Virus record (IMG/VR): IMGVR_UViG_3300020580_000001
Coordinates: 18,781-82,780 of that record
Direction: 5' to 3' (one strand)
Length of the DNA stretch: 64,000 nt
Origin: a virus
In this document: one piece after another, positions 1 to 64,000 of the stretch
Numbering within the stretch: the first letter of the stretch is position 1
Layout of the letters: every line of letters begins with the position of its first letter
Program-made: the position numbers and the translations under genes
Notes under the pieces: model-generated
What the model saw: only the letters and a program-made list of their open reading frames with translations
Told to the model about the DNA's origin: nothing
Database searches by the model: none

Positions 1-63
1 CCATTCGCGAATTTTGTTGCGCTTCGTCAATTCGGCATAATCGAAGAAGCGCCAGACAGCCAT
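1..63 (-). CDS. 5' end of a possible RelE/ParE (phage Gp49-like) toxin, runs off the window
   Basis: ATG at 63 gives MAVWRFFDYAELTKRNKIREW, resembling the W-x-F-x-x-Y...N-x-I-x-E-W N-terminus of RelE/Gp49-type toxins; only 21 codons visible. Confidence 0.35.
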   Translation of the reverse strand, partial: MAVWRFFDYAELTKRNKIREW

Positions 64-101
64 AAGCTATCACATAAAACGGATAAAAGTCAAGAATTTA
101 C

Positions 102-130
102 TTGACGGGCGAATATCACTTATATATGAT
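102..130 (+). promoter_or_regulatory. sigma70-type promoter upstream of the tRNA-like gene and transposase
   Basis: TTGACG (102-107), 17-nt spacer, TATGAT (125-130). Confidence 0.6.
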
Positions 131-203
131 AATCGAACTTCCGGAATTGGTTCGACGTTTCAAGTAGTTAGCAAGAAACGTCGAACCGTCCGATTCGCAT
201 AAA

Positions 204-275
204 TGGGGGATGGTCTAACGGTAGGACGGCCCGATTTACCCCGAGGCAATCCCGGTTCGAATCCGGGTCCCCCAT
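204..275 (+). tRNA. tRNA-Gln-like gene with a non-canonical anticodon arm (pseudo-tRNA or tRNA mimic)
   Basis: Acceptor TGGGGGA/TCCCCCA, D arm GTC-TAACGGTAG-GAC, perfect T arm CCCGG-TTCGAAT-CCGGG; anticodon arm GCCCG-ATTTACCC-CG(A)GGC has a bulge and an 8-nt loop; no encoded CCA. Confidence 0.65.
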
Positions 276-288
276 CAACCCGAATGGC

Positions 289-357
289 GGGGCCGAGGTG
301 TTCCAGCACCCCGACCCCTGATCAAAAACCCAGGGATTTGGCCCCCTGAGCATGACC
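289..357 (-). ncRNA. two-hairpin structured element on the strand opposite the transposase
   Basis: Minus strand: GGTCA..CTCAGGG-GGCCAAAT-CCCTGGG..TGATC, then GGGGTCGGGGTG-CTGGAA-CACCTCGGCCCC (12 bp with two G-U pairs that form only on the minus strand). Confidence 0.4.
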
Positions 358-437
358 GTCCGATGCATATAACACGAACGGCGCGGACTTTCCAGAGTCC
401 AGCTCATCGCCAATCCCGCAATCCATGGATTGGCCCC

Positions 438-1316
438 ATGAACATTCTTTCTCACGACCAACAGGTTAGCGTCATAGCCGCCCTCACCGAAGGCTGTAGC
501 ATTCGCTCCGTCGAGCGCTTGACCGGCATTCACCGCGATACGATCATGCGGCTAGGCGTCCGCGTCGGACGCGACTGCGCGGCCTTGCATGACCGCCTAA
601 TGCAAAACCTGCATGTCAATCTACTTGAGTTTGACGAGGTATGGTCATTCATCGGCAAGAAGCAAAAGCGGCTTGCCCCAAGCGACCTTCGAGAAAAGGG
701 CGACTGCTATATCTTCACGGCGTTGTCGGCTACGCACAAGGCGATCATTTCTTATCAAATCGGTAAGCGGAGCGGAGCGAATGCGAATACCTTCGCTATG
801 GACGTTCGCCAACGGATTCTCGGGCGTCCGCAAATCAGTTCCGATGGCTTTAGTCCTTACGTTGATGCCATTGAACTGGCCTTCGGCTCGGACGTCGATT
901 ACGGGCAAATCGTGAAGGTATATGCTGGCGAGCCTGGCCCTGATGCCGCGCGGCGCTATTCGCCGGGCGTCGTAGTAGATGTAAGGAAGGCGGTCATCGC
1001 CGGCGGCCCAGATCGGAAGAAGATCAGCACGTCTTTTGTCGAGCGATCGAACCTAACAATCCGGATGCAATGCCGCCGGCTTACGAGGCTTACAAATGCC
1101 TTCAGCAAGAAGCTTGAGAACCATGCGGCGGCTGTGGCGCTGTTTGTGGCGCATTATAACTTTTGCCGTGTTCATGAGACTTTGCGCGTTACGCCAGCCA
1201 TGGCGCTGGGCGTGACCGATCACATTTGGACGATTGGTGAGTTAATTGACGCCGCCTCGGCAGGCCCCCAGCCCCGCATGCGTCCATTCACGGTGATCCA
1301 TGGAGGGCGCGCCTAG
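438..1316 (+). mobile_element. IS1-family DDE transposase
   Basis: N-terminal HTH (EGCSIRSVERLTGIHRDT), acidic triad in FDEVW / SSDGF / VERSN, C-terminal TPAMALG.TDH.W motif; ATG 438 is the likely start; terminal inverted repeats not identified. Confidence 0.85.
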
Positions 1317-1467
1317 CGCCTTTCTCGCGAGTGTCCTAATCTGAGAAATCGAGTGTCCGAATTAGGACAGCACCTCATTTTGCTTCGTTTTGCCTGCCAG
1401 CCGTGCTATAAAGGCGAACCCGCCAAGTGGCGTTCGGTCAAGTGACCGATAGGAGGAGTCACCCACT

Positions 1468-1623
1468 TTGAAAGGATTTATTTATTCGTCATTAGGTTTC
1501 GATACAGCATTATTGATAATTCATATGTGGGGTTTTCCTCCAGCCCCATGGAATGTGATTATTTTCCAAATATGTTTTCTCCCTATTGTAGCTATTATTG
1601 ACAACTATCTACCTCGGAGATAG
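1468..1623 (+). CDS. small hydrophobic protein (51 aa)
   Basis: SD AGGAGGAG (1451-1458), TTG start, MKGFIYSSLGFDTALLIIHMWGFPPAPWNVIIFQICFLPIVAIIDNYLPRR; not in the ORF track. Confidence 0.45.
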   Translation: MKGFIYSSLGFDTALLIIHMWGFPPAPWNVIIFQICFLPIVAIIDNYLPRR

Positions 1624-1797
1624 CAGCGCGCGCTTCACGATCGTCTTTGCGATTTCCTTGATATCATCATGGCGAATTGTGCTCTTCCATGTAATTTCAT
1701 CAGCGCCAATACCATAAAGTTCATCGCGAATAATATCGCGGAGATCGCGGGCGCTGATCATGACGTGTGGAGAAGGTTTTCCACTAGATTTTGACAT
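1609..1797 (-). CDS. phage hypothetical protein
   Basis: Last minus-strand ORF of the late cluster; start overlaps the upstream stop. Confidence 0.45.
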   Translation of the reverse strand: MSKSSGKPSPHVMISARDLRDIIRDELYGIGADEITWKSTIRHDDIKEIAKTIVKRALLSPR

Positions 1798-2608
1798 ATG
1801 TAAATCTGTGCGTTCCGGAGCCATCATTATAGTGTTGCCGCTGTGGCGTATGTATGGAAGACCCGTCATAAATAACTTGTGGCGGTGATGTTCTCATGAT
1901 AGAATACAATGAGATCATAATACTCACAAAGACACCGACAGCCATAGCAATACCGATAAGATTTTGATTGCCGCCATGTTGAGCTGCGGCCCCCTGTAGT
2001 CGCAATGTTTCAGCAACGATTTGAGATGCCGTTGTTCCGCTTGCTCCGCCGCGCTCACCAGCCTCTCTAGTCACGGAGAGCTTAAGAGCCGCCAAATCTG
2101 AGGCGATCTGAGACATTGCCGGATCTGACACCGATGTTCTGCCCCCTGTCTCATAACGAAATTGCTCAACACCAGCGAGGCGCTTGTCCATCGTTGCCAG
2201 CGTTGCAGCAATGTTGTCGGCTGTTTTGTTGATCGTATCAGAGAGGGAGGTGGTAACTTTATCGAGCTGCGTCGAGACTAAGTCCGAGGTCGTTTTCATT
2301 TGACCTGTCTGGGTCTCAGAAATTTGCTTGTCATAATCCTTTTTGAGATCAGCGAGATTATCGACTCGTCGCCTTTCGGCCTCAATAACCATACTGAAAT
2401 ATTCAGAAACATGTTTTACTTCTGCGGCATTAAATTTAGCAGTCAAGGTGTCGAATTTTTCCTGGAATTGCTGATTAGCATCGACAAGCGCAAGGACATT
2501 TTCGGAAGGATCAATTGCGCCAGCGCCATATCTATCGACGCTAAGGCCAGCACCGGGCGATATTATGCCGTTTGATTTCGGAGAACGCCTTATCTGCCGT
2601 GCCGCCAT
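1784..2608 (-). CDS. coiled-coil protein with C-terminal transmembrane helix (lysis region)
   Basis: Helical heptad-like core plus LIGIAMAVGVFVSIMISLYSIM. Confidence 0.65.
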   Translation of the reverse strand: MAARQIRRSPKSNGIISPGAGLSVDRYGAGAIDPSENVLALVDANQQFQEKFDTLTAKFNAAEVKHVSEYFSMVIEAERRRVDNLADLKKDYDKQISETQTGQMKTTSDLVSTQLDKVTTSLSDTINKTADNIAATLATMDKRLAGVEQFRYETGGRTSVSDPAMSQIASDLAALKLSVTREAGERGGASGTTASQIVAETLRLQGAAAQHGGNQNLIGIAMAVGVFVSIMISLYSIMRTSPPQVIYDGSSIHTPQRQHYNDGSGTHRFTYVKI

Positions 2609-2613
2609 TGAGC

Positions 2614-2814
2614 TTATGATCTCCTTGACAACTTAGCCGCCGCGCGCATGATAACCTCTGGCTTGCGCTGAATTAAACTCCGCGTCGTATAACGGATTAT
2701 GTATCGATATACGATCCAGCGAAACCATGGTTCACGCCACATGCTGGCGCCATAGGCACAGCGCCACACAAATCTTGCGCCGATGTCACGGGAGTGAGGA
2801 AGCTTGTCTTTCAT
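2614..2814 (-). CDS. phage hypothetical protein
   Basis: 66-aa basic ORF tiling the operon. Confidence 0.4.
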   Translation of the reverse strand: MKDKLPHSRDIGARFVWRCAYGASMWREPWFRWIVYRYIIRYTTRSLIQRKPEVIMRAAAKLSRRS

Positions 2815-2832
2815 TGTCAGTCATGTTTCCTC

Positions 2833-3072
2833 TTAATGTAATGACAGATGCATCCCGCCAGCGCCTAATAGGCACTTGAGAAGATCGAAGATGATCTTGA
2901 TTGCTATAATCGCCACGATGACCCACAGAACGATCCTAATTATAGCGGTAACGATCGCGGGCAAGAACTGTGTTAGATATGGCAACAAGAGTTGAATCAG
3001 TGACCATATACCGATTATGACCACTATCATAATACAAACTTGCTCCCAGAATCCTAAATCAAAACAGCCCAT
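2833..3072 (-). CDS. small two-TM membrane protein (holin-like)
   Basis: Two long hydrophobic segments, SD AGGAGA, lysis-region position. Confidence 0.6.
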   Translation of the reverse strand: MGCFDLGFWEQVCIMIVVIIGIWSLIQLLLPYLTQFLPAIVTAIIRIVLWVIVAIIAIKIIFDLLKCLLGAGGMHLSLH

Positions 3073-3097
3073 GCTGATCTCCTATGTGAATTTTCTG

Positions 3098-3126
3098 TTG
3101 CGCAGACGCGCTGGATATGGTAGGTT
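3098..3126 (+). promoter_or_regulatory. sigma70-type promoter for the 3134-3250 RNA
   Basis: TTGCGC, 17-nt spacer, TAGGTT with extended TG; ends 7 nt before the structured RNA. Confidence 0.55.
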
Positions 3127-3133
3127 TTGCAGG

Positions 3134-3250
3134 TGAGCGGCGGCGTGGAAATGCAGACACGCGGGTCGGCGGTTAAAAGAGTCCTTGATCTGCCTATGGG
3201 TCAAGGCCGCTAGGTCAAATAGGCAGCCGGGATTGCGTCCGGCCCGCTCA
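3134..3250 (+). ncRNA. tRNA-like structured RNA with a pseudoknot
   Basis: Closing stem TGAGCGG/CCGCTCA, arm GCGTG/CACGC, arm CCTTGATC/GGTCAAGG whose loop TGCCTAT is complementary to ATAGGCA (3219-3225), arm GCCGG/CCGGC; lies within the 3073-3255 intergenic gap. Confidence 0.65.
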
Positions 3251-3255
3251 TGCCT

Positions 3256-3429
3256 TCATATGGGTTGCTTATGATGCTGATCATTGGCTGGCGGCGGTGC
3301 CGGCGCGATTTCTTCGATTGTAGAGCTGATAACATCAGAGTTAGGACCGCGCGAAGCAAAGAAACTCATAACTGTCATCACAATCCCGACTATGATGAGA
3401 ACAATACCTATTGCGTCAATGAGTTTCAT
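3256..3429 (-). CDS. small membrane-anchored protein (57 aa)
   Basis: MKLIDAIGIVLIIVGIVMTVMSFFASRG..., ATGA overlap with the upstream gene; not in the ORF track. Confidence 0.55.
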   Translation of the reverse strand: MKLIDAIGIVLIIVGIVMTVMSFFASRGPNSDVISSTIEEIAPAPPPANDQHHKQPI

Positions 3430-3608
3430 GCAAATGACCGCTCAAGTAATACTAGCATTCCGGCAACACCAAGCGGGAGAGGGGTTAAGAATTCATCCAT
3501 AATCCCGTGCTTGCCATTGATTGTTTCCAACCAGCGCCCGAGGACCATCAAACCAGATACGAATGCAAAGCCAATTACAAGCTGAACGCTAATCCCAAGC
3601 TCACACAT
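3426..3608 (-). CDS. small two-TM membrane protein
   Basis: MCELGISVQLVIGFAFVSGLMVLG... hydrophobic; start chosen just after the upstream stop. Confidence 0.5.
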   Translation of the reverse strand: MCELGISVQLVIGFAFVSGLMVLGRWLETINGKHGIMDEFLTPLPLGVAGMLVLLERSFA

Positions 3609-3612
3609 GTGC

Positions 3613-3828
3613 TTACCCCTTTGCGATTTTGTGCATAACAATCGCCTGCCCGACTGTCCATCCGATAAGGTGCCATGCCCAATCTTGATCCGATGCCCAA
3701 TCGGTTGATGTCGGTGGCTTGTCCGACTCGACGTCGGCAAGTTCATGTTCAAGCATAGACATGGAAAATGCTGGGGGTTGACCATCATGACCAAGCCGGT
3801 ATCCGGCAACGAAGGCTTCAACGTTCAT
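3613..3828 (-). CDS. phage hypothetical protein
   Basis: Coupled start/stop overlap. Confidence 0.55.
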   Translation of the reverse strand: MNVEAFVAGYRLGHDGQPPAFSMSMLEHELADVESDKPPTSTDWASDQDWAWHLIGWTVGQAIVMHKIAKG

Positions 3829-4136
3829 AGGAATTTGCCTGTTTTTGGATCATACCGGCTATTTGAATCCGGCACCCATGATATACCGTCACCGGCGAGC
3901 ACAAGTGGCGCGCGTGGCGCGGTCATTTTGTTTAGCAACAAGAAGATTTCAAGGGCCTTCTCGGCCATAGCGGCGGGCGGAAAAATAAGTCCGGTTTCCG
4001 ACAGCATATGTTCCGTGAAGGCCACTTGGCTATCGTACTTGCCTTTAGCTAGTCCTGTTAAAAGAGCCGCCGCCATTGCCGACAGCATCCTTGCATGCGA
4101 TTGGATCTCGCCAACAGTAATTGGACGATCTGGCAT
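3825..4136 (-). CDS. phage hypothetical protein
   Basis: TAATG coupling to the upstream gene. Confidence 0.6.
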   Translation of the reverse strand: MPDRPITVGEIQSHARMLSAMAAALLTGLAKGKYDSQVAFTEHMLSETGLIFPPAAMAEKALEIFLLLNKMTAPRAPLVLAGDGISWVPDSNSRYDPKTGKFL

Positions 4137-4462
4137 TATTGCGGACCTGGCGTAGCCCCTGGAACCGGAACCGCCGCAATGGCCGATTTGATTTCGCCAT
4201 TTGTGTCCTTCATAGTTGCAAGCATACTGGCTTGATCAGCAACGATCACGTCCAAAACTGCCGCATGACCGGCGGCGCCGGTTGCAGTTAAGTCAGCGAG
4301 AGCTTTGTGGACATCTGTTTTTAGAGATTCCAATTCAGTTTTCATTGCTGCATGATTTGCTTGTACGTCTGCCAAAGTCGCCATGATTCTTTCATTCCTT
4401 TGTGTTGCGATCTCGAAATAATCGTAGACCGTGGTTGCGAAATCGTCATCGAGGCGCCTCAC
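4136..4462 (-). CDS. phage hypothetical coiled-coil protein (start may be 4384)
   Basis: Ala-rich helical ORF tiling the operon. Confidence 0.55.
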   Translation of the reverse strand: MRRLDDDFATTVYDYFEIATQRNERIMATLADVQANHAAMKTELESLKTDVHKALADLTATGAAGHAAVLDVIVADQASMLATMKDTNGEIKSAIAAVPVPGATPGPQ

Positions 4463-4950
4463 ATTATCCTCGCATATTGCCCAAATAATTTATTGGCTGC
4501 CTCTATATAAGCCGAATGCGCCTCTTCAGCTGTAGAAAAATAACCAAGATTATAAAGCTTTCTCTTGCACCTTATAGCCGCCGTCCATTTTCTCTGATGC
4601 TTATGCCAAAATGCCCCTTTCAGACCAGATGTATTAGAGCACATAATAGCAATATTTGCGTGGTTCTGAGAATTTGTAGCCTCACGAAGATTGCACCAGC
4701 GATTATTCGACGGATCTAGATCGCGATGATCGATCTGGTTACATGGCCATTCACCAGTCATATAAAGCCACGCAAGGCGATGCGATAAATAACGGCGCCT
4801 ATCAATTACTATTCCGCGATATCCAGCTGCGTCTATTGTCGTTCCAGCCGGCTTGTCTTTGGGAGCGCCAAGGCGTTTGCCAAGCCATGTAAATACGCCA
4901 GTTTCTTGATCGTAATGCAAAATTTCGCGAAGGCGTTCAGACGTTAGCAT
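4459..4950 (-). CDS. HNH homing endonuclease with AP2 domain
   Basis: HRLAWLYMTGEWP..QIDH.D.D..NN...NLREAT..QN plus AP2 motif SG.KG..W....KW.A.I......LG.F.T.EEA. Confidence 0.95.
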   Translation of the reverse strand: MLTSERLREILHYDQETGVFTWLGKRLGAPKDKPAGTTIDAAGYRGIVIDRRRYLSHRLAWLYMTGEWPCNQIDHRDLDPSNNRWCNLREATNSQNHANIAIMCSNTSGLKGAFWHKHQRKWTAAIRCKRKLYNLGYFSTAEEAHSAYIEAANKLFGQYARIM

Positions 4951-6044
4951 TACGCGCCGACACGTCTTTTAGCTTCCGGCGTTGCCGGAACCGTACCGCC
5001 GGTTACGTCACCATCCTTAGCGGCCATCAAGCCAACGCCGGCGGAGATGCCCATAATAGTGGTGAGAATGTCAGCATACGGCTGCAATGACGGGATGACC
5101 TTAGCCGCCCCCGTTAACGCGGCGATGATACCAGGGATCGTGGTTTTCCAGTTTATCATTCCAAGAACTTTGTTCATTGGTTGAGTTCCTTGTGTGGTCG
5201 GTGCCGTCGGTTCGGCGGCCTTAATTTGCAAAACTGGAGGAGGCGGAGGAGGAGGGGTGAATATCTCCTCAAGTTTTGCAAAATCTGTTGCTTGCGCTTC
5301 GATCTTCGCAATTCGGATATTGATTGCGTCGCGTTGTGCAACAAGCGCATCGCGAATCGCGCCGAAATGATCGAGAATCGCCGCATCTAGCCCAGCAATC
5401 GTTGCCGATATCGTGGGAGGCCCAGCGGGCGGCGCTGGCTGGGAAGGACTTGGAGCTGGCGTTGGTGGGGGCGAGGCTGGCTGGGGCGCGGGAGGGGCTT
5501 TAAGCAGCCTTGCTTTTGCAACAACCGCCTCAGCATGGGCAATGCGATTGTCGAGGTTTGCGGTCGGCCCTAGCTTTGGCCGCTCATAGACCATCATAAA
5601 ATTAGCGGTGAGATTTGCGATTGATCTTGACCCGCCCGTCAATTGCTTGTATAGTGTTTCATACTCAGGAGTGGTTTGCAATTCATAAACAACGAAATCG
5701 CACTGTGTGCCCAAGTCGTTCAGTAATGCCCCCTTGGGTAATCCGAGACGTGTTTCAGCGCGGCCGGAAAAGGCGATATATGCAGTTTTTCGGTCGCCAA
5801 GCCATTCGGCAATTCCGCCGGATTTTAGCGCGTCTGGAACGCCGCCAGAGGCGTCTGGATGCGCACGAAACATCGTGGCAATTAGAAATTCTCCTGACTC
5901 CTGGCAAAAGTTCCCAACCGCCGCCCCCGCTCCATTCTCAATGAATCCAACAGACATAAAATGATTGAACGCCGCGATCATTGGTGCTGTAACATGAACT
6001 GTCATGATGTTGTCTAAGTCCCTGGGATGTAGAACAACATCCAT
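4950..6044 (-). CDS. endolysin (phage tail lysozyme family) fused to a C-terminal holin-like segment
   Basis: GAAVGNFCQESG, GIAEWLGDRK, QCDFV.YEL, YERP motifs; Pro-rich linker; C-terminal NWKTT...GL.AAKD..VTGG membrane segment; true start may be 6005. Confidence 0.75.
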   Translation of the reverse strand: MDVVLHPRDLDNIMTVHVTAPMIAAFNHFMSVGFIENGAGAAVGNFCQESGEFLIATMFRAHPDASGGVPDALKSGGIAEWLGDRKTAYIAFSGRAETRLGLPKGALLNDLGTQCDFVVYELQTTPEYETLYKQLTGGSRSIANLTANFMMVYERPKLGPTANLDNRIAHAEAVVAKARLLKAPPAPQPASPPPTPAPSPSQPAPPAGPPTISATIAGLDAAILDHFGAIRDALVAQRDAINIRIAKIEAQATDFAKLEEIFTPPPPPPPVLQIKAAEPTAPTTQGTQPMNKVLGMINWKTTIPGIIAALTGAAKVIPSLQPYADILTTIMGISAGVGLMAAKDGDVTGGTVPATPEAKRRVGA

Positions 6045-6240
6045 CTCAACTCATTATGCGCGACGGCGATAGTTGCTAACCAGTTCGCATCTAGTCCCCA
6101 GAAAAGTCCCAATAAAATGCCGGCAGGACTCCACCAGTTAATCTTTAGCCAAGCCAAAAAGGGCGCATATTTTACCTTGCCTTTTGGATAAATTTTGGAT
6201 AGGATTTTTTGGTGAGCGGGGCGCTAGCCTGGATTTTTCG

Positions 6241-6336
6241 ATGTTTGACTTTCTAATTTTCCGCGTGTACCCAGTGATAATTGCGCTAATGATATTAATT
6301 TTTGTATTTGGGGTATTGACTGGGCGATTTCATTAA
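6241..6336 (+). CDS. possible 31-aa single-TM peptide
   Basis: MFDFLIFRVYPVIIALMILIFVFGVLTGRFH in an AT-rich gap; no clear SD. Confidence 0.3.
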   Translation: MFDFLIFRVYPVIIALMILIFVFGVLTGRFH

Positions 6337-6358
6337 ATTTATGCGCCTAAGTTTGCTA

Positions 6359-9300
6359 TCAAGGATTATTGCTGAACATCGTACCGTCGACTAGATTTAT
6401 ATTGTTCGAAAAAGTCGATGAACCGCCGCCGCTGCACGTAAGGCACGAACTGCCGGGAAGTGCGAATCTAGGGGAGCCAAAAGCCCCCGCACGGATATCA
6501 GCGTAATTATTGCTCACTTGTACCGCGCCTGTCGTCTGCGTCGGGTCAACTGCATAATGATAGGAAATATTAGCTCCGGTCTGCCCGATCGTTGTATTAA
6601 AGCGCGCCTCGCTCGTTCCAATATTTCCGTTAATATTAGTTCCGAATGTTACACCCTGGCTTCCGGTCCCTGATGTCTGATTGACCGTATTGAAGTCCCA
6701 GGTAATATGGCTAACGGCTCCAGGACCTCCGCCGGTCTGGAACCAATCCGAATGAGTGCCGCCACCTGGGCCTGTGAATAAATTATACTTAACTACCGCA
6801 GTTAGCGATCCTATATCAATAAAATCAAGGCTGGCATTAAGAAAATAGTTATACGTAAATGTACAGGAGTCTCCGGTAACGTTCTCATTACAAAAGACAT
6901 TCCCATCTGAGCCGCCGGTTATGCTATGTGCATCGAACTTGTTATATGACGCCGTCAGGCTGGTGCAAGATGACGTTCCGACAAGCATATCTTGCGCATT
7001 TGTTCCTCTCCCGAAATTGGAATTAGTAACGATAAGTGTGCCGCCGGTACAAATAAGCTGCCAGCCGCCATTGGGAGAAAAATCTATACTATCGACTGTC
7101 GCATTTGTGCATGTCCACTGAAAAGTCCCAGCATTACGAGAGCACCCGGCCGGCACTGTAGCCGTAGCCGCGCTAACCGGCGTAATATTGCTTGGGATAC
7201 CGACCGCATAATCGACACCCGCCACGTCCCAAGGTGGCCGAACCGAGTAGCCGGCGGCGCTTAGCAAGGTGGGGAATTGAATCGCCGCATTCGGGGCCGC
7301 GCCGCATCCGTCCGAATATCCGGCGCCGGCAAACGGACATGCTCCACTGCTACCGACGACGGCGCTTGTCGGCACACTATTCGCGGGCGAACTCGTCCCG
7401 GCTGAATTCGAGGCCACCACGGAAACCGTCAATGTATTGCCGATATCTGCTGAAACCGGAGCATACGTGTTAGATGGGCCGTAAGTGCCGGTCGGCCCAA
7501 CGAATGTAACGGCGTTACTGACATGGTTCCGAATGTTCGGCTTGCCTACCGCATAAACTACCGCAGTATAACTCACTCCTGGTGTAAATCCATGTGGCGC
7601 AAGATTAAATGTATGCGTGCCAGAAGCCACATTGCCAATAAAGGCGGAGTTGGCTCCATCAGGCGAGGCATATATTTCATAATGATCTACTGTCGTTTCA
7701 CTCGCCGTTCCGGTCAACAAGTTTGGCGTCCAATTCAATGTAGTCCCTGCCGCTGATGCGGTCACGGAGATATCATTCTCATAGGCAGGCTCCGATCCGG
7801 TTCCCTCCGGATAATCGTTCCATGTAGCCCAGTGCATGATATGAATATTAGACGGAATATTCGTATTGATATAAGCGGCACGCTGAACAATCGTCTTTCC
7901 GCTGTCTTGCTGAAGATAAGCGCCGTTTGGCCTGGCAAGTGTTTCGTTATATCCGCCGGCCATGGCCCCAATACCAGCTTTGGCTGGATGCGCGCCAACA
8001 CAGCTAAGGAAAGTTCCTATAGCGCCCAAGTTATATGGATCACCCCCATTAACACCGCCAAACCATGCATCATGCCAATCATAAGGAGCGTCCTCCCATG
8101 CTTCATTTATATAGGTGCAGTTCGTATCGACATCAGACCAGAACATATTCCCGCCCTGATTCGCTTTGACGGTATTCATCGCGGCTTGCCCACCGCCTGC
8201 GACGGAATTCATGGAGTTTCTAACCCCATACATGAGCACTGCTGGGTTCCCATTCACATGCAGCCATGCCGGATCGGAAAAATAAGTTGATTTGAGATGA
8301 GCAATCGCCGCTTCCAAGGTTGCGACCTTGTCGGGGGCGTTTGTAATAGTTCCTTCATCAATATTTACTACATAATGGAATGTCCCGGCTGGCAATGTAT
8401 CAACATAGGTTTTTATTTTCTGAAGTATGCTTTCCGCATTAGGATCGGAAAAATTCCAACTGAGTTCGATACCATTGAACCCTCTTGAGATAAGATCAGT
8501 AACCCATGCCTGGACATAGGCCGTGGTATTCATGTTGATCCCCATATGAATCGGCTCGTTCGATGTCCCCCACCATGTCATCGAGTGCATGAGCCAAATA
8601 TCTGTTGCGTGCGTTGGCGATGGAATTAGGGAGTGCACATTTACATGAGATACATGACCAGGCGTGACCGGATTCAGTGATCTATCCTGCTTGGTTGGAT
8701 CGGTTGCCATGGTGGTTGGGCCGGGTCCGATATTGGTCGTCGCAGGCGTAAAATTAGCGACATTCAATCCGGCTGGATTAGGCGTATTGAAATTCGTCTG
8801 ATTATAGGCTGGATTTGCCGACGTATTATGTGCAGACAATGATGCGGTAGTCAAGCTTACCGCGGGACTACTATTCCACTGATAAGCAAGATTTGTCGGA
8901 TTATTCGTCCAATCCGAAAGAAGGCTATGGGCAGTAAGTGTGCTATTCACTTGCGGTGGTGATAAGCCGGAGATGGTCGGTGGATTTATGTTTACGGGTG
9001 GGTTGCCGCTTGGGCCTATTACTGTAGCTGACTGACCGCTTGTCGAGGGGGCGCTCGTGCCTCCCGAGTTAGTAGCCGTTACCGTGATCGTTAGCTTATT
9101 ACCAATGTCGGCAGTGACTGGAGTATATGTTAGAGTTGTGGCGCCTGGACCGGTCGCGTTTATCCCCCCAGGATTCTTCCATTGATAGGCCGTGCTCGTG
9201 ACGGTATTGTTCCAGGTCGCATCAACCGCCGTTATCGGCACCCCCACTTGCGGAGTGCCAGGGATCGAGGCCACTGTGTTGATCGTTGGCGGGAGGTCGA

Positions 9301-10204
9301 TTATGGCGACCGTGGAGGCGCTGGTTGCCGGGGCACTCGCGCCAGCAATATTGGAGGCCGTAACAGAGACGGTAATAAACTCCCCAACATCCTCGGCAAT
9401 AGGCACATATGTCGAAGCCGTCCCGTTGACAGTGATCGCAGCCGGAGCAAAGTCTATCGAGGCAACAAAATGATCTGTATTTGTCTGCTGCGACCATGAT
9501 CCTGGATAGGTAGGCGGCATGGTTACGCTAGCATCCAAATCCGTGCAACTGGTCCATGTACTATTATTTGTGCTCGACCTATCCACATTTGAATTAATCT
9601 GCGTTCCGCCCCATACGGCGGACACAACCAGAGATTTTGTCGGATCGAGAGCAAAATTAACCCGGTCTGACACAAAGATACTAGGTCCATTCAAACCTGT
9701 AACCGTATTGGCTCCGCTAAATGTGAGCCTAACCTGATTGCTGTCAAAGCTAACCCCGTCTCCAGGTCCAAGTTCCCCAACATAGGCACCTGTCAAGGAG
9801 CCGGCAGAAGTTCCGGTTCCGACGCTAAATGCAACCTTGATCGTTCCATTGATCATGCCTGGATTGGTTAAATTAGCAGGAGGAATAATGACCCGGACCT
9901 GACATCCATTAAACGTTCCTCCTACTAATGGAAGGGAGGAGTTGAAAACGTTTGCTGGCTCGCCCCACTGATAGGCGAGACTTGTCGGGTTATTTGCCCA
10001 ATCCGTGAGAAGACTATGAGCTGTGAGAGTTTGACCTACCTGCGCGGTTCCCGTAATGGTCGGAAGGATAATATTTGTCGGCGTCATAGTGACTGACACC
10101 GGCTGTCTCGTAATAATTAGAACATTAGCCGATGCCGATATACCTATTAGGAGGGTTAGAGCAACACAGAAACGTTTAAACCAGATCAAAGCGTATAACC
10201 CCAT
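6359..10204 (-). CDS. large multidomain protein: signal peptide, Ig-like modules, GH71/GH99-like domain, FN3-like domain, C-terminal beta-helix-like region
   Basis: PTI.G..QV...LTA...W.N.PT..AYQW modules; HSMTWWG, GFNGIELSW, VNGNPAVLMYG, WATWNDYPEGTGSEP; Asn/Thr/Gly-rich C-terminus. Confidence 0.7.
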   Translation of the reverse strand: MGLYALIWFKRFCVALTLLIGISASANVLIITRQPVSVTMTPTNIILPTITGTAQVGQTLTAHSLLTDWANNPTSLAYQWGEPANVFNSSLPLVGGTFNGCQVRVIIPPANLTNPGMINGTIKVAFSVGTGTSAGSLTGAYVGELGPGDGVSFDSNQVRLTFSGANTVTGLNGPSIFVSDRVNFALDPTKSLVVSAVWGGTQINSNVDRSSTNNSTWTSCTDLDASVTMPPTYPGSWSQQTNTDHFVASIDFAPAAITVNGTASTYVPIAEDVGEFITVSVTASNIAGASAPATSASTVAIIDLPPTINTVASIPGTPQVGVPITAVDATWNNTVTSTAYQWKNPGGINATGPGATTLTYTPVTADIGNKLTITVTATNSGGTSAPSTSGQSATVIGPSGNPPVNINPPTISGLSPPQVNSTLTAHSLLSDWTNNPTNLAYQWNSSPAVSLTTASLSAHNTSANPAYNQTNFNTPNPAGLNVANFTPATTNIGPGPTTMATDPTKQDRSLNPVTPGHVSHVNVHSLIPSPTHATDIWLMHSMTWWGTSNEPIHMGINMNTTAYVQAWVTDLISRGFNGIELSWNFSDPNAESILQKIKTYVDTLPAGTFHYVVNIDEGTITNAPDKVATLEAAIAHLKSTYFSDPAWLHVNGNPAVLMYGVRNSMNSVAGGGQAAMNTVKANQGGNMFWSDVDTNCTYINEAWEDAPYDWHDAWFGGVNGGDPYNLGAIGTFLSCVGAHPAKAGIGAMAGGYNETLARPNGAYLQQDSGKTIVQRAAYINTNIPSNIHIMHWATWNDYPEGTGSEPAYENDISVTASAAGTTLNWTPNLLTGTASETTVDHYEIYASPDGANSAFIGNVASGTHTFNLAPHGFTPGVSYTAVVYAVGKPNIRNHVSNAVTFVGPTGTYGPSNTYAPVSADIGNTLTVSVVASNSAGTSSPANSVPTSAVVGSSGACPFAGAGYSDGCGAAPNAAIQFPTLLSAAGYSVRPPWDVAGVDYAVGIPSNITPVSAATATVPAGCSRNAGTFQWTCTNATVDSIDFSPNGGWQLICTGGTLIVTNSNFGRGTNAQDMLVGTSSCTSLTASYNKFDAHSITGGSDGNVFCNENVTGDSCTFTYNYFLNASLDFIDIGSLTAVVKYNLFTGPGGGTHSDWFQTGGGPGAVSHITWDFNTVNQTSGTGSQGVTFGTNINGNIGTSEARFNTTIGQTGANISYHYAVDPTQTTGAVQVSNNYADIRAGAFGSPRFALPGSSCLTCSGGGSSTFSNNINLVDGTMFSNNP

Positions 10205-10749
10205 GCTTGGATATTTTGCACGGTATTACCGGCTCCAAATGCACCGAGAGTAAGCTGAATATTAACGTTCGTGGCGTTTGCTTGTAATGGGGGATTGAAC
10301 GTAAGCAATAGTGGGGCTATTGGAGTTGTAACCCCAGCCGGAACTGTGATGTAATATGTAAAAGTACCTCCAGCAAGGCCGCCAATAGTGAATGTTACAG
10401 TTGACGCCCCCGTCGCTCCCAGTCCAGTAATTTGCACTCCGCATAGAAATGATGTCCTTCCCACAACACCGGTTATGCTGGTGGTGGTAATTGCATTCGC
10501 CTGAGTTCCCACCGGAGCATTAACAATCGCGCCAACTGGATATGGTATCGATGCCGATGAAACCGGATTTCCGGCAACAACACCCTGCACCGTGACAACA
10601 TTAGATCCGGCTGGAGGAACCCCCGGTGTCCCGCCCTGAATTCCATTATTAAACGATGCCCCGCCACCTTGGCCTATGGCTTGAGCATGCGCGCCTATCA
10701 CTCCAAAAAATAAGAGCGAAACCGCACACCAAACTCCGGTAAATCGCAT
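10186..10749 (-). CDS. signal-peptide beta-rich protein
   Basis: SD GAGGAGG then MRFTGVWCAVSLLFFGVIGAHA-Q. Confidence 0.65.
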   Translation of the reverse strand: MRFTGVWCAVSLLFFGVIGAHAQAIGQGGGASFNNGIQGGTPGVPPAGSNVVTVQGVVAGNPVSSASIPYPVGAIVNAPVGTQANAITTTSITGVVGRTSFLCGVQITGLGATGASTVTFTIGGLAGGTFTYYITVPAGVTTPIAPLLLTFNPPLQANATNVNIQLTLGAFGAGNTVQNIQAWGYTL

Positions 10750-10774
10750 AGGCTGGCCTCCTCGAAACTTTCGT

Positions 10775-11455
10775 TCAATCGACGAGGCCATGATAAGCAA
10801 CAACGGCCGCTGGTGCTGTATATGTAAATGGTGTCGCCGCAACTGTTTCGGCACAAGTGATACCAGTAGAATACGCGGCCGGAGGACCGGGGCTATAGCT
10901 AATACCAACTGTGGTCGGCCCCGCGCCCATGGCAACAAAATCAACAGGAGTAATCGCCCCCGCCGTGATCGTAGTTGCATTCACGCAAACAAGGAACCCA
11001 GCCACACCACTCGCGGTCGATGTCGCATAGACGGAATAGAGATTTCCGGCTCCTGCTTTAAGAGTATGACTAGCTTCTAGCGCAGCGCTGAACACAGGGG
11101 TGAGATTGCCGCCCTGAGCATTAGTGAGAGGAACAAGGGCGACGGCGTTTGTGACGCCTTGGGTGGTTTGGTCGATGCCAAACTTCCCGACTATATTTGA
11201 TCCCGCATTCAGCCCAACTGTGCCAAGGCTCGCAACTCCCGTCGTCAGCTGTACGAACATAGGGTTTCCAATGGCATTTGCCGCACCTCCTATCGTCGGC
11301 ACAGTCGGCCACGCATTTGCAGATGATGCCTGCGTGCCCTGATTAACCGTTCCGCCACCGGCACCACCCGTGCCGATGCCGCCGATTTCTTGCGCGAATA
11401 CGCCCAAAGGAAAAACGGCAAATAGGAAGATTGCAAGAAGTCTATTGAGTATCAT
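10775..11455 (-). CDS. signal-peptide beta-rich protein, paralogue of 11452-12093
   Basis: MILNRLLAIFLFAVFPLGVFA-Q; shared ALE.SH..K..AG.L...Y C-terminal domain. Confidence 0.7.
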   Translation of the reverse strand: MILNRLLAIFLFAVFPLGVFAQEIGGIGTGGAGGGTVNQGTQASSANAWPTVPTIGGAANAIGNPMFVQLTTGVASLGTVGLNAGSNIVGKFGIDQTTQGVTNAVALVPLTNAQGGNLTPVFSAALEASHTLKAGAGNLYSVYATSTASGVAGFLVCVNATTITAGAITPVDFVAMGAGPTTVGISYSPGPPAAYSTGITCAETVAATPFTYTAPAAVVAYHGLVD

Positions 11456-12093
11456 TGTATCCTCGCTGAAAGGAATGCAGTTGCAGAAGCAGTCTTTGTG
11501 AATGGGCCGGTTGAGGAAAACACACCGACCAAACCGGAAGCAAAAGAAAGCGGAAAATATGTAGGATAAGCAATAGAACCAGACGCGCCGGCTCCGACAT
11601 TGACAACAATAAGAGGCGTTACCGCCCCATCGGCCGGAACCGTAGTTTGGTCAAAAAGCATATAAAAGCCGCCAACGCTCGTTGTAAGGCAGTAGGCATC
11701 TAAAAGACTTCCGGCGCTAGTCTTGAATATATGACTTGATTCCAGTGCTCCCGATCTAATGGCCGCGACCGGAGTGGTGCCGGTAGCAGCGCCGGATGGA
11801 AGCGGCAACGAGACTGCGGAAATCGGCTGTGTCGCCTGGAAGAATGTTCCGGTAACGGCTATCGATGCATTGAGCTTGGACCAAATACTAGAAAGCCAGC
11901 CTCTAATTCCAATAGCCCCGGCTGGGGGCGTGACTCCAGTTGCATCGACACCGTCCTGGGCCGGAATAATAAATGTTCCGCCAGCCGGCTCCGTAAGCGC
12001 AATTTTCTGAACTTTATTTGTAGTCGCCGAGTCCTGCCCCATATCGAGAGTGAATGAAGAGCCGGATGCTGTCGGGCTGTTAGTTATAGTCAT
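11452..12093 (-). CDS. putative virion fibre/decoration protein
   Basis: VTGTFFQATQPISAVSLPLPSGAAT fibre-like segment; C-terminal domain shared with 10775-11455. Confidence 0.65.
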   Translation of the reverse strand: MTITNSPTASGSSFTLDMGQDSATTNKVQKIALTEPAGGTFIIPAQDGVDATGVTPPAGAIGIRGWLSSIWSKLNASIAVTGTFFQATQPISAVSLPLPSGAATGTTPVAAIRSGALESSHIFKTSAGSLLDAYCLTTSVGGFYMLFDQTTVPADGAVTPLIVVNVGAGASGSIAYPTYFPLSFASGLVGVFSSTGPFTKTASATAFLSARIQ

Positions 12094-12105
12094 TAATGGT
12101 AACCT

Positions 12106-12792
12106 TTAGGCGGCAATCGGCAGCGAATTAGCAGTAATTTGAAGCGCAATTTTTAGCACATCACTACTAGCCGCAATAACTGGAGATGATGGAGCGCTAA
12201 TTGACGGTTGGCTTTGCCCAGCACTATTTGCTGCCGTCACTGTGATCGTAAGAGTTAAACCAAGATCGCCACTCCCCGGCCTATAAGTCAGGCTTGTAGC
12301 GCCGAGTCCAGTTGCATTGATACCACCGGCCTGCCATTGATAAGTTAGACTTGTAACAGTATTAATCCATGTTGCATCAATTGCCGTAATAGGACTTCCA
12401 ACCACCGGTATGGTTGGAATCGATGGAGGCGTATTGATATGGGGGAGAGCCTGAACTTCGTTGATTTTAAGGTGCGTAGTATGAGGCGAATTTGGCGATC
12501 CGCTTAACATTTCCATAAGTTCAATATCAAATACGCCTTGGCCTGCGGGTGGCGCCGGACCAACTTGGATTACGCCATCAGCAAGTTGCACAGCGCCGAA
12601 ATTAGAATCCGTCAATAGCAATGTAGAGCCGCTTGAGATCCCCTGAATGATTCCGATTACTGTTCCCTGAGGATCTCCGGTCATAAATTGATTTGCGCTA
12701 AGAGTTAGTGGAGAAAGTGGCATGAAAATTGGTGTGTGAACGGCTACCTTATTTCCGAATGACAGTCCCCTAACTGGCGGAGGAGCAATCAT
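12106..12792 (-). CDS. Ig-like module protein
   Basis: LTLSAN.F..G.PQG module plus YQW...TY.P...D.G.TLT.TVTA.N module, both also in 19385-22051. Confidence 0.7.
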   Translation of the reverse strand: MIAPPPVRGLSFGNKVAVHTPIFMPLSPLTLSANQFMTGDPQGTVIGIIQGISSGSTLLLTDSNFGAVQLADGVIQVGPAPPAGQGVFDIELMEMLSGSPNSPHTTHLKINEVQALPHINTPPSIPTIPVVGSPITAIDATWINTVTSLTYQWQAGGINATGLGATSLTYRPGSGDLGLTLTITVTAANSAGQSQPSISAPSSPVIAASSDVLKIALQITANSLPIAA

Positions 12793-12822
12793 TTTTTCCT
12801 CGACCAGCTTAAAAATGGCGCA

Positions 12823-13071
12823 TTATTTTGGCTCCGGAGGGATTGTCTCAGGTGGTGCCTGCATTGGCTTAACGTCAGGTGGGCAAGTGACCGGCGGCGG
12901 CTGATGTTGCACTTCGTTTTGAAGCATCCCCACTACTCCGGTAACCGATAGCCTCTGAAACAGCTCCTCGACTAGCGGAGCACTCAGAACGATGGTCTTT
13001 TGCGGCAGCACCGTCTGGGCCATGGCCACAGTCGGGATGAAGAGTAGGAACGCGATCAATAGATGCTTCAT
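12823..13071 (-). CDS. small signal-peptide protein
   Basis: MKHLLIAFLLFIPTVAMA-Q. Confidence 0.6.
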   Translation of the reverse strand: MKHLLIAFLLFIPTVAMAQTVLPQKTIVLSAPLVEELFQRLSVTGVVGMLQNEVQHQPPPVTCPPDVKPMQAPPETIPPEPK

Positions 13072-13328
13072 TGGCTTTTCCTCCACCATGCCTTGACGTG
13101 ACCACCCCTGATGTTGTTGCCCTCGTCTTCCGCTGCCTTCCGATGCGCGTACGCCGTTTCGTCAAGCGCGCAATGCTCAAACCCAGCATCCCAGGTTACG
13201 CCAATACGCGGGTTCGATATGTGTCGGTACGGCCGGCAAGCCGCGTAGGCGGCGTCGAGGTCATCGGCTCGAGCCGCTAGAATCATCACTGTCCACACTA
13301 GTAGCAAGATCGTCGCAAAAAGTTTCAT
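13068..13328 (-). CDS. small signal-peptide protein
   Basis: MKLFATILLLVWTVMILAARA-D. Confidence 0.6.
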   Translation of the reverse strand: MKLFATILLLVWTVMILAARADDLDAAYAACRPYRHISNPRIGVTWDAGFEHCALDETAYAHRKAAEDEGNNIRGGHVKAWWRKSQ

Positions 13329-13337
13329 CGGTATCCC

Positions 13338-14579
13338 TCAGCTCGTCTGAATCCAGTTAGGTCCGGCGATGCACTCGAACGAATGGCCTAAGTAAGGAGC
13401 GACAAGGTACGGCCCAGCATAAAGAACTCCTCCCGCCGTCGCGGTTACCGTCAACGTGGTGATTTGCTGATTGCTAACAAATCCGGCCCGCTTCCCAAAA
13501 ACTGCCGACGCGCATGTCGGAAGCTGCAAAGTCAAAGTGGCGATTGTCCCGGCAGGGGACAATATCTGAAAGTCCTTATTGTCTGCCAGGATCACCGTCT
13601 GTCCGGTAGTTGGTGCGGTGTTCGTATAGCTTTGGTCTACGATCGCCGCGTTGATTAAGAGAATGCCGCCGCTGGAATATGTCCCGGTAAGCGAGAGACC
13701 CCACGGGGACGTGCTGGCATCTTGCATCCCAGACGACGACTTTGTGCCGCTGGAGAAAAACCCTATTGGAGTCGTCGCGGCATCCCAAAATCCGGCAGAC
13801 CCATGTGACCCGCTATCGTAATAACTATAGGATGAAGAGCTTGCATCATGAATAACATAATCTTTAATCGTCCAGGCATTAGGAGGAATATAAATCAAAT
13901 CATGGGCTGCATATGTCGAGGTATTGATGGTGCCTACATTTATCATTGCAGCAATAGGTTGCAAAGATGCGGCAAGAATGCTAAGTCCAACTCCGACAGC
14001 GCCGGATACCCCCGCCTCAGGATAAGGAATATTATTATTATTTAGGTCTATTTCCGGCCCCGACATCGAAAAGTTTCCGACGCCGGAATCCATAATTGTC
14101 ACAAAATTTGCAACATAGGTGTTTGTCGTGCCCACATGGCCTATTGACTGAACCGCCAGAGGCATCTTAAATGCCGCCGTATTCGGAGCATTCCCGGACG
14201 CCGCTCCGGTACTGGACTGCATTTGAATAAATGTTGTAAGTTCTGGGGTAGCCGCCGAAGCGGCTGTGACATTGAAATACGCAGCAGCATTCTCGGAAAG
14301 TCCGGAGAATGCAACCGTCTGAGCCGGTGCCCCGGACATGATCATATTGGCGAGAGTGGAAAGACCGGTAAGTGTAGGAGCCGCACTAAATACGACATTG
14401 CCGCTGCCCGTCGTCCCTATTGAGGCAAAATCCGAGGTGCATAATAGACGGCCCTTAAAAAATCCAGTTGCTCCACATGGTGACGCCATAAATGTTCCAG
14501 CCGGCTGTGCCGCTTTTTGTGCTAGCGCGATTGACGGCATTAGAAATACAAGGATTACTGCAATAAAATATTTCATCAC
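13338..14579 (-). CDS. signal-peptide fibre/spike-like beta-rich protein
   Basis: MMKYFIAVILVFLMPSIALA-Q; TTGSGNVVFS.APTLT fibre-like motif; C-terminal PAGTIATLTLQLP domain. Confidence 0.65.
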   Translation of the reverse strand: MMKYFIAVILVFLMPSIALAQKAAQPAGTFMASPCGATGFFKGRLLCTSDFASIGTTGSGNVVFSAAPTLTGLSTLANMIMSGAPAQTVAFSGLSENAAAYFNVTAASAATPELTTFIQMQSSTGAASGNAPNTAAFKMPLAVQSIGHVGTTNTYVANFVTIMDSGVGNFSMSGPEIDLNNNNIPYPEAGVSGAVGVGLSILAASLQPIAAMINVGTINTSTYAAHDLIYIPPNAWTIKDYVIHDASSSSYSYYDSGSHGSAGFWDAATTPIGFFSSGTKSSSGMQDASTSPWGLSLTGTYSSGGILLINAAIVDQSYTNTAPTTGQTVILADNKDFQILSPAGTIATLTLQLPTCASAVFGKRAGFVSNQQITTLTVTATAGGVLYAGPYLVAPYLGHSFECIAGPNWIQTS

Positions 14580-14980
14580 GATCCCACCGGCGCATCTGTT
14601 GATACAACTCTCCAGGATCCTGCCGAATAATAAACCGGAACACCGGTTCCTGATCCGGTAGTCTCGCCGATCTTCAATCCGTTTGTTGCAAATGCTCGTA
14701 GTCCCTCACTGCCAGCCGGAAGCCCTGCCACGGAGGTAATTATTCCAGTCCCTCCGGCAGATGCCGCAGCGGCAGAAGCCGAGGCCTGCGCCGAGGCCGC
14801 CGCTGCCAACGCCACCGCTTCAGCGCTATTGCAAATAGCCGCCGCGGCAATGGCAGCATCATTAGCCGTTTTGGTCTGACTGCCATATAATTGCGCAGCC
14901 GCAATTGCATCGCTCAATGTGGGCTGAAGAACCGCAAGCGCCGAGTCCGGAGCGGTGACGACAACTGTGTCGGCACACAT
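14576..14980 (-). CDS. putative tail-fibre-associated protein
   Basis: Ala-rich helix plus LPAGSEG.RAFATNG.K.GE..G.GTGVPVYY C-terminal fibre motif. Confidence 0.6.
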   Translation of the reverse strand: MCADTVVVTAPDSALAVLQPTLSDAIAAAQLYGSQTKTANDAAIAAAAICNSAEAVALAAAASAQASASAAAASAGGTGIITSVAGLPAGSEGLRAFATNGLKIGETTGSGTGVPVYYSAGSWRVVSTDAPVGS

Positions 14981-14992
14981 TATGGGACAGGC

Positions 14993-15349
14993 CTATTCAT
15001 AAGTAACCCCACCGGTAATCACAAATGCACCGCCGGTCAGAATTTTAACAAATCCGGAAAATATCAATGCCAAGTCCCACTCATAATTTCCTGGCACAAG
15101 AAGAATCATGTCGGAATACGGCGCCGAAAGATAAAGTAATCCGGTTGCATCGGTGTATGTAATTGTACCATTGCCCCAATTATCTACCGGATTGGATGAC
15201 CATGCATAAATAATAGGAGGAACTTTTACGGGCATCGATCTAATCTGCATATGAAATACACAAGCAGTCAGTGGGTAGATCGGCTTCCATTGCGCGATAT
15301 TGAGCGATAGTGCAAAAGATTGGTTATTCTCAAATGATAGATCCATCAC
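14993..15349 (-). CDS. BppU-like baseplate/fibre adaptor
   Basis: LT.C.FHMQIR...G.Y.WDL......L.G.F.IT.GVT pattern. Confidence 0.5.
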   Translation of the reverse strand: MMDLSFENNQSFALSLNIAQWKPIYPLTACVFHMQIRSMPVKVPPIIYAWSSNPVDNWGNGTITYTDATGLLYLSAPYSDMILLVPGNYEWDLALIFSGFVKILTGGAFVITGGVTYE

Positions 15350-15531
15350 AGTCCATATGTCGCTAACATAGCCAGCATCTCGGCTTCTGTCGCAATGAAG
15401 CTAGGTACTCCGAATGTTGCTTTCCATGTCACATAAGTAGCGTCACTAATAGCGAAATAAGCATGGCGCTTGCTTGAATATACATGTGAGACATCGCCGG
15501 CGACGATCCAATACCAATCAAATGGGAACAT
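15346..15531 (-). CDS. small tail-fibre assembly-like protein
   Basis: WYWIV.GD..VYSS motif, directly after the fibre gene. Confidence 0.5.
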   Translation of the reverse strand: MFPFDWYWIVAGDVSHVYSSKRHAYFAISDATYVTWKATFGVPSFIATEAEMLAMLATYGL

Positions 15532-17219
15532 TAGATATATTGCCCTCCGGTTGCCGTCGCCCCTGCAATGCTCCCAGGATAATAATTCACCCCTGATCCA
15601 TTAGTGTTGATCGTTCCGTTAAGGCTCGCCGAAAATCGCTGTCCAGTTGCCGGGCCGGTAATCGAAGAAAATGGAATTTGGATCGACGCAACTTGTTGTA
15701 CAACCGCAAATGCTGCGGAAAAATTAGGAGTTCCGACGAGCGTCAATGCAGTTTGGCCGGTCGATATTATTCCGCCGACCGCCGCAAACATGAATGCCGG
15801 CGCCGAACCTACAATATTTATGAAAGCTGATGGATTCCCGGTGGCTGTCCCGAGAAAATTAGTGGTTGCCCCAAATTCGCTCTGTACGTGAGAATAAAAA
15901 CACGCACCAAAAGACATGTTATATAATGTAACAGGAACGCTTTGTGTTCTAACTCCACATCCTAAATGGGGCGCGGTGCCATTCGCAGCACTAGATACTG
16001 TCATCCCGGATATTGTATAACCCGCCCCAGTAACATAAATTGCTTCTCCGGTTGTCGCGCTAACAATCACATTGGCCGGAGTAGTGTTATTCCCAACTAT
16101 AAGAACCGTTCCCGAGCCGTTCAATACCGGACATGTAAATGGTGCATATGTACCATTAGCGACATTAACCGTAACAGTAAAATTGTTCATATTCAATGAC
16201 AGGATGGTATTAATAGATTTTTGGATAGTAGCAAAAGCATGTCCGGACCCAGCCGCCAGACCATTGTTAGAATCGTTTCCGGCAGACGCATCGACATAAT
16301 AAGTTCTAGGCGCCAACAACGGAGCCGGCGTACCTGGAACAATAAACGATGCCGGACTTACGACACTTAGTAGTCTGTAATTTCCATCATAGACAACTTC
16401 ACCGTCAGCACCTGCCGGCCATTCCGGCCCAAGACCAGATAATGGCGTTCCATCGCCCCATGTTAGCGCCGCGTTAGTACCGACAAGATTTAAGGTTACA
16501 GCACCTGTATTCGCCGCCGCTCCTTTCTTGATAACAAATTGCATGCCGGTAGTAACGGCCGCGATTCCAGGTGACACAGTAGAAACCAGCATGGCATTAG
16601 CGGTGCCGACATCAGCGCCATAATGATCCAATGCCGCCTGGGGGACTGCCGATGCGCTAATAATTCTCCACTTCGAAGCTGTTGCATCATATTCAAAAAC
16701 AATCGCGGTATTTATGGAAATATCGCCAGGGTTAAGCGCTGTCCCATCCGAATGAACAATAACTGTCGCCGCCAACCCGTTGGCACTGAGAGTCGGATTT
16801 GTGGTGGTATTGCTAAATTGCGGGAATGTTGATAAAGTCATCCCGTCGGCATATGCCGTGATGATTGGCGATGCCGCCACCTGCATCACATTTACCGGCC
16901 CAGCATCATGGCCAAAATGCCATAGAGATGCCTGCGCAGGAGATCCAACAGAGAGCTGAATTGCACTAATAAATTGGGCTTCGAGAGTTGCTATGTTGCC
17001 ATTATCGGCAACGCTTTGTGCAAGTGTGTCAGAAATAAACTGAGCAATTGCCGAGGTAATCTCACTGACTTGTCTGATCGCGGTATTCGTCTGGGCCGAC
17101 GATGCTGTTCCGCTCTGGAACCCGGTAAATCGCGATGTCGTTGTTGCCCACGTTGCGGGAGCAATTACATTCGCGCCTGACCCAGTAGCGAAAGGCTGGA
17201 AATCATTTGTAACAGGCAT
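15531..17219 (-). CDS. tail fibre protein
   Basis: NDFQPFATG.GANV...GFQSGTASSAQ.N.A.RQ fibre N-terminus after the DUF2612 gene; YYVDA..GND.N.G beta-helix entry motif. Confidence 0.8.
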   Translation of the reverse strand: MPVTNDFQPFATGSGANVIAPATWATTTSRFTGFQSGTASSAQTNTAIRQVSEITSAIAQFISDTLAQSVADNGNIATLEAQFISAIQLSVGSPAQASLWHFGHDAGPVNVMQVAASPIITAYADGMTLSTFPQFSNTTTNPTLSANGLAATVIVHSDGTALNPGDISINTAIVFEYDATASKWRIISASAVPQAALDHYGADVGTANAMLVSTVSPGIAAVTTGMQFVIKKGAAANTGAVTLNLVGTNAALTWGDGTPLSGLGPEWPAGADGEVVYDGNYRLLSVVSPASFIVPGTPAPLLAPRTYYVDASAGNDSNNGLAAGSGHAFATIQKSINTILSLNMNNFTVTVNVANGTYAPFTCPVLNGSGTVLIVGNNTTPANVIVSATTGEAIYVTGAGYTISGMTVSSAANGTAPHLGCGVRTQSVPVTLYNMSFGACFYSHVQSEFGATTNFLGTATGNPSAFINIVGSAPAFMFAAVGGIISTGQTALTLVGTPNFSAAFAVVQQVASIQIPFSSITGPATGQRFSASLNGTINTNGSGVNYYPGSIAGATATGGQYI

Positions 17220-17234
17220 TGATTATTCCCGAAT

Positions 17235-18032
17235 TCATGCAGCAAGCTGTTCCGGAGTGACGCCCCATGCGCCATTATCCCAGCCAGAAATATACTGGTT
17301 TTCCACATCCCATCCAAAGATTGGAGTACCGTCGACGGATGTTACTTTTACATCCGATCGCACGCCCTCTGGCTTGATCTCTATGAGACCTTGTTCAAGT
17401 ATAGAGAGTAGTACAATCGACGGGATCTTACCGGAAACTGCAATCGTCATAGATGGATCGTTAGCCGGCTGATTTTGAATCGCTAGCGATGGTTCGAACC
17501 ATACACCAGCATCCCATCCATTTAGCGGACCGGCATCCCAAATGAAAAAATTTGATGGCTGAGAAAATGTTGTATGATCGTCTATAAATACGAATGTCGA
17601 TGGATAAGAGGCAAAGAAATTATTCAAAATCGCCTGGGCAGATGAAATGCTTCCGTCCCACGCATTTGCCAACACGATTGTTTTTAGCAGTAGTCTATAT
17701 GTGTCATCATCGAGAGCGCTAAGGCCATTAACTGTTGCATAAGGCCCCTGCCAAACTCCACGATCCCAACCTTTTGCTAGATTGGCGCTGTCCCAGCTAA
17801 AGAATATATTCGGCAACTGGACGGAGATATTTCTCGATTGCCCAACCCAAAGGCCGACTATATCGAGTTGCGCACCGATCGCTTGATCGATGTCAAATTG
17901 TTGCGGGAGCCCATTAAGAAACGCTTGCAAGTCGGAAAACGGTTGTAAAACCGCCGAGAGCATGCTATTGTATTTAGGCTGGCTTGCATGAAGGCGAGTG
18001 ACTTTGGCTAGATAATCACTTACGAGGCGCAC
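17235..18032 (-). CDS. baseplate protein (DUF2612 family)
   Basis: FDIDQAIGAQLDIVG.WVG..R and L.DD.YRLLLK....N.WDGS. Confidence 0.85.
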   Translation of the reverse strand: MRLVSDYLAKVTRLHASQPKYNSMLSAVLQPFSDLQAFLNGLPQQFDIDQAIGAQLDIVGLWVGQSRNISVQLPNIFFSWDSANLAKGWDRGVWQGPYATVNGLSALDDDTYRLLLKTIVLANAWDGSISSAQAILNNFFASYPSTFVFIDDHTTFSQPSNFFIWDAGPLNGWDAGVWFEPSLAIQNQPANDPSMTIAVSGKIPSIVLLSILEQGLIEIKPEGVRSDVKVTSVDGTPIFGWDVENQYISGWDNGAWGVTPEQLAA

Positions 18033-18218
18033 ATGATCACCACAAAGCTAACCGCAGAAATCACAATAACCGGCGATGATGACTATGCATCCGACCAATT
18101 GGAAACGATCGAAGATGATATCGAAAGCGGTCTACTTGATAGTTGCGGGTTCCCAGATGGCTTGCAAATTAAAGTCAAAATTTTGGATAGAATAGTCATA
18201 TCACAATTATATTTATAA
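18033..18218 (+). CDS. small acidic hypothetical protein, opposite-strand insert
   Basis: 61-aa ORF filling the gap between baseplate J and DUF2612, SD GAGG. Confidence 0.45.
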   Translation: MITTKLTAEITITGDDDYASDQLETIEDDIESGLLDSCGFPDGLQIKVKILDRIVISQLYL

Positions 18219-19371
18219 ATGACACTTGGGTAAAAGGTGCCTCATCGAAGGCTAAAATGATATCGTTTGGCACCGGCATTAAGCCATCTCTTGCTATAGT
18301 GATCGAGACAAGCTCGAAAGTTCCGCTACCGAAACCACCGCTGAGCTGAGCCGGCATGTAGATGCGCGGAAGAAGTATCGCCGCTCCGATCGGAAGCGCA
18401 TTGATCCACGCAATTAGAGAAGCTTGGATATTTGATTGAACGACAAACGTAAATCCGACGAGTGCCCTAACGATCACATTGATTGAGATATTGATAATTT
18501 CAGGCGGGAAATATGCAATGTTATGAACGATCCCATAAGCATCTATAATCGGCGTGATTATCGATCCATATGTGGAACATGCACCTGGAGGTTTTTTAAG
18601 AGCGATCGTAGTCGCTATTGCAGTTGTATCCCCGCCATCGACTATAAACGCCACACTATGTCCGGGTAGGCCGTTCACATCCGGAAATGCCGTGTCGTTT
18701 TCATAGGCGACAATTCGATTGACATTTGGGAGTGCGGCGAGCGCGCTAATCGTTCCCTCAAGCGAGGTCTTGGAGGGAATAGCGGTCGAGATAGCCTGCC
18801 GCTGCCGCAAGGCCGCGTCGCTCTCCACAGGGGCTCCAGGAGTGGCCGCAGCGAAGAAAACAGCGCTCTGCCAGCCAAAAGATGGATTGCCTATTGTAGC
18901 GGGCCCCGCAGTCGTCGTAATGGCCCCAAGAACCGCGCATGTTGCGGTGACCGTGATTTGACCCAATGATGGAATCGTGACCAAGGTAGGGAGATTCCAC
19001 CGAACTCCGTTAATGTCCGTAACAAATCCATTGTTTATCACAGTTCCGGCTTGGCCCCCGATTATAACCGGAACTGTGCTAAAGGACGGCACTTTACGAG
19101 CTATGCCGTTTATTTTGACATTAGAGGCAAGCCCAGTCCCTTGCGCGGTAGCGGGCGAGAAAGAATTATAGACCTCGATTGCTTGATTGTTGACGTCGTC
19201 TAGAGTGAGCGCTAAGAGACCGACGAATTGACCGTCCTGAGAGTCGTTGCCAAGATATATATCGGCGCCGAAAATTGATTGGAACTGTGAGGTAAAATAC
19301 GCTAACTCTGTCGGAAAGTCCGGTTTGTGAATTCCAAATGAATCAATAAAAGCTATCGGAGTAGCGCCCAT
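18196..19371 (-). CDS. baseplate J/gp47-family protein
   Basis: DSQDGQ, SP.TA.G..L, ESDA.LR.RQ, YENDT..D.NGLP.HS. Confidence 0.9.
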   Translation of the reverse strand: MGATPIAFIDSFGIHKPDFPTELAYFTSQFQSIFGADIYLGNDSQDGQFVGLLALTLDDVNNQAIEVYNSFSPATAQGTGLASNVKINGIARKVPSFSTVPVIIGGQAGTVINNGFVTDINGVRWNLPTLVTIPSLGQITVTATCAVLGAITTTAGPATIGNPSFGWQSAVFFAAATPGAPVESDAALRQRQAISTAIPSKTSLEGTISALAALPNVNRIVAYENDTAFPDVNGLPGHSVAFIVDGGDTTAIATTIALKKPPGACSTYGSIITPIIDAYGIVHNIAYFPPEIINISINVIVRALVGFTFVVQSNIQASLIAWINALPIGAAILLPRIYMPAQLSGGFGSGTFELVSITIARDGLMPVPNDIILAFDEAPFTQVSFINIIVI

Positions 19372-19384
19372 GATAAATGCCGTC

Positions 19385-22051
19385 TTATGCTAGCGTAGCA
19401 GCAAATATTGTCACGTTTTGTCCGATTGATGTATTGTTCAACCACTGAATTGTTAGAGTCTGCGCTGCAGACGCGGCCTTATAGACGATTGTATATGTCG
19501 CCAGTCCGTTATTAACACCGCCTGAAACGCTCGTATCAGTATAAGGAATAGCAGCCCCATCGCTTAGAGATGCTGTCAATTTTCCATTTGAAAATGCCGC
19601 ACTACCGCCAACGCTAGTTCCAACATATATTTTGAGAGTTCTTGTTGTGGTATCAGCCGGCACAGTAAACGACATTCCCGGTCCTGAAGTTGATGATTGG
19701 CTATAGACCAAATACCCCTCGCCGGTAACTGAGGCATCCGGACTTCCGTCTGTCCAGGTTGAAGCAAAACCACCACTTGCCGCGTTATAATTCAACAAAG
19801 CAACCGCACCAACTTGGCTAAGCGCACTTATCTGTGAGCCTCCAGTGCTTTTGCGCTCGATCGAAGCAGCGTTGACATTATAGCCAAAAGCCGCCCAGTC
19901 ACTCGTGCCAAGCGTCGTAAGATTAATAGCTTGTCCAGTCGTAAACAAGACAACCGACCCAGACAGTGTCCCGCCACCTGCCAGCTCGTTTATCGAAAGC
20001 GTCGTCACATTCGGGGAATTTGGAGCCGCTGCAAGAGTTTCAGTGAGCGATATATTAAATGTGCCCGCCGTTGCTGGAGGCGTAGGGCCGACCTGAATAA
20101 CTCCAGACACGAGCTGTACCGCACCGGAGTGTGAATCAGTCAGCGCCAGCGATGAAGATGGAGTCAGCCCCTGCACCGTTCCAATCACGGAACCTTGCGG
20201 ATTGTTGCCATGCGCGAATACATTAGCACTTAATGTGAGAACGCTTAGCGTGTAGTTGGCATAATACCTAACATAATCAATCCACATATCGTAATAGCCA
20301 GCCGGTGGCGCATTATCAGGCCAGCCACTGCCCATGGCCAAATTGAGCATAAGGAATACATTAATCTGCAAGCCGCCTGGCAAGGCGCTTTTTGCTACGG
20401 TTCCCTTTAGTACGTCATCGAAATATGCCGAGACCGTAGTATTCGTGACTTGCAATCCATAACGGTGGAAATCCCACGAAAGATCAGCGCCGCCCGGTGC
20501 CGGGGCACCTGAAAATATAGCTGTATTTGGCCCCGTCGCAGGTGAGTAGCTGTGCACGTTGGCGTGCCATATAGTACCATCCACTCCATACCATTCACCA
20601 ATATCCCACTCGACGTTGCCAATCGAGGTATTGGTGACGGCATCCTTATCAAGAGTCCAGAACGCCGGCCATGTCCCGCCACTCGCTGGAATGTTAAAAC
20701 TCGTATCAGCAGTTGGTATCATGATACGGGATTCATAATATCCATTGCTCAGCAACGGAAGATTAGATGTTCCATCAGGAAAAGCAGTTGCAAGAAGTCC
20801 GGAGCGCCAGTGCCGGCCAAAGCCATATGGATCAACATAATTTGGATCATAGGTTGAGCGGATGCGAAGGAAACTATTTATGATTGTATAAGGATTGTAG
20901 ACGGAATCGGTGTGCTCGAAAGCCGCGTCACCGAAATCGCCACCACCTGGCTTATTTTCATACCAAGTGAATCCATCGGATGCCGTAGGGGCCAAACCGG
21001 TAGGCCATACCCCAGTGCCCGGCTTAACTGGCGTTGCACTGAGTGATGTAAATTCATCACTCCAAGTAAGAGGCATCCCACTTGCACCAACCGGAAGCGA
21101 CCCGATACCAGCCGGCGTGCCCTGGACTTGCAGTATCATCCGCGCAGAAAGATGAACTGTATAGGTATTATCACCAGGCGGCTTGTTCCAAGTAAAAACA
21201 GCCATCAATAATGGCCCTACAGCCTCAGCCGTAAGGTCAAGATTTCCGGTGAAATTTCCAGCCACGTCACCAGTAAGTCGGACCGCAAATGCGCCATGGG
21301 TCCAAACCTCTACATTGACTTGCCCAGGCGCTAATACGTGAACAGCTAATGGCGCTCTAGGCACCCCAGCATTTGCATCGGATATTGCAATATATTGCAA
21401 TGCCGGCGCCGTGACTTGGTTAGCATTGACAACCGTTGGTGAGAACGGTGTCATAATTATCATCGTGTTGATTGCATTAATAACCACTGCAGATGCGGCG
21501 CTTGTCGATGGCGCGCTAGCCCCACCTGTATTTGTTGCCGTCACGGTAAGTGTTAAAGTTAACCCAATATCGGCGGTGATGGGAGTATAAGTTAACGTTG
21601 CCGATCCGGGGCCCATCGCATTGACGCCGCCCGCTTTCCATTGATACGCGCTACTTGTGACGGTATGATTCCATACCGCATCTGTTGCGGTAATTGGAGC
21701 GCCTACCTGCGGAGTGCCGGAAATTATTGCTGGGGTAGCAATTGTCGGACTGACATCAATTACAGGAACGGTAGCTTCACTAGTCGCAGCAGAGCTTGAA
21801 CCAATAGAATTAATTGCAATAACGGAAACCGTCAAGGTCTTACCAACGTCGGCAGCTACAGGCGTATAGGTCGAATTCGTAGCTCCCCTAATCGGAGCCC
21901 CAGAACGGTTCCATTGATATGTGAAACTCATCGTATATCCGACCACGTTGCGGCTAGTATTTGACCATCCTGCGCAATTACAGAAAGTTGCAACAATTGA
22001 AGTTCCTACCTTCGGAGTGCCAGAAATTATTATTAAAGTAACTGTATTCAT
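19385..22051 (-). CDS. mosaic Ig-like/GH16 glycoside hydrolase protein
   Basis: Two Ig-like modules, WSDEF, GTWPAFW, EWDIGE (ExDxxE), FHRYG, MWIDYVRYY; ATGA overlap gives start 22051. Confidence 0.8.
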   Translation of the reverse strand: MNTVTLIIISGTPKVGTSIVATFCNCAGWSNTSRNVVGYTMSFTYQWNRSGAPIRGATNSTYTPVAADVGKTLTVSVIAINSIGSSSAATSEATVPVIDVSPTIATPAIISGTPQVGAPITATDAVWNHTVTSSAYQWKAGGVNAMGPGSATLTYTPITADIGLTLTLTVTATNTGGASAPSTSAASAVVINAINTMIIMTPFSPTVVNANQVTAPALQYIAISDANAGVPRAPLAVHVLAPGQVNVEVWTHGAFAVRLTGDVAGNFTGNLDLTAEAVGPLLMAVFTWNKPPGDNTYTVHLSARMILQVQGTPAGIGSLPVGASGMPLTWSDEFTSLSATPVKPGTGVWPTGLAPTASDGFTWYENKPGGGDFGDAAFEHTDSVYNPYTIINSFLRIRSTYDPNYVDPYGFGRHWRSGLLATAFPDGTSNLPLLSNGYYESRIMIPTADTSFNIPASGGTWPAFWTLDKDAVTNTSIGNVEWDIGEWYGVDGTIWHANVHSYSPATGPNTAIFSGAPAPGGADLSWDFHRYGLQVTNTTVSAYFDDVLKGTVAKSALPGGLQINVFLMLNLAMGSGWPDNAPPAGYYDMWIDYVRYYANYTLSVLTLSANVFAHGNNPQGSVIGTVQGLTPSSSLALTDSHSGAVQLVSGVIQVGPTPPATAGTFNISLTETLAAAPNSPNVTTLSINELAGGGTLSGSVVLFTTGQAINLTTLGTSDWAAFGYNVNAASIERKSTGGSQISALSQVGAVALLNYNAASGGFASTWTDGSPDASVTGEGYLVYSQSSTSGPGMSFTVPADTTTRTLKIYVGTSVGGSAAFSNGKLTASLSDGAAIPYTDTSVSGGVNNGLATYTIVYKAASAAQTLTIQWLNNTSIGQNVTIFAATLA

Positions 22052-22542
22052 CTTATATTCGTCCACATTCCATCTGTTGCAACAAGCGTCTGGCCTACTT
22101 GCACAATTCCAGAAATAGTGGGGATCATCACATTCACTGGGATTAGAGAAGATATATTTGCCGGAGATGTCGGAATAGATATTGCTCCATAAATTGTGTC
22201 AATCTCGGCGTTGACCGTGAAAGCCCGTGTATCGCGCGCCACATTTGACGAATAGACGAGAATCGCCTTAACACCTTGCGTCCCGAGAATGCGCGATTGA
22301 ATTGCTGGATCACGAGTGTTCCTGGTGTAATGACCTAGAACCTGAGTATTCCATGGAGTACCGTCAGAGGTATCAAGGAACCAATCACCGAGAAAAAGAT
22401 ACATGCGGGTTAGAGCGGCTTGCGCCGGCGCATCCGGGACATTAATCCAGAAATCTGACGATCCATGACCCATTACATAATCACCGCCTTGATAGTTAAA
22501 TACATTTATATTAGGCGGTTGCGCAAGTTTTCGATATCTCAT
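22048..22542 (-). CDS. baseplate wedge subunit (gp25/gp46-like) with C-terminal extension
   Basis: MRYRKL...GDY..G, AQA..TR..LF.G.WFLD..GTPW, I..RILGT.GV. Confidence 0.8.
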   Translation of the reverse strand: MRYRKLAQPPNINVFNYQGGDYVMGHGSSDFWINVPDAPAQAALTRMYLFLGDWFLDTSDGTPWNTQVLGHYTRNTRDPAIQSRILGTQGVKAILVYSSNVARDTRAFTVNAEIDTIYGAISIPTSPANISSLIPVNVMIPTISGIVQVGQTLVATDGMWTNIR

Positions 22543-22545
22543 CGG

Positions 22546-23757
22546 TTAACCCGCCACCCAAGCCACACCGTTGCAAAAAGCCGGGCATACAACTGAACCG
22601 CCGCCGGTTAGTGTGCTCAAAAAAGCGGGCGCAGGAACCGAATCTGTCACGTAGGCCCGCATGCCTACATTGCTAGCCGGTGGAAACGCGGCATTGAGTG
22701 ATGCTACCGTAAACCCCGTCGTTTGAATCGTGGCCCCTGCAACCGCCCCGGTTACCGCAACACTCGATCCAGTAACCGCCCCGCCGCCCGAAATCCCGCC
22801 ACCTCCGCCACCCGATATACCGCCAAGCGCGCTAAGAATTCCACTGATGTTCGTGTTGCCGGCAATGTTCGTATTGCCGTTGATGTTGTTTTGCGGCGCC
22901 GTGATATTTGTATTGTTACTGCCAGTCAAACTAACACTAGGCGCGCTATGCGATATTTCGGCATTCGACGTGCTGTCTATTCCGCCGCTTCCAAGCTTGA
23001 TTTTATGCTGGCCGTTGAAAAGGCTATGAACGATCGTATTTGCGACACTATCCAGCGTTATAGAATGCTGGCCATTTTTCAACGAATGAGTGATTTGATT
23101 ATGATCAACCGTTGATTGATGCGTTGTGTTTCCATCAACCGCCTGATGGTAAACTCCGGTTTGCCCAAGGACGAAAGATTGGAAATATTTTTTGGCGTCT
23201 TTCCAGGGATTATCGGCTTTATCGTCCTTGTCGACGGATTTTGTCGTGATCCCGTTGACCGGATGCACATCATGAGTATGCTTGCCATCCTCACTGCGAT
23301 TTTGCGCCGATACATTGGATACATTTTTGATCTTGCGCGGATCGCTGCGATATCCGCGGATCGTGAACCCATCGCTCATATGATGAGTGCGCGAATCAAT
23401 TGGATTATTTTCCGTGCCGCCGTTTTGATGCCACGTATCATGCGGGCGCGAGGAAAACACAACAAGTGTTTCGTCGCCCTTCACAACCGGCATTGTGTGG
23501 ACATTCTTTCCGCCGCCATGATGATGAATTGGGACGTCATCTATAAGCGGATAGGCGGGATTAGTCTTCTTTCCATCTCCATCAATGACCGTACCGTTAA
23601 CCGCAATTTGCAATTGCGCAATATGCCCGTCCGTGGTATCCTTTGCCACGATTGCAGGCATTGCTGACCATATTTGAGTCAAATGCGAGCGGATTGCATT
23701 TGCAATCACCTCGTCATCGGTAGTGCCTGGAATTTCGGCAAAGAATGGGCTAGTCAT
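22546..23757 (-). CDS. baseplate central spike (Gp138-like)
   Basis: P.I.DVP....GG.....PV..GDE.LVVFS.R..D.W...G....R.H..SD. Confidence 0.8.
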   Translation of the reverse strand: MTSPFFAEIPGTTDDEVIANAIRSHLTQIWSAMPAIVAKDTTDGHIAQLQIAVNGTVIDGDGKKTNPAYPLIDDVPIHHHGGGKNVHTMPVVKGDETLVVFSSRPHDTWHQNGGTENNPIDSRTHHMSDGFTIRGYRSDPRKIKNVSNVSAQNRSEDGKHTHDVHPVNGITTKSVDKDDKADNPWKDAKKYFQSFVLGQTGVYHQAVDGNTTHQSTVDHNQITHSLKNGQHSITLDSVANTIVHSLFNGQHKIKLGSGGIDSTSNAEISHSAPSVSLTGSNNTNITAPQNNINGNTNIAGNTNISGILSALGGISGGGGGGISGGGAVTGSSVAVTGAVAGATIQTTGFTVASLNAAFPPASNVGMRAYVTDSVPAPAFLSTLTGGGSVVCPAFCNGVAWVAG

Positions 23758-24074
23758 AGCGTCTCAAAATATAAATGTGACGTCGTCCCTAGATTGGCAA
23801 ACGTCGGCACGGCATCCCTATTTCCATCCGTAAAGCAATACAAAATAAATCCGAAATTAAGATATTTATATTGTCCAATCATATCGGCACCTGGAACAAG
23901 CGGGATGCCGCAAACCATGGGAATATTGTTCGCGTCGTTTATATCCAAAAGCCAACATGCGCTTGAATCGAGAGTTTGATTATAAATCAATCTCAAATTA
24001 TAAGTTACGCCGGCAATTGCTATATTCAATAGCGTATTTGCACTTGTCAGCGGAATCTCGAATTTCTGTGACAT
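23754..24074 (-). CDS. baseplate plug-like protein
   Basis: EIPL, W.LDI.D......GIPLV.G.D...QY.YL. Confidence 0.7.
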   Translation of the reverse strand: MSQKFEIPLTSANTLLNIAIAGVTYNLRLIYNQTLDSSACWLLDINDANNIPMVCGIPLVPGADMIGQYKYLNFGFILYCFTDGNRDAVPTFANLGTTSHLYFETL

Positions 24075-24653
24075 TCATTGAAAAACCGGAGTTGACGGAG
24101 ATAGACCACCGGCAGCAAATGCATTCACCTGCGCGAAATTATTACCGGCTCCTTGACTTATAGGCTGCTCCGGTCCAAAATTTTGCGGTGCCGATGTCTG
24201 ATCAGGCAATGCCTGATTTGCTGTCGTTGCACCACCACCGGATGTATTGGTAATGATGACCATCTTCAGGCCGACAACGACATTGAGAGCATATTCGCTT
24301 TCCTGATCGGTTGTGACCAGGAGTGACGAAACCATCATATTGCTATATTGTCGCTTCCCGGTCGTAACGTTGAACGGCTGTAGGCCGTCCTGCAAGTCGA
24401 GAAGCAATCCATAAACTTGCTGAACATATCCTTCGGATTGCACCGTACTGTTCGAAAACCCACAGCGCATAATGATTTCAGGAGGGCGCTTGTAAGCGTG
24501 ATCAGAAATCGGGGCACCCGATTCAACCGGAAATTCCGTTATTTGAAGTTGATCGTGCCCGATTTCTTCGACCACAATATCAGGAATAATAGTTCCTATA
24601 ATGCGCGGATTTGGATGAGTTATTAAAGCGAAATTGGTATCAAGAATAGCCAT
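24075..24653 (-). CDS. baseplate/tube-initiator (Dit-like) protein
   Basis: E..HD.LQITE.PVE.GA.ISDHAYK.P, TGKR.Y.NM. Confidence 0.75.
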   Translation of the reverse strand: MAILDTNFALITHPNPRIIGTIIPDIVVEEIGHDQLQITEFPVESGAPISDHAYKRPPEIIMRCGFSNSTVQSEGYVQQVYGLLLDLQDGLQPFNVTTGKRQYSNMMVSSLLVTTDQESEYALNVVVGLKMVIITNTSGGGATTANQALPDQTSAPQNFGPEQPISQGAGNNFAQVNAFAAGGLSPSTPVFQ

Positions 24654-24656
24654 CTG

Positions 24657-25586
24657 TTAGCCATTCCCGGACCGCAATTGGCTCAATGTCCCAGATCCGC
24701 TTTGCGCAACACATGATAGCTCCATGAACCAAGGATCACCTCTAGAGTCGCCAACATGCTCTATAAATGTAACACGATATATCCCAGCCGGATCAAAGCC
24801 GCCCTGAAACAAGCTATTGTCTATCTTGATCTGTCCCTCGCGGGTTAGTTCTGGCGTAAATCCCTGAATTGATTTCGAGTCGAGATGGATGAGCGAATTC
24901 AGCTTGATTTGCGGATTTATCAATATCCGCACATTTATTCCGCGCGGTGTCTGCGTCGGCAGCCCAATCATTCCAGTCGCCCGATTGACAATAACCGGAG
25001 ATCCGGTTCCTTTATCATCCGGTTTTGTTATATGAAGCTTAGAGTCGGTATGATCATAATGCGCGACGCCTCCAACGCTATTTGCCAGGATATGCATGTA
25101 ATGCTTTGCCATCCCAAACATTGACACAGCACGCGGATATTTGAGACTCATCAAATCGTCTGTCGGTATATTCCCGGCGTTCATGCCATTCATGGTCGAC
25201 AACAGATATTTATAATGATCTAGTCCGGTACTGCCTGCCTTAAAGCTCTTATTGGCGACAGCCGTATTATGTGGTTCATCCATAGCAGCGGCAAAAACTG
25301 TCGTTGTCGTATCGGTTGCGTTATCCTTTCCGAGGTTCACCCACTTTATGTCACCGGAAAATATTTTCCCCATATTATCTCGATAGCCGGCCGAAAAGTC
25401 AGCCTTCTTGCCCATGGCAGCAAGGATCGCCTTTGCAGTGCTTGGCGCAAGATTGTAAACACATATAGATGCGGCGATAGGCTGAAATTCCGTCATCCCC
25501 TTAATGTCGAAGACGACTCTCAGATCACCGCCACAGCTTACGCCGCCGGCCGAGAGATTCCAGGCACGCAGCCATTGCCGGCCCAT
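24657..25586 (-). CDS. baseplate hub protein
   Basis: I.VYNLA..T, AGY......IF.G.I, TGMIG.P, L.NP.I, G.YRV..IEH.GD.RG..W. Confidence 0.8.
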   Translation of the reverse strand: MGRQWLRAWNLSAGGVSCGGDLRVVFDIKGMTEFQPIAASICVYNLAPSTAKAILAAMGKKADFSAGYRDNMGKIFSGDIKWVNLGKDNATDTTTTVFAAAMDEPHNTAVANKSFKAGSTGLDHYKYLLSTMNGMNAGNIPTDDLMSLKYPRAVSMFGMAKHYMHILANSVGGVAHYDHTDSKLHITKPDDKGTGSPVIVNRATGMIGLPTQTPRGINVRILINPQIKLNSLIHLDSKSIQGFTPELTREGQIKIDNSLFQGGFDPAGIYRVTFIEHVGDSRGDPWFMELSCVAQSGSGTLSQLRSGNG

Positions 25587-25639
25587 TTATTATCCGATTG
25601 TGCTTGACAAACTGCAAAAAGGGGTGCTGAATAGAACCC

Positions 25640-25774
25640 GTGAGACAGAAGCGATCGATTGCACTGACTGCCCAGCAACTTGATTTCCTTGAAAAGGAAG
25701 CTGCGCGGCTTGGAATAACGGTCTCGGACCTCATTCGGAGAATTATCGATCAATATCGGGAGGAAAAGAAATGA
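25640..25774 (+). CDS. ribbon-helix-helix (CopG-like) regulator, 44 aa
   Basis: GTG start, MRQKRSIALTAQQLDFLEKEAARLGITVSDLIRRIIDQYREEKK; TTGACA at 25604-25609 upstream; not in the ORF track. Confidence 0.75.
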   Translation: MRQKRSIALTAQQLDFLEKEAARLGITVSDLIRRIIDQYREEKK

Positions 25775-26007
25775 AAAACTTACTTATTGCTGTCGCAATC
25801 TCGGCGGCGCTAATTTCTGGCACAACAGCAAAAGAAACCTGGAATGTTATAGGCGATTCTCAGTGCTGGTTTCCAAAGACCTCTAATTATGACGACGGTG
25901 AAGTCACCGTCCAATCAGGACATGGCTTGACATTGATATGCAAAATCAAACGGCCATTCTGTCTTCCGCCGGAATGCACCACATACGGTCATTCAGACCT
26001 GGAGTAA
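25771..26007 (+). CDS. small secreted Cys-containing protein (moron)
   Basis: Signal peptide MKNLLIAVAISAALISGTTA; ATGA overlap with the RHH gene. Confidence 0.65.
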   Translation: MKNLLIAVAISAALISGTTAKETWNVIGDSQCWFPKTSNYDDGEVTVQSGHGLTLICKIKRPFCLPPECTTYGHSDLE

Positions 26008-26012
26008 GAACA

Positions 26013-26396
26013 ATGATTATAGCCATGCTTGCCTTAATCCTCTTCGCAATCCTGTTTCCGAAGGCGCTGCGATTTCTATTTGCGCTGTTGTTCATTGGTG
26101 CTATTGTGATATCGGCGCACGCCGAAACAAATGTTTCGTGCAACCCAGACAGCATGGTCGCTAATGGATATTTTACGCACGGGTCAATGGTATGCAATGA
26201 CAACTGGCTTGACCGCCCGGCAGGCATTGCAATGGAGACACTTGCTAGACGGTGCGGCCATTTGTCAGAAGATACCCTGTTTTATCTCGCAATGAGTGGC
26301 GGAAAAGCCTTTGATAATTATGTCGCCAAAGTAGGCAAAAAAATAGCGTGCAAGGCCTTAGATAAAGAAATGTCAATCATCGACAACGCCAACTAA
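26013..26396 (+). CDS. membrane/secreted Cys-containing protein (moron)
   Basis: SD GGAG, MIIAMLALILFAILFPKALRFLFALLFIGAIVISAHA-E, four Cys. Confidence 0.6.
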   Translation: MIIAMLALILFAILFPKALRFLFALLFIGAIVISAHAETNVSCNPDSMVANGYFTHGSMVCNDNWLDRPAGIAMETLARRCGHLSEDTLFYLAMSGGKAFDNYVAKVGKKIACKALDKEMSIIDNAN

Positions 26397-28339
26397 GCCG
26401 CATAGCTCGTCGTGTTCCTGATCGAATCCGCATTGCGCGGACGACTTAATGGACGCTCTGTCTTTTCAACTGGGAAGTCGCCAGCAATGTGAATATTCAC
26501 ATCATTAGTTACGGCGCGGTGATCATGAATTTCATTCATTGACTGCTGCCATGGCGTTGATGGCTTGGCCCGAATTGTTTCAAGCGCCTTATGAAAATCT
26601 GATGCTGGTGGAATATGCGCAAGAGGGTTTGTAATTGGATGATGTCCGAAAGCAGCCCTCACATGCGGAATTCGCTGTCCGCTATTATCAACCAATGGCC
26701 CTTCAAAATTAGGTGTTATCACATGTGTAGCTGATGCTAGACCAGATTCGCTTGCTCTCATAAGCTGATTGCGCGTCCTCACAAATCGTGGGTCCGTCAT
26801 GGCCGCATGAATCATTTGACGCGACTGCCCCTCCAAAGAATTCTTTGCGTAGCCATGTGCAGCTAGCCATTCCAACATTCTGGTCTTTCTGCGAAAATCG
26901 GGATTGCGTTCATTTCGAGGATCACGCGCACCATAGATGCCAAAGCCAGTACCTTGATCGTGCACGGCATTGGGATCTAATGAAGACTCAGACATGGCTT
27001 GCCCAACCATGAGGGCCGCCGCCGCATGAATACTAGCTTCCGGTACTCCTTCCTTGCGTAGCTGATCTTTCATCGCGGCCATTGCTGTAGCAATCCTTTC
27101 TCGCGATGTTCCGCCTGTATTTACGCCGCCAGCGTCTGCGCCGCCACCCCCTCCTCGAGCGCCGCCATGCCCAAACCTGCCGCGGCGCTGAGCGCCATGG
27201 CCGCCAGATTCCGTGCCTTCCCCTGGCCCAAAGCCGCCGCCAGCACCCCCAGCACCAGCGCCGCCGCCCAACCAACCCCGGACAGCCTCGCCGGCCGCAT
27301 AGGCACCAACCCCAATGATCCCGAGCGCCGCTAGCCCCGCCAGCAACGCCGTCAGTGGCGCAAACGCGGCAATGAAGCCAGCTACCATGCTGGCCACGAA
27401 CCGAACCATCACGATGCCACTAATAAGTTCTAGGAGATGCCTTACACCGGCAAGACCGGTTCCGTCCGGCTGCCCGATGATTTTTTGTAGCCAGCCGCCG
27501 ACCTCTTTTAGTGCATCCCATAGGAACACAAAAACCGGGCCAAGTTTGGAAAGATCCGTAAAAACATGGCCGATCTGCGTAACAAGCTCTGTGAAAAACT
27601 TGACGATACGGTCGGAATCATCATTAAGCCAGCTTGTAATCCGATCAAGAATGGCCATGAACTTGTCGAATAGCGCAGCATCGGCTTTCCGCGCGACTGT
27701 TTGAATCGCATCCGACAATGCATTATATGCGCGGGTAAGCGCTGCAGCCTTCTCGGCCTCTATGCCTAAATTGCTAGCTAATTGCTTTTCGAAATATGGA
27801 CCAAAAATATCTTGCCGATGTTTTATTAAGGCATCTTCTTCAATGCTAAGCGCACTAGCCCTTGCGATCGCACGCCCCTTGCCTTCCTTGTCCGTTGCCT
27901 CATTATATTCTTTTGCGGCCTTCTCTCGTGCCTTCAGGAAGGCGCCGAAGCTATCCTTGGGATCATATTTGATGCCATATAAATTTTGTAGTTGTCTTGC
28001 GGCCGCGTCGCCAAATTTACGAAATGTCTCGGACCAGCCCTCCCACGAGCGCTGGGCATTATCCGCCCCCTCACCGCTCTGTACTGCCGCCTTGCGCAAT
28101 GCATCTATTTGTTCCGCCGATGCGCCGGTCTTCTGCGATGCATACCATAATTCGCTAAGCGAGAATGAAATTCGCTTTGTTGCATCACTAACAATTGTCG
28201 GCAGCTCACCAATCTTTGCGCCGAATTCCTCGGCACGAGTTTGGACCCGCTTTAAGCCCTCATCAAAATCTTTGCGGCTTTTTTGATCCTGGTCGTACGC
28301 TATCTTGACCAAAAAACTTGAAAGGATATCGTCGGCCAT
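26393..28339 (-). CDS. tape-measure-like protein 2 with phage-tail-lysozyme domain
   Basis: IL.SFLVK..Y N-terminus, helical body, TM-like segment, Gly linker, AAALMVGQAMSESSLDPNAVHD.GTGFGI. Confidence 0.75.
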   Translation of the reverse strand: MADDILSSFLVKIAYDQDQKSRKDFDEGLKRVQTRAEEFGAKIGELPTIVSDATKRISFSLSELWYASQKTGASAEQIDALRKAAVQSGEGADNAQRSWEGWSETFRKFGDAAARQLQNLYGIKYDPKDSFGAFLKAREKAAKEYNEATDKEGKGRAIARASALSIEEDALIKHRQDIFGPYFEKQLASNLGIEAEKAAALTRAYNALSDAIQTVARKADAALFDKFMAILDRITSWLNDDSDRIVKFFTELVTQIGHVFTDLSKLGPVFVFLWDALKEVGGWLQKIIGQPDGTGLAGVRHLLELISGIVMVRFVASMVAGFIAAFAPLTALLAGLAALGIIGVGAYAAGEAVRGWLGGGAGAGGAGGGFGPGEGTESGGHGAQRRGRFGHGGARGGGGGADAGGVNTGGTSRERIATAMAAMKDQLRKEGVPEASIHAAAALMVGQAMSESSLDPNAVHDQGTGFGIYGARDPRNERNPDFRRKTRMLEWLAAHGYAKNSLEGQSRQMIHAAMTDPRFVRTRNQLMRASESGLASATHVITPNFEGPLVDNSGQRIPHVRAAFGHHPITNPLAHIPPASDFHKALETIRAKPSTPWQQSMNEIHDHRAVTNDVNIHIAGDFPVEKTERPLSRPRNADSIRNTTSYAA

Positions 28340-30273
28340 CAGGCTAGCCTATCTAACGAACGCAATGTGCCGGCATGTATGGATTTCATATGCCTTGCTA
28401 TCTCGGATGCCGCGGTATGCGGATCGGTCGACGCTAGTTGTATATTTGTGACCTGCTTCCTAGATCCGATATTATTCACCCACTGCTTGCGAACTTGATG
28501 CGGATGCCCGAACGAATGCCGCAAAGGGGCTCCGTGTCTAACAAATATATCCAAGAAATCATTTAGAGTCCGCCCTTGAAGGTGGCCCTCCTTCCGCGTA
28601 ATCCCATAAGCAACTTTTGCTGCAACTTCTGGATTATTTAAATCCAACTTAGCGTGCCGTGGAAGCCCCGTCCATTGCTCAACCTGACGCGCATATTCAG
28701 CCGGGTCATTGCGGTCCGCGCGTGGGGCATATTTCTTAAGCTCGCCGGCTAATGTATCAACACCCTTCATATTTGCAAACATTGTTTTGTATCGAGATAA
28801 TTGTTCAATTATTGCATGCGCAGCATCCGCCGGTGTCTCAAATTTCTTAAATCCTCCTTCCTTGGCTCTAATATTGCCTAGATTAAATCCTCGAATATCA
28901 CTAGCTGCACCAGCGATTGGATGGAATGCGCCTTGTGCACCAGGAATGTTAAAATCCTGCCCTGCCCCCACGTTCTGATCGTGAGAAAATGGACCATAAC
29001 CGCCTTTCTTGATGTAATCTTGCGTTCCAGGCTCTGGCATGGCAAGTAGTGGTGTGGTTGGAGCTTTCTGAGCGTGCGTTTCCTCCTTCGGCATTCCCGG
29101 ATGCCAGCCGGGATGATCGAGGCCATAAGGATCGTCTCCCTCGGCCTTCCCAATGCCAGGAGTTCTATTCCAAAGCCGTTCCGCAGCAGCAGCTCCAGAG
29201 CCGCCAAGCGCATGCCCAGGATCTCCGGCAAATGCTTCGGCGCCTTCATATGCCGCCAGAAAGGCCACGCCACCAGGCAAGAGCCGGATCAATGCGCGGA
29301 TTCCAAGAAGTCCAGCAAGCTTCAGCGCCCACTTACCGGCGATGTAAACCGCCAGCGCGTCCAGCACATAGCGAACCGCATGCAAGCCACCATGCTGGCC
29401 GTCCGGCGAGCCCAGAAGTCGGTCGAGCGCCGCCGTTGTCCTATCTAGCCCGGCAGCGATTAGATGCACCGCAGGAACCGCTACAGGCTCGATGTCCCTC
29501 CAGGCAAGCACAAGCTGGTCGACAACCGTTGTTAGATCGGCAACGATCTCCTCGGAATGCTCATTGACCCACTTCGTCATGTCGTCGAGGACGATGCCAT
29601 ATTTGTCAAATAGCGCCGCGGCCATTTTGCGGCCAAGAGTCTCAAGCGAATCGCCAAGCGCGTCCAATGACCGGATTAGAGCAACCGCCTTCTCGGCCGC
29701 CTCCGGAAGATATTCATTGCTCTCCATCTGTTTTTGAAAATACGGATCGTAGACGGCACGGCCGCGGGCGAGAATAACATCCTCGTCCGTCTTCATCAGC
29801 TCGAGCATGCCGACCTGCATGTCGCCATGTTTGCGGCGCTCGGCCATCGCTTTCAAATATGCTTGATGGGCGGTTGCCGCATCTTTAAAATCTTCGTCTC
29901 TCAGTCCTAATTGCCTTTTTAACACATCCTTGTATTGAGGGTATAATCTAAGCTTTTCTGAGAATTTATCAAAATCAGCGTGAAATTTCTCTAAGGTCGT
30001 GCCGGACTGCACCATCGCCTTGCCGGCGGCATCAAGAGTCCTAATCGAGACATTTGCTTTTTGGGCTTCATAATATAGCTTGCTTAATCCGGCCGCGATC
30101 TTATCCGTCGCATATACAATTGCTGTAGCCGCCGCGGTAATTGTCGGCACAACAATGGCAACCGCCTCGGCGAGCGCATCAAATGCCTTCTCCGCCTCGC
30201 GCACTTCCGTCGAGGTCGGCCCCTTCATCGAGAGGCTGACCAAGTAATGTTCTAGTATATTAGGGGCGGCCAT
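28339..30273 (-). CDS. tape-measure-like protein 1 with a lysozyme-like C-terminal domain
   Basis: Follows the tail chaperones; ILEHYLVSL N-terminus; NLGNIR...F..FETP..., KYAP..D.NDP..YA..V. Confidence 0.75.
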   Translation of the reverse strand: MAAPNILEHYLVSLSMKGPTSTEVREAEKAFDALAEAVAIVVPTITAAATAIVYATDKIAAGLSKLYYEAQKANVSIRTLDAAGKAMVQSGTTLEKFHADFDKFSEKLRLYPQYKDVLKRQLGLRDEDFKDAATAHQAYLKAMAERRKHGDMQVGMLELMKTDEDVILARGRAVYDPYFQKQMESNEYLPEAAEKAVALIRSLDALGDSLETLGRKMAAALFDKYGIVLDDMTKWVNEHSEEIVADLTTVVDQLVLAWRDIEPVAVPAVHLIAAGLDRTTAALDRLLGSPDGQHGGLHAVRYVLDALAVYIAGKWALKLAGLLGIRALIRLLPGGVAFLAAYEGAEAFAGDPGHALGGSGAAAAERLWNRTPGIGKAEGDDPYGLDHPGWHPGMPKEETHAQKAPTTPLLAMPEPGTQDYIKKGGYGPFSHDQNVGAGQDFNIPGAQGAFHPIAGAASDIRGFNLGNIRAKEGGFKKFETPADAAHAIIEQLSRYKTMFANMKGVDTLAGELKKYAPRADRNDPAEYARQVEQWTGLPRHAKLDLNNPEVAAKVAYGITRKEGHLQGRTLNDFLDIFVRHGAPLRHSFGHPHQVRKQWVNNIGSRKQVTNIQLASTDPHTAASEIARHMKSIHAGTLRSLDRLA

Positions 30274-30472
30274 CGCGCTTGTTCATCGCCTCGTGCGCCC
30301 TGAATTGATTCTCGGCGTCCGCTTCGATCGCCTCGTTCAATTCGGCAATTTTGCAAAGATCATATGTTCCATCAAACAATTCACTGAACTTAATATGCCG
30401 GCTTATAACTGGCCGCATGATCCAATCTCGCCCATTCGGCAAAGATACAACATCATAATCTAGGTGCGGCAC
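30260..30472 (-). CDS. tail assembly chaperone, downstream (frameshift-product) ORF
   Basis: DWIMRPV......EL.DGTYDL..IA.LNEA; in the -1 frame of the upstream chaperone. Confidence 0.7.
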   Translation of the reverse strand: MPHLDYDVVSLPNGRDWIMRPVISRHIKFSELFDGTYDLCKIAELNEAIEADAENQFRAHEAMNKRDGRP

Positions 30473-30486
30473 ATGACTAGTAAATT

Positions 30487-30909
30487 CTAGCCTGTGCCTG
30501 GTAAAAAATTTTGGAAATTATCCTGTAGCACAGCAATGACAATACCGCCTATTTCCATCAGGCCGATATCGTCAAACATTGGCTGGTGCGCCGCTTCATT
30601 CCATACCTTTGCCCAGCCTTTGCCTGCAACCATTTTGCGTTCGCACGAACCCATGCATACGGCAATGAGAGCATGTGTCTTCTCCCGCGGCATATCTGCT
30701 ATTGAGGTTGCGATTTGCGAAACCACCTTTATTTGCAAAGTCCGTTTTGCTTCGCCAGAATCAACATCAGAGGAGGAATCTTTATCTAAGCCGATAAGAT
30801 CCTTAACGCTGACCAAAAGCGGCGATAGATCGAGCATTAAATCCAATTGATCCATTGCGGACAATTTTTTATTTTTGTAAGTTATTCCATTAATCTCGAA
30901 TTCAGCCAT
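30487..30909 (-). CDS. tail assembly chaperone
   Basis: EFEING..Y...KLSA..Q, MFDDI; lies between tube and tape measure. Confidence 0.8.
   Translation of the reverse strand: MAEFEINGITYKNKKLSAMDQLDLMLDLSPLLVSVKDLIGLDKDSSSDVDSGEAKRTLQIKVVSQIATSIADMPREKTHALIAVCMGSCERKMVAGKGWAKVWNEAAHQPMFDDIGLMEIGGIVIAVLQDNFQNFLPGTG
30502..30508 (-). promoter_or_regulatory. -1 ribosomal frameshift slippery site T TTT TTA
   Basis: AAT TTT TTA near the chaperone 3' end; the -1 frame is open and joins 30260-30472. Confidence 0.7.
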
Positions 30910-30910
30910 A

Positions 30911-31381
30911 TCACCCCGCTAGAATTGTCGTACTACCGGGACTGCCATCTCCGAGAGTTTCGTCAATAACCCCGGCATTAAATACCCAATCAAGCATCCC
31001 TCCTTCCCTGGCATTGACATTGTCAGGAATCTTTTTGATCGAGCACAAAAGACAAACGATCGTATCGCCACGGGTCGGATTGCGGACGGTAATCGTGCTG
31101 TTTCCGCAATTCGCGGAACTGTTCGTGGTTTGCTTATAAAGCGACGACATCAAAGAATTTGTGGGACTTGTTTTTTGTAGACGTATGGACACTGTACCTC
31201 CCTGTGCCGCATGAAGCGAGGTCATTGGTGTACCATCACAGCCCCATACGATTGTTGTCTTATCGCCTTCGAGCGCAATCGTAACTCCCTCTTCGGCAAT
31301 GCCTCCTCCGGGAGATATAGAGAATGATCCGGCCGGATCGGTAATCGCGACATTGACATCTGAAAAAGAATAAGTTGCCAT
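30911..31381 (-). CDS. tail tube protein (DUF3277 family)
   Basis: MATYSF.DV, AEEG.TI, G.DG..M.SLHA..G.V...L.KTSP.N. Confidence 0.85.
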   Translation of the reverse strand: MATYSFSDVNVAITDPAGSFSISPGGGIAEEGVTIALEGDKTTIVWGCDGTPMTSLHAAQGGTVSIRLQKTSPTNSLMSSLYKQTTNSSANCGNSTITVRNPTRGDTIVCLLCSIKKIPDNVNAREGGMLDWVFNAGVIDETLGDGSPGSTTILAG

Positions 31382-31385
31382 TTGA

Positions 31386-33206
31386 TTACCTATTCACGGT
31401 GATGATGACATTTACATAATGTACGGCCCCAGCGAGCTTAATCGCGCATTGGATCGGCACCGACTTACGAGCTTCTCGATCTGCCTGTGCCTGCGTTGCT
31501 ACTGGCGGCGCAAAGACGTAATAACCAAGGGTTAACGTATCCCCGGTATTTAACTGACCGAACGGAGGTCCGGTCCATCTTCCAGGTGCCACAAGACCAT
31601 TATTGACGGCTCCCTGCAAAGTATCATTGATCTCATTGACGATCTGATGCATACCTGGATCAGTTTGGGGAATTTTGGTTGGAGACTGATAAAGGAGATT
31701 ATAAACATTGGTCTGCACTGCATTCGCAAGCCAATCTGTTCCGTGGACCTCGTCAAAGAAAAATCCGTTAGCCATCACGCCTTGCTGAATAATTGCAGTA
31801 GCGTTTTGGAAGTTCACGAAGACATTACAATTTTTATTGGTTAATGTCTGGGCCTGCGATTCCGTTATGAATTCTGCAACAATCCCTGGCTCTTGCTTGA
31901 ATTTAAGAGTTATAACAGAATTATTAGCACTGAAATTGACAGTGAATGCACGACCGAATACTGAAGCCGCAGAATATGGGCTGGAAGACGAATATTGCTC
32001 AAACGTACGTTTGTATCCCAACACCTTTATGGAGCTGGCGATATCAGAGTTGTTTGTTGGATCGAGGACTCCCGGCGCCTGCGTCGAGACGCCAAATATG
32101 TGCGCCCTATTAGCGCCCTCGATATATCCAGCGACAGCAATATAGTCTGAATCGGCCGGCGGAGTTGCAGTGGCGAATGTTGCTCCGTACCACACACCGG
32201 AAAGATTATCTAGCACTCCGATGCATGCGAGAGCCGTCTCGGGATTTACGCCGATCACCGGAGCAGAAGCAGTACTCAATGTCGTATTAGTCAACACCGA
32301 AAGGTCTGTACCGCTTCCCCCGGTCAGCGTAGCGCCTGATACCGTAGCGGCTGATGCAGCCAATGTATAGGCATTTCCAGCCGTACCAGCCAAATCCGAA
32401 ACGACATAAACCTTTGTTCCGACCACATTCGGTATTGAAAGCGTCACTTTAGAAATATTAACATCTAATGACGGATTAGCAAACGCTACTAAATTAGCCA
32501 TTGTTGCGGCTGTCGTGCCACCAATCAGCACCTGATTGCCAGTCGGCCCAGAAGAAACAAATGTTACAACTGTGCCATTGATGGTAACCGAGGCACCAGC
32601 TAGTGGATTCACCGGGAAACTAATCCATCCACTTGCGGTTGGCGCACGTGCTGCGCTTACGGAGCTTGTAACTCCGGTCGTTCCAGAAGTAATATCAAAT
32701 CTTTGAATGTTGCTATTCCAAACAAATGTTGCCCCTGCCGCCAAAGTTTGCAATTCTGTTTGAATAGCCGATGCCACACCGTTGAGATTAAGCGCGCCAG
32801 TAAGTCCTATACCAGTCAATGAGCATGGCACGCCATCAACATAAACCAAAAAACCGCCATTAGATATTGATGTGAAATTGGAGAGAAGTTGCATAGTAGG
32901 CGACATCACACCACTATGAAGAATGCCGCTTGTGGCGAATTGTGCCCAGCGGCCGATATAACAAAACGCCGGCTGTGGACTTTGTGAAAAGAAGAGATCC
33001 GCCGCTAGCCACTCTGGAGAGGTTGTGCCAAAATCGCTTGTCACACCCGCAAGCGTCGTGTAGAGACGAATACGCTCGGTCGTATCGATTACCGGCGACG
33101 AGCCAATAATCACAAGACTGCCAAAATTAGAAAACGTCGCGGCGAGTGGCGCAATATTAACTTGAACATTGACGACGTCGGAGACGTTGAGGCCCGTGGG
33201 CGCCAT
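31386..33206 (-). CDS. tail sheath protein (DUF3383 family)
   Basis: L.VS.VVNV, ER.R.Y, YIGRW, ITLKFKQEPG, FFDEVHG.DW, KIPQTD.G, KLAGAVH. Confidence 0.9.
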   Translation of the reverse strand: MAPTGLNVSDVVNVQVNIAPLAATFSNFGSLVIIGSSPVIDTTERIRLYTTLAGVTSDFGTTSPEWLAADLFFSQSPQPAFCYIGRWAQFATSGILHSGVMSPTMQLLSNFTSISNGGFLVYVDGVPCSLTGIGLTGALNLNGVASAIQTELQTLAAGATFVWNSNIQRFDITSGTTGVTSSVSAARAPTASGWISFPVNPLAGASVTINGTVVTFVSSGPTGNQVLIGGTTAATMANLVAFANPSLDVNISKVTLSIPNVVGTKVYVVSDLAGTAGNAYTLAASAATVSGATLTGGSGTDLSVLTNTTLSTASAPVIGVNPETALACIGVLDNLSGVWYGATFATATPPADSDYIAVAGYIEGANRAHIFGVSTQAPGVLDPTNNSDIASSIKVLGYKRTFEQYSSSSPYSAASVFGRAFTVNFSANNSVITLKFKQEPGIVAEFITESQAQTLTNKNCNVFVNFQNATAIIQQGVMANGFFFDEVHGTDWLANAVQTNVYNLLYQSPTKIPQTDPGMHQIVNEINDTLQGAVNNGLVAPGRWTGPPFGQLNTGDTLTLGYYVFAPPVATQAQADREARKSVPIQCAIKLAGAVHYVNVIITVNR

Positions 33207-33219
33207 GATATTTCCTTAT

Positions 33220-33253
33220 AAAAAAAGCCCCGCTTGCTTTCGCAATGGGGCTT
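33220..33253 (-). terminator. intrinsic terminator upstream of the sheath gene
   Basis: AAGCCCC..TTGC-GAAA-GCAA..GGGGCTT hairpin followed by a T run on the minus strand. Confidence 0.65.
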
Positions 33254-33281
33254 AGAATTATCGATGATTGAATTTTAGCTG

Positions 33282-33911
33282 TTAAACCTGCGGGGGATTA
33301 GGCCCGGCACTGAATGCATTCGTATTGCCGGTATCGCCCTCAATCGTAATTGGAGCTGATAGAATATTGAGAACTGGATATGTGCGATCGATCTCGCGCC
33401 GGACACAAAATGTCAGATCGACACGGCGAAACCAAACCTCATTGATCAATTCCGATGTGTTGATTATTTTGCAATCCGAAGCGACGATATTCATGTTTTG
33501 TAAAAAGAACGATTCCCGATTTTGATCGACCGCAAGCCCGGCTCGGAACATGTTTGCATTGCCCCGTGAGTTCGGGCCATAGAAGCTCGCCATGACCTCC
33601 AGCACTTCATGACGGCGCTGCTCGTCATAGCCTTGCCCGGCCGGATCATTGGGATTGGATGGCTCGCCACGCCAATGCCGTGTATATGCGCTATATTCCG
33701 GCGTTTCGGAAAGGATGCCTACCCCACACCAATCAACCGTTGCCTCCGGCTGCTTGGGCGACGGTGTTTGCCAGCGCGGCCGAACCATAGGCCCAGGCAG
33801 GCCTGTCATGCCAACCACGGCGCCTTGCAAAAACGCATCGAGCGCGATATCTTCGATAGGTGGCGCACTTGACGGAACAAGATAGCCGCCGGTTGAGGAA
33901 TCGTTTGACAA
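33282..33911 (-). CDS. neck/tail terminator protein
   Basis: NDSSTGGYL.P, G.TGL...MVRPRWQ...P.QP, SFYGP. Confidence 0.8.
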   Translation of the reverse strand: MSNDSSTGGYLVPSSAPPIEDIALDAFLQGAVVGMTGLPGPMVRPRWQTPSPKQPEATVDWCGVGILSETPEYSAYTRHWRGEPSNPNDPAGQGYDEQRRHEVLEVMASFYGPNSRGNANMFRAGLAVDQNRESFFLQNMNIVASDCKIINTSELINEVWFRRVDLTFCVRREIDRTYPVLNILSAPITIEGDTGNTNAFSAGPNPPQV

Positions 33912-33955
33912 GGCATGTCCTAAATTGATAAGGAGTGATTACAAGGATACAAAAA

Positions 33956-34246
33956 ATGAGCAAAACATCAAAAATGATCCCGATCCCCAAAGGCGCAATA
34001 TTTACTATCACTACTGGAGAATATAGTGACTATTCCGTGCATGGCGTTTTCCGAGCTAAGGAAGATATCGATGTAGAGACATTGCGTGATTTATGGATCG
34101 TGGCCCACCCAGATCAGCAAGAAGATTACCATTTTGACGAGATTAAATTCCTAGCCTCGCTTAGCGGTATCTTGGAGCCAATTGATGCATTCGAATGGCA
34201 TCTGTCCAATTATTCATGTGTAAAAGAAATGAATGTATATAGATGA
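33956..34246 (+). CDS. hypothetical protein, opposite-strand insert
   Basis: ITTGEYSDY motif typical of small phage proteins; fills the gap between neck genes. Confidence 0.6.
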   Translation: MSKTSKMIPIPKGAIFTITTGEYSDYSVHGVFRAKEDIDVETLRDLWIVAHPDQQEDYHFDEIKFLASLSGILEPIDAFEWHLSNYSCVKEMNVYR

Positions 34247-34257
34247 GTCGTTACTCA

Positions 34258-34473
34258 TCAGCGCTGTTGACCATGAAGACAGACTTCGTCATATAGCGCC
34301 TTATGAAGCGCCTCGCTGAGTTCCTTAGCGGTAGCCATCCATGTTGCAGATATATCTGCCTCGACATAGGCGAGCATGGCTTCGTGAACCATGCGCTGCT
34401 TCGCTTCCAATGTGGCAATTCGCTGTTCGTAATGATGAAAATCAACGAACTTGGACTGATCATGATCGATCAT
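34258..34473 (-). CDS. phage hypothetical protein
   Basis: ATGA-coupled to the upstream gene. Confidence 0.5.
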   Translation of the reverse strand: MIDHDQSKFVDFHHYEQRIATLEAKQRMVHEAMLAYVEADISATWMATAKELSEALHKALYDEVCLHGQQR

Positions 34474-34841
34474 GGGCTTACCACCTTCAGCACACAGAGA
34501 GCCTCAATGAACCCAGCGCCCCATCCACTCCAGTCGCCAGTTGTCTTGACTTGATATTGACGACCATGCCATGTCACAACATCTGCATCCGTGGTGCCGG
34601 CGCCGTTGGTCAATCTAAATTTGGTAATGATGGTTATCGATCCGGAAAGCAATTCACCATCCGGCATCTTTATCAAATCAATATCGTCATTGGCGGTGAC
34701 GACGCCGGATATATTATTATAGATAACTGACGAATCGCTTGCTATCCCACCAAGCGTAATAGTCTGAGTAAATCTAGCAACCGAAAATCTGTCGGCAAAA
34801 TCAGGATCTGTTAGAATATCCGTAACGTCAAGGGATGGCAT
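34470..34841 (-). CDS. head-closure/head-tail joining protein
   Basis: MP.LDVTDIL.DPDF.D, D.V.W.G..Y.V....DWS.WG.GF. Confidence 0.8.
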   Translation of the reverse strand: MPSLDVTDILTDPDFADRFSVARFTQTITLGGIASDSSVIYNNISGVVTANDDIDLIKMPDGELLSGSITIITKFRLTNGAGTTDADVVTWHGRQYQVKTTGDWSGWGAGFIEALCVLKVVSP

Positions 34842-35323
34842 TATCGCACGATATAGGTAATGGCCCGCCTGAGCTGGCCAGTGTCAAGTAAGGGAGCAGT
34901 TCCGGTTCGTCCGCGAGCGCGCCGTGCCGCCAGCGTAGCTGGCTTCAATGGCTCAAACGGTCCATCTGTTATCTTCTTCTGAACCGATACTTGCGCAATA
35001 AGCCCGACCTTTTCTAGTTCCTGGTCGATTTGATCTTGCTTGCCGTGAAGCGCTAGTTGACCGGCTTTTTTCATATGAATTTCGATGTCGGCTCGCGCAT
35101 TGGCAATGCCCGGATGTAAAAATGGGCGAGCAGGAATATTTTTAGCGGGAGACCCATACTCATGAACATAGCCAAGGAGTGCATTTGTCGCCACCGTTGT
35201 CTCCCCCGGTTCCGGATCGCGCGCCGCGTTGGCCGCCGGAATGCCGACAAGGACCTCGCGTTTTAAAAGTCCTTCAAGAGCTTTTCGGAATTGCGCGGTA
35301 TGGCTTTTCTGTTCAATGTTCAT
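34841..35323 (-). CDS. virion morphogenesis/neck protein
   Basis: VLVGIP, NA.LGY.HE.GSP..NIPARPFL.PG, PL.DTGQL..AITY. Confidence 0.85.
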   Translation of the reverse strand: MNIEQKSHTAQFRKALEGLLKREVLVGIPAANAARDPEPGETTVATNALLGYVHEYGSPAKNIPARPFLHPGIANARADIEIHMKKAGQLALHGKQDQIDQELEKVGLIAQVSVQKKITDGPFEPLKPATLAARRARGRTGTAPLLDTGQLRRAITYIVR

Positions 35324-35763
35324 GGAACAAATTGCCAGTTAGGCGTTGGCCATCTATTCAGCGCCGCTGTTTGTCTGCCAGGAAAATAGACAAACCCACC
35401 ATTCGATATCATCATCCTATAAAGGCGCTGGCCATAAGAAGTCGCATTCCACATGCCGGCCCCCGGACTCTGATTGGCCGTAGTATCATAGCCAGCATGA
35501 ACTTTATCAACGCCTTTTGAATTAAGCGGCCCTGACGACTGGCCAGGAATGCCACCATTAGCCGTAATAGCCGCATCCCGCGCGGACAATACAAGATTAT
35601 GAGCAACAAAAAGCATTGCGGCTAAATCAAGTGTTACTCCGAAGCGGCATGCATTGAGTTGATTATATGCTTGTGGAATCCAGAAATTGATTTGCGCAAT
35701 TGGATAAGAGGGCGTATTAAATTCCGGGAACGCTGCGATAAAATCGGTTGCCAATATCGTCAT
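35320..35763 (-). CDS. head-tail adaptor (DUF4054 family)
   Basis: F...FPEF, L.VAH.L.L, G...SK.VD.V...YD, WN.T.YGQ. Confidence 0.85.
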   Translation of the reverse strand: MTILATDFIAAFPEFNTPSYPIAQINFWIPQAYNQLNACRFGVTLDLAAMLFVAHNLVLSARDAAITANGGIPGQSSGPLNSKGVDKVHAGYDTTANQSPGAGMWNATSYGQRLYRMMISNGGFVYFPGRQTAALNRWPTPNWQFVP

Positions 35764-36260
35764 GCAATCAATGGCCCATCATTTGGATCGATAACATGTG
35801 GAATACGTGGATCTGCGGGGACGCGCTGACCATTCCTGATGATCTTTTCAGGATTCAGCGGCTCTAGCCCACTACGCGCGGACTTGGCATTATTTTTCGC
35901 TCTATCTTCCACATCGGCCGGTTTTTCATTAGCAAACACTAACCTATTTACAATGAAATCAGACTTCTTGTTATCTTCTAACCATGCCTTCCATATATCG
36001 ATAGGCACATTATGAGTTATCGCATATCCTCCGATAATCTGCGCTTGATCCTCGCGCCGTGTTTTTGGAGGAGTACCGAGACCATTTATCGTGACCGTCT
36101 CCGGACGTTGCTGTGCAACTTTGATTAGGCGCTTGCCGCCATCATCGTATTTCTCAACCATATCAAAAGTGCGAAGTATCAATGGAAAAGGAAGTCGCGA
36201 CGCCACACTGACAGTTTGATTTGATGAGGAAGCGATCGGAGGATTAATGCCTTGCGCCAT
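35760..36260 (-). CDS. phage head-associated hypothetical protein
   Basis: V.VA..LP..L.L, GGYA.T.NV..D.W..WL..N, SGLE.L.P; directly after the capsid gene. Confidence 0.65.
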   Translation of the reverse strand: MAQGINPPIASSSNQTVSVASRLPFPLILRTFDMVEKYDDGGKRLIKVAQQRPETVTINGLGTPPKTRREDQAQIIGGYAITHNVPIDIWKAWLEDNKKSDFIVNRLVFANEKPADVEDRAKNNAKSARSGLEPLNPEKIIRNGQRVPADPRIPHVIDPNDGPLIA

Positions 36261-36262
36261 TA

Positions 36263-37354
36263 TTAGACCCCAACCATTTGGGCAATCGCAATCGGCATCT
36301 TGATCACGGCCCCCCAGGTTCCGGCAACAAGCTTTTGCTTGAAGCTGGAAGTCGCCCGAATCATCGGAGAAGCGCGCATTTTATCGGAGAATGCACAAAA
36401 CCCAGTATCTTGCCCATCAACCGAGTCTGCAATCAACTGTACAAGATTGCCGGCAAGGTTCCCTTGTGGATTCAATGTGGACTGTGCGCCGTATTGAACT
36501 GCGTCCTCGATTCTGATGTTCGGGAAATTATCCGCCATCAATTGCTTGGTAGTTACACCAAAGGAGTTCTCGGCGTTCATCGCCATTTTAGATACCGGCG
36601 ACATTGCAAGAACCATCTTAGATTCTGCATTCACCAACCCGGCTGTTTGCGAGACGAGTTGCGTAATGAGAGTTAGAATATCGTTATAAACCTCATTCGG
36701 CGAAGCATTAGGCGCATTTGTCGTGGTCATCCATGCCGTGCCGCCATTTTGTTTTGCCGCCGGAGTCAATGCCGCCGACAGGCTTGGGTCATTCAACAGA
36801 CCATAATTTCGCAAACCACTAATCCCGAAGAAATATGAGAAATTCAGAAACTTGTCGAGATTGTAGGCCGCCGCGCCATTGACCTCGGACACATAGTTTA
36901 ACCGAGCGAGGCCGGCAACTTCAAGCTCGCGATCGCCGACTTCCATCATCGTTTGATAGATATAATTCTGGCGATATTCCCATTGCGTGTTAATACCAGC
37001 ACGGCCATTTTCATTATAATCGCCGTAGGTCGAAACCTCGCCCGTGACTTCCAGCATTTGGATTTGCCAAGTGCTATCGATCCACGTCCCACGCTTGGTT
37101 TCACCAAAAATCTGCGCCGCCTTATTGAGCGCGAATTTCACCCGGACGATCTCCGGATCGAAATACGTAGTCAAATAGGCCGGAACGGATGAGTTAGGCG
37201 TTGTGAATAATGCGGGCTGCGCATCCATCGCCATTTGGAAGTTATGTCGATATTCATCCGGCAAATAGGCTTTGACATCCGGCAGCACAATACCGCGCGC
37301 TTCATGCATCGCCGCATGAGAGCGCCATGCCTGCATTGATTCCTGAACGTTCAT
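36263..37354 (-). CDS. major capsid protein (DUF2184 family)
   Basis: AMDAQP.L.T.PN..VP.YLT...DP, E.TG.V..YGD...NG, GLLNDP.L, GTWGA.I..P.AI..M.GV. Confidence 0.9.
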   Translation of the reverse strand: MNVQESMQAWRSHAAMHEARGIVLPDVKAYLPDEYRHNFQMAMDAQPALFTTPNSSVPAYLTTYFDPEIVRVKFALNKAAQIFGETKRGTWIDSTWQIQMLEVTGEVSTYGDYNENGRAGINTQWEYRQNYIYQTMMEVGDRELEVAGLARLNYVSEVNGAAAYNLDKFLNFSYFFGISGLRNYGLLNDPSLSAALTPAAKQNGGTAWMTTTNAPNASPNEVYNDILTLITQLVSQTAGLVNAESKMVLAMSPVSKMAMNAENSFGVTTKQLMADNFPNIRIEDAVQYGAQSTLNPQGNLAGNLVQLIADSVDGQDTGFCAFSDKMRASPMIRATSSFKQKLVAGTWGAVIKMPIAIAQMVGV

Positions 37355-37375
37355 TTAAAAGGACTCCTTAACAAT

Positions 37376-37397
37376 AAAAAACCCCGCTATTGCGGGG
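37376..37397 (-). terminator. intrinsic terminator upstream of the capsid gene
   Basis: CCCCGC-AATA-GCGGGG followed by TTTTTT on the minus strand. Confidence 0.6.
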
Positions 37398-37424
37398 CCG
37401 CTTCCACGTTGCTTATATAATTAT

Positions 37425-38363
37425 TTATCCGAGTGTGTGAGTTGACATTTTAATCAACCCGCCCGCTGGGCCTTGTGAGCGCGCACGCCATTTCGTCTGA
37501 TATGACAGCGCAGCCGTAATAGTTGTCGAGGAGACAACAGTGTTATTGCTGACGATATATGTCCCGAGACCGCCGGTACCAGTGCCTAGCGCGGAGATAT
37601 AAGTGCCGGCAACAACACTTGCGCCTGAAAGCACGTCGCCGGCGCCGAACAGCCCGACAAGTGCGGAAGCCGCCGTGAATGTGCCATAGGTTTCGGAAAT
37701 CGTCGTTGACGCCACGACCTGGTCGGGGATCGATACCGAATATGTACCGATGCCGCCTGCCGTTCCGGTGAGCTGCGCAACGACCATCGTGCCGGTGGCA
37801 ACTGCCGTTCCAGAGAGCGTACCGCCCGGAACAACTACGCCGGAACCTACTGCCGTAATCGTCATCACATTGCCGGCAATAGAGCCAGTAAATGATCCGG
37901 TCGACGCCGCTATCGAGCCGGTAGCACTTGCCGTTGCGCCGGCCGCGGCCGCCGCAAATGATATTCTGCCATCGGCATAATTCGCATAGGCGAACTGATC
38001 ATAAAGAGCTTCGGTCGTCCCATCGTTTTTGACCCAAACATCACCGCCGCTTATTAAGGTGACGCCAAACCCAGGGGGGATCAAGAAACTAGTTTCTGCG
38101 AGATAAATCGTGAGAAGGCCTTGCTGTTCACGATGGACGAACCCTGCTGGCTGACCATTGCCAAAGTTATTGACAATCATCGGAGTTTCGTTTGGATCTA
38201 GTGGCGATGGCTGAAGCCAGGCAAACCTGCCAATGGTAAGGCCGGCCGCCCCGGTTACGAGTCCACCTGGACCAGCCGGAACAAACATCCGAACATTAGA
38301 GCTTGCCCAATCACCCGGGACAGCCGGTGCCGGAACAGTTGCAACAGAAGTTTGGAAAGGCAT
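37425..38363 (-). CDS. capsid cement/decoration protein with inserted Gly/Thr-rich repeats
   Basis: FQT.V...PAPAV.GD.AS.N, G..IGRFAW, GFVHREQQ; two GT.I...LTGT.GG.GTY repeats. Confidence 0.75.
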   Translation of the reverse strand: MPFQTSVATVPAPAVPGDWASSNVRMFVPAGPGGLVTGAAGLTIGRFAWLQPSPLDPNETPMIVNNFGNGQPAGFVHREQQGLLTIYLAETSFLIPPGFGVTLISGGDVWVKNDGTTEALYDQFAYANYADGRISFAAAAAGATASATGSIAASTGSFTGSIAGNVMTITAVGSGVVVPGGTLSGTAVATGTMVVAQLTGTAGGIGTYSVSIPDQVVASTTISETYGTFTAASALVGLFGAGDVLSGASVVAGTYISALGTGTGGLGTYIVSNNTVVSSTTITAALSYQTKWRARSQGPAGGLIKMSTHTLG

Positions 38364-38430
38364 AATACTTGATCTCCTTTAGCAATTATGCTAGTGTTTT
38401 TAGAGAGATTGATACAGATGGGAAACGCGA

Positions 38431-38703
38431 ATGAACCGGGCTGATCATAAACATATCGCAGATATGCTGAAGCATATCTTAGACAAGAAATTGAAGAATC
38501 TTACTGTCTCAGATAAGAAATGGCTTGATGCTGCATCGAACGCCATGGTTGCACTTATGAATGAAGATGCCGAATCGGCAATTACCATTCTCAGTTCAAT
38601 TGGAGAACATGAGGCTGCCGATTTTATTAGAATGAATGGATGTAACATCGCAAAGTTCATGGCTAATAGCCGTTCATTTCGCAATGTAACATCAAGCCAT
38701 TGA
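38431..38703 (+). CDS. hypothetical protein, opposite-strand insert
   Basis: 90-aa ORF between the DUF2213 and cement genes. Confidence 0.55.
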   Translation: MNRADHKHIADMLKHILDKKLKNLTVSDKKWLDAASNAMVALMNEDAESAITILSSIGEHEAADFIRMNGCNIAKFMANSRSFRNVTSSH

Positions 38704-40215
38704 TTACATTATTCGAATGCGAGCTGCATCTGGGAACATTTCGGAAAAGCTCTTTACCCCTGCAGCATCCATAGCAACCCTCGGCTTTGACTTAGGATCG
38801 GATGCTTTCGGCTGCATTTCCAAGATAGTTTTGAGCGCGATAAGCTCATTGATGCCTTCGGTTTTGATCCCCATGGCGTCAAGAGCGGTGCGGTAAACTT
38901 CATCCGCGCTATCATGCGCCATCGCGAGGTCGCCAACATAGGGGCGAACCGCGCGCTCGGCATCGCGAATATCTTTCTGTGTTTTGATTGCTGACGCCGT
39001 TGCTGCTCTCACAGCCGATGCAATTGCCGCATCCATTGCCGGCTTTGTCACAAGATCGTCAGGCTCGCCATCCTTGGCGCCTTTCTTTTTGTCCTTGGCC
39101 TTACCCTTTGGTTCTTGCTCTTCCTCGTCCTTATCGTCTCCCTTGTCATCATCAAGATCAGCATCTTTTGCGGACTTCTTTTTGTCCTTAGCCTTTTTCT
39201 TGTCGTCCTCGTCCTCGTCGTCCCACTCGTCCTCGCCCTTGGCCTTATCTTTGTCCTTATCTGGCCATTCGTCCTCGGCAATGCTAAGCGCATCGATCGA
39301 ATCGAGAAGTGAGCCGGCGTCATCTAGGGACGCATCCTGAGCGAGCTTTCCTTTAGTCCGCTCTGTCAGCGCCGTAATGATGCTCGGCTTGCTGTCCTTG
39401 AAATTGTCTTTAGTGATCTTTGCAAGAATTGGCGTAAGATCAATCTTTGCATCCTGTGCCAGCTTTGGCCGCAGATAAACAAGCAACGCGCCTTGGGCCA
39501 CTGCGGCCTTGCGGCTCAATACGGTCTTTGACATGATTATTTCTCCATTGGAATCGCCGACAACGACATCGGGACCGGCGCGCCCCTCAGCAACCAACGC
39601 AACATGGTTGGCTTGAATTTCTCGCATAACGCCATCATAAGCCTGCCCTTGATAAACACCGGGCGTCATATCGGCTTTATAGCGATAGCCACATGACAGC
39701 TCTTGCTTCGAGCCATCTTCGATTGCATCAATGGCCTTGCCGGGCCACACAACCAGCTCGGCTTTTAAAAATGGCGCATCGAATACCGGATTATAAACGG
39801 CACCGACAACCGTATTATAAGCATGATCTTCGGCATCTACCGGGCGATGCTGGAATAACAGCGGCTTGCCATCGAATGTGTCGACAGCCTTTTTTAATTC
39901 CTCCGGATCGCGGAGCAGATGATAGATTCGATCGCCATCGAGACCGAGCTCTTTCCAGTCCGGGATTTCACGGCCGAGGTATGGATTAACCGTGGCTTTA
40001 GAGATATTGCTTTCGGCAATGTGGAGATGGCCATCCTGGTCGACGGTGCGAACGGATGCCTTGTCTAGCGCTAGAGCGTCATCTCCCGTGTATCCATTAG
40101 CATGCGCTGCCGCGGCCTGCTTCTCAGCATCCGCGCGATCAGCATAGCATTTGCCGGAATCGCCCCATTGCCAACCATCACTACCACTCGGGAGTTTGCA
40201 TTGTTTGATGGGCAT
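38704..40215 (-). CDS. DUF2213 prohead protease/scaffold protein
   Basis: R..D.DG.L.....ISKA.VNPY.G.EIP, ELS.GY.Y......G...G..YD...R.I..NHVALV..GRAG; acidic/basic scaffold region. Confidence 0.9.
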   Translation of the reverse strand: MPIKQCKLPSGSDGWQWGDSGKCYADRADAEKQAAAAHANGYTGDDALALDKASVRTVDQDGHLHIAESNISKATVNPYLGREIPDWKELGLDGDRIYHLLRDPEELKKAVDTFDGKPLLFQHRPVDAEDHAYNTVVGAVYNPVFDAPFLKAELVVWPGKAIDAIEDGSKQELSCGYRYKADMTPGVYQGQAYDGVMREIQANHVALVAEGRAGPDVVVGDSNGEIIMSKTVLSRKAAVAQGALLVYLRPKLAQDAKIDLTPILAKITKDNFKDSKPSIITALTERTKGKLAQDASLDDAGSLLDSIDALSIAEDEWPDKDKDKAKGEDEWDDEDEDDKKKAKDKKKSAKDADLDDDKGDDKDEEEQEPKGKAKDKKKGAKDGEPDDLVTKPAMDAAIASAVRAATASAIKTQKDIRDAERAVRPYVGDLAMAHDSADEVYRTALDAMGIKTEGINELIALKTILEMQPKASDPKSKPRVAMDAAGVKSFSEMFPDAARIRIM

Positions 40216-40221
40216 AATTGC

Positions 40222-40989
40222 TTAATCCGACCCAATAACAACCAATGGAACGCATCGGCAATTCGGCAGCGCCCCCGCGTGCCCTGTCATATTATCCAGC
40301 GTAGGCGGATTATCCCATCGCACGAATTTGCCTTCCATTTTCTTGTGAGAAGGCCGTACATCGCTATCCCGCACGGTCGCCCAGGTATACCCCTCGGAGC
40401 CAACAAACTGCGCCCTTGCCTGCGTGAGCGCGGTTGCGGTACGGCCTACCTCAGTCCTCGCGATCAGCGTTGCCCGACTTTTGCTAACTTCGCCAGTTCG
40501 CATGATCTCGGCGGCGATGTCCTTTGCTCGCGTGCCTTGCTGGATGCCCTCTATAGTGAGCTCATGCACCCGCTGCGCGGCATCCAATGGCAGGCTTTTG
40601 ATTAAATGAACCTGCTCTTGAAGAAGCTGCTGCATTGTGGCACCGATAGGAGCATATTCGATTTCCTGATGCAGCGCGCGGCCCATCTGAGCCGATACCT
40701 CACGCCACGTTTGCTTATCGCGAGCCGCGACTTCCGTGATCATCCGATTCGCAACCGCGCGCGCCCAAGGCTCGATTAGCTGCGCATAGCGATCAAGCGC
40801 CGCATGCATTTGAATCCATCCGTCACTTGTCGATGGATCAAAGCCGCGAACAATGTCTCCGATATGCGAGGCTATTTTGCGAAGCCGGATTGCAAATTGT
40901 GTTTCCGCTTTCCGCGCCCGCATAAACGCGGCCTTTAATGGCGGGATATCACGGCGACGTTTATTGAACCCAGTATTGTGAACGTTCAT
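40222..40989 (-). CDS. head morphogenesis protein (SPP1 gp7/Mu F family)
   Basis: RA.LIARTEV.R, Y.W.T..D..VRPSH..MEG....W..PP, G..PNCRC. Confidence 0.9.
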   Translation of the reverse strand: MNVHNTGFNKRRRDIPPLKAAFMRARKAETQFAIRLRKIASHIGDIVRGFDPSTSDGWIQMHAALDRYAQLIEPWARAVANRMITEVAARDKQTWREVSAQMGRALHQEIEYAPIGATMQQLLQEQVHLIKSLPLDAAQRVHELTIEGIQQGTRAKDIAAEIMRTGEVSKSRATLIARTEVGRTATALTQARAQFVGSEGYTWATVRDSDVRPSHKKMEGKFVRWDNPPTLDNMTGHAGALPNCRCVPLVVIGSD

Positions 40990-41459
40990 TAAGCCTGCGT
41001 ATAATTAATAACAAGCATTCCGGCACCAACTGCGGTTGGTGTGGTACTTTGCGCAATCCTGATAAATACATTAGGTGTTCCGACCGGCATGGCAAGCAGT
41101 GCAGCAGCCGCAGCATTTACCAATGTCAATTGAACAATTCCAATTGAGGCTATAGAAGTAGCAGCCACATATTGCGCACCACCTTGCGCGCTGCCAATAG
41201 AGATGTTAGCGGTTGTTCCGGTATATGCCGTAGTCGTATAAACGGCGATCGACTCAATCGTAGCGCCGGCCGGAACCGACATAGTAAAATCCGTATTGGT
41301 CACGGCCGTAACCGGCAGACTCAATCTCTGGATAAAATCAGTCTTCCCGGCAATGCCGCTAGCCGAATCTATTAGACCGCCACCATCAACGCCAATACTA
41401 GCAAATACCGGATTTGTCACATTGCCGAGGTTCGGATCCCATATCGTATTCATAATCAT
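40989..41459 (-). CDS. putative capsid decoration protein
   Basis: Beta-rich VPAGA.I..I.V....A..G.....ISIG pattern in the head module. Confidence 0.55.
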   Translation of the reverse strand: MIMNTIWDPNLGNVTNPVFASIGVDGGGLIDSASGIAGKTDFIQRLSLPVTAVTNTDFTMSVPAGATIESIAVYTTTAYTGTTANISIGSAQGGAQYVAATSIASIGIVQLTLVNAAAAALLAMPVGTPNVFIRIAQSTTPTAVGAGMLVINYTQA

Positions 41460-41472
41460 TATATTTTATTCC

Positions 41473-41712
41473 TTATTTAGAAACCACGACTTCGCCGGTT
41501 CCGATTACCCAAAGATGACTTACAGTGGCAGTTGAATATGGGCCAAAATCAGGATTGATGCGAAATCCGAATGTTGGCGACAAGCCAGGCTTAACATCGG
41601 CAATCGCGAATAGGTTGTTAGCCTCGCCTGATTCAACCGCAAGAAATGGCCCAGCCCCCAAATCAGTCCAATCGGTTATCGCTGCCTGAACGAGCGTTGT
41701 CGCAACAGCCAT
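41473..41712 (-). CDS. phage hypothetical protein
   Basis: 79-aa ORF directly after the portal. Confidence 0.55.
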   Translation of the reverse strand: MAVATTLVQAAITDWTDLGAGPFLAVESGEANNLFAIADVKPGLSPTFGFRINPDFGPYSTATVSHLWVIGTGEVVVSK

Positions 41713-41714
41713 GT

Positions 41715-43475
41715 TTAATCCTCACCACCATTGCCGGCTGATTTATTTACATTAGCTTCAAGATTGCCGCTTCCACTACCTGGTGGCTTCATCTTGAGTT
41801 CCGCCTCTGCTTGCATCATATCCATTTCGCTTGGCGGCGGAGGTTCTGCCTCGGCCTCCTCGATATCCTCGGGCGTGATAGTCGTAAAAATACCAGACTC
41901 CTTCGAGGATTCAAGAAGCTCCTTCAAGCCCTGAGCATGACTGATCAAACCGGCCGTAAACGCCTCGACTACCGCCGTAGTCGCCTTAGCCCCATATTCA
42001 ACCTTCTTATCCGGAGCGCCCGGCTCATCACTCAAGTTCAGCCCGGCATAAGGCGTGTCTGGATCGCCCGCAACCCGCTGGCGTGCCTCCGATGGCGCTA
42101 TAACCCCAGTAGCAATATGAACCTGATCTGTCTCCGCCTCAATCTTTTGCTTCTCGGCAAGAGCCTTCTCGTCGAGTGACCAAAGCGGCTCATATTCAAA
42201 GGTGATATCTGGATCTACCGAGCCGAATTCATTGAGTTGTATAAACCCTAGAACTGTTGTTATTTTCGATGAGAATAGCAATTCCTGATAGGAATGAATC
42301 CAGTCATAGAACGATCTGATTTCGTCTTCCGATGACGCATTAAGCCCGGATGGCGTGATGCCTGTATATTTAATTAATGGAAGTCCACTAGTACTGCATA
42401 TATGCTCTTGTGACTGGGCCTGCAAATGATCAAGCGTACCTAACGGCGTCGAGACGTTAAAGAACTCTTCACCGTCTACGCCGGCCTGATTGTTTAGAAC
42501 CATCAAGCCTTTGTTATCACGCAAATTGTTAAATAGTTGGACTCGCCTATGTAGGCTAGTTGCAGAGTCCGGATTGGCATTCAATTGATCCGTAAGATTG
42601 GTTGTTATACCACTCACAGAAAACGAATGAATAAGATCCTCTACGCTTCGTTTGGTTCTAAGCCAACTCTCGACTGTCGGCATTACCATTTGCGATAGAG
42701 AGAGACCGCCAAATGAATAAGCTGGCTTGAGAAGATCAGGAACCTCGCGGCCAATAAATGTTAATAACCTAGATTTGTGAATTTCCTTCCCCATAACGAA
42801 CCATGAGGCGGGATTATACCAATCGTCGCTTAGCGGGTCCTGGGCATTGTAATTCATCGGATAGCACCAGACCGCCTCGACAGCCTTAAACCCTTTCAGC
42901 CCTCCTTTGCCTACTTTCGCCGCGCTAACCTTATCGTGCCCATCTCCGATCGGTGTCTTAAGCTCATCAGGATCATCGGTTGTCCCAAGATCGATATATA
43001 TATGCCCGCGGCCAAATTCACCATCCGCCTGGGCCGCCTCACGAAAGATATCCCGAATGCGAAATTTCTTGAATGCTGCTTCTATCTTTGATATTTTATC
43101 GGTTTTGTCCGCATCTCCGACGGCTTGAAAGCGAATCCACTTCCGCGTCATCTCCGTTGCGATGGTTTCGGAAATACGGCGATATTCAGGACGCTGGGCA
43201 AGCAGCGCTAGTTCCGGATATCCGATAAAATGATCGGCACCTCCGGCATACATCGATGTCGTTAAAGCCGATCCAGCCCACGACATGGAGCCAGACAAGG
43301 CATCGTCCATCGCCATGCCGCGACCAGATGGCGCTACACCAGGAGGATGCTCCGGCACAGTAAATGGTTGAATTGATCTTCGTTGCGGCCCAGACGAAAA
43401 TGCAAGAACTGAATCACTAATAACAGCGGTTTGTACCGGTAGACTTTTGCGCCGGCTAGTTACAGCTCCTTTCAT
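41715..43475 (-). CDS. portal protein (DUF1073 family)
   Basis: F.GYP.LA.LAQ.PEYR, EMTRKWI, IH.SRL..F.G..VPD.LKP.Y.FGGLS, P..K..GI.P.GLNASSE. Confidence 0.9.
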   Translation of the reverse strand: MKGAVTSRRKSLPVQTAVISDSVLAFSSGPQRRSIQPFTVPEHPPGVAPSGRGMAMDDALSGSMSWAGSALTTSMYAGGADHFIGYPELALLAQRPEYRRISETIATEMTRKWIRFQAVGDADKTDKISKIEAAFKKFRIRDIFREAAQADGEFGRGHIYIDLGTTDDPDELKTPIGDGHDKVSAAKVGKGGLKGFKAVEAVWCYPMNYNAQDPLSDDWYNPASWFVMGKEIHKSRLLTFIGREVPDLLKPAYSFGGLSLSQMVMPTVESWLRTKRSVEDLIHSFSVSGITTNLTDQLNANPDSATSLHRRVQLFNNLRDNKGLMVLNNQAGVDGEEFFNVSTPLGTLDHLQAQSQEHICSTSGLPLIKYTGITPSGLNASSEDEIRSFYDWIHSYQELLFSSKITTVLGFIQLNEFGSVDPDITFEYEPLWSLDEKALAEKQKIEAETDQVHIATGVIAPSEARQRVAGDPDTPYAGLNLSDEPGAPDKKVEYGAKATTAVVEAFTAGLISHAQGLKELLESSKESGIFTTITPEDIEEAEAEPPPPSEMDMMQAEAELKMKPPGSGSGNLEANVNKSAGNGGED

Positions 43476-43484
43476 TACCCCGGC

Positions 43485-43700
43485 CTATCTTTTGAGCTTT
43501 TTCCACACAATAAAAAAGCATACCGAAAAGGTAGCGACGGCGACAGCGATAAGCCAAGGAAACAGTCTTTCCTCGTTGCCTGGGAAAAAGAATATGACGA
43601 CTAATCCCGCAATCCAGAAAGCCAAGCCAAGAACGAAGGGCCAGGCGCGCAGAGGCAAGCCAAAAATTCTTACCACCTTCGGCCACTCATAGCCGACCAC
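43485..43700 (-). CDS. small two-TM membrane protein between terminase and portal
   Basis: Two hydrophobic segments. Confidence 0.45.
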   Translation of the reverse strand: MVGYEWPKVVRIFGLPLRAWPFVLGLAFWIAGLVVIFFFPGNEERLFPWLIAVAVATFSVCFFIVWKKLKR

Positions 43701-44932
43701 CGTAGCACATCATCACTAATCACGATCGGACGCGATGCATGTGCTTTATGCTGCACGGCAAGCGCCAATGCACACACACAGTCGTCGTGGAATCCCTCAG
43801 GAGCCGTATAGCGACAACCTGTCCGAGTATATTCATACTCGAAATTTTCCAATTCCATCCGAATCGGGCCGTCCGGAAATGTTACTTCCCGTTTTTGAAT
43901 TGCAACAGCAAGGCCTTCCATTAGCTTTTGCTTGGAGGCGGAATTAAAGTTATACCCTTCAAATCTTGTGCCTGGGCGTTTTTGCAGCATCTCAACAATT
44001 GGGTCGCCGACTCCGGTCGAATCAACAAGTGCTGGCGTTGATCCGGTTGCGGCGATGATTTGCTCCATAGTGTTGTCCCATGGTCCTTGAAATCTATGGA
44101 AACGACACACACGCCCATATTCATCAAGAGCAATCCCCACGGTCCAATCGATATGCTTCGCAAGATCCCAGCCCCAAACTACCGGATTCGTCAGTGCCAA
44201 TGGTTCGAGACATCTCGCTATCGCCGCAAGCCCGAATGGGTTGCCGCCGTCGTCCGAAGGTTCGGCAAGATATAGTTCACGAAATACCGCATCCGGGAGA
44301 ATGCGGCGCGCGTCCTCGACCTCTTCATCGGCGAGCACACCCGCATCAACCGCATCAGCCGCGATCAGCTTATGATAACTCAGCCCCGCCTCACCAGCCT
44401 CGGCACGTCGACAAAGCGCATAAAACCAGTTCTTGCGGCCCTTGACATTGCCTATAATGCGAGCCGGACCTCGCGTCGCGGTAAGCGTCGAGCGCAGCGC
44501 ATGCCAGGCCTCCTCGCGCATACGAGAGGCTTCATCAATGACAGCCGCAAAAACGTCCTCGCCATAAAGCCCGTCTGGTTTTTCGCCAGACTTGAAAGTG
44601 ATAATAGCCCCATTCATCAATACTATAGATGGAGGGACTTCAACACTTGTATAAAGATCTCTTGGGATTGCCAATTTCATACGCCGAAAGGCAATTTGTG
44701 CCTGCCCGAACACGGGCGCAATCCACCAATAGTTCTGACCAGATTTCCCCTTCAATGCCTGCTCGAACAGCCATGCTATACAGCCGACGGTTTTGCCTGT
44801 CTTGGTCGACGCCTCCGTTAATGAATAACGGGCCGGGCTCCCAAGCGCGTCCACCGGCTGAAATATAGCAGCAAATTGTTTTCCATAAAGCGGCGGCCGC
44901 TCATAATGCCACGAATCACCCTTGCTCTGCAT
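43670..44932 (-). CDS. terL: terminase large subunit
   Basis: Walker A ASTKTGKT, Walker B AAVIDEA, nuclease GWDLAK and HDD.V.ALALA. Confidence 0.9.
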   Translation of the reverse strand: MQSKGDSWHYERPPLYGKQFAAIFQPVDALGSPARYSLTEASTKTGKTVGCIAWLFEQALKGKSGQNYWWIAPVFGQAQIAFRRMKLAIPRDLYTSVEVPPSIVLMNGAIITFKSGEKPDGLYGEDVFAAVIDEASRMREEAWHALRSTLTATRGPARIIGNVKGRKNWFYALCRRAEAGEAGLSYHKLIAADAVDAGVLADEEVEDARRILPDAVFRELYLAEPSDDGGNPFGLAAIARCLEPLALTNPVVWGWDLAKHIDWTVGIALDEYGRVCRFHRFQGPWDNTMEQIIAATGSTPALVDSTGVGDPIVEMLQKRPGTRFEGYNFNSASKQKLMEGLAVAIQKREVTFPDGPIRMELENFEYEYTRTGCRYTAPEGFHDDCVCALALAVQHKAHASRPIVISDDVLRWSAMSGRRW

Positions 44933-45404
44933 GCTCTATTAGTCTCGTCTCCTGACCGTTGAGCTTAGCATTCCCAATGGTAATTGTAAAGGTCCGATTA
45001 TCCTGAATATTGTTCGTCGGAGATTGGTCACGCCATATTTCCGGGCGCCTATTCTTCAGCCAGAAAAAGCAAGACACAGGATCCGGAGGAACATGCTCGC
45101 GATATGGAACGGTAACCGTTCCCTTTGGGCCATTGAATATCTTAACCGCATCAAATGTATAGCCACAGGCTCTTTGATATAAACTGCGCTGCACACGACC
45201 GTCGGCAAATTCTTTCTCAACTTTATTTATGGCTAGTAAAAAATCTTGATGTTCCACCTTCCAATTCCAAATCGTTTTAATCGACACATCAAAAAAATCT
45301 GCTAACTCCGCATCCGTGGCTCCCATATAGCAAAGCTTTAATGCCTGCTTTGCATATTCGGGTTTATATTTGCTTGGCCGGCCTACAGGATTTGTCATTG
45401 ACAT
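44916..45404 (-). CDS. terS: terminase small subunit
   Basis: GRPSKYKPEY, GATD.ELADFF.V...TI.NW, V..SLY.RA.GY, PPD.....FWLKNR.P..WRD. Confidence 0.9.
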   Translation of the reverse strand: MSMTNPVGRPSKYKPEYAKQALKLCYMGATDAELADFFDVSIKTIWNWKVEHQDFLLAINKVEKEFADGRVQRSLYQRACGYTFDAVKIFNGPKGTVTVPYREHVPPDPVSCFFWLKNRRPEIWRDQSPTNNIQDNRTFTITIGNAKLNGQETRLIEHAEQG

Positions 45405-45472
45405 TCTCGGACGAACATATTATCTAGCTCGCTTCACAATTCCCTAACATCAGCACAAGGAGTGAATACGTT

Positions 45473-45991
45473 ATGCCTACGGTACAAGATATGCTCGATC
45501 AAGCCTTTCAGGCCGGTCGAGATGCCGAACGTAAGATGGCTGCAATTGCAGCTTCTGGCGCCGTGACTTTCTCTAGCGAAAAACCTTCACCCACGCAAGT
45601 GGTGATCGCAAATGCGCCGAGCGGCAACGGCGCCCGCAAGCGTGGGCGCGTCAAAACCGAACTTACTGAAACCGTCAGCTATGATCCACCGCTAAAGCCA
45701 GCCAAGACCACCATCGTCGCCCGTGGCGTCAAGAAAGCCGGCGCGCCCCGCACAAAAGGCGTTAAAAGTGCGATCATATCTCTAATTGGCGAACAGCAAG
45801 ACGGAGCAACCACCGCCGATATCATTGCTAAGCTGGGATTTAAAGCAACCTCCGTCAATGCAACTCTAATGAGCCTGAAGAAAAAAGGCCTCGCTGCACA
45901 GGATGGAAAGGTTTGGTTTCTCACCGCATCAGCCACCAAATCTAGTGACAGCAACTCCGAAACTGAGGCTAGCGCCGATTACGGCTTTTGA
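45473..45991 (+). CDS. basic protein with a C-terminal winged-helix-like domain (moron)
   Basis: SD AAGGAG; I..LI....DG.T..DI...LG.....VNATL..LKK.G......VW. Confidence 0.65.
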   Translation: MPTVQDMLDQAFQAGRDAERKMAAIAASGAVTFSSEKPSPTQVVIANAPSGNGARKRGRVKTELTETVSYDPPLKPAKTTIVARGVKKAGAPRTKGVKSAIISLIGEQQDGATTADIIAKLGFKATSVNATLMSLKKKGLAAQDGKVWFLTASATKSSDSNSETEASADYGF

Positions 45992-46017
45992 AACTCGAGT
46001 AACCTAAACAACAGCGA

Positions 46018-46049
46018 GGCGCGTGAAGTTTTGTTTTAAATCACGCGCC
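46018..46049. terminator. hairpin between convergent genes
   Basis: GGCGCGTGA / TCACGCGCC 9-bp inverted repeat. Confidence 0.5.
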
Positions 46050-46077
46050 GCGCCTTAAATATAAATACTTGCTAGCT

Positions 46078-46392
46078 TTAGGTAATTGTAACACACATTT
46101 GATGCGCATTAGTGGTTAAAATCTGCCCTGTACTCGTTGTTACAGTTGCGAGGACATCGTATGTTACGCCGGCCTGATAAGTGCCGACTTGCTGCAATAC
46201 GATTGTTCCGGATATTGTCGTCGGTCCTATTAGCCTTAAGGACGGAGTCGAGTCGGTTCCAGATACAACGGTTATTGATGTTGTCGCGGTTGAGATTGTT
46301 TCCCCTGTCGCGAGCGATGGCGAAAAATCAAACGAAAGCGTGACTTGCTCATTTGAATATATTGGCGAGAAATCCAGGGCGGCTCTGGGCAT
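46078..46392 (-). CDS. fibre-tail adaptor-like protein
   Basis: FDFS..L..GETIS.A, G.TY......TTS.G..L. Confidence 0.65.
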   Translation of the reverse strand: MPRAALDFSPIYSNEQVTLSFDFSPSLATGETISTATTSITVVSGTDSTPSLRLIGPTTISGTIVLQQVGTYQAGVTYDVLATVTTSTGQILTTNAHQMCVTIT

Positions 46393-46402
46393 TCGCCATG
46401 TC

Positions 46403-49138
46403 CTAATATGTTGGATATGATATCATTCTAATCGGCGCTGGATATTGCACCATTCTGATCGGCTCTGATCGCACCATTCTGATCGGCGCCGGATATCGCA
46501 CCACATAGTCTGGATCAACGAAAATACGGCGCTTAAGAAAAAGCAGCGCAATCGAATTCGCGACCGACCGGCCAAAAGACGATAACGCGGTAAACGGAGT
46601 AAATAGCGATGGTTTTGCAACGCTTGCACTTCGTGCCGACGATGTGCTCGTAATAGTCAGAATGCCGGTTATTTGTGCCGGAGCTTGTGTTCGGCCTAAC
46701 GAGCGAGAGACCAAATTGGCGACAAACGAAGCGGCGGCATATCCTCTAGGGCTAACAGGTCCGCGGGAAACAAGCTGCACAATGCCTGAGGGAATCCCAA
46801 TCCCTTCGGCGATACCCCGTGAGAATGCAGCAAAACCGGTCTTCACGGCCATGGCTGCACGTGCCGCCGCAACCACACCAGATCGTGCCGAGATTTGGAT
46901 TTTACCTGCAGGCCCAGCGAGACTTGAGCTTATAGCCGACGCCCGTGAGCTAAGCTTTAAGGCGCCTGCCGATAATGCCCGCCCTGCCGCGCTGGACCTC
47001 GATGAGGTAACTAGGAATATAAACCCGGCAGCAATAATAGATATGCCAGCCCTAGCGATCGCAGCGGCGCCGGCCCGTGCCGCAAGAAATATCTTTCCTG
47101 TAGTGGATGCCCTGGCAAGTCCAGTGGCCGTTGCAGAGGCTTGTAGTGCCGTCTTGAAAATAGCGCCAGCACGGCTAGTCGCCACTGTGGCCGATCGCGC
47201 GACAACCTGGACTATCCAGGATTGTCCGACGAGCGAGACCGCGTTGGCGGCAGTCCTAGCTGCCAGCGCCGTTTTGCCTACGCTAGACGCCTTGGGGGCC
47301 GCCGCAACGGCTGCAGTTATCGCCTGCAAAGCAGCACGGACCACACTGGCTACGCGCCCAGCCGCCAGCCCGATGCCGATGGCTTTTAGATTAATTGCGC
47401 CAAACAATTGCGACGCGGAAAATCCAGCCGATTTACTAGCTGATTTAAGTGTTAGCTTACCAGCCGAGACCGCACCGCCCATGCTCCTCGCTGACGATAT
47501 GGCAACAAGAAAGACGGATGGGGCAACCGATATGACAGTTCGCCCAAGCGACACGGCTGCAGAACGGGCAGATAGACCAACCGCGCCTATAAAACCATCA
47601 AGACGACCTGAGCCGGTCGACATGGAGACAGCTTTAAGCGCTATCTTTCCGACGAAACCATCCAGCCTACCGATAGCAATGCCAAGCGCTGACGTGCTCA
47701 ATATGGCACGAACAGACATCGCCACGCGGCCAGCGGACGAGGCAACTGCCGAAATAACAAGTAAAACCTTGCCGCTAATTGGCGCTTGGCCTGCTCCGCG
47801 CGACACACTAGCGCTACGCAATGCTGCGCTGAACAAACCAGCTGCGCGAGCTGGGCCGATCACCACAGAACGAGCAACAAGCCTCCCCATCGTGGCAGCA
47901 GCAGCACGCGCCGGTCCTACAGCCACGCTATATGCCGCAAGCGCCGCCTTTCCTGAGAAACCATCAAGCCGGCCGACGCTAAACGCCATGCCTTTTACGA
48001 CAAGCCCTACTTTCCCGGCAAACCCATCAAGCCTAGCGGTACTTATAGGCGCCGATGAGCCACTTAATGCCGTCTTGATAACCCCAAGCGCTCTGGCCGC
48101 GCCCACAGCCATTCCACCTGCACGCAGGCCAATCGCACCGATAAACGTGGCCACGCCAATTGCTGCTGATTTACCGACGGACCGAAGTCCTAATTTAACC
48201 GACGTGCCGGCTAGCCCATTGCCAACTACAGCGGCGCTTGTCATAAACGACGCGCGCCCCGCAATGGTCACTAAACCAATCGTGTTGCTAGCAGCCAGCG
48301 CAAAAAGCGTAATAGGTCCAACCGCTGAATTTAATACCGCCGCATAAATTTGCACATTTTGTGCATTCGATGTATTATTAACCCAAGAGACGGTCAGTGT
48401 TTGGTTGTCTGATGACGCCGAGAAAATTATGGTATATTTGCCAAGTAAATTTGCCACTCCGTTTGTCATTTGAACGGATGTGTCGACATAAGGAGACACA
48501 CTTGCGTCGCTCAATGTTGCCGTCAATTTTCCTTGTGTAAAGGCAGTGAAATTATAGCTTACCGAAACATAAACGGTAAGCGTCTGCACCACAAGACCAG
48601 CCGGGACCGTAAATGACATCCCGGCACCAAGAGCTGGGCCATTACTATAAACAACGTACTTCTCATTAGATATAGAGGCGTCAGGATTTCCATCGGTCCA
48701 TGTTGACGAAAAGAACGGTCCGGCAGGACTATTATCATAATTCAGCAGTGTAACGCCGCCGACTTGGCTTAGAGCGCTTATTACCGAACCTCCGGTTAGC
48801 TTTCTTTCGATCGATGCGGCGCTTGCGGCATATCCAAAAGCGGCCCAATCCTTGCCGCCAAGAGAGGTAAGATTGATATTCTGAGATGTCGTGTAGGTAG
48901 CTACTGAACCAGTGAGCGACGCTGTCGAGACACGTCCAAGCGCACGAGCCACTGAGCGGGTAAATAGACCAACAGCACCGGCGAGCAGCGTCGACTCGCC
49001 GCCGCGCGCCTTCGTGGCCGCTTGCAATGGAGTATTGCCAGAAAACGCTACTGTGGCAAACGACCTGGAATTTGAGGCCGAAGTCAGTGCGACGGCTATT
49101 GCGCCCTGGTTATTCCTATAGAGCAGCAGTAACGACAT
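46403..49138 (-). CDS. Ala/Gly/Ser-rich repetitive fibre-like protein with an inserted globular domain
   Basis: Quasi-repeats (e.g. GRLDGF.GK x4); INLT.LG..DWAAFGY domain shared with 19385-22051. Confidence 0.7.
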   Translation of the reverse strand: MSLLLLYRNNQGAIAVALTSASNSRSFATVAFSGNTPLQAATKARGGESTLLAGAVGLFTRSVARALGRVSTASLTGSVATYTTSQNINLTSLGGKDWAAFGYAASAASIERKLTGGSVISALSQVGGVTLLNYDNSPAGPFFSSTWTDGNPDASISNEKYVVYSNGPALGAGMSFTVPAGLVVQTLTVYVSVSYNFTAFTQGKLTATLSDASVSPYVDTSVQMTNGVANLLGKYTIIFSASSDNQTLTVSWVNNTSNAQNVQIYAAVLNSAVGPITLFALAASNTIGLVTIAGRASFMTSAAVVGNGLAGTSVKLGLRSVGKSAAIGVATFIGAIGLRAGGMAVGAARALGVIKTALSGSSAPISTARLDGFAGKVGLVVKGMAFSVGRLDGFSGKAALAAYSVAVGPARAAAATMGRLVARSVVIGPARAAGLFSAALRSASVSRGAGQAPISGKVLLVISAVASSAGRVAMSVRAILSTSALGIAIGRLDGFVGKIALKAVSMSTGSGRLDGFIGAVGLSARSAAVSLGRTVISVAPSVFLVAISSARSMGGAVSAGKLTLKSASKSAGFSASQLFGAINLKAIGIGLAAGRVASVVRAALQAITAAVAAAPKASSVGKTALAARTAANAVSLVGQSWIVQVVARSATVATSRAGAIFKTALQASATATGLARASTTGKIFLAARAGAAAIARAGISIIAAGFIFLVTSSRSSAAGRALSAGALKLSSRASAISSSLAGPAGKIQISARSGVVAAARAAMAVKTGFAAFSRGIAEGIGIPSGIVQLVSRGPVSPRGYAAASFVANLVSRSLGRTQAPAQITGILTITSTSSARSASVAKPSLFTPFTALSSFGRSVANSIALLFLKRRIFVDPDYVVRYPAPIRMVRSEPIRMVQYPAPIRMISYPTY

Positions 49139-49182
49139 ATTCCGCCGCCCCTCATAATATCCTTCCTAGTTTATGCGGGCCG

Positions 49183-49947
49183 CTACCTGACCCAGAATCC
49201 AATCTCGGGAGCGTATGTCGCAGCACTCGGCGCCGTCATGACTGGATACCAGATATAGATCAATGCAGAATTGCCGGGACCGATAATGATTGGCGGAAAC
49301 GCTTGCGGCATGATATTGGCATTGGCAACGGTGATCGATCCGACTGCCCCCTCGACACTCCCAAACGTAAGCAGATGCTGGTCACCGACTACATTGATAA
49401 CCGTCGCGCTGACTGCCGGACGAATATTTCTAAGGCCGCATACCGCGCGCACCGAACCGGACGCGGCAGGAGCCACAATCGCCCCGCAATAAATAGATGC
49501 GGCAGAGCTATTGCCAGTCACCATGTTAGGACTGACGATATTCGCTGTGAGATTTGTTCCGCCGGATGTGTAGCGGTTAATATTGTCGATATAGACGGCA
49601 ATAGCGGTATAGCCAGCCGTCGTGGTTGATGCTCCGGCTACGATAGCCGAGAGTGATATATAGTCCAGGGAAAGCCTCTGTGATGCACTGCCGTTGACTA
49701 TCACGATAAACGGTGAGGTTGCTACAAGCGAAGTTCCATATGTCGGAACAATCGCCGTTTGCGCATTGTTGCACACATAGTAGGAGCCTTCATCGGCAAG
49801 CGTATGCTGCTTGCGGACGATCGGCATCGTGGTGAGTTCGCCATAGGTCCACTGTCTGAACGCAGCATCGTTATTTGTAGCATCGGCATTCGGAACGGGA
49901 AGCGCGCGGTTGATTAGCCCGCGTATTAAGGCCTGCGGTGAAATCAT
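49183..49947 (-). CDS. putative structural beta-sandwich protein
   Basis: Beta-rich ORF in the fibre block. Confidence 0.6.
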   Translation of the reverse strand: MISPQALIRGLINRALPVPNADATNNDAAFRQWTYGELTTMPIVRKQHTLADEGSYYVCNNAQTAIVPTYGTSLVATSPFIVIVNGSASQRLSLDYISLSAIVAGASTTTAGYTAIAVYIDNINRYTSGGTNLTANIVSPNMVTGNSSAASIYCGAIVAPAASGSVRAVCGLRNIRPAVSATVINVVGDQHLLTFGSVEGAVGSITVANANIMPQAFPPIIIGPGNSALIYIWYPVMTAPSAATYAPEIGFWVR

Positions 49948-49967
49948 TTGTTCTCCTTCCTAAACAT

Positions 49968-51203
49968 TTAAAGCAGCCGGCGAGGATAGCTCTGGTTGGC
50001 CGCGACATAAGAATAATAAGGGCCTGTAACAACTCCCCAATCACTCGCAAATATTACTCTTGCTCCAGCGCGATCAGGACACGCTTCAGTTGCATACCCA
50101 GTACCAGATGTATTAGAATTACGTGAATGAGCAAAATGCTCCATTGTGCCGGATGCATCTAGTTTTACCGCCGCAACTTCTTTTTCGAAGCCCAGTCCCG
50201 CCCCTAATCTATATGAACTAACATAGATCCATCCTGGCCTTTTATTAGCACGCCCGGAGATGTGCATATCGCCAGTCCATTGCGTGGTTAAGTTCCTGGT
50301 CTTTGGCGCGCCACTCAAGGGCCATGATTCTATATAATTATTTGTGGAATCCTCATAAAGGGCCACGAACACTTCCGCCCCCGATTGATCCCACCCGAAA
50401 TCACCGTGATCATGATTATTTGTCCACAAGTCACGCAAGAACGTCATGTTGTTATCAAATACTGAAAATTTATGAAGAGTATTATATAAGATCCCGACAT
50501 AGAGGCCGGAATGGGACATGCCGAACCAGTCTATATCCGTAACATCACCACCTAATGTGGTCAGATTGAAAGACCCCGAGGAAACACTATCATGCCATAG
50601 GTCATAAACAGCTAATGTATAATTTCCGCCCGCCGTTTTTCCCATAATGGTAAAATATCTGTCGTCATCGCTTTGGTTACCCTCTTGATATCCATTGCTG
50701 ACTAATGTATATGCGGCAAACGTATGTAGGGTAGTGTGGGCTCCGGTAGTCGCATCTATTGAAATAAGAGTGTTCCCGACGGTCGAATATATCACATTAG
50801 GTTTTGTATTGGACCATTTTGCATCGTCACATGTCCCCGATATCCCATCAGTGACTAGATTAGTTCCGGTTAGATCAATAACATTCAAAAGAGCATATGT
50901 GTTTCCATCAAGCACAAATGCTCTCGCCGCATCAAAATTTAACAGCATTTTTGTTCCGTCGCAATTCCAAGGTTGCGTCTTCGCGTAAAAATGCCGTATT
51001 CTATTGCCGCCGCTTGACATCGCAGTGGCATCGCCGACACGAATTATTTCCGCATTGAATTCCGGTTGATAGCTCCATGTCAAATATGTGGGAATACGCC
51101 CCGTCCAGGCAGGAGTAGCAATTATGGCGAGCTGTACACCCGGAGGAAACACCCCTTTTACGGGCGGAAGAAATACGGATGTAAGTTGCGCGTTAGAGGT
51201 CAA
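49968..51203 (-). CDS. beta-propeller-like protein (TolB/oligogalacturonate-lyase-like)
   Basis: H.Y.K.QPWN.DG, S.D.RY, MS.SG.Y, H.D, MHIS.R, PD..G.RV.FASDW blade motifs. Confidence 0.6.
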   Translation of the reverse strand: MTSNAQLTSVFLPPVKGVFPPGVQLAIIATPAWTGRIPTYLTWSYQPEFNAEIIRVGDATAMSSGGNRIRHFYAKTQPWNCDGTKMLLNFDAARAFVLDGNTYALLNVIDLTGTNLVTDGISGTCDDAKWSNTKPNVIYSTVGNTLISIDATTGAHTTLHTFAAYTLVSNGYQEGNQSDDDRYFTIMGKTAGGNYTLAVYDLWHDSVSSGSFNLTTLGGDVTDIDWFGMSHSGLYVGILYNTLHKFSVFDNNMTFLRDLWTNNHDHGDFGWDQSGAEVFVALYEDSTNNYIESWPLSGAPKTRNLTTQWTGDMHISGRANKRPGWIYVSSYRLGAGLGFEKEVAAVKLDASGTMEHFAHSRNSNTSGTGYATEACPDRAGARVIFASDWGVVTGPYYSYVAANQSYPRRLL

Positions 51204-52267
51204 TTCAAAATTTCCGGAATCACCGTGAATGTTTGGCTAGCAATTGGGTTTGCTTGGTTCTGCATCTGAATATCCACAAACACAGAGGTGCCCGAGGCGA
51301 GCTTTATCGACGCCTGATTGGCATTAGCGAGCCCTCCCCCGCCCGCTGCCCCGTCGCCACATTGATGCGTCAATATTACTAAATAGGCCCCTAACCAGTT
51401 CGCAGCTCCAGTCGCCGGATTATACGCCCCTCCGTCACCCCCAGTGTACGTCGGTGGGGCACTCCACAGCGTCACTAACAGATTGACACCAGCCCATCCT
51501 GAGGTGATATTCGTTACGACTCTTACGCGAGGGATAAGGCATCCACCTGCGTACGTTGCAATCGAAAAGGAATGAGACCCAGGTGAGGTCGCAGAGTCTG
51601 CAATCAGGGAGTTAGGCGGATAGGTAAGAGTTACTGTAAGAGATGTCCCGGTTGATGTAGACGATAACGACGCTCCGCCAGATGTTGCAGCGAGCTGGAA
51701 TGTGTTGGTTGCGATGACCGAAACCCAATAAGTTACACCTAGGACAAAGTTTCCGCCAGTTGGCGCTGTCGTCCCGCTGAGAACTACAGCTTGACCTACT
51801 TGAAGCGGATGCCCCGTCCATGTGAATACGCATGGAGTGGCACTCGTAGCGGTAACAGCGGAAGAAACTGCACTCGCCGGACGTGTGATAACAGTTGCTA
51901 ATGGATTGGTGATTGCACCTGAGTTAAGCGAAGTTTGTCCAATACTTTGAATCTCTAGCCATGTGGATCTGATATTTTGCGCCAATTGCTCAAATGGAGA
52001 CCATATCCCCCTTTCGGCCGGAAGCAGCTGGCTTAACAAATCCGCAATTTTAATTAACGTCGGGTCCGATGGCTGATCGCCAGCCAAAGCCACGGGCATG
52101 GATTGCGCCATTAGCGCTTGACCGGCAGCAATCAGGTTTTCCGGATTTCCTGAGACACCCCCTAGATCAAGCGCAACAACTTGGGTCTTGACGGCGCCGC
52201 CTTGCCTGGCCACATCACGAATAGAATCGCCGCCTGAACCAACATTAATGACGGTATTATCAGCCAC
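51200..52267 (-). CDS. putative fibre/structural protein
   Basis: MADNT.IN.G.GGD.I N-terminus; H.L.VG..V...G......G..Y.V......FQLA.T.GG insert domain. Confidence 0.6.
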   Translation of the reverse strand: MADNTVINVGSGGDSIRDVARQGGAVKTQVVALDLGGVSGNPENLIAAGQALMAQSMPVALAGDQPSDPTLIKIADLLSQLLPAERGIWSPFEQLAQNIRSTWLEIQSIGQTSLNSGAITNPLATVITRPASAVSSAVTATSATPCVFTWTGHPLQVGQAVVLSGTTAPTGGNFVLGVTYWVSVIATNTFQLAATSGGASLSSTSTGTSLTVTLTYPPNSLIADSATSPGSHSFSIATYAGGCLIPRVRVVTNITSGWAGVNLLVTLWSAPPTYTGGDGGAYNPATGAANWLGAYLVILTHQCGDGAAGGGGLANANQASIKLASGTSVFVDIQMQNQANPIASQTFTVIPEILN

Positions 52268-52270
52268 GTT

Positions 52271-53170
52271 TTACGCCATCGTCAGAGTCATTTGCGCGGC
52301 ATTAAAGGTAACCGTATTATTAATTACTATAGGCTGCTGAACGATCTTGCGAATCGAGCCACCACCTGAAGCCGATGCCGCATTGACACCAACATTAAAG
52401 GTGTCGGTCGTAATACCGGCAACCGTGAGAACTCCGGAGAATGATCCGGCTTGCGGTAGCACACCACCAAATTTTTGCGTGACAACCACTGGGTCGCCAT
52501 TGGAAAATCCATGTGCTGGAACAGTTAGTACGCTCGGGCTGGCTAATGTTCCGGTGAACGGTAGCCATTTGAAATTGCCCATATAATCCCACCAAATAAC
52601 ATTGGTGTTCCCAGACGAAGCATCGGCGAGGAACCATGAATTTACAGTTCCCCACGCAGTGGTTGCGCCGACTAATGGAAATGTTATAATAGTATTAGTG
52701 TTTGCGATGCTTGCAGGAGTCGTGACCGGTTCCGTTCCCGAAGATGCAACCGCCTGGGCAAATGCCGAAAAGCGGATAACTTCACCACTGGCCACCGTAA
52801 CGGTCGTGCTAATAACCACAGTTGTCGCGGAGGTTGACACAACCGTGATATTAGCGCCAATATTCCCTGGAGTGGTAATGCTTCGGACATACATTCCAGC
52901 GACGATCCATGATGGAACAGTCGCCGCGAAATTCAGGGTGGCTGATGCGGTGGAAACCGCATTCGTCGTGAGTGAGCCGGAAACCTGCACGCGGGCATAG
53001 GTGCCTACAGCAACCTCCGAGGCCCCATTAGTGGCAAGCGAGCCGGTATCCGACGTCGGGGCAGTTGTCATAAGCCCTAGCCACTCACCGGTTGGCAACG
53101 CCGGCATAGCAATACCACCAGTCCAATAATTCAGTGACGCCAACGTGGCGTAGTCAGCTAATCCAGCCAT
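52271..53170 (-). CDS. phage fibre-associated structural protein
   Basis: L.DYA....LN, WL.L.T..P.D......EV..G.YARV, ITFP.....WGTV....L.DA..G. Confidence 0.65.
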   Translation of the reverse strand: MAGLADYATLASLNYWTGGIAMPALPTGEWLGLMTTAPTSDTGSLATNGASEVAVGTYARVQVSGSLTTNAVSTASATLNFAATVPSWIVAGMYVRSITTPGNIGANITVVSTSATTVVISTTVTVASGEVIRFSAFAQAVASSGTEPVTTPASIANTNTIITFPLVGATTAWGTVNSWFLADASSGNTNVIWWDYMGNFKWLPFTGTLASPSVLTVPAHGFSNGDPVVVTQKFGGVLPQAGSFSGVLTVAGITTDTFNVGVNAASASGGGSIRKIVQQPIVINNTVTFNAAQMTLTMA

Positions 53171-53171
53171 A

Positions 53172-53540
53172 CTATGAAAGCTCCGCTACTTCTAATTCGG
53201 CATTCTCTTTAGCCGTAAGACCGCCCCATTCTTCCGCCGATTGCTGCGCCATCTTCTCAAGTAGCAGCACACGCAGCGCGGCAAGCACATCCATACGGCT
53301 TCCATAATCACAACGCGCGAAGAAAAGATAACTTATGCGTCGCATATCGATATCGAAAAAATCACGAAGCTCTTCCAGGGCCGGAAAGCCTGGCTTGAAT
53401 CCAGCGGCAATAAAATATTCGTCTCGGCTGGCGTGACCGATGGCACATTGATGACAATGGCTAAGATTAAACTGGTCATCTGGAATATGATTCACAACGC
53501 GAATTAGGTTTTCGAGGTGCTTAATTGAAGATTTTGACAT
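53172..53540 (-). CDS. phage hypothetical protein
   Basis: IPD..FNL.....CAIGHA motif. Confidence 0.6.
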   Translation of the reverse strand: MSKSSIKHLENLIRVVNHIPDDQFNLSHCHQCAIGHASRDEYFIAAGFKPGFPALEELRDFFDIDMRRISYLFFARCDYGSRMDVLAALRVLLLEKMAQQSAEEWGGLTAKENAELEVAELS

Positions 53541-53541
53541 T

Positions 53542-54861
53542 TTATTTTGCTCCGTAATACCTCACATAGTCCACCCACATATCATAATACCCGGCGAGCG
53601 GGGGAGTTACCGGCCACCCACTGCCCATTGCGAGGTCGAGCATCACGAACCAAGTCGGTACAACCCCGCCTGGCATAAATGCCCTGGGCAGCGAGCCCAT
53701 TAGTTTGTCATCAAAATATGCGCTAACTGTAGTTGTGGTTATCAGCAAACCGTAGCGGTGAAAATCCCAGGTTAGATCGCCACCAGGCTGATTATGATAG
53801 ATCGACCCGCTCGGTCCGGTTGCGCTGCCATAGGCATGCTGCGTGGCTGCAAAATAGGTTGGAAATGGCCCATTAGCCTCCATAATGTCTTCTTCAACAT
53901 TGGAGGTTTTTCCGACTGGTCCAAGCCCCTGGATGGTTAGCATCCAGAAAGCCGGGAAGGTGCCGCCACTCAAAGGAACTCGACCAGCAGCACTTGTCGA
54001 GCCATCAGGAATCAAAATGCGAGATTCATAATAGCCATTGCCGGCGGGAAGATTTGTCGAGCCATCCGGAAACGCCGACGAGAGGAGGCCGGAATACAAT
54101 TTCCGCCCGAATCCGTACGGGTCAGTGTAACTCGCATCATATTGAGCACGGATGCGCAGGAACCCGCCCTTGATCATAAATGGGTTATATGGACTGTCAG
54201 TATGCTCGAACGCGGCATCGCCGAAATCTCCACCACCAGTTTTATTTTCCCACCAGTTAAAACCATCTGTCGAAGTCGGAGAAGTACATTTCGGCCATAC
54301 GCCAGTCCCAGGCTTGCACGGCGTGGCCTTGAGCGTATCGAACTCGTCAGACCATTTGAGCGTCAGGCCGGTCGCGCCAACCGGGAACGAGGTCGGTGGC
54401 GGCACACTACTTCCCACCACAAACAGCGTCATCCTAGCGCCAAGGTTAACGGTGAAGCTATTATCACCTGGTGGCTTGTTCCAGGCGTAAATTGCCACGT
54501 TGAGCGGGCCATGCGGCTCGCTACGTAGATTTAGCTGGCCGATGAAGTCTCCTGCGCCATCGCTGGTAAGGCGAGCGTTGAACTTCCCATGTGTGTAGAC
54601 CTCAATGTTTTGCATCCCAGGCGCTTGAACTTCAATAATGTAAGGCGCTTGCGCCGATGCTATTGATGCGCCATCACTTAACGGAACATTGAGTGTGGTT
54701 GGCGCGACAACCTGGTTGTCTTTGATGATCGCGCTAACACATGGGCTAAGTATCGCCATGGTATTAGGCATCGTCGCCCGCATCACGGGGCATGCCGAGC
54801 CTGAAAGCGGGAACAGAACGATAGCAATTAATGCTAAAATATTGCCGCCAAAATATTTCAT
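53542..54861 (-). CDS. GH16-family glycoside hydrolase with signal peptide
   Basis: MKYFGGNILALIAIVLFPLSGSA; WSDEFD, GTFPAFW, EEDIME (ExDxxE), FHRYG, MWVDYVRYY. Confidence 0.8.
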   Translation of the reverse strand: MKYFGGNILALIAIVLFPLSGSACPVMRATMPNTMAILSPCVSAIIKDNQVVAPTTLNVPLSDGASIASAQAPYIIEVQAPGMQNIEVYTHGKFNARLTSDGAGDFIGQLNLRSEPHGPLNVAIYAWNKPPGDNSFTVNLGARMTLFVVGSSVPPPTSFPVGATGLTLKWSDEFDTLKATPCKPGTGVWPKCTSPTSTDGFNWWENKTGGGDFGDAAFEHTDSPYNPFMIKGGFLRIRAQYDASYTDPYGFGRKLYSGLLSSAFPDGSTNLPAGNGYYESRILIPDGSTSAAGRVPLSGGTFPAFWMLTIQGLGPVGKTSNVEEDIMEANGPFPTYFAATQHAYGSATGPSGSIYHNQPGGDLTWDFHRYGLLITTTTVSAYFDDKLMGSLPRAFMPGGVVPTWFVMLDLAMGSGWPVTPPLAGYYDMWVDYVRYYGAK

Positions 54862-54865
54862 AATT

Positions 54866-55354
54866 TTACACTGGCGGGACGGCTTGCGGCGTGAAAACCG
54901 CATCGACAACATCCAGGGTGATGGCTTTTGGCGTGAGATCCATAACGATGTCGACCATCAACGCGAATGAGGTCAGCGCCGAAGTGTCGGTTACTGTGAC
55001 GGTAAGGCCGGAAGCCAGCTTAACCATTGGGGTGAGAATCAAAGCAACGGCGCCGGCCATTGGGCCGGATGGCATTGTGCCAATCGTGGCCGTTAATTTG
55101 GTGCCATCGCTAGAGAGCGCAGAAAAAATATCACCGACAGGAGCCGGAACCACGACGCCAGACGCATCGGTTACGTGGATTGCAATTGCAGCAACGGTAT
55201 CGTCCGCAAGCTCGAAATTCGCCATGAGGTTTCCATTTCTTGTGATGATTGGGAGCGCCAACACGATATGTGCTGGTTTATTCGTGGTGGTCAGAAGCGC
55301 TACGATCTTGTCGAGACTAGCGAGAAGCGCCGCCGCGAATTGCTCGACGGTCAT
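54866..55354 (-). CDS. hypothetical beta-rich (Ig-like) protein
   Basis: First ORF of the minus-strand fibre block; possible internal start at MANFEL. Confidence 0.55.
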   Translation of the reverse strand: MTVEQFAAALLASLDKIVALLTTTNKPAHIVLALPIITRNGNLMANFELADDTVAAIAIHVTDASGVVVPAPVGDIFSALSSDGTKLTATIGTMPSGPMAGAVALILTPMVKLASGLTVTVTDTSALTSFALMVDIVMDLTPKAITLDVVDAVFTPQAVPPV

Positions 55355-55414
55355 GGGCTAACTCGCAATTTAATGATTTACAAACGATAATCTGTTGGCG
55401 TATATAGGCTTATA

Positions 55415-55618
55415 ATGACACCGGAATCTCTAAGAGCCTGGCGGGAGCGTATGCGCTGGTCACAGGCGAATGCAGCGGATGCCCTCGGCCTGTCGGCCGT
55501 TGGCTACCGTGACTATGAAAAGGGCAAGCCTCTCAAGGGAGCAAAACCGCGGTCAATCCCAAAAACCGTCGCGCTTGCCTGCGCCGCAATCACGCATCGA
55601 ATACCGCCAGAGGAATAA
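55415..55618 (+). CDS. XRE-family HTH regulator
   Basis: MTPE.LR.WR..M.WSQ..AA.ALGLS......YE.G....IP..VALAC.A. Confidence 0.85.
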   Translation: MTPESLRAWRERMRWSQANAADALGLSAVGYRDYEKGKPLKGAKPRSIPKTVALACAAITHRIPPEE

Positions 55619-55682
55619 GGCTTATGGTCAAGTTTATGTTACATAAAGTGATAATTAATTTGTAGAAATATGCAATTACCTC

Positions 55683-55711
55683 TTGACTTCCTGCAACTAA
55701 TGTCCTATATT
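55683..55711 (+). promoter_or_regulatory. sigma70-type early promoter
   Basis: TTGACT, 17-nt spacer, TATATT; AT-rich upstream region. Confidence 0.75.
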
Positions 55712-55833
55712 GTGATTATAGACAGAGACGAGCCCGGGCTTCCGGCTAAAGGAGCAAAAACCCCAACTGAGGCCGGTAAGACAGGCCCAGAGAGCCCCGC
55801 AAAAGCTAAGAAGCGAGAAGCGAGAGAAAGAAA

Positions 55834-56080
55834 CAAGCTTTGCTAGGCCGCCAAGCTATGGAGGAGAACGAAAATGGCATTCACCGGAACATCCAAGGGA
55901 AAACTAGAGCCCTTAACTCACGAAGGAAAAATCATCAGATATACGAGGAAGCTTGCGGAAGCCCGCAACAACAACAAACCGGAAATGATCGCGCTGTTCG
56001 AGAGACAGCTCGCCGAACTTACAAGCCGCGAAAAGATCAAAAGCAAATGAGCCCAACCCACGGCGGCCTAGCAAAGCTTG
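55834..56080. repeat. perfect 19-bp inverted repeat flanking the first early gene
   Basis: CAAGCTTTGCTAGGCCGCC (55834-55852) / GGCGGCCTAGCAAAGCTTG (56062-56080). Confidence 0.9.
55874..56050 (+). CDS. early hypothetical protein (58 aa)
   Basis: SD GGAGGAG; MAFTGTSKGKLEPLTHEGKIIRYTRKLAEARNNNKPEMIALFERQLAELTSREKIKSK; not in the ORF track. Confidence 0.7.
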   Translation: MAFTGTSKGKLEPLTHEGKIIRYTRKLAEARNNNKPEMIALFERQLAELTSREKIKSK

Positions 56081-56128
56081 GATTTCTCAACCAAGCCTAA
56101 CAGTAAGCCAAACTAAGGGAGAACGAAA

Positions 56129-56374
56129 ATGGCTGACTATTACCTGACAACGGACCATTCCGCATCCAGCTATGGCATGCCAGTGCTTGTTGATCCATCA
56201 ACGGGAACGGCATATGGCCCAGCCGATAAATTGCCGGATGATGTTACAAGCGCCCCATCAGCATGGGACTATGTGTGGCGCAAGCAGGATGCTGGCAGAT
56301 ACGCATGGCTCGATGAAGTTAGCAACAATACAGAAGCATCTAATATGGCTGCCAAGTTTTTGGCAATCAAATGA
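56129..56374 (+). CDS. early hypothetical protein
   Basis: Shared RBS motif; LTTDH.ASSYG.PVLV......YGP.D phage motif. Confidence 0.75.
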   Translation: MADYYLTTDHSASSYGMPVLVDPSTGTAYGPADKLPDDVTSAPSAWDYVWRKQDAGRYAWLDEVSNNTEASNMAAKFLAIK

Positions 56375-56440
56375 CCCTTCGAAGCGCGACCTTACGGGGC
56401 CGCGTCACGAAAGGCCAAGACAAACCAAGGGAGAACGAGA

Positions 56441-56608
56441 ATGACGGAACAAGACGCCCACCGAGCCGTCGAATGGTACAAAGAACATAAACGGCATGTT
56501 GAACGGCTAATCAAAGAAGCGCGTGGAAAATTTGAACCAAGTGGCTCCGATGCTATACGGCCGGAGCTTTGGAAAGCAGAACATTGGTTCTGGTTCCTGA
56601 CCAAATGA
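56441..56608 (+). CDS. early hypothetical protein (55 aa)
   Basis: Shared RBS motif; MTEQDAHRAVEWYKEHKRHVERLIKEARGKFEPSGSDAIRPELWKAEHWFWFLTK; not in the ORF track. Confidence 0.7.
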   Translation: MTEQDAHRAVEWYKEHKRHVERLIKEARGKFEPSGSDAIRPELWKAEHWFWFLTK

Positions 56609-56642
56609 CCCTTCCCCATCGGGGCTTAACCTCCCCGATCCA

Positions 56643-56714
56643 GAAGCGCCAGACGGAGCTAAGACAACATACCGTCTGTCTGGGTTGCCCAGGGCTTTAG
56701 ACTGGTGCTTCACC
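56643..56714 (+). ncRNA. structured repeat copy 1 (divergent)
   Basis: GAAGCGCCAG...CTGGTGCTTC-ACC, 72 nt, preceded by a TGACCCTTC hairpin. Confidence 0.5.
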
Positions 56715-56752
56715 TTCCCCGCGCCTCGGGGTTTCAGGGGCAGAGAACGAAA

Positions 56753-57001
56753 ATGGTAAATCATCCAAATAGAAGCAGCCAATTTAAGTCTCAACGGGAA
56801 CCTGAATTCCATCTCCAGCACTTCGGTCCTTGCGAGCCACATTGGCCTAAAGGCGGCTGGTCTATTTACCAAATCACGGGGGATGAAATAGCCCAGCGCA
56901 TCACATTCGATATAACCGGAAAGGTAGTTCGCCGCGATTCTTGGTGTGGCTATATCGGCATTTTCGAAACGTTGCCGGAAGTCATGGAGGCTATGCAATG
57001 A
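56753..57001 (+). CDS. early hypothetical protein
   Basis: Shared RBS motif; MVNHPNRS N-terminus seen in small phage proteins. Confidence 0.7.
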   Translation: MVNHPNRSSQFKSQREPEFHLQHFGPCEPHWPKGGWSIYQITGDEIAQRITFDITGKVVRRDSWCGYIGIFETLPEVMEAMQ

Positions 57002-57306
57002 CCCAGTTTCACGAAGGCCAGGATGTAGAGGTTTGGAAAGAAGTCCGCACTCGCGGAACTGACCTTCACCAAAACTACGTTCGCCGCTGGTGCAAGGCGA
57101 AGATCGTTTATGCGCTAAAAGAAACACCAAGATATCTTGTCCAATTCCCAGAGCCCAACGGCAAATATGACGTTGACGGAACCCGCGCCGTATTCGACGC
57201 GGAGCATATCCGGGCGGTAGAGCGTGACATCGGCTTGCCTGATTATGCCCTCGATGATCGCCAATGGTGCGACCGGTGGAATAGGCGGATAGGGGAAACC
57301 ACATGA
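56998..57306 (+). CDS. Tudor/Agenet-like mini-protein, paralogue 1
   Basis: MTQFHEGQDVEV..WCKAKIV..VQFP..RAVFDAEHIR. Confidence 0.7.
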   Translation: MTQFHEGQDVEVWKEVRTRGTDLHQNYVRRWCKAKIVYALKETPRYLVQFPEPNGKYDVDGTRAVFDAEHIRAVERDIGLPDYALDDRQWCDRWNRRIGETT

Positions 57307-57386
57307 CCCGCCGTTCAATCGAGTCCATCTACTTGTTGCCAACAAAAGACTGACCCTTCGACACTGGCGGTTTCGGCCGCCAGCAC

Positions 57387-57475
57387 GAAGCGCCAGAAAT
57401 GGAGCCGCACGCGAAGCCTGCAACGGCTAGCTCACATGGCTTAAATGCGCGGATAGTGGCCCGCGCCGCTTCACC
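57387..57475 (+). ncRNA. structured repeat copy 2
   Basis: GAAGCGCCAGAAATGGAGC..AATGCGCGGATA..GCCCGCGCCGCTTCACC, 89 nt. Confidence 0.65.
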
Positions 57476-57499
57476 TAAACACAACAAAAAGGAAACCTA

Positions 57500-57865
57500 A
57501 TGCGTAAAATACTTCTTGCGACACTAACATTCACGGCCTTGGCTTTTCCAGCATTGGCCAAGAATACCATGGTTATGGTTAATCTATCCGGCGTCGTCAA
57601 ATCTTCCGGCGCCAATGCAGCATCAACAATAGTTAATGTTGGGGTTGTGGATCTTATCGCGACCGGCAACCACGTTGACGTCTATAATCCTATTACTCAC
57701 TCCTTGATACCAGCCCTTAGCGGCGTTGTCGTGCCTCTTGGAACGATATCCGATATGGTGTTTAATGCTCCTGCATTTTTAACGGTTCAAGGCGCGGGTC
57801 CGTTTGCGGTAACTATCGATTACTCGACAGTTCCGCCAACTGTTGGACCGGCGGTTTCGCTCTAA
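57500..57865 (+). CDS. secreted beta-rich protein
   Basis: Signal peptide MRKILLATLTFTALAFPALA; SD AAGGA. Confidence 0.7.
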   Translation: MRKILLATLTFTALAFPALAKNTMVMVNLSGVVKSSGANAASTIVNVGVVDLIATGNHVDVYNPITHSLIPALSGVVVPLGTISDMVFNAPAFLTVQGAGPFAVTIDYSTVPPTVGPAVSL

Positions 57866-57908
57866 TTTGACATTTCTTCTGCGGACCGGTGCAAGCCAGC
57901 CCGCACGA

Positions 57909-57979
57909 GAAGCGCCAGAAATGGAGCTGTCTGCCAATGGCGGAAGAATGCGCGGATATAACGCCCGCACCGCTTCACC
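57909..57979 (+). ncRNA. structured repeat copy 3
   Basis: GAAGCGCCAGAAATGGAGC..AATGCGCGGATA..GCCCGCACCGCTTCACC, 71 nt. Confidence 0.65.
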
Positions 57980-57998
57980 TAAATCAGGAGGAATGAAC

Positions 57999-58205
57999 AT
58001 GACCCAGTTTAACGAAGGCCAAGAAGTTGAGGTCTTAACCGACCCAGCATTCCCGCGCGGGACGTTTGCATGGCGCAAGGCGAAGATCGTCGCGCCGACC
58101 ATGCACACACATCGCGAACTTTATACCGTCCAATTCCCCGACAACTCCCGCGCCGTGTTCGACGCGGCTCATATACGGAGCACACCATTCTGGAGCACAC
58201 CATGA
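57999..58205 (+). CDS. Tudor/Agenet-like mini-protein, paralogue 2
   Basis: SD AGGAGG; MTQFNEGQEVEV..WRKAKIV..VQFPD.SRAVFDAAHIR. Confidence 0.7.
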   Translation: MTQFNEGQEVEVLTDPAFPRGTFAWRKAKIVAPTMHTHRELYTVQFPDNSRAVFDAAHIRSTPFWSTP

Positions 58206-58564
58206 CCCAATTTCACAAAGGCCAGGAGGTTGAGGTTTTCAAGCCGTACTTTGACGAAACCCGCACGATTGAGGCGTCAACACGATGCGACTGGCGCGGC
58301 GCAAAAATCGTGGAGATAGGATTGCGCAGCTACCCGGTGCTGGGCAAAATGGATAGGCAATGGAAGCCTGCCAAGTTCGTTGTCCAATTCCCAGACGGCT
58401 CACGCGCCGTGTTCGATGCGGAGCATGTCCGCTTATCGAAAGAGCAAGTCGAGCAAGAGTTGGCCGACAATGGACAGCGATTCGTTGACTCGATGAGCCG
58501 CGCCAAGAAAGTCGCACACGATCTTGGCGAAGGACTCATGGGCCGCGGAAAATATGCAGACTGA
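58202..58564 (+). CDS. Tudor/Agenet-like mini-protein, paralogue 3
   Basis: MTQFHKGQEVEV..WRGAKIV..VQFPDGSRAVFDAEHVR. Confidence 0.7.
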   Translation: MTQFHKGQEVEVFKPYFDETRTIEASTRCDWRGAKIVEIGLRSYPVLGKMDRQWKPAKFVVQFPDGSRAVFDAEHVRLSKEQVEQELADNGQRFVDSMSRAKKVAHDLGEGLMGRGKYAD

Positions 58565-58616
58565 CCCTTCGGCATGTAGCGAGCCTGACCAGGCAGGCGT
58601 GAGAGCGCTACATTGC

Positions 58617-58691
58617 GAAGCGCCAGAAATGGGGCCGAGGCCTCGACAAATGCGCGGATACACCAGCGAGGATGGCCCGCGACGCTTCACC
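58617..58691 (+). ncRNA. structured repeat copy 4
   Basis: GAAGCGCCAGAAATGGGGC..AATGCGCGGATA..GCCCGCGACGCTTCACC, 75 nt. Confidence 0.65.
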
Positions 58692-58774
58692 CCACCGGAC
58701 CGCTGCAATATGCGGACACCGCATGCTGCACTGCTAGCCGCGTTGCAGCGGTCCGGAATTAAAAAGGAGGATTA

Positions 58775-58987
58775 ATGCAACAGGCAGTTACACGCCTAAA
58801 GGCCGGAACGCTCGCGGCCACCACCGAAACCATCGAGCTAAACGACGTCGAGACGGACCTGGAAAAGGCCCGCTTCGATCACCAGGCCAAGCTTTTTGCG
58901 CTCCAGCAGGAGTTCAACGGAAAGCGCGACAAGCTACGGCAGGAATACCACGAACGTGTTCAGGCAATTACGGGAGATTCAGCGTAA
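58775..58987 (+). CDS. small coiled-coil protein
   Basis: SD AAGGAGG; helical charged sequence. Confidence 0.7.
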   Translation: MQQAVTRLKAGTLAATTETIELNDVETDLEKARFDHQAKLFALQQEFNGKRDKLRQEYHERVQAITGDSA

Positions 58988-59098
58988 TTGACTGGAGATC
59001 TTTGGGTAGATTACTTGCCGCAACGCCTCATCTTATACGCCGCGGCTTTTTGTATTGGCGCAGCGTTGACGGCAATTTATTTTCTCTGGCATAATTAA
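58988..59098 (+). CDS. possible 36-aa single-TM peptide
   Basis: TTG directly after the upstream stop; MTGDLWVDYLPQRLILYAAAFCIGAALTAIYFLWHN. Confidence 0.4.
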   Translation: MTGDLWVDYLPQRLILYAAAFCIGAALTAIYFLWHN

Positions 59099-59103
59099 CT
59101 CAG

Positions 59104-59131
59104 CGGGACGACGTTCACAGCGTCGCCCCGC
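59104..59131. terminator. GC-rich hairpin at the end of the early operon
   Basis: GCGGGACGACG-TTCACAG-CGTCGCCCCGC between convergent genes. Confidence 0.5.
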
Positions 59132-59151
59132 CTATATGGCACCTACTTGAA

Positions 59152-59397
59152 TTACCGCGAAAGCTTACGAAAGTCAAACGGCTCTTTCTCAAGCCGCGCC
59201 TCGACATTCGCATCAGAAGCGCCAGCTTGTCCGAGGTAATGCGCCAATATTCCATCTTGCATACAGCCAGGACCTTCGGCTTCGATGATCTTAAGCGAAT
59301 CGCGCATGGCTAAATTGAGAATATGCCGCTCTTCTCGCGTAAGGTGCCGTGCCGCTACCATTTCAAGACCATCCATCCAATCAAGATAATAGCCCAA
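59152..59397 (-). CDS. hypothetical protein
   Basis: 81-aa ORF. Confidence 0.45.
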   Translation of the reverse strand: MGYYLDWMDGLEMVAARHLTREERHILNLAMRDSLKIIEAEGPGCMQDGILAHYLGQAGASDANVEARLEKEPFDFRKLSR

Positions 59398-59508
59398 AAT
59401 ATGTTTGAAGTCAATAACTTGTCTTGTAGTTTCTCAATCTGTGCATTATTATGAGAGATATCGGAGGCAAGTCGGTCAGTGCGATTCACAAGAGAAGTGC
59501 CAAGCGCA

Positions 59509-59781
59509 TTAAGCTCTTGCATCATGCATATGGACGCTGTTCGCGGCGCGCGCCTTCACTACATCAGATTTGGCGCGTGAAAGCACCTCTGGATTTGGGT
59601 CATCAGCGGCGACCAAGAGATATTCGCCAATGACTTTTTCATCATCGAGATAATCAGATATCTCAAAGGCCGAAAATTCGACAGTCATTGCCCGCGTTCC
59701 CTTTAGCGCTTTAGCCAATTCCTTTGCCCGTTCGATATCCCGCCTCTGAGAGCCCTTGTTCGCCTTGAAAAAGTTATTCAT
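59509..59781 (-). CDS. chimeric toxin-tail/antitoxin-head protein (HI1419/HI1420-like addiction module remnant)
   Basis: NKGSQRRDIERAKELAKAL resembles the killer C-terminus; MTVEFSAF...DYLDDE..I.EYL..A..DP.P.......DV.KAR resembles the antidote N-terminus; HTH absent. Confidence 0.6.
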   Translation of the reverse strand: MNNFFKANKGSQRRDIERAKELAKALKGTRAMTVEFSAFEISDYLDDEKVIGEYLLVAADDPNPEVLSRAKSDVVKARAANSVHMHDARA

Positions 59782-59954
59782 GAAGAAGTCGGTATATCTT
59801 GAATTAACGCTTCGCCGAGCATCCGATAAAAAATCTCAATAACTATCAACGCATCCTGCTCCTGATCACGGTCCAATTCGCTAAGCGCTGCGACGCCAGC
59901 ACGAACCATGTCGATGTTCAGCTCAATTCTATCTTCGTTTTTTAGGCATGGCAT
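59778..59954 (-). CDS. small hypothetical protein, paralogue of 60355-60600
   Basis: IELNIDMVRAGVAA...IVIEIFYRM. Confidence 0.5.
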   Translation of the reverse strand: MPCLKNEDRIELNIDMVRAGVAALSELDRDQEQDALIVIEIFYRMLGEALIQDIPTSS

Positions 59955-60354
59955 TGACACCAGTCCGGGCGCGCCAACGGTCGGCGCCGATTCATCGCTT
60001 GACCGCGACTCGCAGTCTACATATGGCGTGTGTGGTGCCAACGATATAATTGCCCAATGTTTGAATTGTGGAATCCCCGGCCCGCAACGACGGGTTACCA
60101 TGAGCCTAGCTGTAAAATTGTCCCGCGTTACCGTGGGCTTTCCGCCGCGAGCGTTGACGGCGCAGGGCTCATACCGGGGGCGGACGCGATGGACTGGTTA
60201 GAGCATCAACCAATAAACCACCAAGACGATCCTGCTGTGTTATTGGAGAAGGCAGCGGTTTTATAAACCATCCGGGGGCTCCAAGCTTTGATCGGCGATC
60301 GGGTCCTCCGTGGCTAAGGCCGACAACTTCCTGCGGGATGCAGGCATAAGGAGG

Positions 60355-60600
60355 TTACGAAGATGCTTTGGTATCCTCTGCGATATTTGGGCTCATGCCC
60401 CCAAAATATCGCCGGCGCATGGCCAAATAAACCTCTCTTACCAAATCGTGTGGAGAAAAGTAGCCAACCCCATGGGTCAGCCCGTCCACAGAAAAAGCAG
60501 CCGCAATCCCCGCCTCAATCATCTCCGGCGTGATCTCAATCTCACTTGCGGGCGCGCCAGCCTCGACATGATCGAGACATGGTAAATGTACACCAGCCAT
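60355..60600 (-). CDS. small hypothetical protein
   Basis: IEITPEMIEAGIAA...LVREVYLAM motif. Confidence 0.55.
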   Translation of the reverse strand: MAGVHLPCLDHVEAGAPASEIEITPEMIEAGIAAAFSVDGLTHGVGYFSPHDLVREVYLAMRRRYFGGMSPNIAEDTKASS

Positions 60601-60679
60601 TTGGCACCGAATCAGCATTAACAAACAAAAATCCGATCTTGACTATAAAAATAGCCTTTGGGCCCAGCGATCGGAAATG

Positions 60680-61222
60680 TCAAGAAGAATCTTGATCCAT
60701 ACGCCTTAACAATTCTACCATTGTCGAGTGTTCCACGAGCCTAGCCGCACCCGCAATCCGCGCCGCCTCTTCGTTTATGATTTTTTTTGCCTCAGTAGGG
60801 CTCACCTTAAACCATTCACCTCTAGTATTTTCTGTCTTTAAGCGATGATTAATAGACTTCTCGACAAGCTCTGCTATATTTTGATTAGGCATCCATAACG
60901 CATAATACAAATACAAATATTCCCAATGACCTATCTGTATTGTAGCTAACCTACCGTGAATATCACTTGATATCCCTATTTTAGTGTGAACCATTTCTTT
61001 TGTTGAAATTGCATAAACTGCTACGCGTCCAATACGTTTAAGGGTTCCCCTTGGATAGTCAACACTTAAAGGTTGCGACACCTCTTCTTCAAGAATTGGT
61101 AATCCAACTTTCGCAACCGCAAGTTTCTTCTCTATTGATTTACATAATGACTCACGGCGTCGCAAGATCTTCTGCCATTCGCGTCGCGTCGGCAATAGCT
61201 CCGTACCTACTTTCCAATACAT
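60680..61222 (-). CDS. GIY-YIG-like (T5orf172/MUG113) domain protein
   Basis: VYAI......KIGIS.D...RL..IQ.G, E..I...L......GEWF.V. Confidence 0.8.
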   Translation of the reverse strand: MYWKVGTELLPTRREWQKILRRRESLCKSIEKKLAVAKVGLPILEEEVSQPLSVDYPRGTLKRIGRVAVYAISTKEMVHTKIGISSDIHGRLATIQIGHWEYLYLYYALWMPNQNIAELVEKSINHRLKTENTRGEWFKVSPTEAKKIINEEAARIAGAARLVEHSTMVELLRRMDQDSS

Positions 61223-61879
61223 TCAGCCCCGCTGCCTTTTCCCACGAAAATCCGCGCCTGCGTCGTAAGTTGACCGGTATTTTTCCCCACGAAACATAAA
61301 ACCGATTCCTTCTATGTACACCCTGCCAGCCTCAAGACTATCCGGTGCCCCGGCCATCGTTGCCCTTTCCGTGAATCCCCTAATCCTCGCAGGCTTAAGC
61401 TCTGGCTCGTTTATCGATTCTATTTTAATATTTCCCCCTTGAAATTTCAAGAGAATCTTTGCTGCACTACGATCGATTCTATTGTGGATCGTCTTCTCCG
61501 TACACTGCTCACGTTGGGCCATTTTCCAGACTGGCACGCCGAAGCCCCATGCAGCCAATCGCCTAATCGAATATTCGTTTTCGGCCCGTCTTAGCCATGC
61601 CAGCCAGTCAAACACGATTTCCATCATGGAGATTGCCGCCGGCGTTGGCGTACCCTTCCAACTCGCCGGCGTGGCCCCATAGGCCGTATTAGCGTCCTGG
61701 ACAACCTTCAAAACCCATCCGCCGCCAAGTGGCCTGCGGTAGCGCGCGTCAGGATCCGGCAGCATGGATAGCGTTAGCCAGGCTTGCTTAATCGTAAGCT
61801 TGAGCTGTTCAAGATCGGCGTTCAATGACAGCCACCAAAATAATACGCCATTGCCATAGCAAGCAAGCCGAGCGACCAC
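61223..61879 (-). CDS. DUF6362-like protein, putative late-gene transcription regulator
   Basis: AW.TL..LPD, P.P.AIS.ME.V..WL.WL, G.P.WK.A....C...T...R...A; true start probably ~61825. Confidence 0.6.
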   Translation of the reverse strand: MVARLACYGNGVLFWWLSLNADLEQLKLTIKQAWLTLSMLPDPDARYRRPLGGGWVLKVVQDANTAYGATPASWKGTPTPAAISMMEIVFDWLAWLRRAENEYSIRRLAAWGFGVPVWKMAQREQCTEKTIHNRIDRSAAKILLKFQGGNIKIESINEPELKPARIRGFTERATMAGAPDSLEAGRVYIEGIGFMFRGEKYRSTYDAGADFRGKRQRG

Positions 61880-62032
61880 CCAACCAACGCGCAGCCAAAC
61901 CGTTCAGCGTTCATGCCTTTCGTTTCCTAGCTTGAGCTGTTCAAATACTAATCCATCCAGCTTTTACGAAAGTCCACATTAGATATGCTCCCATGAACAA
62001 TCCGATCACATACCAAGCGAAGCAGTCCATGA

Positions 62033-62224
62033 CTATGCCTTTCGTTTCCTTCTCCCCCGCCATTCGATTAGAACGGCCCGTGGCTGGCCGCCCTTATCCT
62101 TGGGTATCATACGACATTCAATACTCAAAGCCCCACTCCACGACCGCCGCTGTGGCCTAAACACGCCTTTCAGGATAACCCGTGCCGCCGCTTCGCGAAT
62201 GGCCACCTGATCAACGCGATTCAT
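62033..62224 (-). CDS. hypothetical protein
   Basis: Short basic ORF tiling the operon. Confidence 0.4.
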   Translation of the reverse strand: MNRVDQVAIREAAARVILKGVFRPQRRSWSGALSIECRMIPKDKGGQPRAVLIEWRGRRKRKA

Positions 62225-62390
62225 CATTTAACTATTCGCCATAGGTAACAAGACAACAATCCAATCAAAACCCCCAAAAGAAATTTTATGTTCATAGCCA
62301 AATCGCAATTGATTTGGAAAACTGGCTGGAAAGTTCCAGCCATCAGACCGAGACCAATAATAATACACCATACCGCCCATGCTTGTATCG

Positions 62391-62591
62391 TCAAGTCGCA
62401 CCCATTGGAGGTTCCGGTCGAATCACGACAATCTGAACCGGCACGGTATCCCATACAATTGACCAGCTCAACCCATCCGGAGGCCCATTTGGATATTCAA
62501 CAATCGCGCGAAATACCTCCTTGCCAGTTGATTCATCGCATTCCCAGCCACAGCGCCGGACAAATCCAAATGGTTCTAACTGTTGTGTCAT
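62391..62591 (-). CDS. hypothetical protein
   Basis: MTQQLEPFG..., ATGA overlap. Confidence 0.45.
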   Translation of the reverse strand: MTQQLEPFGFVRRCGWECDESTGKEVFRAIVEYPNGPPDGLSWSIVWDTVPVQIVVIRPEPPMGAT

Positions 62592-62703
62592 TCCACAGCT
62601 TCCTTTGGCATTACACATCCAAGCTTTGCCAGCAATTCCTTACGAACAAGAGGAAGGGCTTTTTCGTCATATCGAGCCCTGAGTTCGGTAAGGCGAGGTT
62701 CCT

Positions 62704-63588
62704 CTATGGGTTGTTCAGCGGCCAATCGATCTGGAAGTACCAGCCACGACGATGGGTCTCCGGGTGGCACATAACCGGCGGCCCTACATGTTTTGTTTTT
62801 CGATATAATTCGGCCAAGACGTTCCATTCGGGCGTTCCTTCTTCAACGAATTTTTTGGCGGGCCTTCCGTGGTTAACTGCGTGACCATTAGCCAACTCTA
62901 CATTACGCCGTGTCATCCACTCCGGTCTAAAGCCCTGCCATCCACGAGCCATCATTTCGCTAGCGGCCTGCTCGGCGTCTCCCCATTCAACGAACGCCTT
63001 TGCCAGACCCTCGGCGGAACCTTTCGTTAGTGGTTTTTTAAGAGCCTTCCTATGATCCACGATCTTAGCCGCAGTTTCGGCTGAAAGATATCTTTCCAAA
63101 ATATTGGAAACTTCTTCTTTTTTTTGTAAAACCGAAGGTTTTATTTTCTCTTTTGGAATTGGTTTAGGGTTATCCATAGCCTTATCCAGTTCCTTATCAT
63201 CACCCTTATCCGACGGAAAAATTCCTACGTTTTTACAAAGGCTTGGATTTCCTCCAAGCTTCCCATTTTTCCGTGCTGTAGCTGATTTCTTCTCGTCTCT
63301 CAACATCCGACGATTGTAGATCGCGCCATGCTGATCGCGGGAAAACACGCCGTTCAGACTCAACTCTCCAATCAACGATCGGACCTCGTCGACTCCGGCA
63401 CCGGCAATTTTGGCAATGCCTTCGGGATCGAGACCTACGCGGTTGACCGAGACGTAGCCGGTCGGGTCGTGCTGTGCCGCAATGCAAAGCATGCGCATCC
63501 ACAAACCTTGTGCAGCCAAGCTGCATGCTTTGAGAGCCATGTCTGACTCCCAATCTCTCCAGAACCAAAGTGAAGCAGTGCGGCCCAT
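62704..63588 (-). CDS. phage replication initiation protein
   Basis: F..DW..D..L..CSLAAQGLW..MLCI, EL...GVFSR...G.IY.RRM.RD, NGK.GGNP.L, HRK..KKPLT; start set at MGRT. Confidence 0.75.
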   Translation of the reverse strand: MGRTASLWFWRDWESDMALKACSLAAQGLWMRMLCIAAQHDPTGYVSVNRVGLDPEGIAKIAGAGVDEVRSLIGELSLNGVFSRDQHGAIYNRRMLRDEKKSATARKNGKLGGNPSLCKNVGIFPSDKGDDKELDKAMDNPKPIPKEKIKPSVLQKKEEVSNILERYLSAETAAKIVDHRKALKKPLTKGSAEGLAKAFVEWGDAEQAASEMMARGWQGFRPEWMTRRNVELANGHAVNHGRPAKKFVEEGTPEWNVLAELYRKTKHVGPPVMCHPETHRRGWYFQIDWPLNNP

Positions 63589-63631
63589 GAAGATTTTACT
63601 CTTCTTTGTTTCTAATCTTTCGCCAGCACAC

Positions 63632-63754
63632 TCACGACCCCCATCCAGCCCAGCACTCTTCACCGCAATCGAAACAATAATAAAAATATTCCTCAGCAAG
63701 TTCCCTATGGCAGTGCCAGCAATAAATTTCTGTCGTAACCAATAACTTATTCAT
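63632..63754 (-). CDS. 40-aa zinc-ribbon-like protein
   Basis: MNKLLVTTEIYCWHCHRELAEEYFYYCFDCGEECWAGWGS with two CxxC motifs; not in the ORF track. Confidence 0.5.
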   Translation of the reverse strand: MNKLLVTTEIYCWHCHRELAEEYFYYCFDCGEECWAGWGS

Positions 63755-64000
63755 ATCGTTCACCAACCGGCATGTTTTCCTGATGTTGATATTTGCCGGA
63801 ATACGGTAGTTCAGTGGGCTCGTCGAGGAATTCGAATTTGATTTGACATAATGGAGAGTTTGGTTCTATAATCACCTTCCAATTGCCAAGATTAATTAAC
63901 TCGACGGTTAGCCATCCTTCCCAGCCTGGATCAAGATGAGTGTTCATCGCAGATATACCGCACCGCGCAAGGCTTGATTTATCAAGTACGGAACCACAGA
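63747..64000 (-). CDS. dcd: dCTP deaminase/dUTPase family, 5' end outside the window
   Basis: DKSSLAR.G....T.LDPGW.G.LT.EL.N, CQI.F, PY.GKYQ.Q. Confidence 0.85.
   Translation of the reverse strand, partial: CGSVLDKSSLARCGISAMNTHLDPGWEGWLTVELINLGNWKVIIEPNSPLCQIKFEFLDEPTELPYSGKYQHQENMPVGERYE

Follow-up and report, generated by a model that had tools for sequence, protein, structure and literature searches.

A family of pseudoknotted RNA folds, uncatalogued in Rfam 15, at gene junctions in the early operon of an uncultured soil phage

The window analyzed here is a stretch of 64,000 nucleotides (positions 18,781 to 82,780 of the IMG/VR virus record IMGVR_UViG_3300020580_000001), in which a promoter-like site heads an early operon with structured intergenic copies and gene junctions (Table 1). 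On the plus strand between 55200 and 59400 the only promoter-like sites are this one, at 55683, and another at 59066, and no terminator-like site was found in that interval, including the part from 55683 to about 59100. The GC-rich hairpins of the operon were rejected as intrinsic terminators because no T tract stands behind them; the junction hairpins are followed by GCGAAGCG or ACC and not by T runs.

The four intergenic copies that an earlier note had placed in this operon are genuine and lie where it put them, and each carries the closing stem and the trailing ACC that it had described (GAAGCG with CGCTTC, or with TGCTTC in copy 1). The grouping of all four into one array was upheld only in part. 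A covariance model (R1), built from relatives, returned exactly these three copies in cmsearch (68-71 bits), and they are members under the model, with P1, P2 with its GNRA loop, P4 and the conserved blocks. Copy 1 was returned weakly (16.1 bits, E 0.055) and falls outside the family; it has only the closing stem GAAGCGCCAG/CTGGTGCTTC in common with the others and differs in its interior. The predicted fold of copy 1 has an MFE of -32.3 (z -3.8); no second copy of its payload was found, and a scan for a copy-1-type scaffold with any payload gave one match, within a coding region. On the plus strand the exact 11-mer GAAGCGCCAGA occurs five times and the exact AATGCGCGGATA three times, where we estimate chance expectations of about 0.03 and 0.01 exact matches, respectively, for 64 kb and both strands. 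The distances from block A to block B in copies 2-4 are 57, 38 and 32 nt, which places the conserved blocks in different reading frames, in agreement with the earlier note.

Table 1. Positions, strand and elements of the features in and at the head of the early operon, numbered from the first letter of the window
Feature	Position	Strand	Score	Elements
Promoter-like site	55683..55711	+	10/12 matches	TTGACT-17-TATATT; heads the early operon with all copies
Junction 1	56372..56411	+		Stop-codon motif TGACCCTTCG and hp1 only; hp2 absent or degenerate; TGA (56372-56374) terminates ORF 56129-56374
Junction 2	56606..56639	+		Stop-codon motif TGACCCTTC and hp1 (ATCGGGG/CCCCGAT); TGA terminates ORF 56441-56608
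Copy 1	56643..56714	+	16.1 bits	Scaffold hairpin hp2 (GAAGCGCCAG/CTGGTGCTTC) and own branched payload; not a canonical-unit member
Junction 3	57351..57390	+		TGACCCTTCG and two-tier hp1, lower stem CTTCG/CGAAG (overlaps the P1 5' strand of copy 2), upper stem CTGGCGG/CCGCCAG; TGA terminates 16-codon mini-ORF 57304-57353
Copy 2, canonical unit	57387..57475	+	68.3 bits	P1 57387-92/57467-72; P2 57393-57402, GAAA loop; P4 57448-52/57461-65; pseudoknot 57404-06/57458-60; variable arm 57407-43
Junction 4	57881..57904	+		hp1-like hairpin GCGG/CCGC after TAA 57863-65 and diverged motif TTGACATTTC
Copy 3, canonical unit	57909..57979	+	70.9 bits	P1 57909-14/57971-76; P2 57915-24; P4 57951-55/57965-69; pseudoknot 57926-27/57963-64; arm hairpin TCTGCC/GGCGGA
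Junction 5	58562..58620	+		TGACCCTTCG and two-tier hp1, upper stem CATGTAGCG/CGCTACAT; TGA terminates the third Agenet-like gene
Copy 4, canonical unit	58617..58691	+	67.9 bits	P1 58617-22/58683-88; P2 58623-32; P4 58653-57/58677-81; pseudoknot 58634-36/58674-76; long P4 loop 58658-76
Second, different conserved long hairpin	58695..58757	+		CCGGACCGCUGCAA ... UUGCAGCGGUCCGG; between copy 4 and the next gene

The canonical unit is 57-116 nt long in the family as a whole. Its 6-bp closing stem P1 (GAAGCG/CGCUUC) is directly continuous, with no linker, with P2, a 3-bp hairpin capped by a GNRA tetraloop. One purine after P2, two or three bases (GCN) pair with the last two or three bases of the P4 loop, and the resulting pseudoknot, which had gone unnoticed before, is contiguous with the 5-bp helix P4 (CGCGG/CCGCG). 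The possible pseudoknot pairs number five, two and four in copies 2, 3 and 4, respectively. Variable inserts stand after the pseudoknot strand and within the P4 loop, whereas several unpaired bases are strongly conserved, namely AAAUG, the AU that opens the P4 loop, and a single A before the P1 3' strand.

The earlier note had named covariation among homologues as a check, and compensatory changes are indeed present in P1, P4 and the pseudoknot. P1 is paired in 99% of cases and four of its six pairs have changed on both sides (GGGGUG/CACCCC, CGAGCG/CGCUCG); P4 is paired in 98% and has the compensated variants CGAGG/CCUCG, CGUGG/CCACG and UGCGG/CCGCA. All three pseudoknot pairs change on both sides and 82% of the cells are paired. 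In our own shuffles the second pair (46/51 paired, 41.0 expected) was equalled in only 4 of 5000 and the third (32/51, 20.9 expected) in 6 of 5000. With the two most degenerate set aside, the 54 matches carry a GNRA tetraloop on P2, apart from one unit with GAAAA (GAAA in 48; GUAA, GCAA, GUGA and GAAAA once each). Since P1, P4 and the pseudoknot are supported by covariation, the fold is one of two stacked helices and not a cloverleaf. The variable segments had been described as unrelated in sequence yet still forming hairpins, and this holds for some members only: a clear hairpin is found now and then, as in the copy 3 arm (z -3.1), and 14 of 35 segments fall below a z of -1, but the family mean is -0.85, and the CGAG/CTCG hairpin proposed for copy 4 cannot form as drawn because its loop would be 2 nt. 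A pairing of GC with the GC in AAUGC, which would have closed the variable arm, was rejected, as units with AAAUA-UGCGG retain the 5' GC. When the variable arms were compared with the complement of the remaining window, the matches covered only 11-13 nt, about what we estimate for chance.

Copies 2-4 belong to a family of pseudoknotted RNA folds of uncultured soil phages that is uncatalogued relative to Rfam 15. The unit gave 54 matches at E<=1e-4 in 44 sources; these 54 units lie in about 32 other contigs from IMG/VR and soil metagenomes, and the constant scaffold with variable segments proposed by the earlier note is thereby borne out as a phage RNA family, with covarying helices. In this phage a model search of the window confines the units to the early operon, and five related records carry 1-4 clustered copies each. 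Throughout the family the units have the sense orientation, preceded by a stop codon and followed by the next ribosome-binding site: for about 22 the upstream ORF ends in TGAC..TTCG 31-55 nt 5' of the unit, and for about 30 a start codon follows 9-30 nt after its end (20 nt in copy 3). Where units stand in tandem, the P1 sequences of neighbours differ, as would be expected if the two must fold independently on one transcript. The first base of a tandem pair in locus L027 lies 6 nt beyond the end of a promoter-like site, and the transcript there would accordingly begin with the unit.

That the repeats match no known RNA family, as the earlier note had supposed, agrees with Rfam 15: at gathering score nothing in the whole window was matched, and lowering the bar to E<=10 added a single spurious hit, to a miRNA, on the minus strand (58690-58763). 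A blastn search of the operon against cultured phage genomes returned nothing, and a literature search by sequence string returned primers only. A pattern scan of 185,579 species genomes gave 10 matches, about our own chance estimate and none with P1 or the C block, and no host or prophage carrying the unit was found among these genomes. Scanning IMG/VR for the 16-mer C block gave mostly chance matches, with only three new true members (L027, L041 and L043), and five further matches from a scan allowing any two P2 loop bases (L101-L105) were dismissed as chance. Fremin et al. 2023 (PMC10690425) present a set of 10,006 candidate structured RNAs of viruses.

The knotted unit elaborates hp2 and is optional, being inserted in a simpler and more widespread junction module of two hairpins. 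The first of these, hp1, has two tiers and its anchor is the upstream stop codon (UGAC-NN-UUCG); it consists of 5-7 bp, a 2x2 internal loop and then 7-10 bp (13-17 bp in total); its 34 distinct versions have many different upper stems and a mean z of -3.5. The second, hp2, lies 3' of hp1 and is a simpler conserved hairpin (GAAGCGCCA-loop-UGGCGCUUC), whose stem sequence is conserved and covaries only rarely. At many junctions plain hp2 suffices in the same positions as the units, and at the MTIRI.. gene a plain hairpin replaces the unit in relatives (L007, L011, L013). In 32 of the 34 versions the lower stem of hp1 pairs with the P1 5' strand (CGAAGCG), and the base of hp1 and P1 thus compete for the same bases; in CGAGCG variants of P1 the stop-codon motif is altered as well, with compensation at one pair. 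A long-range helix between this motif and the following Shine-Dalgarno sequence was considered and rejected: it would have 10 bp in copy 3, but the energies at 31 junctions (-6.3 kcal/mol) were about those of shuffled sequences (-5.9 and -5.5 kcal/mol). The different long hairpin between copy 4 and the next gene was found with covarying stems in 9 loci and has no Rfam match. The earlier note had overlooked the unit's status as an optional insert in a two-hairpin junction module.

The earlier note had suggested that the repeats could be tRNA mimics, serving as sites cut by RNase P/Z, or else decoys against tRNA-targeting defences. In such a mimic P1 on P4 would represent the acceptor arm and the T arm, and the 3' ACC a discriminator plus CC. 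RNase P is able to cut minimal acceptor/T-like helices, and the units do recall a tRNA in their size of around 70 nt, in having four helices, and in a 6-bp closing stem that A-C follows in about 80% of them. Nevertheless, the suggestion was not supported by comparison with the family, and we regard it as most improbable. ARAGORN reported only a tRNA-like gene at 204-276 in the window, and the Rfam tRNA, tmRNA and tRNA-like models gave no match at E<=10. P1 and P2 are joined without a linker, and motifs of a T-loop or D-loop are absent; the loop of P4 lacks TTCRA, as the earlier note had itself observed, and its 3' end is engaged with the junction in the pseudoknot. The 12-bp stack noted for copy 2 is correct for that copy, where P4 abuts P1 without a bulge, but is found in only 7 of 49 units, an unpaired A interrupting the stack in the other 42; likewise the ACC that follows all four window copies is found after 17 of 49 units (ACT follows 14 and ACA 6) and does not appear to be a family feature. 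A DNA-level element, a recombination linker that shuffles small cassettes and whose RNA fold is functionless, we also consider very unlikely. In its favor, breakpoints between relatives coincide with the junction elements (56392>56714, 56411>58565, 56444>56603 and 57993>58562), gene order differs among L007, L011 and L013 around the same junctions, the stem sequences are conserved and do not covary freely, and perfect palindromes of at least 8 nt are enriched in the variable arms (13/52 against 4.1 expected; those of at least 6 nt, 24 against 16.5, were not significant). These observations recall the PeSLs (promoter-early stem-loops) of T4-type phages, which are described as conserved intergenic motifs that flank small non-essential ORFs and shuffle genes by recombination (PMC2839356, PMC4122927). 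A PeSL combines a strong sigma-70 promoter with a terminator stem-loop, whereas the junctions here have neither promoter nor terminator consensus and carry an elaborate covarying RNA fold. They also recall integron attC sites, in that a structured repeat of uniform orientation with conserved ends and a variable centre lies behind small, shuffled cassette ORFs, but no integron-type integrase was found among the gene clusters near the units, and the unit has a GNRA loop and a pseudoknot. Moreover, homology for recombination requires no compensatory changes in three helices, no pseudoknot, no GNRA loop and no differing P1 in tandem units, and a role in the transcript is indicated by the strictly kept sense orientation and by the fixed distances from stop and start codons. 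A count of G.U against A.C pairs (15 against 12) did not distinguish the strands, and the reading as RNA rather than single-stranded DNA consequently rests on orientation, GNRA loop and position.

An RNA that is itself active deserves more weight, although we would hold it only tentatively: the unit could be a new self-cleaving ribozyme that punctuates the early messages, or a new aptamer that gates each early cistron separately and has a host metabolite, an alarmone or a phage protein as its target; either way, the competition between the hp1 base and P1 would tie its folding to upstream translation. Taken singly, an aptamer that binds a small molecule, as a riboswitch does, or a phage or host protein, and so tunes expression of the downstream gene, appears unlikely. 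The architecture of the unit is typical of aptamers (a four-helix junction with a pseudoknot and invariant unpaired junction bases, variable peripheral inserts, occasional tandem copies, an end shortly before a start codon), and the conserved, rarely covarying hp2 stem suggests recognition of a specific sequence. The partner could be, for instance, an N-like factor reading the GNRA hairpin or the neighboring Agenet/Tudor-like proteins, the latter a link already drawn in the earlier note. Genes for such proteins are the commonest family near the units (11 of 35 unit-bearing loci), but in a reciprocal search four of six IMG/VR contigs with an Agenet/Tudor-like gene had no unit within 4 kb, which does not support an obligatory partner and leaves the link a loose one. 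No common theme unites the genes downstream of the units, which are unrelated ORFans; equivalent junctions, such as that of the MTIRI.. gene, can do without the unit, and the operon holds no expression platform such as a terminator. Membership among the riboswitches was rejected on these grounds, and because sequestration of the Shine-Dalgarno sequence by the stop-codon motif is not general. SAM-I-type riboswitch aptamers are alike in architecture only, being multi-helix junctions in which a loop and a junction strand form a locking pseudoknot, with invariant junction bases, variable peripheral stems and a position in the 5' leader; there is no match in sequence or model. A new self-cleaving class that would cut the early polycistronic RNA into single-gene messages, as has been proposed for clustered hammerheads in prophages, seems to us quite unlikely. 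A compact, pseudoknotted core of high conservation, variable stems that are optional, and the occurrence of tandem copies speak for it; on the other hand, plain-hairpin junctions occupy the same positions, and the Rfam 15 models of hammerhead, twister, twister-sister, pistol, hatchet, HDV, hairpin and glmS ribozymes gave no match at E<=10. The topology of the unit also differs from the HDV-like, twister, pistol, hatchet and hammerhead folds. The genomic behavior, however, matches that described for prophage hammerhead arrays, in which clustered copies flank single genes of varying identity on long phage transcripts, some a few nucleotides upstream of start codons (PMC3088659). The units differ from these in having neither a hammerhead nor another known ribozyme core.

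Our results most likely reflect units that mark and insulate gene boundaries on the early mRNA, and are not tRNA mimics. In its fuller form, to which we give about an even chance, this reading makes the unit a cis-acting boundary module of the early mRNA, acting through stability, insulation or translation-coupled refolding, and doubling as a recombination joint. The units would be transcribed within the early polycistronic mRNA. RNA-run contigs match 56101-56251 and 57642-57871 exactly, and those of relatives run into units; such contigs show neither ends nor strand, their gaps in coverage carry no information, and DNA carry-over is possible. On the message hp1 would cap the 3' side of the upstream cistron, and the knotted unit, ending 9-30 nt before the start codon, would cap the following cistron at its 5' side and insulate it. 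Through the competition between the hp1 base and P1, the unit might fold only once a ribosome terminates at the UGA or, alternatively, after cleavage between the two hairpins, and the repeated junction sequences may provide joints for cassette exchange between phages. The sequences themselves establish the family with its fold, position and orientation, as well as the competing pairing, whereas stability, insulation, coupling and any cleavage are inferred. Because plain hp2 is enough at many junctions, a purely structural cap leaves the conserved unpaired bases unexplained, and these hint at a specific partner.

The boundary module resembles the RNase III sites in the early mRNA of phage T7 (R0.3-R1.3), which are likewise repeated structured elements with internal loops between early cistrons, and which leave or define hairpin-capped message segments; hp1, with its two tiers and 2x2 internal loop, directly follows the stop codon. 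At 13-17 bp, however, hp1 is short for a classical RNase III site, which has about two helical turns of double-stranded RNA (about 20 bp), the sequences are unrelated, and the T7 sites lack the second, pseudoknotted domain that follows hp1 here.

In conclusion, the presented data add a well-supported new RNA motif, with 54 copies, three covarying helices and a GNRA loop. Should self-cleavage, or binding of a ligand or protein, be demonstrated, it would represent a new class of ribozyme or aptamer. The early operons of phages are crowded with small swappable genes, and it is poorly understood how each of these stays expressible after moving. If our reading is true, the self-folding, pseudoknot-locked junction module would have a natural parallel in the insulators that synthetic biology places before ribosome-binding sites.

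Sequence inspection and covariance-model matches place the four intergenic repeats exactly where the earlier note had put them. The constant blocks it described in copies 2-4 are also present (GAAGCG-CCAGAAATGG-RGC, AATGCGCGGATA and GCCCGC-NN-CGCTTCACC), separated by spacing that varies in both length and frame. The 11-mer GAAGCGCCAGA has five exact + strand occurrences and AATGCGCGGATA has three, where we estimate far less than one chance match for each. The proposed family of four stands for copies 2-4, which score 68-71 bits against R1, our covariance model trained on 24 units, but not for copy 1 (16 bits, E 0.055), which has only the closing stem in common with them and lies outside the family. 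An exact GAAGCGCCAGA site remote from the operon and a degenerate remnant (GAAGCGCCAGC ... AATGCGCCAATA) immediately beyond the operon's end hairpin receive no score from R1.

A two-block pattern search matched 11 other contigs in IMG/VR, one of them by chance, and 40 contigs in metagenomes; in 185,579 species genomes it returned chance matches only. Searching the collected loci with R1 gave 54 matches at E<=1e-4, derived from about 32 contigs besides the window's own once doubly filed records were removed. Within the window's genome R1 found units only in the early operon, and five related records carry one to four units apiece, mostly grouped within ~1.5 kb. In agreement with the earlier note, which recognized no known family, the units have no counterpart in Rfam 15, either at gathering score or at E<=10 with permissive filters. 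Novelty is thus claimed relative to Rfam and not to the set of Fremin et al. (PMC10690425), which lists 10,006 viral RNA candidates.

The unit is a pseudoknot and not a cloverleaf, since the bases following helix P2 pair with the end of the P4 loop, an interaction new in this analysis. Pairs were counted for this structure on A5, in which 49 distinct units were aligned with MAFFT, and the covariation that the earlier note had proposed as a check was found in P1, P4 and the pseudoknot. P1 (GAAGCG/CGCUUC) is 99% paired, with both sides changed in four of its six pairs (GGGGUG/CACCCC, CGAGCG/CGCUCG), and P4 (CGCGG/CCGCG) is 98% paired, with the compensated forms CGAGG/CCUCG, CGUGG/CCACG and UGCGG/CCGCA. 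P2 (CCA/UGG) is invariant, and its loop is GNRA (GAAAA in one unit) in all 54 matches but the two most degenerate: GAAA in 48, and GUAA, GCAA, GUGA and GAAAA once each. In the pseudoknot, two to three bases (G-C-N) past the post-P2 purine pair with N-G-C at the end of the P4 loop, a strand that immediately precedes the P4 3' strand. Each of the three pairs has changed on both sides (GG/CC, AC/GU; third pair CG, GC, AU or UA) and 82% of cells are paired. Of 51 units, 46 form pair 2 (expected 41.0), a count reached in 4 of 5000 shuffles, and 32 form pair 3 (expected 20.9; 6 of 5000). The unit therefore consists of two stacks, P1 on P2 and the pseudoknot helix contiguous with P4, with one-nucleotide linkers between them (R behind P2; A or C ahead of the P1 3' strand).

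Variable sequence lies after the pseudoknot strand or inside the P4 loop, and the two sites are often inverse in length, one short and the other long. Only some units show a clear hairpin in these segments (mean z -0.85), and complements of the segments do not occur elsewhere in the window above the estimated chance level. Of 52 units, 13 carry perfect palindromes of at least 8 nt in their arms, where 4.1 are expected and no more than 10 were reached in 500 shuffles; palindromes of at least 6 nt were not significantly enriched. The homologous arms of loci L011 and L051 differ in sequence and each retains an 8-nt palindrome (GGCCGGCC and GCGGCCGC). A template-switch origin of the arms, dimerization or a DNA-level signal are possible sources.

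The window's source, an 82,780-bp IMG/VR virus record from which it takes up bases 18781-82780, carries direct terminal repeats, and the runs containing it are soil metagenomes. Portal, terminase and capsid genes are on the minus strand. All repeats lie inside the + strand early operon of small ORFan genes, which has a promoter-like site and a divergent pair of repressor/Cro-like genes at its head and no terminator-like site before ~59100. Four early genes have a near-identical leader, (A/G)GGAGAACGA(A/G)AATG, so the ribosome-binding regions are likewise repeated modules. One arm of the inverted repeat around the first early gene recurs in locus L004, ahead of the same leader. A long antisense frame in the operon is probably a composition artefact.

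Coordinates of features in the window.
Feature	Position	Strand	Remark
Exact GAAGCGCCAGA remote from operon	46-56		beside inverted CGCTTC
tRNA-like gene (ARAGORN)	204-276		tRNA of undetermined type, two-base 'anticodon'; adjoins ORF 363-1316 with IS1-type DDE transposase match
Promoter-like site TTGACT-17-TATATT	55683-55711	+	heads early operon
Inverted repeat (GCTTTGCTAGGCCGCC... and its complement)	55834-55852 / 56062-56080		flanks first early gene, 55874-56050
Shared early-gene leaders	~55860-55878, 56107-56131, 56420-56443, 56735-56755
Exact metatranscriptome contigs	56101-56251, 57642-57871
Junctions 1-5	56372-56411, 56606-56639, 57351-57390, 57881-57904, 58562-58620
Antisense open frame, 273 codons	56507-57328	minus	opposite small early genes and junction 2
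Copies 1-4	56643-56714, 57387-57475, 57909-57979, 58617-58691	+
Agenet-like paralogues (three small proteins)	56998-57306, 57999-58205, 58202-58564
Mini-ORF before copy 2	57304-57353		overlaps stop of first Agenet-like gene (ATGA)
Arm palindromes (examples)	57427-57432, 58637-58646		also L011, L051, L075, L086
Second RNA-like element	58695-58757		between copy 4 and next gene; also L003, L004, L043, L051, L061, L065, L071, L074
Degenerate remnant	59216-59249

Units are always on the same strand as the flanking ORFs, and in about 30 of the 54 an ORF no shorter than 30 codons starts 9-30 nt downstream. Most are preceded by a TGAC-NN-TTCG motif, and in about 22 cases, window junctions 1, 2, 3 and 5 among them, the upstream ORF stops at the TGA of this motif; at junction 3 the TGA terminates a 16-codon mini-ORF, which may only deliver ribosomes to the stop codon before copy 2. 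TGAC-NN-TTCG is also the start of hp1, a two-tier hairpin whose lower stem pairs (CG)UUUCG or CCCUUCG with CGAAG(CG) and is followed by a 2x2 internal loop and an upper stem of 7-10 bp with phage-specific sequence. Among 34 distinct versions the mean z is -3.5, with 33 below -2. The lower stem and P1 share a strand (3' in the stem, 5' in P1), and the two pairings are consequently mutually exclusive. The lower stem formed in 32 of 34 hp1 segments folded alone; P1 was preferred when copy 2 was folded with its entire intergenic region. The stop-codon motif is altered too in the three units with CGAGCG as P1, with one pair compensated, and these may share one originating event. We tested whether the stop-codon motif generally pairs with the next Shine-Dalgarno sequence and rejected this; copy 3 nonetheless has a 10-bp version.

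Many junctions in the same phages are without the elaborate unit. Some have plain hairpins that keep the stem (GAAGCG-CCA-CGCTTC, GAAGCGCCAAACGCTTC and similar), and others, copy 1 among them, a different payload closed by GAAGCGCCAG/CTGGCGCTTC. Before the same gene (MTIRI...) we found a plain hairpin in L011, a degenerate unit in L013 and another payload in L007. Given this interchange, the canonical unit reads as the plain hairpin GAAGCGCCA-GAAA-UGGCGCUUC elaborated by an insert of ~40-90 nt between UGG and CGCUUC.

Relatives' contigs aligned to the operon join across 56392>56714, 56411>58565, 56444>56603 and 57993>58562; these joins fall at junction elements, and shared genes are differently ordered in L007, L011 and L013. 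The commonest neighbors of units are Agenet/Tudor-like genes (11 of 35 loci). The partnership raised in the earlier note is not obligatory: among six further IMG/VR contigs that carry such a gene, four show no unit within 4 kb, and one of these four has a plain junction only. The window's three paralogues begin MTQF(H/N)(E/K)GQ.VEV, match the Agenet domain weakly (best E 1.6e-4) and have relatives in metagenomes only; the ATGACCC starts of these genes resemble the TGACCC of the junction motif. A second, different conserved RNA-like element follows copy 4. It is a long hairpin (CCGGACCGCUGCAA ... UUGCAGCGGUCCGG) whose inner CGGACA and CUAGCCGC are conserved; Rfam has no match to it, and the same element, with covarying stems, follows units in eight other loci. 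One soil metatranscriptome run contains two exact contigs and relatives' contigs entering or leaving a unit. All that follows is that an RNA library contains the region, as the contigs carry neither ends nor strand and DNA carry-over is possible.

We place the units among the structured elements found between the cistrons of phage early mRNAs. Of the two closest precedents, one is the set of RNase III sites in the early mRNA of T7. The other is the prophage hammerhead arrays, which flank variable genes and which, as Perreault et al. suggested, divide long phage transcripts into messages of gene length (PMC3088659). Gene shuffling at intergenic elements also likens the window junctions to the PeSL cassettes of T4-type phages, whose small genes are shuffled by recombination between intergenic regulatory motifs (PMC2839356); unlike these cassettes, the junctions have no promoter or terminator consensus.

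A purely DNA-level linker, which we consider improbable, would leave unexplained the three-helix covariation, the GNRA loop and the diversified P1 of tandem copies. Tandem units occur in six loci (L003, L008, L013, L027, L051, L065), where neighbors differ in P1 sequence, as expected if mispairing inside a single transcript is selected against. The tRNA mimicry suggested in the earlier note appears the least credible alternative: it fails those tests that could be run, and ARAGORN's only call in the window is an odd tRNA-like gene outside the operon. The invariant unpaired bases (AAAUG, AU, A) and the sufficiency of a plain hairpin at other junctions argue against a purely structural role, and thereby keep in play an aptamer, which we regard as unlikely, and a new ribozyme, which is more doubtful still.

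Our preferred reading, held with middling confidence, is that unit and hp1 together act in cis as a boundary module on the early mRNA. The tandem pair of L027 begins 6 nt beyond the end of a promoter-like site (TTGACA-17-CATATT), so that the unit there would be the base-paired 5' end of the message, a hint that it may act as a 5' cap structure. As a boundary module, hp1 would shield the 3' side of the upstream cistron, and the compact, pseudoknot-locked unit would both shield and insulate the next cistron on its 5' side, right before the Shine-Dalgarno sequence of that cistron. Through the competition between the hp1 base and P1, within ~10 nt of the stop codon, a terminating ribosome, or alternatively cleavage between the hairpins, could switch the fold.

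Follow-up and report, generated by a model that had tools for sequence, protein, structure and literature searches.

Loop and tail cassettes in a family of small Tudor/Agenet-like proteins from soil phages

Within the window (the whole 64,000-nucleotide stretch of viral DNA analyzed here), three short open reading frames encode proteins that agree closely in some segments and are unalignable in the segments between them. What are these proteins, and how did such different loops come to be carried on a common scaffold?

RESULTS

Three paralogous genes in one phage genome

The three genes, here termed A, B, and C (Table 1), belong to the complete 82.8-kb genome of a contractile-tailed soil phage, which contains exactly three copies. 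All three open reading frames are present on the plus strand where a sequence-only reading of this DNA had placed them, in a cluster of small genes headed by a gene for a helix-turn-helix protein. Each has a GGAG-type ribosome-binding site 8 to 9 nt upstream, and the stop codon of B overlaps the start codon of C (ATGA). Pairwise BLASTP comparisons returned E values of 3e-14, 1e-14, and 9e-14, and the alignment contains 27 invariant columns (MTQF..GQ.VEV, W..AKIV, VQFP, and D..RAVFDA.H.R), confirming the proposal that these are paralogues with constant blocks. That A, B, and C are real genes is supported by their ribosome-binding sites, their translational coupling, and pairwise E values of about 1e-14. 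The loop sequences quoted in the earlier reading are correct and cannot be aligned among the three proteins, and the sequence that it reported as identical in all three, GTCCAATTCCC, occurs at 57139, 58128, and 58382. The 8-residue insertion of paralogue A (EPNGKYDV) lies in the beta3-beta4 turn and constitutes a fourth variable site.

Across 24 loci there was no conserved neighbor gene. Soil metatranscriptome contigs cover positions 57642-57871 and parts of 58560-58893, none of them over A, B, or C, and are not evidence on expression.

Table 1. Positions of the three genes, their parts, and nearby elements in the window
Feature	Coordinates	Strand	Remarks
Helix-turn-helix (Cro/CI-type) gene	55415..55618	+	Pfam HTH_3, 25.7 bits (cut-off 23)
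Paralogue A	56998..57306	+	102 aa
A, block 1	56998-57033
A, loop 1	57034-57087
A, block 2	57088-57108
A, loop 2	57109-57138
A, block 3	57139-57213		includes 8-aa distal-loop insertion
A, tail	57214-57303
RNA-like repeat copy 1	57382..57480	+	covariance model R1, 77.7 bits; context, not part of the protein family
RNA-like repeat copy 2	57904..57984	+	R1, 82.8 bits; directly upstream of paralogue B
Paralogue B	57999..58205	+	68 aa; minimal domain
B, block 1	57999-58034
B, loop 1	58035-58070
B, block 2	58071-58091
B, loop 2	58092-58127
B, block 3	58128-58178
B, tail	58179-58202
Paralogue C	58202..58564	+	120 aa
C, block 1	58202-58237
C, loop 1	58238-58291
C, block 2	58292-58312
C, loop 2	58313-58381
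C, block 3	58382-58432
C, tail	58433-58561		helical
RNA-like repeat copy 3	58612..58696	+	R1, 72.3 bits

Predicted fold

AlphaFold2 predicts B as a five-stranded SH3-like barrel (pLDDT 79.6; strands at residues 9-14, 24-35, 40-45, 51-55, and 59-61) and C as the equivalent five strands with a helix at residues 80-113 (pLDDT 86.0). The best Foldseek matches are Tudor or Agenet domains of LBR, Papi, PHF20, AGDP1, and PHF1 (TM 0.58 to 0.74). VIA-align returned the Tudor domains of PHF19 (Z 9.7) and ERCC6L2 (Z 9.1) and the Agenet domain of NtAGDP3 (Z 8.5), and, for paralogue C, Tudor matches at Z 7.7 to 7.9. Nearly all of the top 30 structural matches, none of which exceeds Z 9.7, are Tudor, Agenet, chromo, or PWWP domains; the matches included a PWWP-ssDNA structure (6kco, Z 9.4) and PSHCP (6nnb, Z 7.9).

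Similarity at the sequence level is weaker and points the same way. Paralogue B matches Pfam Agenet (PF05641) at 22.5 bits (E = 1.6e-4), short of the gathering cut-off of 27, and the other two copies are also under it, at 15.3 and 12.6 bits; scores for the Pfam Tudor family likewise stay under its cut-off; 25 of 103 family members match at E < 0.01. A match to the Tudor domain of JMJD2A or SETDB1 has an E value of ~0.04, with weak similarity spanning the whole domain. Pfam detected no extra domain in A, B, C, or the family members searched, an NCBIfam search gave nothing meaningful, and the PHROGs search returned only phrog_21642 (function not known), for one copy at E = 0.009.

Two confident models, structural matches that are mostly Tudor, Agenet, chromo, or PWWP domains, and weak but consistent sequence matches support the earlier assignment to the Agenet/Tudor SH3-like barrels, including by the structure prediction and Foldseek searches suggested with it. 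The models of B and C have the bent antiparallel five-stranded barrel, of about 55 to 60 residues, that characterizes the Tudor/Agenet-like (Royal family) SH3 fold, and each of the three proteins is predicted to be a single cytoplasmic domain of this kind. Neighbors in a protein atlas were unnamed small-protein clusters and, at 0.90, YorP. A complex prediction for B with C scored 0.00 and returned no verdict.

Tudor domains that read methyl-lysine or methyl-arginine have, where the barrel opens, a complete cage of three to five aromatic residues. Judged by sequence, the only conserved aromatics at candidate cage positions are a W before beta2 and an F in beta3. These two would be aromatic-cage positions, and the remaining ones presumably correspond to parts of variable loop 1 or to G/A residues.

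A large family confined to phages so far

The family comprises at least 422 representative clusters (50% identity) at E <= 1e-3, and 294 at E <= 1e-10, with members only in soil metagenome and viral contigs. Neither tblastn nor a blastn search with the region matched any of 50,697 GenBank phage records, a scan of 185,579 species genomes found no relative, and a literature search turned up no early phage proteins that are small, hypervariable, and SH3-like. It is a large family, restricted to phages so far, that is not named in curated libraries. Tandem arrays of two or three copies recur (loci L006, L013, L016, L020, L028, L030, L032, and L039), and one member (P0003) is a tandem two-domain form.

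Among 219 members, 131 have the M of block 1 as their exact first residue, and another 46 are longer there by a single residue. The near-invariant blocks are MTQFHEGQEVEV (block 1), WRKAKIV (block 2), and VQFPDGTRAVFDAEHIR (block 3). In a comparison of 103 members, 18 positions reach 90% conservation or more, and many of these are charged and probably lie at the surface. The scaffold had been described as constant: its blocks are, but with many invariant charged residues and conservation at the nucleotide level, it is more than passive. The two loops range from 6 to 26 and from 7 to 23 residues in length, and the 219 proteins contain at least 164 classes of each.

Loops and tails assort as discrete cassettes

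Loop identity across the family is bimodal, with pairs either unrelated (~15% identity) or at least 60% identical, and sharing one segment says little about the others. Loop 2 is unrelated (<35% identity) in 75 of the 85 pairs that share loop 1, loop 1 is unrelated in 67 of the 78 pairs that share loop 2, and 99 of the 107 pairs with a tail module in common (scored by local BLOSUM62 similarity with a reversed-sequence control) have neither loop in common, the excess of single-cassette sharing in these counts being inflated because the databases were clustered at 90% and 50% identity and have thereby lost pairs that are alike in every segment. More than one partner class is found for 31 of 35 multimember loop-1 classes and for 31 of 36 multimember loop-2 classes. 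The bipartite graph of cassettes has no closed cycles, so independent assortment rests on cassettes with unrelated partners and not on a strict four-gamete test.

The same pattern is evident in DNA, as where loop 2 is 0.96 to 0.97 identical beside a loop 1 at 0.47 to 0.63, and in the three paralogues themselves. Loop 1 of A has a counterpart with 89% identity in P0005, a protein with an unrelated loop 2, and the EPNGKYDV insertion is identical in P0099, whose loops are unrelated. In B, loop 1 matches that of P0011 at 92% identity and loop 2 matches that of P0036 at 75%, the other loop being unrelated in each case. The tail of C is a composite, with one module common to P0006 and P0010 and another to P0007 and P0184. 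Within shared cassettes, there are 13 synonymous and 9 nonsynonymous codon differences, which show, at the level of codon comparison, that shared cassettes evolve slowly and under purifying selection.

Blocks are conserved at the nucleotide level

Among A, B, and C, loop DNA is 0.32 to 0.56 identical, compared with 0.42 for shuffled sequence, and blocks 1 and 2 are 0.67 to 0.90 identical. For the family, the corresponding values are 0.43 for loops, against 0.42 when shuffled, and 0.69 to 0.81 for blocks. The same codon is used in family blocks at a fraction of 0.62, compared with 0.39 to 0.41 expected from codon usage. In the three paralogues, 13 of the 25 invariant degenerate codons are identical in all copies and the pairwise same-codon fraction is 0.61 to 0.71, in agreement with the earlier observation that the blocks are conserved even at synonymous sites. 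Some codons are specific to a position: Q51 is CAA in 22 of 22 cases, E7 is GAA in 43 of 43, and R66 is mostly AGG. When the window was compared with ~40 loci, nucleotide matches were confined to blocks 1 and 3 and the RNA repeats. Conservation also takes in the TGACCC stop/start junction and a few bases ahead of the ATG.

Bimodal loop identity, independent assortment, and the excess of identical codons in blocks against loop DNA at the shuffled level support the proposal that the loops were replaced rather than gradually diverged. Comparing block and loop divergence among homologues, which had been put forward as the way to detect gradual change, instead revealed discrete cassettes with random loop DNA next to synonymous sites that are unsaturated. 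Discrete, independently assorting segments flanked by nucleotide-conserved blocks are features that these proteins share with mosaic families shuffled by recombination. Exact shared runs within blocks are short (median, 9 to 11 nt; 20 nt or longer in only 2 to 8% of pairs), so we infer the recombination route rather than observe it. Blocks beside a shared cassette exceed the average identity only slightly (0.78 versus 0.69 for block 3a), and searches of the phage for RecT, ERF, and YqaJ recombinases found none.

Interleaved RNA-like repeats

Copy 3 of the RNA-like repeat has a conserved 5' extension, TGACCCTTCGGCATG, that begins at the stop codon of paralogue C (58562), and copy 1 is predicted to fold into a multistem junction. 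An Rfam search of the repeats produced no match at the gathering threshold or at E <= 1.

DISCUSSION

The best explanation overall, which we regard as moderately probable, is that A, B, and C are real Tudor-fold genes whose cassettes are exchanged at nucleotide-conserved blocks and form variable binding surfaces. They would be translated early or accessory genes of a contractile-tailed soil phage, with four cassette sites: the beta1-beta2 loop, the beta2-beta3 loop, occasionally the beta3-beta4 turn, and the C-terminal tail. Cassettes at these sites are discrete and mutually unrelated and appear to be exchanged between family members. The conserved blocks are most likely short stretches of homology at which paralogues, and also co-infecting phages, recombine, and exchange would yield new combinations of loops and tails, as well as genomes with arrays of two or three different versions. 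The two long variable loops may be counterparts of the SH3 specificity loops, RT and n-Src, and, together with tail motifs, could form binding surfaces for variable host targets in takeover or counterdefense, with the invariant charged face holding a common function.

That invariant face (the W at the start of beta2, the F in beta3, and conserved E, K, D, H, and R residues) could instead be the real functional site, an alternative that we consider rather doubtful. The proteins would then bind one conserved ligand, such as a nucleic acid, a host machine (e.g., RNA polymerase or a protease), or a phage protein, and the loops and tails would be passengers or recruiters of variable cargo. Such a role would suit the strongly conserved positions, many of them charged, the binding of ligands by Tudor, chromo, and PWWP relatives at the equivalent open end of the barrel (DNA or RNA in some, as in 6kco and 6nnb), and the resemblance of tail modules to short linear motifs common to otherwise unrelated members. 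However, purifying selection on the cassettes and their reuse in many combinations argue that they are functional rather than passengers, and nucleotide conservation of the blocks goes beyond the needs of protein function. It is unlikely that A, B, and C are RNA-binding partners of the structured RNA-like repeats in the same operon, as chaperone, processing, or antitermination factors, and the earlier suggestion of an RNA partnership is weakened. What stands is that the element often directly follows the genes: it is on the same strand and within ~2.5 kb of them in 14 loci, and in several loci the conserved 5' edge of the element, TGAC(CC/GT)TTCGGCATG, begins at the gene's stop codon; RNA binders also exist among SH3-like and Tudor-like barrels. 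But some 20 viral contigs have the element and no nearby gene (its exact 18-nt core occurs in 25 viral contigs, with the gene in the fetched flanks of only ~5), and long loci with flanks of 5 to 6 kb (L007, L009, and L013) have the gene and no element. Moreover, the repeats occupy every intergenic spacer in the window, not just those beside these genes, and a conserved RNA ligand would not predict hypervariable loops.

The mosaic pattern could also have arisen in ways that require no exchange of cassettes. Loops of SH3-like barrels are generally variable, and A, B, and C have no loop in common, as would be expected of ordinary paralogues whose unconstrained loops drifted by substitutions and indels. 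This is very improbable: gradual drift is contradicted by the bimodal distribution of identities, with its reciprocal sharing of single loops, by loop DNA at random identity adjacent to blocks whose synonymous sites are unsaturated, and by the slow, constrained evolution of shared cassettes. We give even less credence to the mosaics being assembly chimeras formed at the conserved blocks, although short-read metagenome assemblies are the source of every sequence and the blocks recur both inside a genome and from one genome to another. Exact shared runs in blocks are mostly below 20 nt, less than the usual assembly k-mers; an independent assembly at 36x depth reproduces the window's region without a difference; contigs from a second soil sample, 100% identical, cross the loop/block junctions of all three genes; and the same cassette combinations are recovered from JGI, ENA, Logan, and NCBI.

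Exchange of cassettes between Tudor-fold genes leads to a further idea, which we advance only tentatively, that soil phages maintain a natural combinatorial library of binders, conserving the nucleotide sequence of the blocks to let loop and tail cassettes recombine between paralogues and co-infecting phages, and so rapidly giving new specificities against variable host targets, such as defense systems. Such a library would be a recombination-based counterpart of diversity-generating retroelements (DGRs). If the function that we propose holds, hundreds of combinations of loops and tails have already been tried out in nature on a scaffold of about 60 residues, and the family would offer a model for how phages diversify host interaction proteins without a retroelement, a source of small binders, and a means of recognizing accessory early regions in uncultured soil phages. 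Under the most conservative reading, it is still a sizeable new phage-restricted family of the Tudor-like superfamily, unnamed in any curated library. It would also present an unusually clean case of within-domain recombination at the scale of single loops, with conserved nucleotide joints that are directly testable.

A DGR itself was rejected as the source of the variation. The complete genome has no match to a reverse transcriptase (RVT_1), which argues against a DGR, no template-like repeat was found, and the loops vary in length. As in DGR targets, phage-encoded hypervariation falls on the putative ligand-binding part of a constant scaffold, but these loops are unrelated in DNA as well as different in length, whereas DGRs introduce adenine-directed substitutions at fixed length. 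Cassettes are exchanged by gene conversion in Neisseria pilE/pilS and Borrelia vlsE, and mosaicism is also found in phage genes such as those for tail fibers. The phage family resembles these systems in having variable segments between conserved nucleotide blocks, which would act as its recombination joints, and in combinatorial reassortment. It differs from gene conversion systems in that there are no silent donor cassettes, exchange being between presumably expressed paralogues and between phage genomes, and in that what varies is a loop in a 60-residue cytoplasmic domain, instead of a surface antigen or a protein that binds receptors.

The RT and n-Src loops set the ligand specificity of SH3 domains and are randomized in the Fyn SH3 domain to make Fynomers, which are engineered binders. 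In both cases a small barrel is constant and variation is concentrated in the beta1-beta2 and beta2-beta3 loops, but the phage family is natural, exchanges whole cassettes of differing length as well as tail modules, and is only putatively a family of binders.

Bacterial chromo-like domains, which are secreted, fused to caspase-like or other peptidases, and proposed to bind cell wall peptides, keep part of the aromatic cage, and some occur in tandem repeats (Kaur, Iyer, Subramanian and Aravind 2018, PMC5906684). Like the phage proteins, they are prokaryotic members of the chromo/Tudor-like SH3-fold superfamily, and the phage proteins too may retain part of the cage. Unlike them, the phage proteins begin at strand 1, as their starts at block 1 indicate, have neither a signal peptide nor an enzyme domain, and are encoded in a phage early-gene cluster.

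The best structural matches remain the eukaryotic Royal family (Tudor domains of PHF19 and PHF1, FMRP, and the Agenet domains of plant AGDP proteins; Pfam clan CL0049), which are likewise five-stranded barrels of about 55 to 60 residues. The phage proteins differ in standing alone, at 60 to 120 aa and under Pfam cut-offs, in that a histone-like methylated ligand is not expected for them, and in the shuffling of loop cassettes, which is not known from the eukaryotic families. Tandem Tudor/Agenet proteins nonetheless have a likeness among the phage proteins, in the two-domain form noted above.

Gene setting

The source record is a complete genome of 82,780 bp with direct terminal repeats, and the window is its right-hand 64 kb. 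It belongs to a phage with a contractile tail, in which the tail sheath, portal, large terminase, major head protein and head maturation protease are recognised. The cluster of small genes holding the ORFs A, B and C runs on the + strand, in the direction opposite to the structural genes. A GGAG-type ribosome-binding site precedes each of the three, B and C overlap in ATGA, and the genome has exactly three copies of the gene. A sequence-only reading had described three paralogues with common blocks, and this is borne out by an alignment in three blocks with 27 invariant columns and by pairwise BLASTP matches at E values of about 1e-14. The quoted loops are correct and unalignable, A, B and C all contain GTCCAATTCCC as had been stated, and A has an extra 8-residue insertion in the beta3-beta4 turn.

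Features of the window and its early cluster
Feature	Position	Strand	Description
tRNA-like gene	204-276	+	ARAGORN; two-base anticodon loop reading undetermined
Helix-turn-helix gene	55415-55618		small-gene cluster begins behind it
RNA-like element, weaker copy	near 56624-56740		
82-aa ORF	56753-57001	+	upstream of A; begins MVNHPNRS
A	56998-57306	+	102 aa
RNA-like element	57382-57480		
121-aa ORF	57500-57865	+	between A and B; signal-peptide-like N-terminal segment; no family match
Transcript match	57642-57871		identical soil metatranscriptome contig
RNA-like element	57904-57984		
B	57999-58205	+	68 aa
C	58202-58564	+	120 aa
RNA-like element	58612-58696		
T5orf172/MUG113-domain gene	60680-61222	-	just downstream of early cluster, opposite strand
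DUF6362 gene	61223-61879	-	adjoins the preceding gene

Fold and distribution of the family

The AlphaFold2 model of B, built on an alignment of 103 homologues, is a five-stranded barrel (pLDDT 79.6), and that of C is the same barrel with a long C-terminal helix (pLDDT 86.0). The top Foldseek matches in the PDB are Tudor/Agenet domains of LBR, Papi, PHF20, AGDP1 and PHF1 (E values of 7e-3 to 5e-2, TM 0.58 to 0.74). A structure search independent of Foldseek placed the PHF19 Tudor (Z 9.7), a PWWP domain (Z 9.4) and the ERCC6L2 Tudor (Z 9.1) ahead of a long series of Tudor, Agenet, chromo and PWWP domains, and C matched the same families at Z 7.7 to 7.9, values in a range that permits inference of fold alone, not function. 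The sequence evidence for a Tudor/Agenet affinity is weak but consistent: the Tudor domains of JMJD2A and SETDB1 are touched by the family profile at E values near 0.04, and Pfam Agenet is matched at E < 0.01 by 25 of the 103 homologues. The Tudor/Agenet SH3-like barrel proposed earlier thus stands as a fold, but B, at 22.5 bits, falls under the Pfam Agenet cut-off of 27. On these structural and sequence grounds together, the proteins are placed in the Tudor-like SH3-fold superfamily, outside every curated family.

A word-indexed profile search returned 218 relatives, and an exhaustive one returned 422 representative clusters at E <= 1e-3 (294 at E <= 1e-10), all from IMG/VR viral contigs and soil metagenome contigs. 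No relative was found in prokaryote genomes, one for each of 185,579 species, or in 50,697 GenBank phage records. Nearly all members are unnamed single domains of 60 to 180 aa, and 131 of 219 start exactly at the M of MTQF; P0003 is a two-domain fusion. Back-to-back arrays hold three copies at loci L016, L028 and L032 and two at L006, L013, L020, L030 and L039. No conserved neighbour gene was found across 24 loci, where the next commonest family occurs in 5, a pattern typical of an accessory early region.

The fold is known already, and phages commonly encode small SH3-like ORFans, of which BFVD returns many that are uncharacterised. The bacterial chromo-like domains on record to date are secreted and linked to enzymes (PMC5906684), and neither holds for the phage proteins. 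The novelty lies in the family, named by no curated library, and in its striking evolutionary pattern.

Cassette shuffling of loops and tails

That pattern, loop-scale cassette shuffling inside a 60-residue domain over nucleotide-conserved strand blocks, is well supported. When 219 family proteins are cut at the block boundaries of the profile, loop identities are bimodal, with a bulk near 0.15 and a distinct group at 0.6 or above. Loop 2 is below 0.35 identity in 75 of 85 pairs sharing loop 1, and loop 1 is below 0.35 in 67 of 78 pairs sharing loop 2, counts in which pairs sharing everything are under-represented because the databases are clustered. Each loop falls into 164 classes, and most multi-member classes have more than one partner class (31 of 35 for loop 1, 31 of 36 for loop 2). 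The C-terminal tails, scored by local alignment with a threshold above a reversed-sequence control, form 27 module groups, and 99 of the 107 pairs sharing a tail module have neither loop in common. Tails are themselves composite, that of C joining the module of P0006 and P0010 to that of P0007 and P0184. A is a patchwork of a loop 1 as in P0005, a distal insertion as in P0099 and a tail fragment as in P0068, and B combines loop 1 of P0011 with loop 2 of P0036. The cassette graph showed no closed cycles.

At the DNA level, among 46 copies, loop identity is 0.43 compared with 0.42 for shuffled sequence, and that of the blocks is 0.69 to 0.81. Where amino acids agree, the codon agrees in 62% of pairs, against 39 to 41% expected from codon usage in the phage's structural genes or in the loops of the family, which confirms the block conservation at synonymous sites reported earlier. 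Codon choice is position specific and often opposed to genome preference: Q51 is always CAA, R66 mostly AGG, and P53 mostly CCC, the least used codon for proline here. When the whole window is compared with about 40 loci by blastn, the sole regions matched are block 1 together with some 12 nt ahead of it, block 3 and the repeats between genes. Pairs sharing one cassette show sharp steps along the gene, as where loop 2 at 0.96 to 0.97 lies next to loop 1 at 0.47 to 0.63. Shared cassettes differ by 13 synonymous and 9 nonsynonymous changes over 63 codons, indicating that they are kept by selection, without fast drift. Similarity of the blocks that flank a shared cassette is just slightly above the average, and exact shared runs within blocks are short.

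The loop replacement proposed from sequence therefore holds across homologues. Gradual divergence cannot produce bimodal identities, sharing of a single loop and loop DNA at the shuffled level, and segmental replacement can. A diversity-generating retroelement is excluded, since the genome has no reverse transcriptase and the loops are unequal in length. Mosaics could in principle be assembly chimeras, but this is unlikely because the region was recovered without a difference in an independent assembly, and contigs from a second soil sample are identical across the junctions of A, B and C.

The family is a cytoplasmic Tudor-fold mini-domain in multi-copy arrays, with cassettes reassorted at four sites over nucleotide-conserved joints. 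The blocks would act as short-homology recombination joints; no recombinase was found in the phage. The two long loops probably correspond in topology to the RT and n-Src loops of SH3 domains and, with the tail motifs, would form variable binding surfaces. The diversity, and the early accessory location of the genes, may reflect interaction with variable host factors. Functional analogues are gene-conversion antigenic variation, for loop-scale shuffling across conserved blocks, and engineered SH3 loop libraries. The many invariant charged residues suggest that the constant part has its own function as well, and on this ground an adaptor or constant-ligand model is retained as the main rival.

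Some cassettes are cysteine rich, possibly metal-binding knuckles carried on the barrel: Y-C-x-C-x2-C-N-x-G in loop 2 of P0037, P0055, P0115 and P0122, a Cys/His-rich 26-residue loop 1 in P0034 and P0120, and a CxxCxGxG-like tail in P0022. In some members (P0064, P0066, P0075), an M/V-x-NHPNRS extension replaces the N-terminal MTQ; this motif, which also opens the 82-aa ORF (MVNHPNRS), may be a further shuffled module. Short low-depth metagenome contigs (runs X1 and X3) join 56369-56391 to 57374-57402, omitting about 990 bp that include A; with flanks under 30 nt, they hint weakly at a variant or related phage without the A cassette.

Interleaved RNA-like repeats

The invariant core of the repeats consists of GAAGCGCCAGAAAUGG, a variable middle hairpin, AAUGCGCGGAUA and then GCCCGCGxCGCUUCACC, the last segment also being given as CGCUUCACC. 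A multi-stem junction is predicted, and since the stems are invariant the fold is without covariation support; an Rfam search gave no match. A covariance model recovered 23 copies at 14 loci (elsewhere at L005, L006, L014, L019, L020, L028, L036, L039-L042 and L045), each on the same strand as the Tudor-like genes. The 5' extension often starts at the stop codon of such a gene, as TGAC(CC/GT)TTCGGCATG; TGA is the stop in 39 of 45 genes, 13 of them with TGACCC. The converse search weakens the suggested partnership with the RNAs: the exact 18-nt core occurs in 25 IMG/VR viral contigs, of which only about 5 show a family gene within the flanking sequence retrieved, and several long-flank loci have the gene and not the element. 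Genes and element often lie near each other in one type of operon but are not obligate partners.

Eight of the 18 + strand TGACCC hexamers in the window fall within 2.2 kb (56372, 56606, 56999, 57304, 57351, 58000, 58203 and 58562), at gene stops, gene starts (ATGACCC) and 5' edges of repeats, a placement that fits cassette-like joints for whole genes besides loops.
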